Source: a virus
Taxonomy: Duplodnaviria > Caudoviricetes
IMG/VR virus record: IMGVR_UViG_3300032373_000045
Location: 1-39,048 of that record
Reading direction: 5' to 3' (one strand)
Length of the DNA stretch: 39,048 nt
This document shows positions 1 through 39,048 of this stretch, in pieces. A program made the translations under genes and the position numbers. The notes under the pieces were generated by a model. It saw only the letters and a list, made by a program, of their open reading frames with translations. It was not told the DNA's origin and did not search any database. Positions within the stretch are counted from its first letter, which is position 1; the number at the start of each line of letters is the position of its first letter.

Positions 1-139
1 GGCTTTTATAATTACATGGTGACAGGATGAGTTTAATTGAGAAGCTGATAGACCCTATATCTACAATACTAGATAAAGTAGTTCCTGATGCTGACACAAA
101 AGCTAAACTAGCGCATGAGATAGCAACCCTAGCCGATAC
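1..139. repeat. Terminal direct repeat, left copy (circular/assembly overlap)
   Basis: Bases 1-139 match 38910-39048 except T13 vs G38922. Confidence 0.97.
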
Positions 140-434
140 ACAGTCACATGAAGAGATAATGGCAGGGATAGATCAAGCAAAGGCTGTTATAGTTGCAGAG
201 GCTAATTCAGATAGTTGGATAGCTAAGAACTGGCGGCCTTTAACCATGCTAGTATTCACATTTATTGTCGCAAATAACTATATTTTATATCCTTACCTAT
301 CATTGTTTTGGGCTGATGCTCCTGAATTAGAATTGCCTGTTTACCTATGGGATTTACTGAAAATAGGCTTGGGTGGTTATGTAGTAGGCCGAAGCGCAGA
401 GAAGGTAGCAACTAACTGGAAAGCTAATGGATGA
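27..434 (+). CDS. Holin (3TM/GTA-type holin family)
   Basis: Motifs EANSDSWIAKNWRP and LGGYVVGRSAEK plus hydrophobic helices; follows the endolysin across the circular junction with an ATGA overlap. Confidence 0.8.
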   Translation: MSLIEKLIDPISTILDKVVPDADTKAKLAHEIATLADTQSHEEIMAGIDQAKAVIVAEANSDSWIAKNWRPLTMLVFTFIVANNYILYPYLSLFWADAPELELPVYLWDLLKIGLGGYVVGRSAEKVATNWKANG

Positions 435-630
435 GCCTTTTGATTTAATGATTCTGCCGAAGAATTTGCAAGACAGCCCTGTAGCTCTTTACATGGCTAT
501 ATTAGGTATATGTCCTCAAGACTGGTTGCCTGAGCAAGTATCAGAATTGTATGAATCTATAATGGCAGAGTACGAGGAAGCTACAGTCAGTCCTTTAACT
601 GTAGTTCCTAATAATAAAGAAGAGCATTAA
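427..630 (+). CDS. Hypothetical protein
   Basis: 67-aa ORF overlapping the holin stop. Confidence 0.6.
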   Translation: MDEPFDLMILPKNLQDSPVALYMAILGICPQDWLPEQVSELYESIMAEYEEATVSPLTVVPNNKEEH

Positions 631-767
631 AGACCTGTTCTTACATAGGAATGAAGCTCTGCACTCCACCATATGTTTATATCTTTTTTATGCTTTCTTA
701 AATACTTTTTCCTTTTAGTGGATATAATTCTGATTTCTTTAGCTCTTAACCTTTCTAAGTCTGTCAT
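627..767 (-). CDS. Small basic hypothetical protein (46 aa, MTDLERLRAKE...)
   Basis: Hand-translated; GGAGA RBS upstream; last gene of an antisense cassette; not in the ORF track. Confidence 0.55.
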   Translation of the reverse strand: MTDLERLRAKEIRIISTKRKKYLRKHKKDINIWWSAELHSYVRTGL

Positions 768-780
768 AATTTCAATCTCC

Positions 781-900
781 TTAAACTGGTAACGAGTTAA
801 TCCAACTAATCGCCATATAGCTAAACAACGAGGCTAGTAGCAAGAAGCTGAGAAACGCAAAGAACGCTTCTGATAATCTATTTTTAATTGGCTGTTTCAT
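781..900 (-). CDS. Small single-TM membrane protein (39 aa, MKQPIKNRLSEAFFAFLSFLLLASLFSYMAISWINSLPV)
   Basis: Hand-translated; starts 2 nt after the stop of 903..1229; one hydrophobic helix. Confidence 0.55.
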   Translation of the reverse strand: MKQPIKNRLSEAFFAFLSFLLLASLFSYMAISWINSLPV

Positions 901-902
901 AG

Positions 903-1229
903 TTATATCCTGTTTGGGTTCATACTTTCTTCACCAAGAAGCTGGCTTATCTCACTATTAAAGCAATCAAGAAGCTCTTTCGGTTTTTTGTTCGATGTCA
1001 TTAGTTTTATCCATTCTTTATGGCCTTTTTGTGCGGCATCTTTTGAGTCATAAGACTGAACTATTACCATTTCCCCGTTGTTGTAGTCTTTATGCTTTAC
1101 CGCAGTTTCGTAGGGGTGAGACCCATCATTAACGAAAGCTGTAGAAACAAAAAGGCCATCTTTATTGTGAGGCTCAATAACCTTTCTATCTTCGTAGCTG
1201 TTTTGCATGTATAAAAAGTCTAAAATCAT
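903..1229 (-). CDS. Hypothetical protein (first gene of antisense cassette)
   Basis: 108-aa ORF with an AAGGAG RBS. Confidence 0.75.
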   Translation of the reverse strand: MILDFLYMQNSYEDRKVIEPHNKDGLFVSTAFVNDGSHPYETAVKHKDYNNGEMVIVQSYDSKDAAQKGHKEWIKLMTSNKKPKELLDCFNSEISQLLGEESMNPNRI

Positions 1230-1243
1230 AGTCCTACTCCTTA

Positions 1244-1273
1244 TTAATTAACTTTAATTAACTTTATTTAACT
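1244..1273. repeat. 3 x 10-bp tandem repeat (TTAATTAACT, TTAATTAACT, TTATTTAACT)
   Basis: Read directly; lies in the 5' leader of the antisense cassette. Confidence 0.75.
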
Positions 1274-1283
1274 TCTAAGTAAG

Positions 1284-1311
1284 ATTATAAGGGTTTGTTA
1301 TGGTAATGCAA
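1284..1311 (-). promoter_or_regulatory. Sigma70-like promoter for the antisense cassette
   Basis: Minus strand TTGCAT-N16-TATAAT with an AT-rich upstream tract. Confidence 0.6.
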
Positions 1312-1365
1312 GCTTTTATTTCAATTAATTCAATTTATTTTATCAAACTCTCTCAGAGGCTACAA

Positions 1366-1668
1366 ATGAGTAAGAATAACTATTACTACCATGAGACAGG
1401 AACAGCTACTACAGGCGGTGCAACCACTGTTGGCTTTCCTACTATCAACTCAATAAGAAAGATCAAGCACATTCAAATAGATGCTCCTGATGCTAATGCT
1501 ATATCAGTAGAGACATTAGTAGAGGGTCAGTCTACCTATGTTACCCAAGCCAGCTTAACAGCCGAGACAGCTATATTAGATATGTCTAATGTTGCTAGTC
1601 TAAAGCTAACAGCAAGCGGTGGTAGTGCTACTTATGCAGTAACAGCATATGAAAGCGATAACATATAG
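1366..1668 (+). CDS. Hypothetical protein, Thr/Ala/Ser-rich, possibly virion-associated
   Basis: ATG 1366 with a GAGG RBS is preferred over 1300, which overlaps the promoter. Confidence 0.6.
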   Translation: MSKNNYYYHETGTATTGGATTVGFPTINSIRKIKHIQIDAPDANAISVETLVEGQSTYVTQASLTAETAILDMSNVASLKLTASGGSATYAVTAYESDNI

Positions 1669-1836
1669 ATGAGCAAAGGTTATACACAAAGACCCACGCC
1701 TAAAGATAAGCAGAAGCAAGCAGATGCTAATTGGGCTGCGTTTATGAAACAAGCAAAACTTAGTCAACCTAAACAGGAACTAAAAGAAGATGGCAAGACC
1801 AACGAAGTACAACGAAGAAATACTAGCTCTCGCTAA
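1669..1836 (+). CDS. Small hypothetical protein (55 aa, MSKGYTQRPTP...)
   Basis: Hand-translated; abuts the upstream stop and overlaps the terS start. Confidence 0.5.
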   Translation: MSKGYTQRPTPKDKQKQADANWAAFMKQAKLSQPKQELKEDGKTNEVQRRNTSSR

Positions 1837-2143
1837 AGATTACTTAGCGAATTATAAAGCACAAGGTGATGCAGTCCCAACAGTTGCGGGTCTTTCGTTA
1901 GTGCTAGGCGTTACTAAAGCCACTATATATGATTGGGGTAGTCAAGAGGATAAGGCTGAGTTTTCATACACGTTAAGGGACATACAAGCCAAACAAGAGT
2001 CAGAACTGCTAAATGGTGGGCTTTCAGGCGGCTTCAATAGCGTTATAACTAAGCTAATGTTAAGTAATCACGGCTATAGCGACAAGTCTACTATTGAACA
2101 ACACACCTACTCACATGAAGAAGCTTTAGATGAGCTTGATTAA
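1790..2143 (+). CDS. terS: Terminase small subunit
   Basis: MARPTKY start, HTH-like PTVAGLSLVLGVTKATIYDW, position before terL. Confidence 0.85.
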   Translation: MARPTKYNEEILALAKDYLANYKAQGDAVPTVAGLSLVLGVTKATIYDWGSQEDKAEFSYTLRDIQAKQESELLNGGLSGGFNSVITKLMLSNHGYSDKSTIEQHTYSHEEALDELD

Positions 2144-2167
2144 AAAGCTTACAAGTCAGGTGAGAGT

Positions 2168-3703
2168 ATGTCTAAGACAAACTTAACTAAAGATAGGTTA
2201 GCTAAACGCCAAAAGCTTAAAGATGACTTTATCTATTATGCTGATAACTGTTTAAAGATAAGAACTAAGGCGGGTAAGGTTGAGGACTTTGTACTTAATA
2301 AAGCCCAGCTCTATATACATGAACGTATAGAGGAGCAGTTAGCTAACACTGGTAAGGTTAGAGCGTTAATCTTAAAGGGTAGACAGCAAGGCGTATCGAC
2401 ATACACTGAAGGCAGATACTACTGGAAAACCTCTCACCGTAGAGGCGTTAGAGCGTTCATACTTACACATGAGCAACAAGCAACAGACAACCTGTTTGAT
2501 ATGGTACAGAGATACCATGAGCATTGTCTCCCTGCTGTTAAGCCTTCTACTGATGCGGCAAGCGCTAAAGAGTTATCCTTTGGTAGACTAGACTCAGGCT
2601 ATAAGGTTGGTACTGCTGGCTCTAAGGGAGTAGGTAGATCAAGCACAATACAATATTTTCATGGGTCAGAGGTAGCATTCTGGCCTAATGCAGAGACTCA
2701 TGCTGTAGGTATCATGCAGGCGATACCAGACCAAGACGATACAGAGTCTATATTAGAGTCAACAGCTAATGGGTTAGGTAACTTCTTCCACGTTCAATGG
2801 AAAGCAGCCGAAGCAGGGAAGGGTGATTACATTGCTATCTTTGTTCCTTGGTTCTGGCAAGACGAATACCGTAAGAACTTACCTAAAGGCTTTACTCTTA
2901 CAGCAGAAGAGACTGACTTAAAGAAGCTCTACAAGATAGACAACAAACAAATCTTCTGGAGAAGAAACAAGATAGTTGAGCTTAGTGCTGGTGGTGTCAA
3001 TGGAGAGACACAGTTTAAGCAAGAGTATCCGATGAACGCAGCCGAGGCATTCCAGATGTCAGGTGTTGATACCCTGATTACTCCTGAGATGGTTATGAGA
3101 GCTAGAACAACTAGGGTAGAGAACACAGGTCATAAGATTATGGGTGTTGACCCATCGTTAGGGGTGGATAGATTTACTCTAGTGATGAGGCAAGGCCGTA
3201 AGATATACAAACATGAAGGCTATGTAGGTGATGATGTAAACACACTACAGAAGAGAGCCGCTAAGTGTATCAAGATGTTAGACGAGGAGAAGCCAGATGC
3301 TTGCTTTATTGATGCAGGGTTTGGTGCTGACTTAGTTGATTACCTTAAAGAGCTAGGCTATGAAGGTATAAGGGCTATTAACTTTGGCTCTACTCCTAGA
3401 CGGGAAGATAAGTACGTTAACAAGAGGGCTGAGATGATTGGCACTTTTGCTGAATGGCTTAATGACGAGAATGTCCCTGTCGAGATACCAGACGATGATG
3501 AGTTTCATGCTGATATATGTGCGTGTCCTTACACCACAGATGCTCATAACAGAATACTGATCAAGAAGAAAACACTAATACGCAAAGAGTTTGGCTTCTC
3601 TCCTGACTACTTGGATGCTTCAGCTTTAACATTCGCTGCACCCGTTAGTAAGAAGAGTAAGAATAAGTCAATTAAAAAATATCCCCAATTGAGTATCGCT
3701 TAA
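2168..3703 (+). CDS. terL: Terminase large subunit
   Basis: Walker A LKGRQQGVST, Walker B-like FHGSEVAFW, ESTANG motif, nuclease motifs MGVDP and SPDYLDA. Confidence 0.95.
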   Translation: MSKTNLTKDRLAKRQKLKDDFIYYADNCLKIRTKAGKVEDFVLNKAQLYIHERIEEQLANTGKVRALILKGRQQGVSTYTEGRYYWKTSHRRGVRAFILTHEQQATDNLFDMVQRYHEHCLPAVKPSTDAASAKELSFGRLDSGYKVGTAGSKGVGRSSTIQYFHGSEVAFWPNAETHAVGIMQAIPDQDDTESILESTANGLGNFFHVQWKAAEAGKGDYIAIFVPWFWQDEYRKNLPKGFTLTAEETDLKKLYKIDNKQIFWRRNKIVELSAGGVNGETQFKQEYPMNAAEAFQMSGVDTLITPEMVMRARTTRVENTGHKIMGVDPSLGVDRFTLVMRQGRKIYKHEGYVGDDVNTLQKRAAKCIKMLDEEKPDACFIDAGFGADLVDYLKELGYEGIRAINFGSTPRREDKYVNKRAEMIGTFAEWLNDENVPVEIPDDDEFHADICACPYTTDAHNRILIKKKTLIRKEFGFSPDYLDASALTFAAPVSKKSKNKSIKKYPQLSIA

Positions 3704-3704
3704 T

Positions 3705-5786
3705 ATGTCAGACAAAGAAGATAAGATTTTACAGGTAGTGCTAACAGAGCGAGATGCTTCTATTGGCTACCGTGATGAGCTATCTGCTAAACGAGCTACA
3801 CTATTAGACTATTACAATGGTGAGCCTTACGGTGATGAAGTAGATGGACAGTCAAGCTATGTCTCTACAGATGTCTCTGATGTGGTTGAGGGTATGCTTC
3901 CTTCAATGCTTAGAGTATTCACACAAGGGCGTTATGTTGGGCGGTTTAATTCCGAGACAGCAGAACAGGAAGAAGAAGCTAACCAAAAGACTGAGCTAGT
4001 CAATCATATCTTCCTAAGACAGAACCAAGGCGTTCTAACGCTACACAACGCATTTAAAGACGCTTTACTACAATATGTAGGGGTTGTTAAGGTTTATTGG
4101 GATGAGGCTAAGACAGCCACTAAGGAGCGTTACAGTGGGCTATCACAGGCAGAGCTAACAGCACTAGAGGCTGACCCTGAAGTAAGAATAGATGAGGTTA
4201 ATGAGGGTGAGCAAGAGCTTGTCACTGATGCAGAAGGCGAAGTAGTAATGGGTAAGGTGTTTGCTGTTAAGGCAACACGCATTAAAGTTAATGGTCAGGT
4301 TAAGTATGAGAACATTCCCTCAGAGGAGTTTCTATTATCTAAGGAAGCTAGAGACTTTGTTAAGCCTAGATTCATAGGGCAAAAGACACGCAAAAGACGC
4401 TCTGAATTAATAGAGATGGACTTCGATAAAGATATAGTTGCTGGTCTACCCGCTTGGAATGCTGAAGATACAGAAGAGTCCTACAATAGAAACAAAGATA
4501 TTGAGAACGGTGTAGATGGTAATCCTACTGCTGACTCAAGTAATGATGAGATATGGATAACTGAAGGCTATGTCTTTATGGACTTAGACGGTGATGGTGT
4601 CTCTGAATACTATCAGGTCTTTGAAGCTGGTAATAAGCTACTTGAATACAATGCTATAGATGACCATCCCTTTGCTTGTGGAACTCCTGTCCCAATGCCT
4701 CACAGAGCTATAGGCACTTGTCCAGCAGAGCAAACGGCTGACCTACAGTTTACTAAATCAGTATTAGTTAGGCAGATGCTTAACAATATGTATCAAACGA
4801 ATTACTCAAGGATTGCATATAACTCAGATGTTGTAGACTTAGATGATCTATTAACGCTTAGAGCTGGTGGCGCTATCGGTGTTGAGGGTGGTGTTAGTGA
4901 TGCACTAATGCCTATCGTTACACAGCCTCAGATACAATCTATATTAGGTGGTATCGAGTACATGGATACGGCTAGAGAAACCCGTACAGGCTTAACTAGG
5001 CACACTCAAGGGTTGAACCCTGATACGTTACACGACACAGCTTCAGGCTTTAATGGTATGCGTGATGACGCAATGTTAAGGCAAGAGCTTATCACTCGTG
5101 TATTAGGTGAGACATTAGTTAAATCTATATTAGTTAAGACAGCTAGATTAATAACACATTACCAAGATGATGCTATGCAGATTAAAGTCACAGGTCATGT
5201 AATGGATATTGACCCTAGTGTATGGCGCTACGATTTAGATTGTTACATTGAGTTAGGTGGTGGAGATAGGCAAGAGAAGATACAGAATCTTAATTACATT
5301 CTTCAATTACAATCATCCTTTATGCAGACAGGCTCAGTATTAGCAGATCAAGCAAAGGTATATCACACACTCGATAGAATAATAACTGAAACTGGTTTGA
5401 AGTCTGTTGATACTTACTTTAACAACCCTGAATTACCTGAAGATGTAGCACAAGCAACGGTAGAGATATTAACTAAGCAAGTAGAGCAATTGACTCAGAT
5501 GACTCAACAGAACCCATTAGCTGAAGCTGAAATGGTTAGAGCGCAAGCCTCACTAGTTGAAGCACAAGGCAAGGGTAATATAGAGATGGCAAAGGAAGGC
5601 TCTAAGATGCATCAATTCATGGCTAAGTTAGACCAAAGCGACAGACAGTATTTTGCTGGTCTTGTTAAGGACTACACTAAACTAGAATTAGATGGCAACA
5701 AAGACATTGATGGCAATGGTCAAGTGGGCAATGTAGAGCAGAACTTTAGGTATGACCCTGCCTCTGGCAAGTTAGCTCTAGCCTAA
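3705..5786 (+). CDS. Portal protein
   Basis: 693 aa after terL; DYYNGE..., VSTDVSDVVE and DALLQYVGVVKVYWD motifs typical of podovirus portals. Confidence 0.9.
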   Translation: MSDKEDKILQVVLTERDASIGYRDELSAKRATLLDYYNGEPYGDEVDGQSSYVSTDVSDVVEGMLPSMLRVFTQGRYVGRFNSETAEQEEEANQKTELVNHIFLRQNQGVLTLHNAFKDALLQYVGVVKVYWDEAKTATKERYSGLSQAELTALEADPEVRIDEVNEGEQELVTDAEGEVVMGKVFAVKATRIKVNGQVKYENIPSEEFLLSKEARDFVKPRFIGQKTRKRRSELIEMDFDKDIVAGLPAWNAEDTEESYNRNKDIENGVDGNPTADSSNDEIWITEGYVFMDLDGDGVSEYYQVFEAGNKLLEYNAIDDHPFACGTPVPMPHRAIGTCPAEQTADLQFTKSVLVRQMLNNMYQTNYSRIAYNSDVVDLDDLLTLRAGGAIGVEGGVSDALMPIVTQPQIQSILGGIEYMDTARETRTGLTRHTQGLNPDTLHDTASGFNGMRDDAMLRQELITRVLGETLVKSILVKTARLITHYQDDAMQIKVTGHVMDIDPSVWRYDLDCYIELGGGDRQEKIQNLNYILQLQSSFMQTGSVLADQAKVYHTLDRIITETGLKSVDTYFNNPELPEDVAQATVEILTKQVEQLTQMTQQNPLAEAEMVRAQASLVEAQGKGNIEMAKEGSKMHQFMAKLDQSDRQYFAGLVKDYTKLELDGNKDIDGNGQVGNVEQNFRYDPASGKLALA

Positions 5787-7012
5787 TGCCTCAAATTCAA
5801 ATAGAAGGCTTTGGTAATATAGAAATACCTAATGAGTCAGAAGCTATTAACGCTATTAATGCTTTTCACGCTGACCCTAGCTCTGGTCAGTTTTATGACA
5901 CAGTACCTAGAACATTTAATAATGAATCTCAAAGAATTGAGCCTATAGCCCCGACTCTTAGAGATAAGATATTTAACCGAGCTATTGATTTCTTCCTTGA
6001 CCCTAATGATGACCCTATAGCACGACAGACAGCTATTCGCTATGCGAACAATGTCACACAGGTTTTAGACTTCACTGGTGTTGGTGATGCTATGGATGCT
6101 TCAGAGGCTATGCAAGCCTTTGGTGATGGTGATTATTTAGATGGAGCTATTCTTACAGGTGTAGCAGCTTTAGGCATTGTTCCTGTTATTGGTGATGTCG
6201 GGCAGAAGGCATTAAGAAGCCCAAGCGTACAGAATGCAGCAAGAGAAGTTAGGCAGAAATTAAACGTATGGCATGGTTCTCCGCACAAGTTTGACCGCTT
6301 TGATTTATCGAAGATTGGAACGGGTGAAGGAGCACAGGCTTATGGGCATGGATTGTATTTTGCTGACTCTCCAGATGTCGCGAAATCATATCAGCCGAGG
6401 TCTTATGATGCTGAAGATTTAATGATGCAGAGGTATAAGGCAGCAGAAGGTATAGAAGATTATGAGGCTATGGAAGTTTGGGAATCTGCTATGCAGCATG
6501 AGACGCCTTCAGAGATAATAAACAGATATTCCCCTGAAGAGTACGGAGATGAGTTCGCAGCAAAAGCAAAAGCCATTGCTGAGGAACTAAATACTTTCCC
6601 AGCAGAAGGCGGTATTTACAACGTAGACCTAGACGTAGACCCTAACACTATGCTTGATTGGGATGCGCCTTTGAGCGAGCAGAGTGAGGGGGTTCAAGGA
6701 ATGTACATAGATATAATGAAGCCGACTCAGGAGGATAATGATTTACTTTCTGCTTTATTTGAAGGGGCTTCAGAGCAAGAATTGGCAATGATAGATAACG
6801 CCCCTAGCTATATGGAGACTATGGATGGGAGGGCATTTTATGGCAGCCTAAAAGAGAAGCTAGGCTCTGATGTTGACGCTAGTAGCTATCTTAGAGAAAG
6901 GGGTGTTTCAGGCATACGCTACCTAGATGGGACAAGCAGAAGCGCAGGAGAAGGAACAAGAAACTACGTTATATTTGATGACAGTTTAGCGAATATTAAA
7001 TCAGTAGAGTAG
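5786..7012 (+). CDS. Putative virion-associated effector with a C-terminal ADP-ribosyltransferase-like (ART-PolyVal-like) domain
   Basis: WHGSPH...GTGEGAQAYGHGLYFA...GIRYLDG...NYVIFD motifs, preceded by a pre-toxin-like LDFTGVGD...GIVPVIGD segment. Confidence 0.65.
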   Translation: MPQIQIEGFGNIEIPNESEAINAINAFHADPSSGQFYDTVPRTFNNESQRIEPIAPTLRDKIFNRAIDFFLDPNDDPIARQTAIRYANNVTQVLDFTGVGDAMDASEAMQAFGDGDYLDGAILTGVAALGIVPVIGDVGQKALRSPSVQNAAREVRQKLNVWHGSPHKFDRFDLSKIGTGEGAQAYGHGLYFADSPDVAKSYQPRSYDAEDLMMQRYKAAEGIEDYEAMEVWESAMQHETPSEIINRYSPEEYGDEFAAKAKAIAEELNTFPAEGGIYNVDLDVDPNTMLDWDAPLSEQSEGVQGMYIDIMKPTQEDNDLLSALFEGASEQELAMIDNAPSYMETMDGRAFYGSLKEKLGSDVDASSYLRERGVSGIRYLDGTSRSAGEGTRNYVIFDDSLANIKSVE

Positions 7013-7020
7013 GAGGATAT

Positions 7021-7311
7021 ATGAGTGAAGTTGACTGGAATAAAGATGTCAATCGCGCACAAGAAGCGAAAAGAATATTAAGTAGCCCGTTAGTTATAGA
7101 TGCTTTCAAAGGAATGAGAGCAGATATATATGCGGCTATAGAAGAATCTAAGTCAGGTAATGAAGCGGCTAGAGAACAAGCCTATTACCAGCTAAGAGCA
7201 ATCAAGTCTTTTGAAGGCCAATTCAAGAGAGTCATTGAGAAGGGTAAGAAGTCTGCCAACCTATTGGAGCAAGCTGCCCGCAAGATTAAAAGATTGGTCG
7301 AACATAATTAA
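7021..7311 (+). CDS. Small helical head-module protein
   Basis: GGAGG RBS; lies between the portal region and the scaffold. Confidence 0.75.
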   Translation: MSEVDWNKDVNRAQEAKRILSSPLVIDAFKGMRADIYAAIEESKSGNEAAREQAYYQLRAIKSFEGQFKRVIEKGKKSANLLEQAARKIKRLVEHN

Positions 7312-7325
7312 ACGGAGGCCAACTC

Positions 7326-8249
7326 GTGAGAGAGCCAACAATACAAGACCGTGTACGCGCGGCAATTAGTCCAGAGAGCGAAACGCCAACTCAAGACGCA
7401 CCAGAAGTGGTGGAAACTACTACCGACAACCCAGAGCCAGTTAATGAAGCTCCAGAGATTGTTACTGAAGATGCTGTTGAGGTAGAGCATGAAACTTCGG
7501 AGGCTCAAGAAGCCCAACCAGAAGTAGAAACGCCCACTTATACAGTAAAGGTTAACGGTGAAGAACAAGATGTGACCATTGATGACTTAACAAAGTCTTA
7601 TATGATGGAATCTGACTACCGTAAGAAAACCAGTGAGCTATCTAAAGAAAGAGAAGCCTTTGCAGAAAAGCTAACTAAGTTCGATGAGTCTATTCAAGAC
7701 GCAGAGCTTATACTACAGCTAGATGCAGATGACTTGAACTCTGAGGAAAACTTACAACTAAAAAGCTATGATGCAGCAAAGTATTATGAGCTGAAAGAAA
7801 AGGTCGATGCAAAAGCAAGTAAGGTAGCGAAGCTCAAACAAGAAAGAGCCAATCGTTTAAATGAACAGAGTCAAAACCGTATCCAACGTGAGATGGAGAT
7901 GATTCCACAGGTAATCCCTGAGTGGTTAGATGATGCCGCAGCTAAGAAGGACTTAGAGTTAATCAATAAGTCTTGGCAAAAGCTAGGTTTCACTAATGAT
8001 GACTTAGGAGTATTCACTGACCATCGTTTAATTGCCTTATCACGCAAAGCAGCCCTTTACGATCAGATTGTAAATGCAAAGCCAGCGTCAAAAATAATAA
8101 CTGATAAGCCTAAGAATGCTACAGCAGGAAATCAGACAACTAAAGTGGACGTGCAAGCTGGTAAGAATAAAGACTTGCATAAGAAGCTGAAGAAATCTGG
8201 AAGAATGTCAGACGCTCAAGAGCTTATCGCCAAGCGTATAGGTAGATAA
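7326..8249 (+). CDS. Capsid scaffolding protein
   Basis: Acidic N-terminus, YTVKVNGEEQDVTIDDL..Y...DY.KKT motif, coiled coil, basic C-terminus; precedes the MCP. Confidence 0.88.
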   Translation: MREPTIQDRVRAAISPESETPTQDAPEVVETTTDNPEPVNEAPEIVTEDAVEVEHETSEAQEAQPEVETPTYTVKVNGEEQDVTIDDLTKSYMMESDYRKKTSELSKEREAFAEKLTKFDESIQDAELILQLDADDLNSEENLQLKSYDAAKYYELKEKVDAKASKVAKLKQERANRLNEQSQNRIQREMEMIPQVIPEWLDDAAAKKDLELINKSWQKLGFTNDDLGVFTDHRLIALSRKAALYDQIVNAKPASKIITDKPKNATAGNQTTKVDVQAGKNKDLHKKLKKSGRMSDAQELIAKRIGR

Positions 8250-8251
8250 AA

Positions 8252-9214
8252 ATGACAGTCCCAACAAATACAGTAACGGCTCATGTAGCCATAGGTAACA
8301 GGGAGGATTTAAGTGATGTAATTTATGACATCTCTCCTCTTGAAACTCCGTTCATCTCGAACGCATCACAAGGTAACGCAACAGGTGTTTACCATGAATG
8401 GCAGACAGACGCACTAGAGGCGGCTGGAACTAACAGACAGATTGAAGGCGATGACGCAACGGCTAACACCCATGTGCCTACAGTTCGCCCCGGCAACTAT
8501 TGCCAAATCTCACGCAAGGTTGTATCAGTGTCTCGTACACAGCGCACAGTTAATAGTGCTGGTCGAGGTGATGAGCTATCTTATCAAATTAGTAAGCGTG
8601 GTAAAGAGCTAAAGCGAGATATGGAATATGCAGTAACTCGTAACCAAGCATCTACTGCTGGTGGTGCTGGTACAGCCCGATCTCTAGCTTCTTTAGAGTC
8701 TTGGATTGCTACTAACAAAACCTCAGTTGGTACAGGTACAGCTCAGACTACTCCGGGTTATTCTTCTGGCACTGTTGCAGCACCTACGGATTCAACCGTA
8801 TTAGGCGCTATTACAGAAGCATCTTTGAAAGATGTTATCCAGCAAGTATGGACTCAGGGCGGTGACGCTACAATGGTTATGGTTGGAGCTACAACTAAAC
8901 AGGCTATCTCAGGCTTTAGTGGCATTGCTACTCAATACCGAGACAATCCTCAAGTTGGTCAAGCTGTGATTATCGGAGCTGCTGATGTTTACGTTAGTGA
9001 CTTTGGTTCGCACATGATTGTTCCTAACAGGTTCTCTCGTGATGAAACTGCTTTAGTATTAGACTTAGATCACCTAAGTGTTGACTTCTTAGACAACATG
9101 GTGCGTGACCCTCTAGCTAAGACAGGCGATAGCGAGAAAGAGCTATTAACTTGTGAGTACACTTTACGAGTAGGCAATGAACTTGCTTGCGGTAAGGTAA
9201 CTGACATAAGCTAA
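8252..9214 (+). CDS. Major capsid protein (DUF5309/SU10-like)
   Basis: GNREDLSDVIYDISP.ETPF, HEWQTDAL, KELKRDME and LAKTGDSEK motifs. Confidence 0.92.
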   Translation: MTVPTNTVTAHVAIGNREDLSDVIYDISPLETPFISNASQGNATGVYHEWQTDALEAAGTNRQIEGDDATANTHVPTVRPGNYCQISRKVVSVSRTQRTVNSAGRGDELSYQISKRGKELKRDMEYAVTRNQASTAGGAGTARSLASLESWIATNKTSVGTGTAQTTPGYSSGTVAAPTDSTVLGAITEASLKDVIQQVWTQGGDATMVMVGATTKQAISGFSGIATQYRDNPQVGQAVIIGAADVYVSDFGSHMIVPNRFSRDETALVLDLDHLSVDFLDNMVRDPLAKTGDSEKELLTCEYTLRVGNELACGKVTDIS

Positions 9215-9245
9215 TCATGCACTCCTCCTGCAATGATGGGAAGAA

Positions 9246-9283
9246 CCTCTCACCTCTTAATTGGGGTGAGGGGCAATTCTTTT
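9246..9283 (+). terminator. Hairpin after the MCP (weak terminator or mRNA stabiliser)
   Basis: CCTCTCACCTC-TTAATT-GGGGTGAGGGG, an 11-bp stem with 2 G:U pairs, followed by CAATTCTTTT. Confidence 0.6.
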
Positions 9284-9295
9284 ACGGAGAATAGA

Positions 9296-9628
9296 ATGAC
9301 TAAACGATTATTAGAGTATGACCCAGATAGTAAGACTCATACTTGGCACGAATACGATCACATGACAAAAGAGACTATCATTACTGAGTCTCAAGATGTA
9401 GAATATTATCTTAAACGCAATAGAGCAATGTTTAACGATGCCGATTTCAAGCAACATGGTTTCAAAGAAGAATATGTCAAGATAGCAAGCCTTCCTAATT
9501 CAATAATAATGAAGTGGAAACGTGAGCTAGGTGTAGATGTATATGACAGAAACGATGAAAAGAAAGTTTTTAAGCTGCTTAATGACCCTGAATATAGATA
9601 TTTAAGGACAGTTAGCGGTAAATATTAA
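9296..9628 (+). CDS. Hypothetical protein downstream of the MCP
   Basis: ATG 9296 with a GGAGA RBS; the track start at 9233 spans the hairpin. Confidence 0.75.
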   Translation: MTKRLLEYDPDSKTHTWHEYDHMTKETIITESQDVEYYLKRNRAMFNDADFKQHGFKEEYVKIASLPNSIIMKWKRELGVDVYDRNDEKKVFKLLNDPEYRYLRTVSGKY

Positions 9629-9648
9629 ATAAGAAGCAGGAGGAAACT

Positions 9649-10971
9649 GTGGATAAGTTACTAGAGGCTAGAGATTTAGCTGATACAGAACCAGATACAG
9701 CGTTAAGAATAGTTAATGATGTATTGAATGATGATTTTAATGACCCTCAAGGGCTGTTTATGGCAGCTTATATACTTATGCAAGCTGGTAAGTATGGTAT
9801 GGCTTACAACCTGTTTAAAAGGTCAGGTGAGCATACAGGCGATCACACTCAACTATATAACAATATGGGGATGTGTTTTGGTGATGAGGACAATGATGAG
9901 GCAGTTAAATGCTTTGACCGTTCATTAGAGTTAGACCCAAAGAATGAGAAGGCATTATCTAATAAGGCTTTAACCTTATTGAAGAACAAAGACCCGAAAG
10001 GAGCTGAGAAGTTATGCAGACAATCGGTAAGAATAGACCCAAACCTAAGAGCAGCACACGATAACTTAGGGCTTTCATTGTTAATGCAGAGGAAGTGGAA
10101 AGAAGGCTGGAAAGAGTTTGCTTGGGGTTTAGGTGGTAAGCATAGGAAGAAGCTAGATTACGGTGTTCCTGATTGGGATGGTAAAGCTAAAGGCAACTTA
10201 GTTGTTTATGGTGAGCAAGGTATAGGTGATGAGATAATGTTCGCCTCTTGTATCCCTGATGTATTGAATGACTGTAATCACTTGTCTATTGTTTGTGACA
10301 GTAGATTAGAGGGAGTTTTTGGTAGGTCTTTTGATGCTTATGTATCAGGCTCAAGATATGATAAAGGTGACAATGTTAACTTACCTGTTATGCCTGATTA
10401 TCAATGCTCGATAGCTGACTTACCTAGATTCTATAGAAACAAGCATAAGGACTTCACTGGCACTAGCTATTTAAAGGCTGACCCTGAGAGATGCATTCAA
10501 TGGAGAGCTTTACTAGACCAACATAAGGGCAAGAAGATAGGCATAGCTTGGACAGGTGGCTTACCTAGTACCATGAAGCATAGAAGGTCTATCGACTTAG
10601 AAACATTAGCGCCTTTGTTTGAGACAGATAACACGTTTATATCCCTAGAATACAAGCAACCAGATCAAGAATTACTTGACCAATATGGTATAATTCATTG
10701 GGATAGAGCTGTAAGTAAAGGTGTTGATTATGATGAGACACTAGCTCTTATTAATGAGTGTGACTTAATCATATCGGTATGCACTACGGTCATTTATGGC
10801 GCTGGAGCATTAGGCAAAGAGTGTTGGGTATTAGTACCTGAAACGCCTAGCTACAGATACCATTTAACAGGGGATTTCCCTTGGTATAAGTCAGTAAAAT
10901 TATTAAGGCAGGAGGACACATGGGAAGCATTAGTAGCCCGTATAAAGGCGAAACTTTTAAAATATTCATAG
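9649..10971 (+). CDS. TPR-repeat protein with a C-terminal GT-B (GT9-like) glycosyltransferase domain
   Basis: N-terminal TPRs (YNNMGMC, ALSNKAL, AHDNLGL), then EQGIGDEIMF, KIGIAWTGG and CDLIISVCT...AGALGK motifs. Confidence 0.8.
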   Translation: MDKLLEARDLADTEPDTALRIVNDVLNDDFNDPQGLFMAAYILMQAGKYGMAYNLFKRSGEHTGDHTQLYNNMGMCFGDEDNDEAVKCFDRSLELDPKNEKALSNKALTLLKNKDPKGAEKLCRQSVRIDPNLRAAHDNLGLSLLMQRKWKEGWKEFAWGLGGKHRKKLDYGVPDWDGKAKGNLVVYGEQGIGDEIMFASCIPDVLNDCNHLSIVCDSRLEGVFGRSFDAYVSGSRYDKGDNVNLPVMPDYQCSIADLPRFYRNKHKDFTGTSYLKADPERCIQWRALLDQHKGKKIGIAWTGGLPSTMKHRRSIDLETLAPLFETDNTFISLEYKQPDQELLDQYGIIHWDRAVSKGVDYDETLALINECDLIISVCTTVIYGAGALGKECWVLVPETPSYRYHLTGDFPWYKSVKLLRQEDTWEALVARIKAKLLKYS

Positions 10972-11618
10972 GTTATGACCCAGCAGAGACAATAGCTTAT
11001 CACGTTTTATGTCACTCGATATTAGCTAGGTCATCTATACCAGTATCATTCACTCCGATTAATAAGAATAATATCCCTTCATTTACTAGGGGCATTGAAG
11101 ATGGAAGCACTGAGTTTTCATTCTCAAGATTCTTAACCCCTTGGCTAAGTGGGTTTAAGGGCAAGTCTTTGTTTATGGACTGCGATATGATTGTATTATG
11201 TGATATAGCTGAGATATTAGAACACCATGACCCATTTGCGGCTGTTCAAGTAGTGAAGCATGACTATGTATCTACTTGCAAGACTAAGTTTCTAGGCAAT
11301 ATTCAACATGAATACCCTAAAAAGAATTGGTCAAGTGTTATGTTGTTTAATAACTACAATGCGGCTTGTTGTAGACTATCACCTGATAAAGTTAATACAG
11401 AGTCAGGTAAATACTTGCATCAATTTGAATGGTGTCCAGAAGATAGGGTAATGGAGCTTCCTGTAGAGTTTAATCACTTAGTTGGTGAGTATCCTGAGAA
11501 TCCAGACGCTAAGATTATACATTTCACTTTAGGCACTCCATGTTTCAAAGGTTATACGGAGCAAGAGTACGCTAATGAGTGGTTTAAAGAGCGTGATGCA
11601 ATGTTAGCTCATGTTTAA
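10920..11618 (+). CDS. Glycosyltransferase, GT-A fold (GT8-like)
   Basis: IFIGYD, STEFSFSRF, DxD in FMDCDM, KNWSSVMLFN and IIHFTLGTP motifs; GGAGG RBS. Confidence 0.85.
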   Translation: MGSISSPYKGETFKIFIGYDPAETIAYHVLCHSILARSSIPVSFTPINKNNIPSFTRGIEDGSTEFSFSRFLTPWLSGFKGKSLFMDCDMIVLCDIAEILEHHDPFAAVQVVKHDYVSTCKTKFLGNIQHEYPKKNWSSVMLFNNYNAACCRLSPDKVNTESGKYLHQFEWCPEDRVMELPVEFNHLVGEYPENPDAKIIHFTLGTPCFKGYTEQEYANEWFKERDAMLAHV

Positions 11619-11627
11619 GGGGGAAGT

Positions 11628-12161
11628 ATGTTAATAAGTGACGAATACAGAAAACAACAAGAAAAGATGCATGAGAACCCTAATTATGGGGTAGCTTCTA
11701 TAAGCTTTGCGCCTTTTGTTACAGATATTATAAATAAAACTGGGCACGAAGATATATTAGACTATGGCGCTGGTAAGGGTAACTTAGGTAAGCACTTAAC
11801 CCCTAATCATAAGATATATATCACGCACTATGAGCCAGCTAACCCAGATTGGGCTGATACCCCAGAAGAACATGACTTAGTTTGCTGTATTGATGTATTA
11901 GAGCATATAGAGCCTGAATTATTAGATAACGTGCTAGATGACCTTCAAAGAGTCACTAAAAAGCTCGGCATCTTCACTGTTCACACTATGCCAGCAGCTA
12001 AAACGCTTCCTGATGGTAGGAATGCGCACTTAATACAACAGCCTCCTGCTTGGTGGCTACCAAAATTCTTAGATAGGTTTGAATTGGTAAGTTTTGGAGC
12101 TATGTCAAACGGCTTCAAGATAATTGTTACCCCTCTCAAGCCTGTAATAGTAACTCAATAG
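11628..12161 (+). CDS. Class I SAM-dependent methyltransferase
   Basis: ILDYGAGKG (motif I) and CCIDVLEHI motifs. Confidence 0.85.
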   Translation: MLISDEYRKQQEKMHENPNYGVASISFAPFVTDIINKTGHEDILDYGAGKGNLGKHLTPNHKIYITHYEPANPDWADTPEEHDLVCCIDVLEHIEPELLDNVLDDLQRVTKKLGIFTVHTMPAAKTLPDGRNAHLIQQPPAWWLPKFLDRFELVSFGAMSNGFKIIVTPLKPVIVTQ

Positions 12162-12169
12162 GTTAATTA

Positions 12170-12787
12170 ATGGCTTTAGATACTTACGCAAATTTAAAAA
12201 CATCTATCAAGGTTTGGACTCATAGGGATGACCTAGACTCTGTGACTGATGATTTTATAGACTTATGTGAAGGCATGATCTACTCCAACACAGACCAAGG
12301 CTTGTTAGTTAGAGAGATGGAAACATCTGACACTACGGCTGTAGGCACTCAGACAATGGCCTTACCTACAGGCTTCATCAAAATGCGAAAGCTAACTATA
12401 TCTGTTGGAAGTAATGAAACAGATGTAAGGTTTGCAACACCAGAAAGCTTAAACAAATCTTCTGCCTCTGGTCAGCCTAAAAACTTCACAGTAACCTCCC
12501 AAATAGAGTTTGATAGATCACCTGACGCCACATATACCTTTAATCGCGTATATCTGGCTAAAGCTACCGCTCTCAGCACCTCAAACACCACTAACGCCAT
12601 ACTAACTAACTATCCTCAGATATATCTGCAAGGCTGCTTATGGGCGGCTTATATGTACACAGGAGAGGAAGAAAAAGCCTCTAGTGCATGGACTTTGTTC
12701 ATTAACGGCATTCGAGGTGCTAATAAGACTTATAAGAAGGGGTTTAGCCCTGCTAGTTCAATGAGAAGTGAAGCGAGCACCCCATAA
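12170..12787 (+). CDS. Head-to-tail adaptor protein
   Basis: MALDTYANLK..I..W.HRDDL start and N.IL..YP..YL.G.L motif; precedes the hub protein. Confidence 0.8.
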   Translation: MALDTYANLKTSIKVWTHRDDLDSVTDDFIDLCEGMIYSNTDQGLLVREMETSDTTAVGTQTMALPTGFIKMRKLTISVGSNETDVRFATPESLNKSSASGQPKNFTVTSQIEFDRSPDATYTFNRVYLAKATALSTSNTTNAILTNYPQIYLQGCLWAAYMYTGEEEKASSAWTLFINGIRGANKTYKKGFSPASSMRSEASTP

Positions 12788-14884
12788 ATGGCTGAAACTA
12801 GAGCGTTTAACACAGTGCCTCTTGGTTTAGCTGGTGGCACATATGAATCTAGCTCTTTGCCTATATCAGCGCAAAGGACTGTTAATATGTATCCTGAGAT
12901 TAATCAGGGGGGTATTAGTGAAGCTGTTTTACAACCTTGGCCGGGTTTAATTACGTTAGCGGGTGACTTTTATAGCTCATCTAGTGGTTTTGGTGGTCAA
13001 TCTTCCACCTTTTCTAACCCTGATGGCTCTATAACCTCAATAGCGTTTGACTCTGACAATAACAACCTTCTTATGTGGGATAATGTTGCAGATACTCTCT
13101 ATGTTATGGATGGGATTACAGGAACAGTATTAGACAGCTTTGGCGTAACTATTGGCGGTGATGTTTACATAGGTTATGACAGATATAATAGTAATCTAAT
13201 AATCTCCTCTACTAGCCCCGCAGCAATAACAATTTATAACGGCCTATCAGCTTCAGTAACAAGCTCTTTTAGCGTTACTACAGGCAATAGGGGTATCGCT
13301 ATAGATAACTCTGGAAACTTGCTTGTAGCTAACCACGTTACCAATACCATAGACATACACGCTGGTATCACCTCTACAGTTTCAAGTTCTATTGATATTT
13401 CAGCTGCGGAAGGTAATATAACTAACTTAACCTTTGACCCCGGTGCTGGGAATGCAATTTTCACAGGTTTAACAGATAACATTTATGTATTAGATGGATT
13501 AACTAACACGGTATTGCAAACGCAAGCTACTGTAGGCACAAGTGGACAGCACTCGATAACACTTAACACCTCAGATGGTAGCTTAATAGAAAGTAATTAC
13601 GGCACTGATACGACTTATGCTTATAACTCTGAGATAGGGGCTAGAAGTGGCAAAAGCGGTAGAGGCGATCACGTTTTTAATGGCGCTTATTACTGCATAG
13701 TTAGTCAGACCTTATATTCTATTAGCTCTAACGGCACTAAGACCTCTATAGGAACAATCCCCGGCACGACTCGCTGCACCTTTGCTGATAACGGCACATT
13801 GATGGTTATTTGCTATGGTGGTGTCCCATTGTCTTATGATGGCACGACTTTAACAGAATTAACCTCTATCACTATTCAACCTACGGTGGTTACTTACCTT
13901 AATAATCAATTTATATTTGATAGTGGTACTGGTGATTTCTGGGTAGCTGATGCTGGCTTGACAACCATTAACGGCTTGAACTTTGCTAACCCTGAGTCTG
14001 ACCCTGATGAGTTAACTGCTCCTGTAGTGTTTAACCAGCTATTATACTTGTTTTCGACTAACTCTATCGAGGTTTGGGACAATACAGGCGTTGGTAATCC
14101 TCCTTTTGAGCGTATTTCAGAAGCTATTATAGAGGGCATTGGTTGTGAGAGTCCTTTCGGTGTAACCACTACCGACACAGGCATATATTTTATAGGTAAT
14201 GATGGTATTCCTTATAAGGTTCAATCATTCCAAGCTATTCCTATAGGTGGCGCTGCTATCTGTAGAGAATTTCAAGGCTACACAAGAACAAACACTATAG
14301 CTTATCAAGCAACCTTTGACGGTCAGAAGTTTTGCGTATTCTGTTTTCCTACTGATAAAAGAGTATGGGTATTTTCAGAAACTACCGAGCAATGGTTTGA
14401 ATTAGACCATGAAACAGATGGGCAAAGATATTTAGGCTCAACTTATCAAGAAGCTTACAAATTAAGGCTAACTCAGTCTTATGTTGATGGCTCTATCCTT
14501 AAACTAGACTTTGATACCTTTAAGAACCAACTAGCCCCTATTGTTAGAGAAAGAACTTTATCAGTGATAGCCGGTGAGACTTTCGGCAAGGCTGGAATGT
14601 CTTTAGAGATGTCTAAGATGAGAATATCGGCTGAGTCAGGCGTAGGAATAAACACAGGGCAAGGAGAAAACCCTAATCTAATGGTGCAGCCTTCATATGA
14701 TGGTGGCAGAACATGGGGACAACAAATATTTATAGAGATGGGAAGAGATGGCGAATTTAATAAAGCTATTGAGTGGCATAAGATGAAAGTCTTTGATCGT
14801 TTAGTGGTAAGAATAACATTCTCCGACCCTGTTAAGTTTGTTCTATATTCAGCATCAATCGACATAAGGGAGGCTGGACATTGA
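12788..14884 (+). CDS. Tail hub / packaged-DNA stabilisation protein (P22 gp10-like) with an inserted repeat domain
   Basis: QRTVNMYPE, FANPESDPD, SIEVW and SYDGGRTWG...GRDGEF motifs. Confidence 0.85.
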   Translation: MAETRAFNTVPLGLAGGTYESSSLPISAQRTVNMYPEINQGGISEAVLQPWPGLITLAGDFYSSSSGFGGQSSTFSNPDGSITSIAFDSDNNNLLMWDNVADTLYVMDGITGTVLDSFGVTIGGDVYIGYDRYNSNLIISSTSPAAITIYNGLSASVTSSFSVTTGNRGIAIDNSGNLLVANHVTNTIDIHAGITSTVSSSIDISAAEGNITNLTFDPGAGNAIFTGLTDNIYVLDGLTNTVLQTQATVGTSGQHSITLNTSDGSLIESNYGTDTTYAYNSEIGARSGKSGRGDHVFNGAYYCIVSQTLYSISSNGTKTSIGTIPGTTRCTFADNGTLMVICYGGVPLSYDGTTLTELTSITIQPTVVTYLNNQFIFDSGTGDFWVADAGLTTINGLNFANPESDPDELTAPVVFNQLLYLFSTNSIEVWDNTGVGNPPFERISEAIIEGIGCESPFGVTTTDTGIYFIGNDGIPYKVQSFQAIPIGGAAICREFQGYTRTNTIAYQATFDGQKFCVFCFPTDKRVWVFSETTEQWFELDHETDGQRYLGSTYQEAYKLRLTQSYVDGSILKLDFDTFKNQLAPIVRERTLSVIAGETFGKAGMSLEMSKMRISAESGVGINTGQGENPNLMVQPSYDGGRTWGQQIFIEMGRDGEFNKAIEWHKMKVFDRLVVRITFSDPVKFVLYSASIDIREAGH

Positions 14885-15273
14885 GTATAAGAAGCCCGCT
14901 ACTAATAACTAAAGTTAGACCCGCAGAATTTACAAGCAATAAAGAACTAAAACCCTATTTTGACAACCTAGAATCTTATCTAAGGCAGTTATCTTTTAAA
15001 GTTGGCACGGATGAGACAGATGTAAAAGGTTTAGTAATAGGAACTGATGTTCAAGCTTTCAATGATGGCTTACAGTCTATTGCAGGGCTAACTGAAGGCA
15101 CTGACCAGATGTTATACACGACAGGCGAAGATTCTTACGCTTTAACCACATTAACAGAGTTCGCTAGAACGCTCCTAGACGATGGTAGCGCAACGGAAAT
15201 GAAAGTGACCCTAGGTATAGGCACTTCTGTAGACACGGCTGCTGTAGCGGCTAGGGTAAGCCTAAGAGCATGA
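14881..15273 (+). CDS. Short tail fibre/needle-position protein
   Basis: GLVIGTDVQA...ARTLLDD...TLG fibre-shaft motif; occupies the gp26 position. Confidence 0.6.
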   Translation: MSIRSPLLITKVRPAEFTSNKELKPYFDNLESYLRQLSFKVGTDETDVKGLVIGTDVQAFNDGLQSIAGLTEGTDQMLYTTGEDSYALTTLTEFARTLLDDGSATEMKVTLGIGTSVDTAAVAARVSLRA

Positions 15274-16766
15274 TAATATTAGACACATCAAATAGAAGTT
15301 TAGAAATGGTCTTATCTGGGGCTGTAACGACTAATGAACTACCTTTCGTGGTTTCATATGTTGCTATAGATGTTTCAGATATGACTATGAGCGCGGTTTC
15401 ATCTAATAATGGCGAATCTAACGGGACTACAGACAAAACTATAGTCTCAGCCCCTAATAGTGGTTCGAGGCAAGTTAAGACTGTTACTGTTTACAATAAA
15501 GACACAGTAGAAGCTGAAGTCACTATACAAGTAGATGACGGCGGAACTAACAGAGAGATAATAAAAAGAAAGCTGCAAGTAGGCGAAACCTTACAATTTG
15601 TAGATGGGCATGGTTGGTCAGTAGTACCCGAAAAAAAAAATAGAATACTAAGTGGGAACAGCTCTACTACAGCTATCACGGCTGCTGGAACTTTTGTAGG
15701 CTCTTGGACAGATGTAACTGATTATGACTCAATAGTTATAGCGGCTAAGACAGATCAAGATGGTTATATGGAGGTTCAATTTTCTCCAGATGGTACTAAT
15801 GAAGATTCTAGCCTTAAAAGATATTACAGAACAGCGCAAATAGAAGTCCCTCATAGATTCACAATTACTAGACAATACACAAGAGTTAAGTTTGTTAATA
15901 CATCAGCTTCTAACCAAACCTATTTAAGATTACAAACTACAATAGGCGATAAGACAGACTTAAACGCTCCTTGTGACTCTACATTAGCTCAAGACTTTGA
16001 TGCTACAGTTGTTAGACCTACCTCTTATAATACTGAAGTGGCTCTAGGGCGCAGACAAGGACACGTTCTCTGGAATAAGTTTGGATATAATGAAGATGTA
16101 GACATAGGTACAGAAGTAGTAGCCTCATGGGGTGGAACTTTCACGCCTATTACTACAGCTAGTGTACTAAGTATTGTTTCGACTGATGCAGCAGATGATG
16201 GCGCACCTGCTGGAACAGGTTGTAACTCAGTTGTTATATATGGCTTAGATGCTAATAGAGATGAGGTGACAGAGGTTGTTACCCTAAATGGGACTACTCC
16301 TGTTGTGACTACATCGACTTGGCTAGGCGTTAATAGAGTTGCTATGTTTCTATGTGGAACAGGTAAGGTTAATGCAGGGGTTATCACAGTAACTGAAACG
16401 GCTGGCGGCAGCACAATGGCTCAAATGCCTATAGGTGGAGGTGTTACCCAACAATGTATCTTTTATGTTCCTAGAAATCATAATTTTATTATGGAGTGGC
16501 TATATGCTAACTCTCTTAGACAATCGGGTGCTGACCCAAAAGTTACTATTAAGATATGGGTTTACTCAACGGCTAATAATGGTAATCAAGAAGTCTTTAG
16601 AGGCTCTATGGATACCTCAGTTTCTACAGAGATAGACATTAATCCTCAACTACCTTTTCCTGTAACGGAAAGCTCTGTTGTATGGATGGAAGCTACTACA
16701 GATAAGAATGACACAATAATAAGCGGAAGATTTAGCGGCATACTTGTAAGAGATGCAGACGCATAA
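15270..16766 (+). CDS. Tail-associated structural protein (multi-domain, beta-rich)
   Basis: Thr/Val/Ser-rich; ATGA overlap with the upstream gene; contains an A10 tract at 15631-15640. Confidence 0.6.
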   Translation: MIILDTSNRSLEMVLSGAVTTNELPFVVSYVAIDVSDMTMSAVSSNNGESNGTTDKTIVSAPNSGSRQVKTVTVYNKDTVEAEVTIQVDDGGTNREIIKRKLQVGETLQFVDGHGWSVVPEKKNRILSGNSSTTAITAAGTFVGSWTDVTDYDSIVIAAKTDQDGYMEVQFSPDGTNEDSSLKRYYRTAQIEVPHRFTITRQYTRVKFVNTSASNQTYLRLQTTIGDKTDLNAPCDSTLAQDFDATVVRPTSYNTEVALGRRQGHVLWNKFGYNEDVDIGTEVVASWGGTFTPITTASVLSIVSTDAADDGAPAGTGCNSVVIYGLDANRDEVTEVVTLNGTTPVVTTSTWLGVNRVAMFLCGTGKVNAGVITVTETAGGSTMAQMPIGGGVTQQCIFYVPRNHNFIMEWLYANSLRQSGADPKVTIKIWVYSTANNGNQEVFRGSMDTSVSTEIDINPQLPFPVTESSVVWMEATTDKNDTIISGRFSGILVRDADA

Positions 16767-16795
16767 TTTAATTCAGAAACAATTAGGATAATAAA

Positions 16796-17515
16796 ATGGG
16801 ATTTTTAAGCACTTTAACAGGCAGCGATGGGGCTAAATCAGCTAGAGATGCGGCTGTTGTCCAAATTGATGCGGGTCAAAAAGCAATAGGGCATCAAACA
16901 GAAATGCTAGGTCAGGCTAGAGGTGACTTAACTCCCTTTGCTCAAGCTGGCACTGATGCTTTATCACAGTTACAAGGACTTTTAACAGGCCAAGGACAGG
17001 CTGACTTTTTAAATGATTCTCCTTTGTTTCAGAATGTTATGCAGAACGTGAATAGATCAACTAACGCTATGCAAGCAGCTAGAGGGCAATCATTATCAGG
17101 CAATACTCTAAACGCCTTACAATCGAATTATCTACAGCAAGCTCTACCCTTTTTACAGAACCAACAAGGAATGCTAGGTAATTTAACTGGTATGGGGGCT
17201 AATGCCGCAGGACAACAAGCTAACCTAAGCTTTAACACTGGTCAATCTATTGGTGACTTATACACCCAAATAGGCAACGCCTCTGCTGGTGGAATTATGG
17301 GCGCTTCTAATGCTCGGTCTGCTGGTATGGGTAATATGTTAGGTTTAGGCGCTATGGCTTTCGGAGGTATGGGAGGCATGGGCGGTTTAGGAAGTATGAT
17401 GGGAGGAGGTGCTGGAGCTGGTTTAGGTGGCACTGTTAATCTAGGCGCTTTTGGTGCGCAACCCTCACCAATGTTTAACCCTCAATTCCAACCTACTTTT
17501 AGTCCTTTAGGATAA
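16796..17515 (+). CDS. DNA ejection protein (P22 gp7-like)
   Basis: Gly/Ala/Gln-rich; L.PF.QAG..AL and AARG..LSGNTL.AL motifs; gene position. Confidence 0.75.
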   Translation: MGFLSTLTGSDGAKSARDAAVVQIDAGQKAIGHQTEMLGQARGDLTPFAQAGTDALSQLQGLLTGQGQADFLNDSPLFQNVMQNVNRSTNAMQAARGQSLSGNTLNALQSNYLQQALPFLQNQQGMLGNLTGMGANAAGQQANLSFNTGQSIGDLYTQIGNASAGGIMGASNARSAGMGNMLGLGAMAFGGMGGMGGLGSMMGGGAGAGLGGTVNLGAFGAQPSPMFNPQFQPTFSPLG

Positions 17516-17519
17516 GAAT

Positions 17520-18794
17520 ATGCCTTTAAATCCAAACATTCCTCTAGCTGGTCAGCAACAGAACCTAGTTCAAGCTCTTTCACAAGGGTTTCAAGCTGGT
17601 GATGCTATCCATAATGCACCTTTAACTAGGGCTTTAATGGAGCAACGGCAGCAAATGGGGCAGCAGCAAATAGGGCTTAATGAACAATCTTCACAGCTAA
17701 ACACACAGAATTTAGAGCTAGGCACACAGAACCTAGAGACAGGCGCATTAAACTTAGAGACAGCACAAACACAGAAAGCTGTATCTGACTTACAAATTTC
17801 AATCCCTTACGCTATGCAAATAAGAAGCCGCCCTGCTGAAGAAAGAGTAGCTTACTATAATGATTTTGTTGTACCGGAGTTAGGACAATTCGGCATAAAC
17901 GCACCAGCACAAACAGCCGCAGACTTTACAGATGAGGCTTTAGACGCAGATATAGCTACAGGTAATGAGATTATTACTAACGCTTTGTCAGCTTCAAGAA
18001 CGCCACCTAATTTCCAGCAAGCTCAAGGTAGCAATGCTGTAGATGAAGATGGGCGCAGATTTCGAGTTACCCCTACCTTTAATCCGGGGACAGGTCAGAC
18101 TGAAATGGTTACTTCTGCTGTTGATGGGACAGATAACCCCCCAAGAGGAAGGCTTACTGGAGCCAATGCTGAATGGCAAACACCAGATATGCAAACAGCA
18201 AGCGCTGTAGATGAAGCGGGGCAAATAGAGCTACAGAATATAACAATGGCTGCTGGTGAGGCTGCACTAACATCTTTAGAGGGAGCTAACAATAATATGG
18301 CTCTATATGATGAGGCTTTAGCTGCTTTAGATGCTGGGGCTAACACTGGCTGGCTAGTTAATAGATTCCCAACAATTAACGCAGCTACTTTAGCTTTAGA
18401 GAATGTTCAAGCTAGATTAGGTTTAAATGTTATTGCTAATACAACTTTTGGCGCGCTATCTGAGTCAGAATTAGCATTCGCCTTAGACTCTACAATTCCT
18501 TTAGATATGGAAGAGGAAGATTTAAGAATATGGCTTGCTGAAAAGAAAAGAACTCAAGGTATTTTAGCTGACTACCAAAGAAGCGCGGGGCAATACTTGT
18601 TAACACCAAGAAACACTATTACTGACTGGATTTCTATTCAAGAAAGAAACCAAGCAGCATCTCAAAGCACTTTAGCACCGGGAACTACTCCAATGGTCGG
18701 AGGAGGGGATGCTACATCTACCCAGACTAGGGCGCAGCAAATACTGGATGCAAGAGCTTCAGGAAACTCAAGACCTCAAGGCGTACCCCAATAA
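17520..18794 (+). CDS. Probable DNA ejection protein (gp20 position)
   Basis: MPLNPNIPLAG start, Gln-rich, FGALSESEL motif; gene order. Confidence 0.6.
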   Translation: MPLNPNIPLAGQQQNLVQALSQGFQAGDAIHNAPLTRALMEQRQQMGQQQIGLNEQSSQLNTQNLELGTQNLETGALNLETAQTQKAVSDLQISIPYAMQIRSRPAEERVAYYNDFVVPELGQFGINAPAQTAADFTDEALDADIATGNEIITNALSASRTPPNFQQAQGSNAVDEDGRRFRVTPTFNPGTGQTEMVTSAVDGTDNPPRGRLTGANAEWQTPDMQTASAVDEAGQIELQNITMAAGEAALTSLEGANNNMALYDEALAALDAGANTGWLVNRFPTINAATLALENVQARLGLNVIANTTFGALSESELAFALDSTIPLDMEEEDLRIWLAEKKRTQGILADYQRSAGQYLLTPRNTITDWISIQERNQAASQSTLAPGTTPMVGGGDATSTQTRAQQILDARASGNSRPQGVPQ

Positions 18795-20845
18795 TGGATG
18801 AAATTACAGACGAGCAATTAAATAGCCTTTCTAGCGGTGATCTTGAAGCCGTTATCAGTGGCAATCTTGAAGCTATGTCTAATCATGGCTTAGAAATTAT
18901 TGCTGGTAGACAGCCTCAATATCAGCCTTTCTTCAGTCAAGGTCAGGCGCAGCCTGAAAGCGCCCAAAACATTACGCAAGCCCCTATAGGAGCTGCTGTT
19001 GGGACACCAATACAAAACACAGGCTCTAACCCTTTGTTTGGAATTGGGATGGGCGGTCAAGAGTCTATTGATAACGCTTTAGCAGAAACGGCAGACCGAG
19101 AAAGCAGAATGACTCAGTTACGAGAAACCAACCCTTTCTTAGCTGACCAAATACAGAACATGAGTATAGGTGAAGCTATAGCAGTAGGCGCTGGGGAAAG
19201 AGTTGCTACACTCCTTAGAGGTATGGGCATTATGGATATGCCTGATGCTGCTGAAACTCAAGCCTTTGACCTTCTTAGAGACCAAAGAAGTAGCGTGGGC
19301 GTGGGTCAGTTTCTAGGTGAGGCGGCTATGTTTGTTGCGCCCGGTGGAGCTGCGGCTAAAGTTGCATCCCTCGCTCCTAAATTAGCTAGAATCCCTCTGA
19401 TGGCTACTTACGCAATGGGCGAAGGTGGTTTAATGGCTAGAGGAGATCAAGCTGAAGGTTTAGAGTTTGTTGCTAGAGTTGGCTTATCAGGTGTTTTAGG
19501 TGGAATCGCTGGTGGATTCTTAAAGGGAGCGCCAACAAGAAGCGAAAAGCAAATAGTAGATGCATTAGCTTTAGGTAGAAGAACCCCTGAAGTAACAGCT
19601 ATAAGAGGTGTATTAGATAACCCTAATACAGTTTCAGACGATATTCTACAGATAACAAACCAAACTACAGACCCTCATCCTATTTTACAAGGCATAAGGC
19701 AAGCGGCTGAAGAAGGTGATGATGTTTTGCCTATAGCTGGCGCTTTAATGAGAGCCGCAGATGACGCTTTAGAGAACAACCAAGCGGCTAGGTATATTTT
19801 AGATGGGGCTGATAACCTTAGAGCTAACCCTGCTGTTAGATCAGTTTCCTCTAGTTGGGATGAAGGTATAGCTACAACTATGTCAGGAGCTACACCAGCA
19901 GATAGAAACTTAGCACTTAAAGTTTTAGATTTATTCAAGAGAGGTAGAGGTCAAGGCGCTGCATGGGCTGGCAAGCATAGACCACAAAACCCTGTTGGAG
20001 ATGAAATATTAAGACAGTACAACTTCCTTAGAGGCGTTATGAGGGACACAGGTAGACAGCTTAACAATGTGTCAAAGACTCAACTAAGAGGTGCTGATGT
20101 AGATTTAAGCGCAGCTAGAAGCGGATTCCTTGATGATATTGCAGAAGAGGGCATCACTATAGCTGATGACGGTTTAGATTTCTCTAACTCTTCCTTTTTC
20201 TCAAGGCTTGCCAAACCCCAAAGAGCCGCTATTAATGATACTTATCAAGCTTTATTTAAGGACAATATAGACGGATTAGCAGCGCATAGGATGAAAGGCT
20301 CTATAGATGAGATGGTTAACTTTGATAAAGCTGCTGGAGGGTTAGGCCTAAAAGCTGAGAACATCCTAAAAGGAGCTAGAACTAACATCAATGACGCTAT
20401 AGGTTTAACTAACGAAACATACAGAGGCTTAAACTCTATTTATTCAGAGATAATAGGTTCTTTAAACCTCTTCCAAAAAGGTATAGGGGCTTCAGTTGAC
20501 TTAGCAGACGATACAGCAGGGTCAATAATAGCCCAAAAAGTTAACACATTGATGAGTAATAACGTAGGCAGAGGCAACCTTCAAAGCGCCCTTGAGTCTA
20601 TGGCTCGTTTAGCTAGAAAGAACGGTGGTAGTTTTGATATAGACCCTTACACGCAAGTAGCTTTCATTCAAGCATTAGAGTCTCGGTTTGGCATTCAGGC
20701 TAAAAGGTCTTTAGGTGGCATTATCGAAACTGTATTAGGGAATAAAGGATTGAAGGAGCGAGGGTTAGATAAGATTGCAGAATTAATGCAAAGTGATGAG
20801 GCGGCTATAAAATCAATGGAAACACTTTTAAGGCAAGGTAATTAA
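18794..20845 (+). CDS. Probable DNA ejection protein (gp16 position)
   Basis: 683-aa Ala/Gly-rich helical protein; gene order. Confidence 0.6.
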   Translation: MDEITDEQLNSLSSGDLEAVISGNLEAMSNHGLEIIAGRQPQYQPFFSQGQAQPESAQNITQAPIGAAVGTPIQNTGSNPLFGIGMGGQESIDNALAETADRESRMTQLRETNPFLADQIQNMSIGEAIAVGAGERVATLLRGMGIMDMPDAAETQAFDLLRDQRSSVGVGQFLGEAAMFVAPGGAAAKVASLAPKLARIPLMATYAMGEGGLMARGDQAEGLEFVARVGLSGVLGGIAGGFLKGAPTRSEKQIVDALALGRRTPEVTAIRGVLDNPNTVSDDILQITNQTTDPHPILQGIRQAAEEGDDVLPIAGALMRAADDALENNQAARYILDGADNLRANPAVRSVSSSWDEGIATTMSGATPADRNLALKVLDLFKRGRGQGAAWAGKHRPQNPVGDEILRQYNFLRGVMRDTGRQLNNVSKTQLRGADVDLSAARSGFLDDIAEEGITIADDGLDFSNSSFFSRLAKPQRAAINDTYQALFKDNIDGLAAHRMKGSIDEMVNFDKAAGGLGLKAENILKGARTNINDAIGLTNETYRGLNSIYSEIIGSLNLFQKGIGASVDLADDTAGSIIAQKVNTLMSNNVGRGNLQSALESMARLARKNGGSFDIDPYTQVAFIQALESRFGIQAKRSLGGIIETVLGNKGLKERGLDKIAELMQSDEAAIKSMETLLRQGN

Positions 20846-20848
20846 ATA

Positions 20849-21622
20849 ATGGCATATAATCCAATATCGAAAACAGTACCAGTATATACAGCAGCATATT
20901 GGTTAAAAGGCTATTCAGAGGGGACTACTACTCCTCTTGCTATGGCTACTGATGACACAGGCGGCACTACTATTGCAAAGTGCAAGATTAATGCTAACGG
21001 TTATCCTATATCTAGCTCTGGTGATGAGACTAGCGTATTCATCCCCCACTTTAATGAAAACTTTAAATTAGTTTTATACACTAACGAAACAGACGCAGAT
21101 GCTAACACTACAGCTAATGCTGACTGGGTTGTTGATAATATTAATTATCTTGATAACGCTACAGCAAGCTCTAGCTCAGACTTTGAGACAGGTGATGTTA
21201 TAGCCTTCTTCCAGTCAGCCCCTCCTACTGGATGGACTCAAGTAGCAACTCAAAACAATAAAATGATGAGGGTTGTATCAGGTACAGGTGGAGGTAATGG
21301 TGGGTCAGATTCACCTATAGCTTATTCTCAAGACTTATCACACGCTCATGGAAGCTCTGCTGTTGGCTTAACTATAGCTCAGTTGCCTGTCCACGCTTTC
21401 CCTATAGGGTCTTGGAACTCAGGCCATGTTTATGGGCAAACAACCGTAGGCTCTGCAAGTTATAACGCTTGGGCTGGAACTACAGTTCAAACCACTACAG
21501 ACTTGACGGATACTGTTGGCTCTGGTGACACCCACACTCATGGAAATACAGACTCTACGACATTAACAGGCTCTTGGTCTCCTTCTTACATTGATCTAAT
21601 CATAGCATCAAAAGACGCATGA
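20849..21622 (+). CDS. Tail fibre with a virion-binding N-terminus and a collar-like C-terminus
   Basis: N-terminal LKGY..GTTTP...NANGYP anchor; C-terminal FFQSAPPTGWTQ...MRVVSG motif. Confidence 0.7.
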   Translation: MAYNPISKTVPVYTAAYWLKGYSEGTTTPLAMATDDTGGTTIAKCKINANGYPISSSGDETSVFIPHFNENFKLVLYTNETDADANTTANADWVVDNINYLDNATASSSSDFETGDVIAFFQSAPPTGWTQVATQNNKMMRVVSGTGGGNGGSDSPIAYSQDLSHAHGSSAVGLTIAQLPVHAFPIGSWNSGHVYGQTTVGSASYNAWAGTTVQTTTDLTDTVGSGDTHTHGNTDSTTLTGSWSPSYIDLIIASKDA

Positions 21623-21894
21623 AATTAACCTGTCCTCTAGGCCATACTTGCCAAAAGTGCGAAGAAGATGGAACGGTGCTAGAGCGTTGTATGTGGTATG
21701 TGAAGATGCGCGGAACTAACCCTAATACGGGTGAAGAATTAGATAAGTGGGGTTGTGCTATTGCATGGCAACCTATCTTAATGACAGAAGCAACAAAAGA
21801 GGCTAGAACTCTATCTGCTTCCGTTCAAGGCAACCGCAATGAAGTTAAAAAGGTTGGCGATAAACTAGACATAATAAAATTGGATAAATACTAA
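21619..21894 (+). CDS. Cys-rich small protein, probable fibre partner
   Basis: CPL..C..C, C.WY...GTNPNTGE..D.WGCAIAW.P motifs. Confidence 0.65.
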   Translation: MKLTCPLGHTCQKCEEDGTVLERCMWYVKMRGTNPNTGEELDKWGCAIAWQPILMTEATKEARTLSASVQGNRNEVKKVGDKLDIIKLDKY

Positions 21895-24119
21895 TGAGAT
21901 CAGTAGTCAGAAGCGTACTAAGAGACTTTTCACGAAACGTATTAAGAAACTCTATCTCTAATTCTGTAAACAGAAGAGAGTTTACATTAGGCAACACAAC
22001 AGGCGCTTTAACACCACCCGCTATAGGTGATACAGATGGCAACCGCTTAACTATTGACGAAGAATCTTTATGGCATCCTTGTAAAGCTGAAGAAGCTAGG
22101 TTTTGGGGAATGCGCAGGGTTGAGAATCTTCTTAGCTTTAGTGAGGATTTAACACAGGATTGGGTAGCTCAATCAGGGGTAACTCTTGCTGCGACATTAT
22201 ATACATTATCATTAAACTCCAACAAATCTGCTTACATTAACAACGCAGCTACAGGTGTTTTAGAGGGCGAGACTTATATATGGACTCTTGATATTACGCC
22301 CGACAGAAGCGGCACTATAGATTTTAGAGCTAGAGATGGCGCTTTTGCTGCGGCTTCAGATATAACTTCAGCTACTTGTGAAATGGTAGCAGGGACTAGG
22401 GTTAGGCTTTCATTACCTATTACTATTCCCTCTTCTCCCGATGGCGCTTTATGCTTATTTTTCTTTGTAAATGAAGATGGGGCTGCTAATACTTACAATG
22501 TAACAGTCCATAATCAGCAACTAGAAAACTCCACAGGCCGCTCAGACACAGTAACCCCTAGTGAATATGTTTCTACAGGCGTAGGGACAGGAAGTGAGCT
22601 TGTTACTAATGGTGACTTTGCTACTGGCGATACAACTGGATGGACAACTACAGCGCCAGCAACAGCTACTTATGATTCGGGAGAGGTTGATCTAGCTAGG
22701 AATTCTTCTGGCTCTCCATATGGACAGCTTTATCAAACTATCGCAACAGTAGAAGGTGGAACATATCTATTAGAGTGTGATGTGTCGGCACTATCACATC
22801 AGGTAGGTGCGTTTCTTGATACTTCTACCCAAGATTTAGGAACAACTACATCGACAGGCAAGTTTGCGGTTGTTTTTATAGCATCAGGGGCTAGTGCTAG
22901 GCTTGATGTGGCGGCTAGAGGCTCAACTGTTGCTACAGCGACTATAGATAACATAACAGTCAAACAAATAGACCACGGCTCTAACGTAGACTCTGTTAAA
23001 AACTATGCAACCCTTAACGGCAATAGCGTAGCAAGTAACGTAGTCACAGAAGCAGTTGGAGCTAATATAACAGCCTCTACTATCAAAGGCTTATTCATGG
23101 AAGGGGCGGCTACGGAGCTTAGTGGTTATAGTGGTGATTTAGTTAATTGGACTCTAACAACAACAGCCGCGGCGGTTAAAGACGCTACAGGCTTAACTGG
23201 CGAACCTAATGAGGCTTTCACTGTGACCGATAATAGTGCGTCAGTACGAGAGGCAAGAGAGGAAGCCACTAACATAACATCAGGGACTGATACGTATTAT
23301 ATGGTTTGCTATGTTGCTTACAACGCCTCTCCTTCTGTTTACCCAAGGCTTGTTATCACTCACTTCAACGGAGGAACGCAGGTTGTAGAAGGTATTATAT
23401 TAGACCCTTCTGACGGCTCTTATAATGAGCAATCCTCTGACGGAGCAGTAGTTTCTATAACCAGAATAGGGAATTTCTGGCAAGTAGTCCTATCTCTTGC
23501 CGATAATGGCACAGGTAACGCATCATCAGCAGTTGCCTTATCTCCTGCTTTCAATACAGATGGCTCTACCACCGAAAACGTAGCAGCACAAGGCTCTACA
23601 GTCTTTGCATCATGTGAGCTATACAAAACAACCTACTCTGCCAGCCCTGTACTAACCACAGGCGGCACTACTAAGGCTAGACTAGCCGATACTGAATACA
23701 CGCTCCCTGCTGCTTATTGGACTCCAGTAGACGCAGAAGGTAGTATGAGTTTTGATTTGACTCCTTTGTTTAATACAGCTAGTGGTTCTTCGCAAGGTAT
23801 AGTCTCACCTGACGCTACCAATCCTTCTAGGCTTAGTTATTTCACTAATACTGATTTAAGGCTGTCTCTTAGAGATGGTACTGCAAGCGCCTTATTAGAC
23901 TCGGCATGGTCAGGAGTTTTAGACTCAGTAGCTATCAAGGCAAGATGGGGAAGCTCAACTATGCGATTCTCAAGTGATGGCACTAGCTCGGTTAGTCAGA
24001 CTTTCGATGGCTCATTCAATCCTAGCGGCAACTTGGTAATCGGAAAATCCCTCACTGGTGGAATGTGTATTAAGAATTTAATACTGTACTCAAGCGATCA
24101 CGGGGACGCTTGGTTATAA
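21894..24119 (+). CDS. Fibre/receptor-binding protein with carbohydrate-binding-like domains
   Basis: ENLLSFSEDL and ELVTNGDFATGDTTGW (CBM-like) motifs; Thr/Ser-rich beta composition. Confidence 0.65.
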   Translation: MRSVVRSVLRDFSRNVLRNSISNSVNRREFTLGNTTGALTPPAIGDTDGNRLTIDEESLWHPCKAEEARFWGMRRVENLLSFSEDLTQDWVAQSGVTLAATLYTLSLNSNKSAYINNAATGVLEGETYIWTLDITPDRSGTIDFRARDGAFAAASDITSATCEMVAGTRVRLSLPITIPSSPDGALCLFFFVNEDGAANTYNVTVHNQQLENSTGRSDTVTPSEYVSTGVGTGSELVTNGDFATGDTTGWTTTAPATATYDSGEVDLARNSSGSPYGQLYQTIATVEGGTYLLECDVSALSHQVGAFLDTSTQDLGTTTSTGKFAVVFIASGASARLDVAARGSTVATATIDNITVKQIDHGSNVDSVKNYATLNGNSVASNVVTEAVGANITASTIKGLFMEGAATELSGYSGDLVNWTLTTTAAAVKDATGLTGEPNEAFTVTDNSASVREAREEATNITSGTDTYYMVCYVAYNASPSVYPRLVITHFNGGTQVVEGIILDPSDGSYNEQSSDGAVVSITRIGNFWQVVLSLADNGTGNASSAVALSPAFNTDGSTTENVAAQGSTVFASCELYKTTYSASPVLTTGGTTKARLADTEYTLPAAYWTPVDAEGSMSFDLTPLFNTASGSSQGIVSPDATNPSRLSYFTNTDLRLSLRDGTASALLDSAWSGVLDSVAIKARWGSSTMRFSSDGTSSVSQTFDGSFNPSGNLVIGKSLTGGMCIKNLILYSSDHGDAWL

Positions 24120-24515
24120 CCATCCCTCATGTGTCATACCAAAACCTAGCTCATTACGAGAAATGTGACATTCCTCATGGAGCTCAGCTTCTTCTGCTGT
24201 GCTTAAATCCGCATTAATGTGCATGAAATACAAGTTAGGGTTAAAGTAAACTGTATTAGCCACGCTAAACTGCTCATCAGGCAGCTCTGGCAAGGCTAAT
24301 GCTTGATACTTCGCATCAGTATGATACTCCCTATAGATCAAAACTCCTCGATGCTCAGCAAGGGCTATAACGCCATTAACAAACTCCTCAGAATATGGGC
24401 ATGAGTTAATGATTACTATTTCTTGAGCTGCATTCCAACTCTCTCCCCTAAACTGCTTACTTCCCTCCTCAGAACATCCCGCCAATAATACAACTAATAT
24501 TAATAATCTAATCAT
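24114..24515 (-). CDS. Lipoprotein with an HExxH motif
   Basis: Lipobox MIRLLILVVLLAG/C; C-terminal HEECH. Confidence 0.7.
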   Translation of the reverse strand: MIRLLILVVLLAGCSEEGSKQFRGESWNAAQEIVIINSCPYSEEFVNGVIALAEHRGVLIYREYHTDAKYQALALPELPDEQFSVANTVYFNPNLYFMHINADLSTAEEAELHEECHISRNELGFGMTHEGWL

Positions 24516-24822
24516 TACTCTCTCCCTGTGTAGCTATCATGGCTTTGTATTGGTCTGCATTCATATCGCTTAGTTTGGTTAGTTCTTCTTGCTTCTGTTG
24601 AAGCTCAGTTACGGCATTAGTCATTTTCTTAGCCTCGCTTATAACTGTAGATTTTAAATAACCTACATCATGCCGCAAGCTCTGTAGTTTTAAAGCTCTT
24701 TCACCTATATGAAGATGCTCAAAACAATACCACCTGAAATCGCCTATGCCTGTGCAAGTAAAATCAAGCCTAGTAGTCTCTGCATTTTTACAATCTTTCA
24801 TTGTGCAGTTAGTATCCATCAT
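24508..24822 (-). CDS. Hypothetical protein (Cys-containing N-terminus, coiled coil)
   Basis: ORF coupled to both neighbours. Confidence 0.65.
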   Translation of the reverse strand: MMDTNCTMKDCKNAETTRLDFTCTGIGDFRWYCFEHLHIGERALKLQSLRHDVGYLKSTVISEAKKMTNAVTELQQKQEELTKLSDMNADQYKAMIATQGESND

Positions 24823-25148
24823 TAACTCTCCTGTGCTGCTATCAGCTTTGAAATAGCATTTATAGTTTCGCTTAGTTTTATTGCGTCTTTATGCTCATCA
24901 TAATCAGGAGCATTTTCTCCGCCATAATATGTTGAATATTCTTCAATAAGGTTTTCTAAAGCATTCTCTAATAGCTCTATAGGCACACTTACAAATCCTT
25001 CCTGTGTAGCTAGGGCTGCTATGGCTTGCGCTATTGCTGTTGATGTTCTAAGTCTAAAATTATGGTGACTTATTTCATCGTCTTGCGCGTGAGCTAAAAC
25101 AAAGTCAATTTCTTCTAACTCTTTAACTAGCTCACTATTAGTAGACAT
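24822..25148 (-). CDS. Hypothetical protein
   Basis: Start MSTNSELVKE at 25148 with a GGAG RBS is preferred over 25259. Confidence 0.65.
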   Translation of the reverse strand: MSTNSELVKELEEIDFVLAHAQDDEISHHNFRLRTSTAIAQAIAALATQEGFVSVPIELLENALENLIEEYSTYYGGENAPDYDEHKDAIKLSETINAISKLIAAQES

Positions 25149-25683
25149 GTCTTTTACTCCCATGATTAGGATGATAGTTATACTTAACTTCTGCGGATTT
25201 CCTTGCGCAACACGCCTCAAAGAAGTCAGTGAAATTCCCAAGAAACACATCTCTTGCATTATGTGATATATAGGTCATCCATATAAGTTTGGTTTTAACC
25301 CAATAGACCCCCGCTATACCGCTCTTATTAGCTCTAGGGATAACTCTGTTCCTTTGGTTTTCTGCATGAGTTACATTTCTTAAATTCTCTATACGATTGT
25401 CTTGTCTCTTCCCGTTTATATGGTCAATCTGGTCAGGCCACTCCCCATAAGTCATAAGCCAAGCGAGTCTGTGTGCGAGAAGTCGCTGCCCTTGAATGGT
25501 TATAGTGGTATATCCATAAAAAGTTTTAGAGCCAGCTACAACATTGGCGTGTTTTGCATTCCAAGCATTGCCCAACCTTGTATTCTTAAAATAGCTAAGA
25601 GGGCGTTCTTTCCAGATAAATTCACCAGTTTCAGGGTTGTAATCTAAAAATTCATTAGCTAACTCTAGCGGTATTTTGTTCAT
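25138..25683 (-). CDS. HNH homing endonuclease (HNH_3 with AP2-like C-terminus)
   Basis: YNPETG, AHRLAW, IDHINGKRQDNRIENLR and SGIAGVYW motifs. Confidence 0.92.
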   Translation of the reverse strand: MNKIPLELANEFLDYNPETGEFIWKERPLSYFKNTRLGNAWNAKHANVVAGSKTFYGYTTITIQGQRLLAHRLAWLMTYGEWPDQIDHINGKRQDNRIENLRNVTHAENQRNRVIPRANKSGIAGVYWVKTKLIWMTYISHNARDVFLGNFTDFFEACCARKSAEVKYNYHPNHGSKRHVY

Positions 25684-26054
25684 TCTTTATCCTCAGGCTT
25701 ATTGCTGGTTAGGTGTTGGCGTAATGAGTCAAGCGTATTGTCTAAATAAATATGTGCGCTATCATCATCATCAACATAAAAACTATCTTTGATTAAAAGC
25801 TCTATAAACTCATCCAAGCCCTCTGATACCTGTGGAGTGGGGCGTGAAGCAGCATTCCAAGCATCTTTAGCCAACTGCATACACTCAGGAGAATCGAAAG
25901 GCTTGTATTGTGTGCGGAACTCTATTGCCCATTCACCACAACAATCGGCATTTACCCAAGCCCATTTAGCGCCTTGATTAGCATCATATACCCCAAGTTC
26001 TTTTGGTATCTTTCCGCATGGGCAAGGCTTTAATTCATCACTATTCTGGTTCAT
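25680..26054 (-). CDS. Lar-like (restriction alleviation) zinc-finger protein
   Basis: ELKPCPCG...AKDAWN pattern. Confidence 0.6.
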   Translation of the reverse strand: MNQNSDELKPCPCGKIPKELGVYDANQGAKWAWVNADCCGEWAIEFRTQYKPFDSPECMQLAKDAWNAASRPTPQVSEGLDEFIELLIKDSFYVDDDDSAHIYLDNTLDSLRQHLTSNKPEDKE

Positions 26055-26203
26055 TGGAATAACCTCATTTCAGCGCACACAACACACTTCTCAGTATCAG
26101 GCCACAGAACATGACCTTTAGGGCAACGCTCTATTTCAACTTCCTTATCAGGCTGTTTCTTTTTGCTGTCATTAAAACTTAATATGTTTGACTCATCACT
26201 CAT
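26051..26203 (-). CDS. Small zinc-finger-like protein (50 aa, CPKGH...CVVC)
   Basis: Hand-translated; GGAGG RBS; ATGA overlap with the next gene; not in the track. Confidence 0.6.
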   Translation of the reverse strand: MSDESNILSFNDSKKKQPDKEVEIERCPKGHVLWPDTEKCVVCAEMRLFQ

Positions 26204-26235
26204 AATCATTCCCTCCCTCTCTGTTCGGTTAGCGG

Positions 26236-26493
26236 TTAATCATCTTCTGGCTTAAATTCTGAACAGACACGCCTTAGAAAGTTTCGCGCTCTTACAGCTT
26301 GACGTTTCATACTGTGCTGGTGGTTATTTATTGACCTTGTGGCATCATTAATTTCAATTAGTAAATCTTCAACAAGATTTTCCATTTCTGCTAAGCTTTT
26401 ATATCTCTTTTCATCAACTCTAGAATCACCAACCGCATTAACTTCGCCAATCAGCTTCTTAACTACTGCTGTAATGTTAATATCTTCACTCAT
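26236..26493 (-). CDS. Hypothetical protein
   Basis: 85-aa ORF with a GAGGAG RBS. Confidence 0.7.
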   Translation of the reverse strand: MSEDINITAVVKKLIGEVNAVGDSRVDEKRYKSLAEMENLVEDLLIEINDATRSINNHQHSMKRQAVRARNFLRRVCSEFKPEDD

Positions 26494-26725
26494 AATCTAC
26501 TCCTCTTTGTGGGCTAGGGCTTCATGGTTTGCTTCCTTTTCTTGTAGTATCAGAGCTAGTTTGTATAGATCTTCTGGGTCAATCCCAAAATTACTATTAC
26601 TCTCTCCGTGAAAGATAGGCCTGACTGTTAATGAAATTCTCGTGCCTACCTCAGACGCCTGTTCTGCTATCTCTATCATTCTTTCTCCTTCAGTAAAGTC
26701 ACTCATCATCTACTCCTCTTTGTGG
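26486..26725. repeat. 27-bp direct repeats (26486-26512 and 26699-26725, 26/27 identical) flanking one gene
   Basis: TCACTCAT(A/C)ATCTACTCCTCTTTGTGG read directly. Confidence 0.9.
26497..26709 (-). CDS. Hypothetical protein
   Basis: 70-aa ORF bounded by direct repeats. Confidence 0.7.
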   Translation of the reverse strand: MMSDFTEGERMIEIAEQASEVGTRISLTVRPIFHGESNSNFGIDPEDLYKLALILQEKEANHEALAHKEE

Positions 26726-27039
26726 TCTATGGTTTGCAAACAATCTTTTAAAGTTTGTTCAATGACTGAATCACCCATGTAGCACCTTATGTTATTTTCG
26801 TCAGTTAATACTTTCAGCCTTTTCACAAGCTCACTATCTGATACCTGTGGAGTGGGGCGTGTGTTCCATGCGTTGATTGCTTTTTCTTGTGTGCTGTATC
26901 CCTCATCTAAAGGCACTCCACCCCTACATTCTAAATCCTCACACAATCCCTGCCAGTTCCCACCATCTTCATTAAACTGGTCTGTCTCCCCACGCTTGCC
27001 ACAAAACGGACAAGGCAGTAATTCACTATTCTGGTTCAT
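26710..27039 (-). CDS. Lar family restriction alleviation protein
   Basis: LLPCPFCG...C....C...AINAWNTR; start MNQNSELL at 27039 with a GGAG RBS. Confidence 0.78.
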   Translation of the reverse strand: MNQNSELLPCPFCGKRGETDQFNEDGGNWQGLCEDLECRGGVPLDEGYSTQEKAINAWNTRPTPQVSDSELVKRLKVLTDENNIRCYMGDSVIEQTLKDCLQTIDHKEE

Positions 27040-27187
27040 GGTTTGCTCCTTCTTCTTTAATTTCTTTACTACCGCAAATAGGGCATTCATCGTAGCCGCC
27101 CTCTGGAAGCTCATGTTTTCTGTCACAGCCTTTGCAGAAATACTCTGATAACCATGTTACGGGCGTAGGTTTATTTTCTTCACTCAT
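27026..27187 (-). CDS. Small zinc-ribbon protein (53 aa, CKGC...CPICGS)
   Basis: Hand-translated MSEENKPTPVTWLSEYFCKGCDRKHELPEGGYDECPICGSKEIKEEGANHEPE; not in the track. Confidence 0.7.
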   Translation of the reverse strand: MSEENKPTPVTWLSEYFCKGCDRKHELPEGGYDECPICGSKEIKEEGANHEPE

Positions 27188-27491
27188 AGCTACTCTCTCT
27201 AATAACGCGGCCTTTTATTAGTTGGCCTGATAACATTTCCTTGTCTATATTATTTCTCTCGCAGTAAGCGTTAAACATGCTGTAATCACCAAACGACACG
27301 CCTACGTCTTTGCTTGGGATGTAGCTGTCACATTCAAAACCATCCCCGCAGCCGTCATTCGCATAAGCCGCTCTTTTATCTTCTGAAACGGCAGGACATA
27401 TAGTGAACTCACTACCACAAGAGAAGCATTTAAAAACGCTAATTGGAGTGCCGTATTCATTCTCGCTTTCCTTGATATAATATTCACTCAT
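27180..27491 (-). CDS. Cys-rich hypothetical protein
   Basis: CFSCG...CP...C....C pattern; strong RBS. Confidence 0.7.
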   Translation of the reverse strand: MSEYYIKESENEYGTPISVFKCFSCGSEFTICPAVSEDKRAAYANDGCGDGFECDSYIPSKDVGVSFGDYSMFNAYCERNNIDKEMLSGQLIKGRVIRESSYE

Positions 27492-27513
27492 AATCCTCTC
27501 CTCCCTAAATGGG

Positions 27514-27759
27514 CTAAAAGTTTTTTAATTTAAAGTACAGCTCATGCTCAGTAAGCCGCCCTAACAACTTTCCTTCACCCAAAGCCGTGTCCATCAGTCC
27601 AACTAAATACTCAGCATCTTCTTTATTTATCTTTCTTTCTAATTCTTTTTGACATTCTTTTAGCAGAATAATGTGCATAGCTACAGGAGTTTTGCCTATA
27701 TCAATATCAGGCTCTAAACTGTCTAAATATTCTCTAACTTTAATTTTAATATCACTCAT
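27514..27759 (-). CDS. Hypothetical protein
   Basis: AGGAG RBS; coupled start. Confidence 0.7.
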   Translation of the reverse strand: MSDIKIKVREYLDSLEPDIDIGKTPVAMHIILLKECQKELERKINKEDAEYLVGLMDTALGEGKLLGRLTEHELYFKLKNF

Positions 27760-27868
27760 AGCTAACTCCTTCAGCCAATTCTATAAATGGGTGTGTATAG
27801 TCAAAGGAAATCTTCTTCCCTACTAAAGACTCAATTGCCTCATAATCGTCTTGTGTGTAGTCACTCAT
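27752..27868 (-). CDS. Small hypothetical protein (38 aa, MSDYTQDD...)
   Basis: Internal ATG of track ORF 27752..28027, with a GAGAGG RBS. Confidence 0.55.
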   Translation of the reverse strand: MSDYTQDDYEAIESLVGKKISFDYTHPFIELAEGVSYE

Positions 27869-28043
27869 AATCCTCTCCCTGTGGCTCATCCTCAGTAATC
27901 TCTGCATCACAGCAATCAGATACATAAACACCTGAATGATGAACGCCACCAACCCCATGATTGCAATGAGTCCCTGAATAATCCCAAGTCTCCTCAATAG
28001 CTCCACAAGGCTCTTTACATTCAGCACAAAAGAAGTCGCTCAT
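27861..28043 (-). CDS. Small Cys-rich protein
   Basis: CAECKEPC...SDCC pattern. Confidence 0.65.
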   Translation of the reverse strand: MSDFFCAECKEPCGAIEETWDYSGTHCNHGVGGVHHSGVYVSDCCDAEITEDEPQGEDYE

Positions 28044-28231
28044 CGTAAACTCTCATGTGCTGCTTCATTAACCAGCTCTGGATAATCCTCAGTAGCTTTC
28101 TCTAACTCTTCCTCAGTTAGCTCAGTACCATCTTCCCACTCTGCATAACACATATGAGCATCACAGAATTTCGGGTAGTCATCCTTATAAACATCTTCAA
28201 CGCAGATAGAGCTTTCACTTAGCTTTTTCAT
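28040..28231 (-). CDS. Small acidic hypothetical protein
   Basis: DYPKFCDA...DGTELTEEEL motif; ATGA overlaps. Confidence 0.7.
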   Translation of the reverse strand: MKKLSESSICVEDVYKDDYPKFCDAHMCYAEWEDGTELTEEELEKATEDYPELVNEAAHESLR

Positions 28232-28833
28232 ACATCCTCCCCAAAATGTGACTTTCTAAACTCACTAGACTTAATCACATCCCTTTCTTTAGTAGTAAAA
28301 ATCCCACCAGCAGTAGTAGACAGCCATAAATTACTCATTGTTTCCTTGTCTAGCTCCCACCATGCCTCAGAAGCCGTTGACAGGTCATCCATAGCAATTG
28401 ATTCCTTCATCACTAGGATAGACTGTATATTATCTCTAACGGCTGTATTGTGCGCTAAGAGCTTCTCAGAGGCTTCTTTAACCGCTTGGCTGATAACCGC
28501 ACCTGTAACCTCATTAGCTGAAGCATAAGACTCAGTGCCCGCCATGCCTATACAAGCTAACGCTCTGCCTATTGCTGAAGTCTCGCAATTTTCAACATAG
28601 CTCGTAGTGTTAATGTTAGAACTGCCTTCAACTTCGTGAGCTATTCCGCTACCTATGATCTTGTTCTCTAAGTTGGTTATGGTTGCTCGGATAACTACCT
28701 GGCCATCTCCTATTTTAAGAATCTCAGTATCAATACCAAAACCCTTGTAATCATCATCCTCCCGAAACTCAGTAACCCTTAAAGCTACAGTCTTATATTC
28801 TTTACCGTGTATCTTTACTATGCCTTCGCTCAT
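28228..28833 (-). CDS. Single-strand annealing recombinase (Rad52/Sak-like)
   Basis: IHGKEY..VA.R..FR and INTTSYVENCETSAIGRALA motifs; early-left position. Confidence 0.7.
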   Translation of the reverse strand: MSEGIVKIHGKEYKTVALRVTEFREDDDYKGFGIDTEILKIGDGQVVIRATITNLENKIIGSGIAHEVEGSSNINTTSYVENCETSAIGRALACIGMAGTESYASANEVTGAVISQAVKEASEKLLAHNTAVRDNIQSILVMKESIAMDDLSTASEAWWELDKETMSNLWLSTTAGGIFTTKERDVIKSSEFRKSHFGEDV

Positions 28834-28988
28834 AATCCTCTCTCCTCAAACCATTGCTTATTAGTTACATTCATTTCAGCAGCAGCATATCCATCTCCAT
28901 ACGCCTCTACATATTTAGGGTCATCTGACTCTACTTCATCTCCATAATACCCTGCTGAGAACCCGCTTATAAATAATTCATCACCCAT
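28830..28988 (-). CDS. Small acidic protein (52 aa, MGDELFISGFSAGYYG...)
   Basis: Hand-translated; fills the gap exactly, with an ATGA overlap. Confidence 0.6.
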   Translation of the reverse strand: MGDELFISGFSAGYYGDEVESDDPKYVEAYGDGYAAAEMNVTNKQWFEERGL

Positions 28989-28990
28989 AT

Positions 28991-29440
28991 TCACATCTCT
29001 CTCCTCATATCATTAGCTCTTTCTGCCGAATCTAAAATAGAATTAATCTCATCATCAAGCTGGCTCATAGTTTCTTTATATGGATTAACCTCTTCAACCC
29101 AATGCGGAATATCCTCAACTAGCAGCTCAAACATCTTGAACAATTCTCGATTAAGTATGCAGCACCAAGTACCTTTTAAGTATGGTACGCCACCTTTTAG
29201 GACAGGATTATTAAGTGACTTAATATCATTGGCATCTATACCAAAGCCGCTATCTACTAATTCCTCCTCCCAGTCTTTCACATTCTCCTTTATCCACTCA
29301 GCAAACACTCTCTCACTATTCATAATATGGTGATAAGCTGCTTCATAAGTATAAGCCTTATCGAATACCGCTTCTGCTTCAGCACATAAGAATAGCTGTG
29401 CATCTTGTCCGTAGGTTTCTTTAAAATCTGAATAATTCAT
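28991..29440 (-). CDS. Hypothetical protein, first gene of the leftward operon
   Basis: GAGGAGG RBS; no HTH or peptidase S24 features seen. Confidence 0.75.
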   Translation of the reverse strand: MNYSDFKETYGQDAQLFLCAEAEAVFDKAYTYEAAYHHIMNSERVFAEWIKENVKDWEEELVDSGFGIDANDIKSLNNPVLKGGVPYLKGTWCCILNRELFKMFELLVEDIPHWVEEVNPYKETMSQLDDEINSILDSAERANDMRREM

Positions 29441-29464
29441 AATTCCCTCCTCAATGTTTAACTA

Positions 29465-29493
29465 ATTATTGCACACTATATAATGATTAGCAA
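29465..29493 (-). promoter_or_regulatory. Leftward early promoter (pL-like)
   Basis: TTGCTA-N17-AATAAT with an extended TGn. Confidence 0.65.
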
Positions 29494-29525
29494 TAGCCAT
29501 TCTTAAATTAATTATAATGATTCGC

Positions 29526-29554
29526 TTGCATTAGGTATAGTTATTTGTAATAAT
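29526..29554 (+). promoter_or_regulatory. Rightward early promoter (pR-like)
   Basis: TTGCAT-N17-AATAAT with an extended TGn. Confidence 0.65.
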
Positions 29555-29583
29555 AAGCATATCAAGAATTATAAGGAGTTGAA

Positions 29584-29754
29584 ATGAAGTTGATTTTAGA
29601 TGATAAGCAGATTGGGGAAGCTATGGGGGAGTATGTTGCTCGTCATAACATGGCTTTAGGTTATAGCTATGCTGACTTTGTAATGAGAGTTAAAACCGAT
29701 AAAGATGAACCAGTGTTCACTTGTGAAGTAGAGCTATCAGGGGAAAAGAAATGA
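29584..29754 (+). CDS. Small hypothetical protein (56 aa, MKLILDDKQIG...)
   Basis: Hand-translated; AAGGAG RBS; ATGA overlap with the Cro-like gene. Confidence 0.7.
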   Translation: MKLILDDKQIGEAMGEYVARHNMALGYSYADFVMRVKTDKDEPVFTCEVELSGEKK

Positions 29755-29942
29755 GAGTAACTATACAAGATTACATGGATAAGAAGAAGCTTAACCAATC
29801 TGAGATGGGGAGAATGTTCGGCCTTACTCAGCCAGCTATTAACACTTACATAAGCTCTGATCGTGAAGTTTATGTTGTTGACGGAATGGCAGGACTTCAA
29901 ATAGTAGAAAGAAAGGTTTTAGCAACGAGGATAGAGAAATGA
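29751..29942 (+). CDS. cro: Cro-like HTH regulator
   Basis: RVTIQDY...NQSEMGRMFGLTQPAIN..I...REVYV parallels lambda Cro. Confidence 0.75.
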   Translation: MRVTIQDYMDKKKLNQSEMGRMFGLTQPAINTYISSDREVYVVDGMAGLQIVERKVLATRIEK

Positions 29943-30175
29943 GCCTAACAGATGACAACATAAAGACAAGGGTAAGCCAGCTTCTTAATGAGAAGTCAAA
30001 TACCTTTGCTGATTTAAACGATTACAAAGAGGCTAAAGCTTTTGCTGATAACATGGTTGAGATGGATATAGAGATAGCTAGTTCTATCCAAGTCCTGTTA
30101 CATCGTGTTGAGACTTTATTTCATCAAGAGCAAGAGCAAGCTAACTTTGAAGCTAATAGCGAGGAGATGGGATAA
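29939..30175 (+). CDS. Hypothetical protein (cII position)
   Basis: 78-aa coupled ORF. Confidence 0.65.
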   Translation: MSLTDDNIKTRVSQLLNEKSNTFADLNDYKEAKAFADNMVEMDIEIASSIQVLLHRVETLFHQEQEQANFEANSEEMG

Positions 30176-30239
30176 TGGCTAGATACGCAAAAGACTTGAT
30201 TAATAAGTAAGGATATGTTTTAATTGTAAATTCCTTTCT

Positions 30240-30322
30240 CGTAGAAAGACGAAATCCCAGACTTGCGACAGACTAGGATTCCGAGGGGAGGGACACCAGA
30301 AAGGAAAAGTTTCTGATGTATG
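30240..30322 (-). ncRNA. Putative antisense small RNA (~85 nt, two hairpins)
   Basis: Has its own promoter; the stems at 30294-30318 and 30251-30282 pair fully only on the minus strand (via G:U). Confidence 0.55.
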
Positions 30323-30328
30323 TTACTA

Positions 30329-30357
30329 AAGGTAACACATATTTGAAGATGGTACAA
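30329..30357 (-). promoter_or_regulatory. Antisense promoter
   Basis: TTGTAC-N17-TACCTT with an extended TGn. Confidence 0.55.
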
Positions 30358-30620
30358 GCCCTTACTGGACATTAACAACTGTTGCTGACGGATGCCCTGA
30401 AACAGTCATTAACTGGTGGGATGTTGTAAGCGCAACTTTAAATGGACAGCTTGTAATCTTACTCAAGGATTCCCAAGACTGACAATGAGAGTAAGTCCCA
30501 ATTAAAGGGATTCTAAGAATTAACCAACTTAGAATATCAGGAGTAGTTTAGTTCAATCCTGAAACACAAGTACCCAGCCGTAAAGGTAGCCTTGGTAGGG
30601 CTTTAAAGGGGAAAGTCTTT
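30358..30620 (+). ncRNA. Putative structured non-coding RNA / origin region
   Basis: No ORF of 60 aa or more; consecutive stems at 30378-30406, 30458-30495, 30496-30510, 30511-30534 and 30537-30562. Confidence 0.5.
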
Positions 30621-30624
30621 AGTA

Positions 30625-30954
30625 GTGCCCAAAGGAAAGCGAATGTGGTATGTATATTTTATAAGGCAAGCACAAAAGAAAGGGAACTGCCCAATAAAGA
30701 TCGGGGTTAGTAAAGACCCAGATTATAGGTTGAAGCGTTTACAGACAGGAAACCCGAACAAGTTAGAGGTTATTGCGGCTATACCTTTTGATATTGAGAA
30801 AGACGCTTACACTATGGAAAGGTCTTTACACTGGATAGCTGAGAATAAATACCAAAGATTAATAGGCGAGTGGTTTATGATTTATGGTGGATGGAAAGGG
30901 CTGGTTGAGGATGCTTACAAGTCAAGCGGGTTATTCCCCAAAGGCTCTAAATGA
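30625..30954 (+). CDS. GIY-YIG family protein (T5orf172/MUG113-like)
   Basis: YVYFI...IKIGVS..P..RL..LQTGNP...E..LH...GEWF; start may be ATG 30643. Confidence 0.85.
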   Translation: MPKGKRMWYVYFIRQAQKKGNCPIKIGVSKDPDYRLKRLQTGNPNKLEVIAAIPFDIEKDAYTMERSLHWIAENKYQRLIGEWFMIYGGWKGLVEDAYKSSGLFPKGSK

Positions 30955-30973
30955 TAACTATGGGAGAAGAGTA

Positions 30974-31183
30974 ATGAGCAGATACGCATTAATAGGAATC
31001 CAACCAAATACTTTAGAGGTTTTATATCTGGCTGTGTGCGGGGATCATTTACAAGAGCATTGGAGTGATATGCCAAAAGAATTAATCCCTGCAATAGTCC
31101 CTATAGAAAAAGCAAGAGAAATGAGTTTTGTAGAGGCAAAGGAAGATCAACTAACAGAGCATATTTTTAAAGGCGAGATATGA
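30974..31183 (+). CDS. Hypothetical protein
   Basis: Start MSRYAL at 30974 with a GGAG RBS. Confidence 0.6.
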   Translation: MSRYALIGIQPNTLEVLYLAVCGDHLQEHWSDMPKELIPAIVPIEKAREMSFVEAKEDQLTEHIFKGEI

Positions 31184-31311
31184 ACCAGCGCAAATCAAAA
31201 ACGCTACAGGAAATGATGTATATCCAGAGGCTTGATTTTCTAATTAACGAGTTCAATATATTTTGGGTGATACAGATAATTTTATTAATAGAGTTTTGGA
31301 GATTGATATGA
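31180..31311 (+). CDS. Small hypothetical protein (43 aa, hydrophobic C-terminus)
   Basis: Hand-translated; ATGA overlaps at both ends. Confidence 0.45.
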   Translation: MNQRKSKTLQEMMYIQRLDFLINEFNIFWVIQIILLIEFWRLI

Positions 31312-31592
31312 TTCCTGATTTGCCTGACTTCATAGGGGCTGAAGAGTGGGATGGATTCGTAGACATGAGAGCAGCCCAAAAGAAGCCTTTAACTGACCGA
31401 GCAAAAAAGATATTTTTGAAAAAGCTTGCAGCGTGGCATCAAGAAGGCTATGATTGCAACAAGATTTTAGATAATTCAACAGAAAGCTCTTGGGGAAAGC
31501 TGTATCCAAAGCCTGAATTTTTAAGAGGTGGAGAGAAGGCTCAGTTAGAAGCTAAGATATATAAGATCACAGATAGGAGTTGGGCAAAATGA
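31308..31592 (+). CDS. Stand-alone C-terminal domain of a phage replication initiator (O-like)
   Basis: LPDFI...W..F..MR...KKPLT.RA....L.KL...GYD...ILD.S...W..L pattern; ATG 31308 with a GGAGA RBS. Confidence 0.65.
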   Translation: MIPDLPDFIGAEEWDGFVDMRAAQKKPLTDRAKKIFLKKLAAWHQEGYDCNKILDNSTESSWGKLYPKPEFLRGGEKAQLEAKIYKITDRSWAK

Positions 31593-32239
31593 CCATAGAG
31601 CTAATACAAGGCGATTGCATGGACTACATGAAAGAGCTTGAGGATAACGCTTTTGAGCTTGCGATTGTAGACCCGCCTTATGGGATTAAACGCCTAAGCG
31701 TGGAAGAAAACCGTGATCCGAACAGTAAGTTTAGGAGGTCGATGTCAAAAATGGTTGATTCTGCAAAAAGCTGGAATGGCTTGAAGCCAACAGAAGAATA
31801 TTTTAATGAGCTTTTTAGGGTAAGCCGAGAGCAGATTGTTTGGGGAGCAAACAACTTTACGCTTCCTAATACTGAATATTTTTGTATTTGGGATAAGTTT
31901 CAAACTGTAGATAATTTTGCAAGCGCGGAGTATGCGTGGGTATCAATGAATAACTGGAAAAAGCCAGCTAAGGTTTTTAGGCATCAAATACATGGGGCTA
32001 ACCCTTTAGGGAAAATCCACCCCACCCAAAAACCAGTAAAGCTATACGAATGGCTTTTAAAGAACTACGCCAAAGAGGGTGACAGAATTTTAGACACTCA
32101 CTTAGGCTCAGGCTCAAGTGCGATAGCTGCGCATTATGGCGGTTTTGATTTTGTTGGAATTGAGCTAGACGAAGATTATTACAAAGCGGCAGCAGACAGA
32201 TTTGATATGCAAACTAGACAACAAGCGATGGAGATGTAA
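31589..32239 (+). CDS. DNA N6-adenine/N4-cytosine methyltransferase (beta class)
   Basis: IVDPPY, HPTQKPV.LY and LDTHLGSGS motifs. Confidence 0.93.
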   Translation: MTIELIQGDCMDYMKELEDNAFELAIVDPPYGIKRLSVEENRDPNSKFRRSMSKMVDSAKSWNGLKPTEEYFNELFRVSREQIVWGANNFTLPNTEYFCIWDKFQTVDNFASAEYAWVSMNNWKKPAKVFRHQIHGANPLGKIHPTQKPVKLYEWLLKNYAKEGDRILDTHLGSGSSAIAAHYGGFDFVGIELDEDYYKAAADRFDMQTRQQAMEM

Positions 32240-32706
32240 TGAAAGCAACGTCAGATTTTAACGGCAGGACTCATGCCCCAGTTACGCTGGGAACTGTTGA
32301 GGGCACGGCCACCCATAAAATACTTAATTTTATTAGTGGGGAATGCTCAAGGAATGAAATATCACTATTAACAGGAGTTAGATCACAGGCTCTTAGTGCG
32401 CCACTAAGTCTTTTATGTAATGCTGGCTTATTACTTAAAAGGTCAGGGTCGCATGAGAAAAGGATGTATTATAGATTGCCCGGTGTTGAGCAAGAAGATC
32501 AAGAAGCCAAGCCTTTCATGTGTACTCGGTGTTTATCTACAGTCACCCCAAAAGGTAAAGGAAAGCTAACTTGTATTATGTGCGAAGATGATGATTCTGT
32601 TTCTTCCCACGGGGATAATGGAGATAGATGGATGGGAAGAGGCTGGGATGAGAAATTAAGTATGGAGTATTTAACTAAACCAATAGCAATGAGGAGAGAT
32701 GCATGA
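32239..32706 (+). CDS. Winged-HTH plus zinc-finger protein
   Basis: SRNEISLLTGV...LS..L..L...GLL, then CTRC...CIMC. Confidence 0.55.
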   Translation: MKATSDFNGRTHAPVTLGTVEGTATHKILNFISGECSRNEISLLTGVRSQALSAPLSLLCNAGLLLKRSGSHEKRMYYRLPGVEQEDQEAKPFMCTRCLSTVTPKGKGKLTCIMCEDDDSVSSHGDNGDRWMGRGWDEKLSMEYLTKPIAMRRDA

Positions 32707-32903
32707 TAAAAATTGTGAGAGTAACAGACGCTAAAGCTTTGAATCCATCTCAGGCTGTTTACCAGCTTGTAAAGAATGACAGTGAAGTTTTGCGGTTTGA
32801 AAGTGAGAAAACAATGCCTGAAGTATTGAAGGCTGCTGCTTGGGCTTTTGAGTCACAGAGAAAAGAGCTACACAAGAAATTGATTGAGGAGAGCATAAAA
32901 TGA
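32703..32903 (+). CDS. Hypothetical protein
   Basis: Coupled 66-aa ORF. Confidence 0.65.
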   Translation: MIKIVRVTDAKALNPSQAVYQLVKNDSEVLRFESEKTMPEVLKAAAWAFESQRKELHKKLIEESIK

Positions 32904-33226
32904 AAATAGGCGTAAGTTTAAAGATTAATGTCAGCAAGATTGATAAGGCTAGATTATTTAAGGGAGATAAAGGAAGCTATTTAGATGCTACTGCTTTTAT
33001 TGACCTTGAAGAGTTTGACCAATACGGCAACTCAGGCATGATTACTCAGGATGTAACTAAGGAAGAGAAGGAGCAGGGAGTGAAAGGAGCTATTCTAGGC
33101 AACTCTAAGATATTTTGGAGTGATAGAGGAACAGCAAGCCAGACGGGAATCATAAATGAGCCGCCAAAGAAAACGCCTGTATCTAATCAGGCTGATGATG
33201 ATTTTGAAAATGATTTGCCCTTCTAG
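32900..33226 (+). CDS. Putative single-stranded DNA-binding protein
   Basis: Acidic tail ending DDDFENDLPF; INVSKIDK...DQYGN...ILGN core. Confidence 0.7.
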   Translation: MKIGVSLKINVSKIDKARLFKGDKGSYLDATAFIDLEEFDQYGNSGMITQDVTKEEKEQGVKGAILGNSKIFWSDRGTASQTGIINEPPKKTPVSNQADDDFENDLPF

Positions 33227-33252
33227 CGTACACTAATTAACAGGAGAACAAT

Positions 33253-33633
33253 ATGAGGGAGATTAAATTTAGATGCTTTTTTTATGATGGCGTAGATTAT
33301 CACTCAGGAGAAATAATTAGCTTTACAGAGGCTATGTCTGAGAATTACATAGAGCCAGAGGATAATGCTCTAGTCACTAATGATGAATGCACTATCATAA
33401 TGCAATACACAGGCTTAAAAGACAAGAATGGTGTTGAAATCTATGAAGGAGATGTTGTTGAACATAATAATGGAGCAGGCGTTGTGGAATATTCTAGCAA
33501 AGGCACAAGGTTTGGGGCTAGAGGCTCAAAGCCGCATTATATAACTGGTGAGGCAGTAGCAAAAATGTGGACATTAATAGGCTGTGAAGTAATCGGCAAC
33601 ATATACTCTAACCCTGAACTATTGGAGAAATAA
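33253..33633 (+). CDS. YopX family protein
   Basis: MREIKFR...MQYTGLKDKNGVEIYEGD...EVIGNIY.NPELL. Confidence 0.9.
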   Translation: MREIKFRCFFYDGVDYHSGEIISFTEAMSENYIEPEDNALVTNDECTIIMQYTGLKDKNGVEIYEGDVVEHNNGAGVVEYSSKGTRFGARGSKPHYITGEAVAKMWTLIGCEVIGNIYSNPELLEK

Positions 33634-33634
33634 T

Positions 33635-33874
33635 ATGAACATTGAAACTGAAGTATTATACAAAGAAGAACCTAAGTCATTCCGTACTGCTGAGAAAGCA
33701 AGCCTAGAAATTGGCCTTGAGGAGCAGAAGAAAGCCTTTGAAGCTAGAGGCGGCAAGATTCAGCACTATGAGTTTGGGCATACTGCTGACACGCCTAAGA
33801 ATGTTGGGCATAGGTATCAGAGCATTGTGTATAGTCAGATTGAGAAGGATAAGGCACATGGACAAGAAAGCTAG
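33635..33874 (+). CDS. Hypothetical protein
   Basis: AF.ARGGKI motif seen in small nin-region proteins. Confidence 0.65.
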   Translation: MNIETEVLYKEEPKSFRTAEKASLEIGLEEQKKAFEARGGKIQHYEFGHTADTPKNVGHRYQSIVYSQIEKDKAHGQES

Positions 33875-34178
33875 AACCTTAACTCAAAACAACTCCATGT
33901 GGCTATGGTTTAAATTAGTTGCTGGATTCTTGAACTCTCAGGGGGATTCGTTTGAATACACGATTATCACACCTAAGAAGATTCCATTTACTGATGAGCT
34001 TATACATGAACACGTTTGGAAGCCAATATTACAAGCATGGTGCGAGAAAAACTCCACTACTGATATGGACACAGCAGAGGTGAGCGAGATTTACACAATA
34101 ATATGCGCTCATTTTGCTACAGAGAAAGGCTATACTATTCCAGCTTGGCCTTCACGATTTTACGATTCTAAAGGATAA
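33858..34178 (+). CDS. NinB-like protein
   Basis: RTLTQN...W and STT.M...E motifs; start MDKKAR at 33858. Confidence 0.6.
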   Translation: MDKKARTLTQNNSMWLWFKLVAGFLNSQGDSFEYTIITPKKIPFTDELIHEHVWKPILQAWCEKNSTTDMDTAEVSEIYTIICAHFATEKGYTIPAWPSRFYDSKG

Positions 34179-34183
34179 ATATT

Positions 34184-35383
34184 ATGCCAAATAATGACTG
34201 GTCAGTTGCAGGAGATGAAAGGCTTAAAGAGTTTTGCGGAGGAGATCAAGCCGAGAAGCTAGACAGGATTATTAAGTGCAAGGGCTTTATACAAGCAGAC
34301 AGGGAGGCTGGGATTAGTTCTGGCAAGCATTCTAAGGCTTTGAATCTTGTTATAGCAAAAGCTGCAAGGAGAGGATATGCGCCTAACCATTGGACACAGG
34401 GTGTAGCTGAAGGTTACGGAATGGGCAAGGTTACTATTCAAAGAGATGGTGCTGGAGAGATTATTCAAACATGGGAAAGGCAGCTCCCACTAGAAATGGC
34501 TGAAGAGTTGAAAGAAGTTGTCGAGGGGCTGAAGGAAGATTTACCAAAGTTTACCCCTAAGAAGAAAGTCAAGGGCAAAAAGCGTGATGATTTGCTCCCA
34601 TCAATATTTATTGGCGATGCTCATATTGGGATGAGGGCTTTCGGTAAGGAGACAAAACACAGGGATTTTGACACTGATATCGCGGTTAAAGAGCTAAGAG
34701 ATTCTATTGATTATTTAGTTGATAGAGCAGAGCCTTCAGTTAATGGCTTGCTTGTTGATGTTGGAGACTACACTCACAGTAATGGGCATAATGACACCAC
34801 TTTTTCTGGTACGCCTTTGGATGTAGACACCCGACACAGGTCAACACTATATCAAGCAGCTATGACTATGAGATATTCCATAGACAGAATGCTTGAGAAG
34901 GTGGATAACTTATATGTTATTATAGCAAAGGGAAACCACAATACTGATGTTGCTCCTGCAATAGAATTGATGCTCCAGTTCTGCTATGAGAAAGAGCCTA
35001 GAGTGAATGTTTTAGGAACAAATGGTGACTACCACTATTTTGAATATGGGAAGTGGTTATTTGGCGTTACTCATGGGAACAAACAAAATGCTGAGAGATT
35101 AGCAGGAAGCATGGCAAGAGATATGTCAGAAGCATGGGGAAGAACAACCCATAGGATGTGGTGTACTGGTCACTTCCACAAAGAGGCGGTTAAGACTCTA
35201 GCGGGTGTTAAGCATAAAGTATTTGCCGCACTTCCTCCGCCCGATGCTTGGCACGCTTCACATGGCTTTAGCGGTGATGGTGAAATGGAGATGATGACAT
35301 TCAGGAAGCAGGGAGGCGTACATAGCTCCCATGTTTATAATATACCAAGACCGATAATAGAACCTGATGTAAGAATTAAATAA
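34184..35383 (+). CDS. Calcineurin-like metallophosphoesterase
   Basis: GDAHIG, VGDYTH, GNHN, THG and GHFH motifs in canonical order. Confidence 0.85.
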   Translation: MPNNDWSVAGDERLKEFCGGDQAEKLDRIIKCKGFIQADREAGISSGKHSKALNLVIAKAARRGYAPNHWTQGVAEGYGMGKVTIQRDGAGEIIQTWERQLPLEMAEELKEVVEGLKEDLPKFTPKKKVKGKKRDDLLPSIFIGDAHIGMRAFGKETKHRDFDTDIAVKELRDSIDYLVDRAEPSVNGLLVDVGDYTHSNGHNDTTFSGTPLDVDTRHRSTLYQAAMTMRYSIDRMLEKVDNLYVIIAKGNHNTDVAPAIELMLQFCYEKEPRVNVLGTNGDYHYFEYGKWLFGVTHGNKQNAERLAGSMARDMSEAWGRTTHRMWCTGHFHKEAVKTLAGVKHKVFAALPPPDAWHASHGFSGDGEMEMMTFRKQGGVHSSHVYNIPRPIIEPDVRIK

Positions 35384-35402
35384 TAACTACTAGGAGATTG
35401 GA

Positions 35403-35582
35403 ATGACTACATTAATAATCTATATGCTAGGCTGTGCATGTGCTTACTTTGCTATTGAAGGGTCTAGGACTGGACAGTATCTAAGTAAGCTAGAGAGGCT
35501 TATAACTATTACCTTCTGGTTCACTGTCATTCCTATAGGGTTTATGATAATGGTGCTAGATCATGATGAAGGACTAGGATAA
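35403..35582 (+). CDS. Small two-TM membrane protein (59 aa)
   Basis: Hand-translated; GGAG RBS. Confidence 0.55.
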   Translation: MTTLIIYMLGCACAYFAIEGSRTGQYLSKLERLITITFWFTVIPIGFMIMVLDHDEGLG

Positions 35583-35613
35583 TGACTACTAAAATAGAAT
35601 TTATGGTCTTAGT

Positions 35614-35772
35614 ATGTTTAAAATAACAGAGCTATTCGAGAAGGATTTAGAAACTAAATCTATAACCTATGAAACACATGACCCTGACTTACACAGTGGA
35701 GAGAGTTTTATATATGGCACGTTGGGATGGGTTTTGGTACTGAGAGAAGTGGAGAAGGTTCTTGCCGAATAA
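35614..35772 (+). CDS. Small hypothetical protein (52 aa)
   Basis: Hand-translated MFKITELFEK...; weak RBS. Confidence 0.35.
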   Translation: MFKITELFEKDLETKSITYETHDPDLHSGESFIYGTLGWVLVLREVEKVLAE

Positions 35773-36340
35773 ACGCCTCTGCAAAGGCTGTAACAAGTAT
35801 AAGGTAGAGCGTGGCTCTAATCCTATTATCAAGTGGTGTAGCCCAAAATGTAAAGAGATAGTAATTAAAGCAACACTGGAAAAGGTTTGGGCTAAAGGCA
35901 AGAAGAAAGAGAGGCAGAAGAATGCAAAGTTAAAACGAGATTATTATGAAAACCACATACCAACACAGAAAGCAAAAGCTACTAAAGCGTTTAACGCCTA
36001 TATACGAGCAAGGGACAGGGGCGATAATTGCATTAGCTGTGGTAAGTCTATGGATAACTGTACTATTGATGCAGGTCATTATATTGCTGCTGGCAAAGGG
36101 CTATCGGGTTCTTTGCATCGGTATGACGAAAATAATGTCCATGCTCAGTGCCATTGGGATTGCAATATACAACAGTCAGGAAATTTGGTCGAATACAGAC
36201 AAGGGCTTATTAAGAAAATCGGTGAAGAAGAAGTCGAAAGACTTGAAACAACAAAAGGCACGATCAAAAGAACGGCACAAGATTACAAAGATATAGAAGT
36301 TAAATATAAAGCTAAACTAAAGGAGATCACCAGTGGCTAA
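35762..36340 (+). CDS. ninG: NinG/Rap recombination endonuclease
   Basis: WCSPKC, FNAYIRARD...CISCG...DAGHY...NVHAQC..CN...SGN..EYR motifs. Confidence 0.92.
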   Translation: MPNKRLCKGCNKYKVERGSNPIIKWCSPKCKEIVIKATLEKVWAKGKKKERQKNAKLKRDYYENHIPTQKAKATKAFNAYIRARDRGDNCISCGKSMDNCTIDAGHYIAAGKGLSGSLHRYDENNVHAQCHWDCNIQQSGNLVEYRQGLIKKIGEEEVERLETTKGTIKRTAQDYKDIEVKYKAKLKEITSG

Positions 36341-36548
36341 CGAATTTACAGAAGATCACATAGACCCACGAGAGCTTGACCTAATGAATCAGGCATATTT
36401 CATAGCTGTAAGCAACACAAAGAAAGCTAAGAAGAAGTTAGCTCAGAGCAATTACAATCTAATTCTATCGAGGATGAAAGTGTTAGTAGGCGAGGACTTA
36501 GCAAGAGCTGAGAGGACACTGGCTAATCTATATGAGTTTGGGCTATGA
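36333..36548 (+). CDS. Hypothetical protein
   Basis: AGGAG RBS; coupled ORF. Confidence 0.65.
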   Translation: MANEFTEDHIDPRELDLMNQAYFIAVSNTKKAKKKLAQSNYNLILSRMKVLVGEDLARAERTLANLYEFGL

Positions 36549-36919
36549 GCTATTCAAAAGACGATTACAAGGCAATGGCTAAAGCTGGTGGGATTACTTT
36601 AAAGGAGTATAAACAGTTTGAGCATTCAGGTTTTAGGGATACAGGCAGTTATGGTTTGTTTTTAGAGGGAGCTTCTCCGTTTGGTGGAGATAAACCTTGG
36701 AATCCTACCACTAACGATGCAGACTGCTTTCGGCTTATGGTGGATGCAGGGATGGAGGTAGACACAGAGCTTAAGGATGAGGTGAGAGTGTTCAAGAATA
36801 TTATGGATATTCCTGAGTTATTGGAAATTTCAGCTATCTATTCAGACCATCCAGACAAAGCAGCAGCTACTCGCAAGGCTATATGTGATTGTGCTATTGA
36901 GATAGGGAGAGCTGTATGA
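36545..36919 (+). CDS. Hypothetical phage protein
   Basis: WNP....DCFRL and AATRKAI..CA.EIG motifs common in nin-region genes. Confidence 0.7.
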   Translation: MSYSKDDYKAMAKAGGITLKEYKQFEHSGFRDTGSYGLFLEGASPFGGDKPWNPTTNDADCFRLMVDAGMEVDTELKDEVRVFKNIMDIPELLEISAIYSDHPDKAAATRKAICDCAIEIGRAV

Positions 36920-37281
36920 GAGAGATTAAGTTTAGATATTTCAATAAAGAAACTAAGTTTATGACCGCTAGTTTTACTTTGGAAGAGATAGAAGAGAATG
37001 GCTGGCCTGCTGATGGGTTATATGAAAACTTTGAAGTAATGCAATACACAGGCTTAAAAGACAAGAATGGAGTTGAGATATATGAGGGCGATATTGTAAC
37101 TGCTGATGATTTGATTTGCGAAGTTGAGTGGAATGATAGAGATAATAGATGGGCTGCTGTATGGACTAGGCAACCAAACGGCAGAGTATCAGTGGGAAGA
37201 AATAAGCCAAGTCTAGGATTTAGAAAGCATGAAGTAATAGGCAACATATACGAGAATCCAGAACTACTGGAACAATCTTGA
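36916..37281 (+). CDS. YopX family protein (second copy)
   Basis: Same YopX motifs as 33253..33633. Confidence 0.9.
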   Translation: MREIKFRYFNKETKFMTASFTLEEIEENGWPADGLYENFEVMQYTGLKDKNGVEIYEGDIVTADDLICEVEWNDRDNRWAAVWTRQPNGRVSVGRNKPSLGFRKHEVIGNIYENPELLEQS

Positions 37282-37715
37282 ACCTTTACAAGCTATGGCT
37301 AGATAAGCTAATAGATGTATTCATTGATGAACTATTATCTGTGAATAACGATATAGGCTGGAGAAGCGGAGGAGATAAAATGTCACCCTCTGCCCCGATA
37401 AGAACAGACTCAGTAGATGCTAAGATGATTAACGAGATACAAAATCTTAAAGAGCCTCACCCTGACTTTGCTATTATATGGGCAGCTATGCAGACTCTAA
37501 GCCTTAATTGCCAAGATGCAGTAATAGCTAAACGCCTGAAAGCTCATATCAACAAGAACACTAATCGCCAATGGACAGATACGGATAGAGCTGAGTTCTT
37601 GAACATTTCTCTGTCAGCATATAAGTCAAGATGTAAGCGAGGCTATGCAAAGCTAGAAACCGAGATAAACAGGCTTAGAAGCTATGAAGCATCTAAATGC
37701 GTAAAGGTTCAATAA
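37278..37715 (+). CDS. Late-gene activator / Q-like antiterminator
   Basis: C-terminal sigma4-like HTH (RAEFLNISLSAYKSR); position immediately before the promoter-terminator unit. Confidence 0.65.
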   Translation: MNLYKLWLDKLIDVFIDELLSVNNDIGWRSGGDKMSPSAPIRTDSVDAKMINEIQNLKEPHPDFAIIWAAMQTLSLNCQDAVIAKRLKAHINKNTNRQWTDTDRAEFLNISLSAYKSRCKRGYAKLETEINRLRSYEASKCVKVQ

Positions 37716-37719
37716 TAGT

Positions 37720-37748
37720 TTGCTTATTATGCCCCTCTGGTTTATATT
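37720..37748 (+). promoter_or_regulatory. Late promoter (pR'-like)
   Basis: TTGCTT-N17-TATATT directly after the Q-like gene. Confidence 0.7.
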
Positions 37749-37829
37749 CGGTGGCACGCTGGAGAAAACCAAATAATAACAACACCCTCTGAGACTTCTG
37801 CCTATAGGTAGACACCCAAAGTCTCATTT

Positions 37830-37854
37830 AGCCTCTTAATTGAGGCTTTTTTTT
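37830..37854 (+). terminator. Intrinsic terminator (tR'-like)
   Basis: AGCCTC-TTAATT-GAGGCT stem running into an 8-T tract. Confidence 0.9.
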
Positions 37855-38066
37855 GAGTTTAAGACAGGTTGCTTTTGAGTGCGTATTAAGTTTTGCAAGG
37901 CTTAGCGAACAATAAAGAGTGCTTCGGTAGTAGGAAATAGTCGGCTCGCAACCTGACAACGCCTATCCCCTGTCACCATACCGCGCCCCACATTGACATT
38001 AACAAAGTTCTTCTCCTCTTTGGTTGATGTGAGGGCGCACCTATTCTAACTAGAGGAAGTAAAAGC

Positions 38067-38441
38067 ATGGAAGCATTTATAAATAGATTCGAGGTGATGC
38101 TAAAAACGCACCCGATGGTTTTAGTATTTATATTGGTAGTAGCCATAGCAGGGATGACATTTAACTACTCGGTATTTGCCCAGCAGTCAGAAGTAGAGCA
38201 AAGATTTCAGGAGATAGGAGAGACTGTAGCGGGGCTAGGAACTAAACTAGACGCTCACATGAACCAATATAGCGTTGATACACTGGTTTCCCGCATATAC
38301 GATCAAGAGCAAGAGATATTCGGATTAGAACGCTTACAGGCAAGCGGAGAGGCTACAAACAGGGATTTAGACAGGTTGAGCATGATTATAAGCCAAAAAG
38401 CTCAAGATGAGAGGCGGTTAGACCAACTACTATCACAATGA
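38067..38441 (+). CDS. Membrane-anchored coiled-coil protein of the lysis region
   Basis: One N-terminal TM helix followed by a coiled coil; AGAGG RBS. Confidence 0.65.
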   Translation: MEAFINRFEVMLKTHPMVLVFILVVAIAGMTFNYSVFAQQSEVEQRFQEIGETVAGLGTKLDAHMNQYSVDTLVSRIYDQEQEIFGLERLQASGEATNRDLDRLSMIISQKAQDERRLDQLLSQ

Positions 38442-38447
38442 GAAAAC

Positions 38448-38939
38448 GTGAAAACACTATATGATAATTTAATTAAAGAAGCTGTAGCAGAATATTTACC
38501 TACTACAGATTGGAGATTGCTAAAAGCTCAGTATTACCAAGAGTCATTGTTAGACCCTAATGCTGAAAGTCAAGTAGGTGCATTAGGCATAGCACAATTC
38601 ATGCCTAAGACTTGGGATGAGTGGAGCGTTAAAGCAGATTTTAAAGATGTAGAGCGTACTGACCCTGAGGCTTCAATATTCACAGGTGCTTTATACATGA
38701 GATGGCTAATAGCTGAATGGAGCTGGCCTAGACCTGATATAGATAGACATTGTTTAGCAATGGCTAGTTACAATGCAGGAATTGGCAATATTCTGGAAGC
38801 TCAGAAGGCTGCACACGATTCAATATCATACTCAAGCATAGCCAACAGCTTACCATCAGTTACAGGGGAACATTCCAGAGAGACTATTTGGTATGTTAAA
38901 AAGATACTAGGCTTTTATAATGACATGGTGACAGGATGA
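38448..38939 (+). CDS. Endolysin, lytic transglycosylase (SLT domain)
   Basis: QES, GA.GIAQFMP.TW, ASYNAG.GN and ET..YV..I motifs. Confidence 0.92.
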   Translation: MKTLYDNLIKEAVAEYLPTTDWRLLKAQYYQESLLDPNAESQVGALGIAQFMPKTWDEWSVKADFKDVERTDPEASIFTGALYMRWLIAEWSWPRPDIDRHCLAMASYNAGIGNILEAQKAAHDSISYSSIANSLPSVTGEHSRETIWYVKKILGFYNDMVTG

Positions 38940-39048
38940 GTTTAATTGAGAAGCTGATAGACCCTATATCTACAATACTAGATAAAGTAGTTCCTGATGC
39001 TGACACAAAAGCTAAACTAGCGCATGAGATAGCAACCCTAGCCGATAC
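38910..39048. repeat. Terminal direct repeat, right copy
   Basis: Matches 1-139 with one mismatch. Confidence 0.97.

What the first reader, a model, noticed from the sequence alone, without database searches (positions are those of the whole stretch)
30176..31592. Candidate new system: RNA-based, antisense-controlled replicon replacing the O initiator's DNA-binding half
Seen: at the position where lambdoid phages carry O with internal iterons and P/DnaB/DnaC, this genome has (i) a possible weak sense promoter (TTGATT-N17-TTTAAT, 30196-30224), (ii) a ~400-nt structured non-coding region with a G-rich tract GAGGGGAGGGA (30283-30293), (iii) an antisense RNA over its 5' end, and (iv) a 94-aa protein matching only the C-terminal domain of O-type initiators, with its own RBS. 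I saw no iterons, helicase, loader, primase, integrase or CI. Known: ColE1 replicons use a long folded pre-primer RNA inhibited by a 5'-overlapping antisense RNA and need no origin-binding Rep; O C-terminal domains recruit the helicase machinery. Inference: the RNA (R-loop/primer or scaffold) defines the origin, the mini-O recruits host helicase, and the antisense RNA sets copy number or a plasmid-like carrier state. An alternative is an RNA-based attenuation/immunity switch, as with P4 CI or P1 C4.
Basis: partly seen in the sequence, partly recalled or inferred. Interest (0 to 1): 0.85.

Follow-up and report, generated by a model that had tools for sequence, protein, structure and literature searches.

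The report
Headless phage initiator beside structured RNA
This phage has, where a close relative has a normal replication-initiator gene, a 450-base non-coding block and only the tail half of the initiator; many other phages pair such half-initiators with folded RNAs, which likely act as an RNA-made replication start, though this is untested.

Summary
The core observation holds and generalises. The circular 39-kb phage has a ~450-nt ORF-free block, an unmentioned T5orf172 nuclease gene and a 94-aa stand-alone O C-terminal domain (mini-O), with no iterons, helicase, loader or integrase found. The closest relative (L271) has full O with repeats plus a P-like loader in the same slot, and no gap. 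Stand-alone O domains of two unrelated types are a widespread phage class. Profiles built from RNA-first loci hit 10 of 26 stand-alone loci and 0 of 46 full-length loci. The RNAs include a new pseudoknotted family with compensatory changes and Rfam's Betaproteobacteria-1. They lie upstream, downstream or divergent, so they are not leaders of mini-O. Limits: the window's own block matches no family; only its minus strand (30228-30449) folds beyond chance; promoters are at chance level; family A also occurs in phages with full O or a primase-helicase; no expression or replication data exist. Best reading (0.45): transcription makes an R-loop or primer origin, mini-O brings in helicase, and a small RNA gates it. 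Main rival: a regulatory RNA, with mini-O working at recombination intermediates.

The parts
29751..29942 (+). Cro-like HTH gene (context, start of the rightward early operon)
   Evidence: Pfam Cro/HTH_37, below the curated cut-offs
30196..30224 (+). possible weak sigma-70 promoter for the long RNA
   Evidence: sequence; not listed by the scan, and promoter hits are at chance level; relatives have clearer promoters at the same spacing, by eye
30228..30330 (-). predicted small antisense RNA: outer 9-bp stem (30231-30239 with 30298-30306), inner hairpin, single-stranded C-rich loop complementary to the G tract
   Evidence: minus z -3.5 versus plus -0.1; stem; fold
30283..30293 (+). G-rich tract; its complement pairs with purine-rich leaders of leftward early genes
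30331..30449 (-). further hairpin that favours the minus strand; the antisense RNA may extend to about 30449
   Evidence: (z -4.2 for 30228-30449, only -1.6 for 30315-30449 alone)
30456..30485 (-). possible antisense promoter (TTGTCA-18-TAAGAT)
   Evidence: 9 of 12 consensus matches, chance level
30231..30630 (+). ORF-free block, candidate long RNA or origin
   Evidence: no long ORF; folding not above shuffles; no Rfam match; no match to the RNA families of relatives
30643..30954 (+). T5orf172 (GIY-YIG-like) nuclease gene, probably a passenger
   Evidence: Pfam PF10544, E 9e-10
31308..31592 (+). mini-O: stand-alone C-terminal domain of O-type initiators, three-helix core
   Evidence: phrog_678 and phrog_6451; model pLDDT 86; homologues

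Best explanation
The phage carries a 450-nt non-coding block and a stand-alone O C-terminal domain where a close relative has full-length O and P, and the block likely serves as a transcription-opened (R-loop or RNA-primer) replication origin at which mini-O is predicted to bring in the host helicase, gated by a small RNA over the block's 5' end. Shown: the anatomy, the module swap against L271, the pairing of stand-alone domains with folded RNAs across phages, and covariation in family A. Inferred: (1) a rightward transcript stays hybridised to its template and exposes single-stranded DNA, doing the job that O's N-terminal domain and iterons do; (2) mini-O binds that DNA and recruits DnaB, through a phage loader where one is encoded or fused, and through host proteins here; (3) the 5' small RNA switches read-through or folding and may also dampen early genes; (4) the window's block belongs to the same functional class although its sequence is unrelated.
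For: Module swap: L271 shares synteny and 77% identity in the phosphoesterase and has Cro, a 68-aa gene, a 265-aa O with A-rich repeats and a P-like loader (phrog_109, E 1e-14) with no gap. Class: 2418 representatives at E<=1e-3; I picked 43 short forms with the domain at the N-terminus from the best 150; the three top Atlas clusters are viral, 90-107 aa; full-length forms carry HTH_36, DUF1376, Phage_rep_O or DUF4373 N-termini. Pairing, protein-first: 10 of 26 versus 0 of 46 (Fisher p 1e-5; 0 of 30 in the closer control set, p 1.5e-4). Pairing, RNA-first: Betaproteobacteria-1 pattern, 4 of 6 independent scorable loci have a stand-alone domain within 700 nt; family A, 13 of 25 distinct elements, 10 of 22 without the three seed phages (grouped by eye); both complete circular GenBank phages hit by family A (MW202674.1, MW202484.1) have a 124-127-aa stand-alone domain and no annotated helicase, primase or full O. 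Two domain types that do not align pair with both RNA families. The RNA lies upstream, downstream (MW202484.1), divergent (L129, L141, L215) or about 10 kb away (G023), so it is no leader of mini-O. Family A: 14 of 27 pairs with double changes, two crossing helices, 0 of 500 shuffles as high. Mini-O is fused to or followed by phrog_10105 proteins, two of which weakly match helicase-loader phrog_2289. ColE1 precedent: PMC3640518, passages.
Against: The window's block matches no RNA family and its sense strand is not significantly folded. Family A also occurs with full-length initiators: G010 (O, CHC2 zinc-finger protein, DnaB; RNA about 11 kb away) and G003 (HTH_36 O-like; RNA before the capsid gene), and next to a primase-helicase (L233) or a helicase (L249). 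16 of 26 stand-alone loci had no hit to the RNA-first profiles. 2 of 6 Betaproteobacteria-1 loci, and the 10 kb read of MW202545.1, have no stand-alone domain. No plasmid hit for either RNA, although a portable origin might be expected there. Loci are related: the tree needs 12 label changes, but only 2 are forced by strong branches, so the p values overstate independence. The DnaD-like fold match is inconclusive (2i5u, Z 4.3, rmsd 2.9, 60 aligned). G023 has tandem repeats flanking mini-O.
Confidence: 0.45

Rival explanations
1. The RNA block is regulatory (P4 CI-like attenuation or immunity, an anti-Shine-Dalgarno small RNA, or an antitermination RNA), and mini-O works as a DnaT-like restart adaptor at recombination intermediates without a fixed origin.
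For: Relatives' 5' modules show an upstream segment complementary to the loop of a long stem followed by a U run: 7 of 41 stand-alone versus 1 of 53 'full' loci with stem >=12 and segment >=8, and that one (L150) proved stand-alone. This is the layout described for P4 CI/seqA (PMC4825925, passage). Rha/antirepressor-like genes follow in several loci (by eye). The window's C-rich antisense loop pairs with leftward early leaders better than shuffled loops (0.7% of 1000 as good). The genome has NinB, NinG and exonuclease-like genes. Family A precedes capsid or other late genes in some phages.
Against: A generic anti-SD gives the same left>right>late ordering, and the loop test was post hoc. Regulation does not explain why a 250-nt pseudoknotted body tracks loss of O's DNA-binding half, nor its position- and orientation-independence. 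Downstream late genes have their own promoter-like sites, by eye.
Confidence: 0.3
2. The conserved structure acts as single-stranded DNA (a primosome-assembly or single-strand origin) rather than as RNA, and mini-O recognises it.
For: Covariation cannot separate RNA from ssDNA; PMC5737381 section 24 makes this point for plasmid motifs. Position independence fits a DNA site.
Against: The elements follow a promoter and a terminator-like switch and keep their orientation to it; invariant or common G-U-type pairs fit RNA better.
Confidence: 0.12
3. In this phage the block is unrelated to mini-O: a small-RNA gene plus spacer left after an endonuclease-linked rearrangement removed O's N-terminus and P.
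For: No homologue of the block; a T5orf172 gene and tiny ORFs separate it from mini-O; the 3' half is not significantly folded.
Against: Mini-O is intact, with an RBS and a C-terminal motif shared with other short forms; no other initiator was found in an apparently complete genome; intervening genes are common in relatives.
Confidence: 0.13

Closest known systems
ColE1-type replicon (RNA II primer, RNA I antisense)
   Same: Promoter, long non-coding transcript with an overlapping small RNA at its 5' end, no origin-binding initiator; ColE1 uses RNA II, RNase H, Pol I, then PriA and DnaB (PMC3640518 passages).
   Different: No sequence or Rfam match; found in tailed phages; accompanied by an O-derived domain; bodies are 200-400 nt and pseudoknotted; in relatives the switch looks sense-encoded.
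Lambdoid O/P initiation module
   Same: Same genomic slot after cro (L271); homologous C-terminal domain; P-like or other loaders follow in many relatives.
   Different: No N-terminal DNA-binding domain, no iterons, and no loader in this genome.
P4 CI RNA / Gifsy-1 IsrK (and, from recall, P1 c4)
   Same: Small RNA with complementary upstream and internal segments controlling termination ahead of replication genes (PMC4825925 passage).
   Different: No Rfam hit; the window's small RNA is predicted on the opposite strand; a long conserved non-coding body follows instead of a short ORF.
Betaproteobacteria-1 RNA (Rfam RF02932)
   Same: Found above the gathering score upstream of mini-O in L151, L201 and L069.
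   Different: The window's block does not match it; Rfam lists it only as an sRNA; the source paper's supplement could not be read.
ARRPOF, GEBRO and PAGEV plasmid motifs
   Same: 223-349-nt motifs proposed to act in replication; ARRPOF lies in a region sufficient for Rep-independent replication (PMC5737381 section 24).
   Different: Plasmid-borne; no Rfam match here; no link to an O-type domain reported in the section read.

Membership tests
ColE1-type replicon | RNA II/RNA I homology | tested here: not met
   no Rfam match in the window or relatives; no plasmid match
ColE1-type replicon | antisense RNA overlapping the 5' end of a long transcript | tested here: inconclusive
   minus-strand folding z -4.2; promoters at chance level; no RNA data
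ColE1-type replicon | R-loop, RNase H and Pol I-dependent initiation | not testable with these tools
   needs bench work
ColE1-type replicon | no origin-binding Rep | tested here: met
   none among the scanned ORFs; the wHTH also occurs beside full O
Lambdoid O/P module | O C-terminal domain | tested here: met
   phrog_678, E 3e-12
Lambdoid O/P module | N-terminal DNA-binding domain and internal iterons | tested here: not met
Lambdoid O/P module | adjacent P/DnaC/DnaB gene | tested here: not met
   the next gene is a DNA methylase
DnaD/DnaT-like ssDNA-binding domain | fold | tested here: inconclusive
   no Foldseek match at E<=1e-3; DnaD domain 2i5u Z 4.3, tied with unrelated rows; DnaT cluster at 0.86 by features
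P4 CI-type switch | upstream segment complementary to the loop of a long stem, then a U run, on the sense strand | tested here: not met
   the detector finds none in window 29001-33000, though it does in several relatives; it is insensitive
Family A RNA (defined here) or Betaproteobacteria-1 | profile match of the window's block | tested here: not met

The most novel reading that the evidence does not exclude
A widespread, undescribed class of phage replicon in which pseudoknotted RNAs (a new family, Rfam's Betaproteobacteria-1 and others) replace the DNA-binding half of O and its iterons, opening an origin that a free O C-terminal domain converts into a helicase-loading site, under small-RNA control that could allow a plasmid-like carrier state without CI or integrase.
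Probability: 0.4. Interest if true: 0.9.

Novelty: new variant of a known kind. Interest (0 to 1): 0.72.

Why it matters
It would add an RNA-defined origin to the known ways tailed phages start replication, explain how many small environmental phages replicate with no recognisable initiator, and give a testable function to a Rfam motif and to a new pseudoknotted RNA family. Because the modules are under 1 kb and position-independent, the test is a simple origin-cloning experiment. Even if the RNA is regulatory, its association with headless initiators was not found in the literature searched.

Tried and rejected
No relatives of the window's block were found: blastn of phages, profiles, a scan for mini-O with the shared C-terminal motif (only this phage), and neighbour-anchored scans (18 loci; 4 loci) gave one close relative, L271. 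No RNA holder was listed for the region, which says nothing on expression. GC skew flips near 29.5 kb with transcription direction and cannot place an origin. Two long-range complements in the block (8 nt 30324/30617, 7 nt 30356/30597) recall family A's loop-to-3'-end pairing but are within chance and are not counted. Other matches of the 5' half elsewhere in the genome (<=11 nt) look like chance. The wHTH was rejected as initiator. A sequencing frameshift hiding a full O was rejected. Four named phage records with type-2 domains that I opened (Venkman, CP2, 10KY502B, ctXG6705) have longer O-like genes, so no cultured mini-O phage was found. Fold searches gave no clear match. No complex prediction was run. 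Literature searches showed no paper on this pairing; the library lacks most subscription journals, and the supplements of PMC5737381 (unreadable) and PMC10690425 (not opened) may list these RNAs and their gene context.

Full report
Observation. The window is a 39-kb tailed phage (terminase, portal, head protein, holin, endolysin). Its ends repeat over 139 nt with one mismatch, so it is probably a complete circle, although the record is classed linear and 61% complete. Among the ORFs scanned none is a helicase, loader, primase, integrase or CI; about 12.2-24.1 kb was not scanned and looks structural by eye. No iteron-like family was found in the early and regulatory region. The sense strand of the block folds no better than shuffles (z -1.0; 3' half z -1.3). 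The minus strand of 30228-30449 does (z -4.2 to -4.4; lowest sliding value -5.8), with G-U pairs that would be mismatches on the plus strand. Promoter-like sites are at chance level. So an antisense RNA is a reasonable prediction, and a folded sense RNA is not shown.

A natural control. L271, found through two neighbouring genes, is syntenic with the window and carries in this slot a 265-aa O with A-rich repeats and a P-like loader, starting right after the preceding gene. It also has the wHTH gene, which is therefore not a substitute initiator. Block plus mini-O and O plus P are alternative modules.

The protein class. phmmer gave 2418 representatives. From the best 150 I took 43 short proteins with the domain at the N-terminus; some may be contig-edge fragments. 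Full-length relatives carry varied DNA-binding N-termini. The model is a confident three-helix core with no clear structural match. Several mini-O genes are fused to or followed by phrog_10105 proteins, two of which weakly match a helicase loader. That O C-terminal domains engage loaders and that DnaT/DnaD domains bind ssDNA is recalled; for DnaD I saw only the title and passages of PMC10201434.

Protein-first survey. Motif scans (120 loci, 80 with flanks; 23; 68; 5) gave, after dropping 5'-truncated loci and near-copies, 44 stand-alone loci (one is this phage) and 52 full-length loci. I listed 17 loci by hand as stand-alone, and later moved L150, where an open upstream frame had no initiator-like N-terminus and a start codon sat at the domain. 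Searches required an RBS-like word, which enriches short forms. Profiles built from RNA-first loci, without the seeds that were the same phages, hit 10 of 26 stand-alone and 0 of 46 full-length loci with at least 1 kb upstream (13 of 43 and 0 of 52 overall). Of 30 non-coding bodies that I delimited by hand, 17 join one superfamily, 3 are Betaproteobacteria-1, 2 match each other and 8 are singletons; the window's block matches none. Rfam found Betaproteobacteria-1 in three stand-alone loci and nothing in the 20 controls (19 full-length plus L150) or the 5 full-length loci. The loci are not independent: the domain tree needs 12 label changes against 25 for shuffles, only 2 forced by strong branches, and its bootstrap had not settled.

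RNA-first survey. A pattern from the shared core gave 39 loci, 25 distinct by eye. Thirteen have a stand-alone domain, seven of the window's type and six of a second type that does not align to it; three of the thirteen were seeds. Of the other twelve, four lie in phages with another replication module (G003 HTH_36 O-like; G010 full O, zinc-finger protein and DnaB; L233 primase-helicase; L249 helicase), one 27-kb record showed mostly late genes, and the rest are fragments. This is the main result against exclusivity. Both complete GenBank phages hit by family A have a stand-alone domain and no annotated helicase, primase or full O. A Betaproteobacteria-1 pattern gave 8 loci: one already known, one cut by the contig end, and 4 of the other 6 with a stand-alone domain. 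The RNAs lie before, after, opposite to or far from mini-O.

Structure. In 16 family A sequences, 14 of 27 named pairs show changes on both sides, including two crossing helices, one of them joining an internal loop to the 3' end. The structure was derived from this alignment and the shuffle control ignores relatedness, so the counts are supportive, not a probability. Upstream, relatives carry a promoter and a long stem with a U run whose loop is complementary to an upstream segment, the layout described for P4 CI (PMC4825925, passage). The window differs: its small structured RNA is predicted on the minus strand, with a C-rich loop that pairs with early leftward leaders better than shuffled loops (0.7% of 1000), though a generic anti-SD shows the same ordering.

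Mechanism. The simplest reading of a self-contained, position-independent RNA unit that tracks loss of O's origin-binding half is that it supplies the origin: transcription leaves an RNA-DNA hybrid or primer and exposes ssDNA, as in ColE1 (PMC3640518, passages), and mini-O loads helicase there. Phages with both the RNA and a full initiator would then have two origins, or use the RNA otherwise. All mechanistic steps are inferred, and the window's membership rests on position and architecture alone. I put 0.45 on this, 0.30 on a regulatory RNA with origin-less, recombination-linked initiation, 0.12 on an ssDNA structure, and 0.13 on an unrelated remnant in this phage.

Known and new. It works like a ColE1 replicon but fails the homology test, and it is not an intact O/P module. 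PMC5737381 (passages and section 24; supplement unreadable) proposes replication roles for other, plasmid-borne motifs and does not name Betaproteobacteria-1 in its main text. PMC10690425 (term search of the main text only) does not mention initiators or origins. Ten searches showed no description of the pairing. Verdict: a real and general association with a strong, cheaply testable hypothesis; interest 0.72.

Noticed in passing
L215-L253, L294:5127-5400, L295:33625-33870: A ~250-nt conserved RNA family with two covarying pseudoknots, without an Rfam match, in phage contigs.
   Followed up: partly
L151:142-267, L201:736-857, L069:2201-2324, L303-L310: Rfam Betaproteobacteria-1 sits in phage contigs, mostly just upstream of a stand-alone initiator C-terminal domain.
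   Followed up: partly
3' ends of bodies in L043, L127, L131, L135, L147, L167, L182; linkers of full O in L003, L149, L171, L206: Many RNA bodies end in a G-rich tract whose reverse complement resembles the C-rich tract just before the C-terminal domain in some full-length O genes; possibly one ssDNA signal. By eye, not counted.
   Followed up: no
L267:10949-11230 and 12232-12507 (G023): Tandem repeats on both sides of a mini-O gene, with family A RNA about 10 kb away.
   Followed up: no
L010, L132, L137, P0078: Natural fusions of mini-O with a phrog_10105 (DUF6475-bearing) loader-like protein.
   Followed up: partly
window 29450, 28833, 27491, 26216 (minus strand): Leftward early genes share long purine-rich leaders complementary to the predicted antisense loop.
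   Followed up: partly
window 9649-12161: A TPR and glycosyltransferase-like gene, a second glycosyltransferase-like gene and a methyltransferase lie among head genes, perhaps for virion modification (the first two labels by eye; methyltransferase).
   Followed up: no
window 1-139 and 38910-39048: Terminal repeat with one mismatch shows a circular assembly that the record's class missed.
   Followed up: yes
L293:4100-5200 (MW202545.1): A Betaproteobacteria-1-like element follows an apparent tRNA cluster in a phage with a primase-like gene.
   Followed up: no
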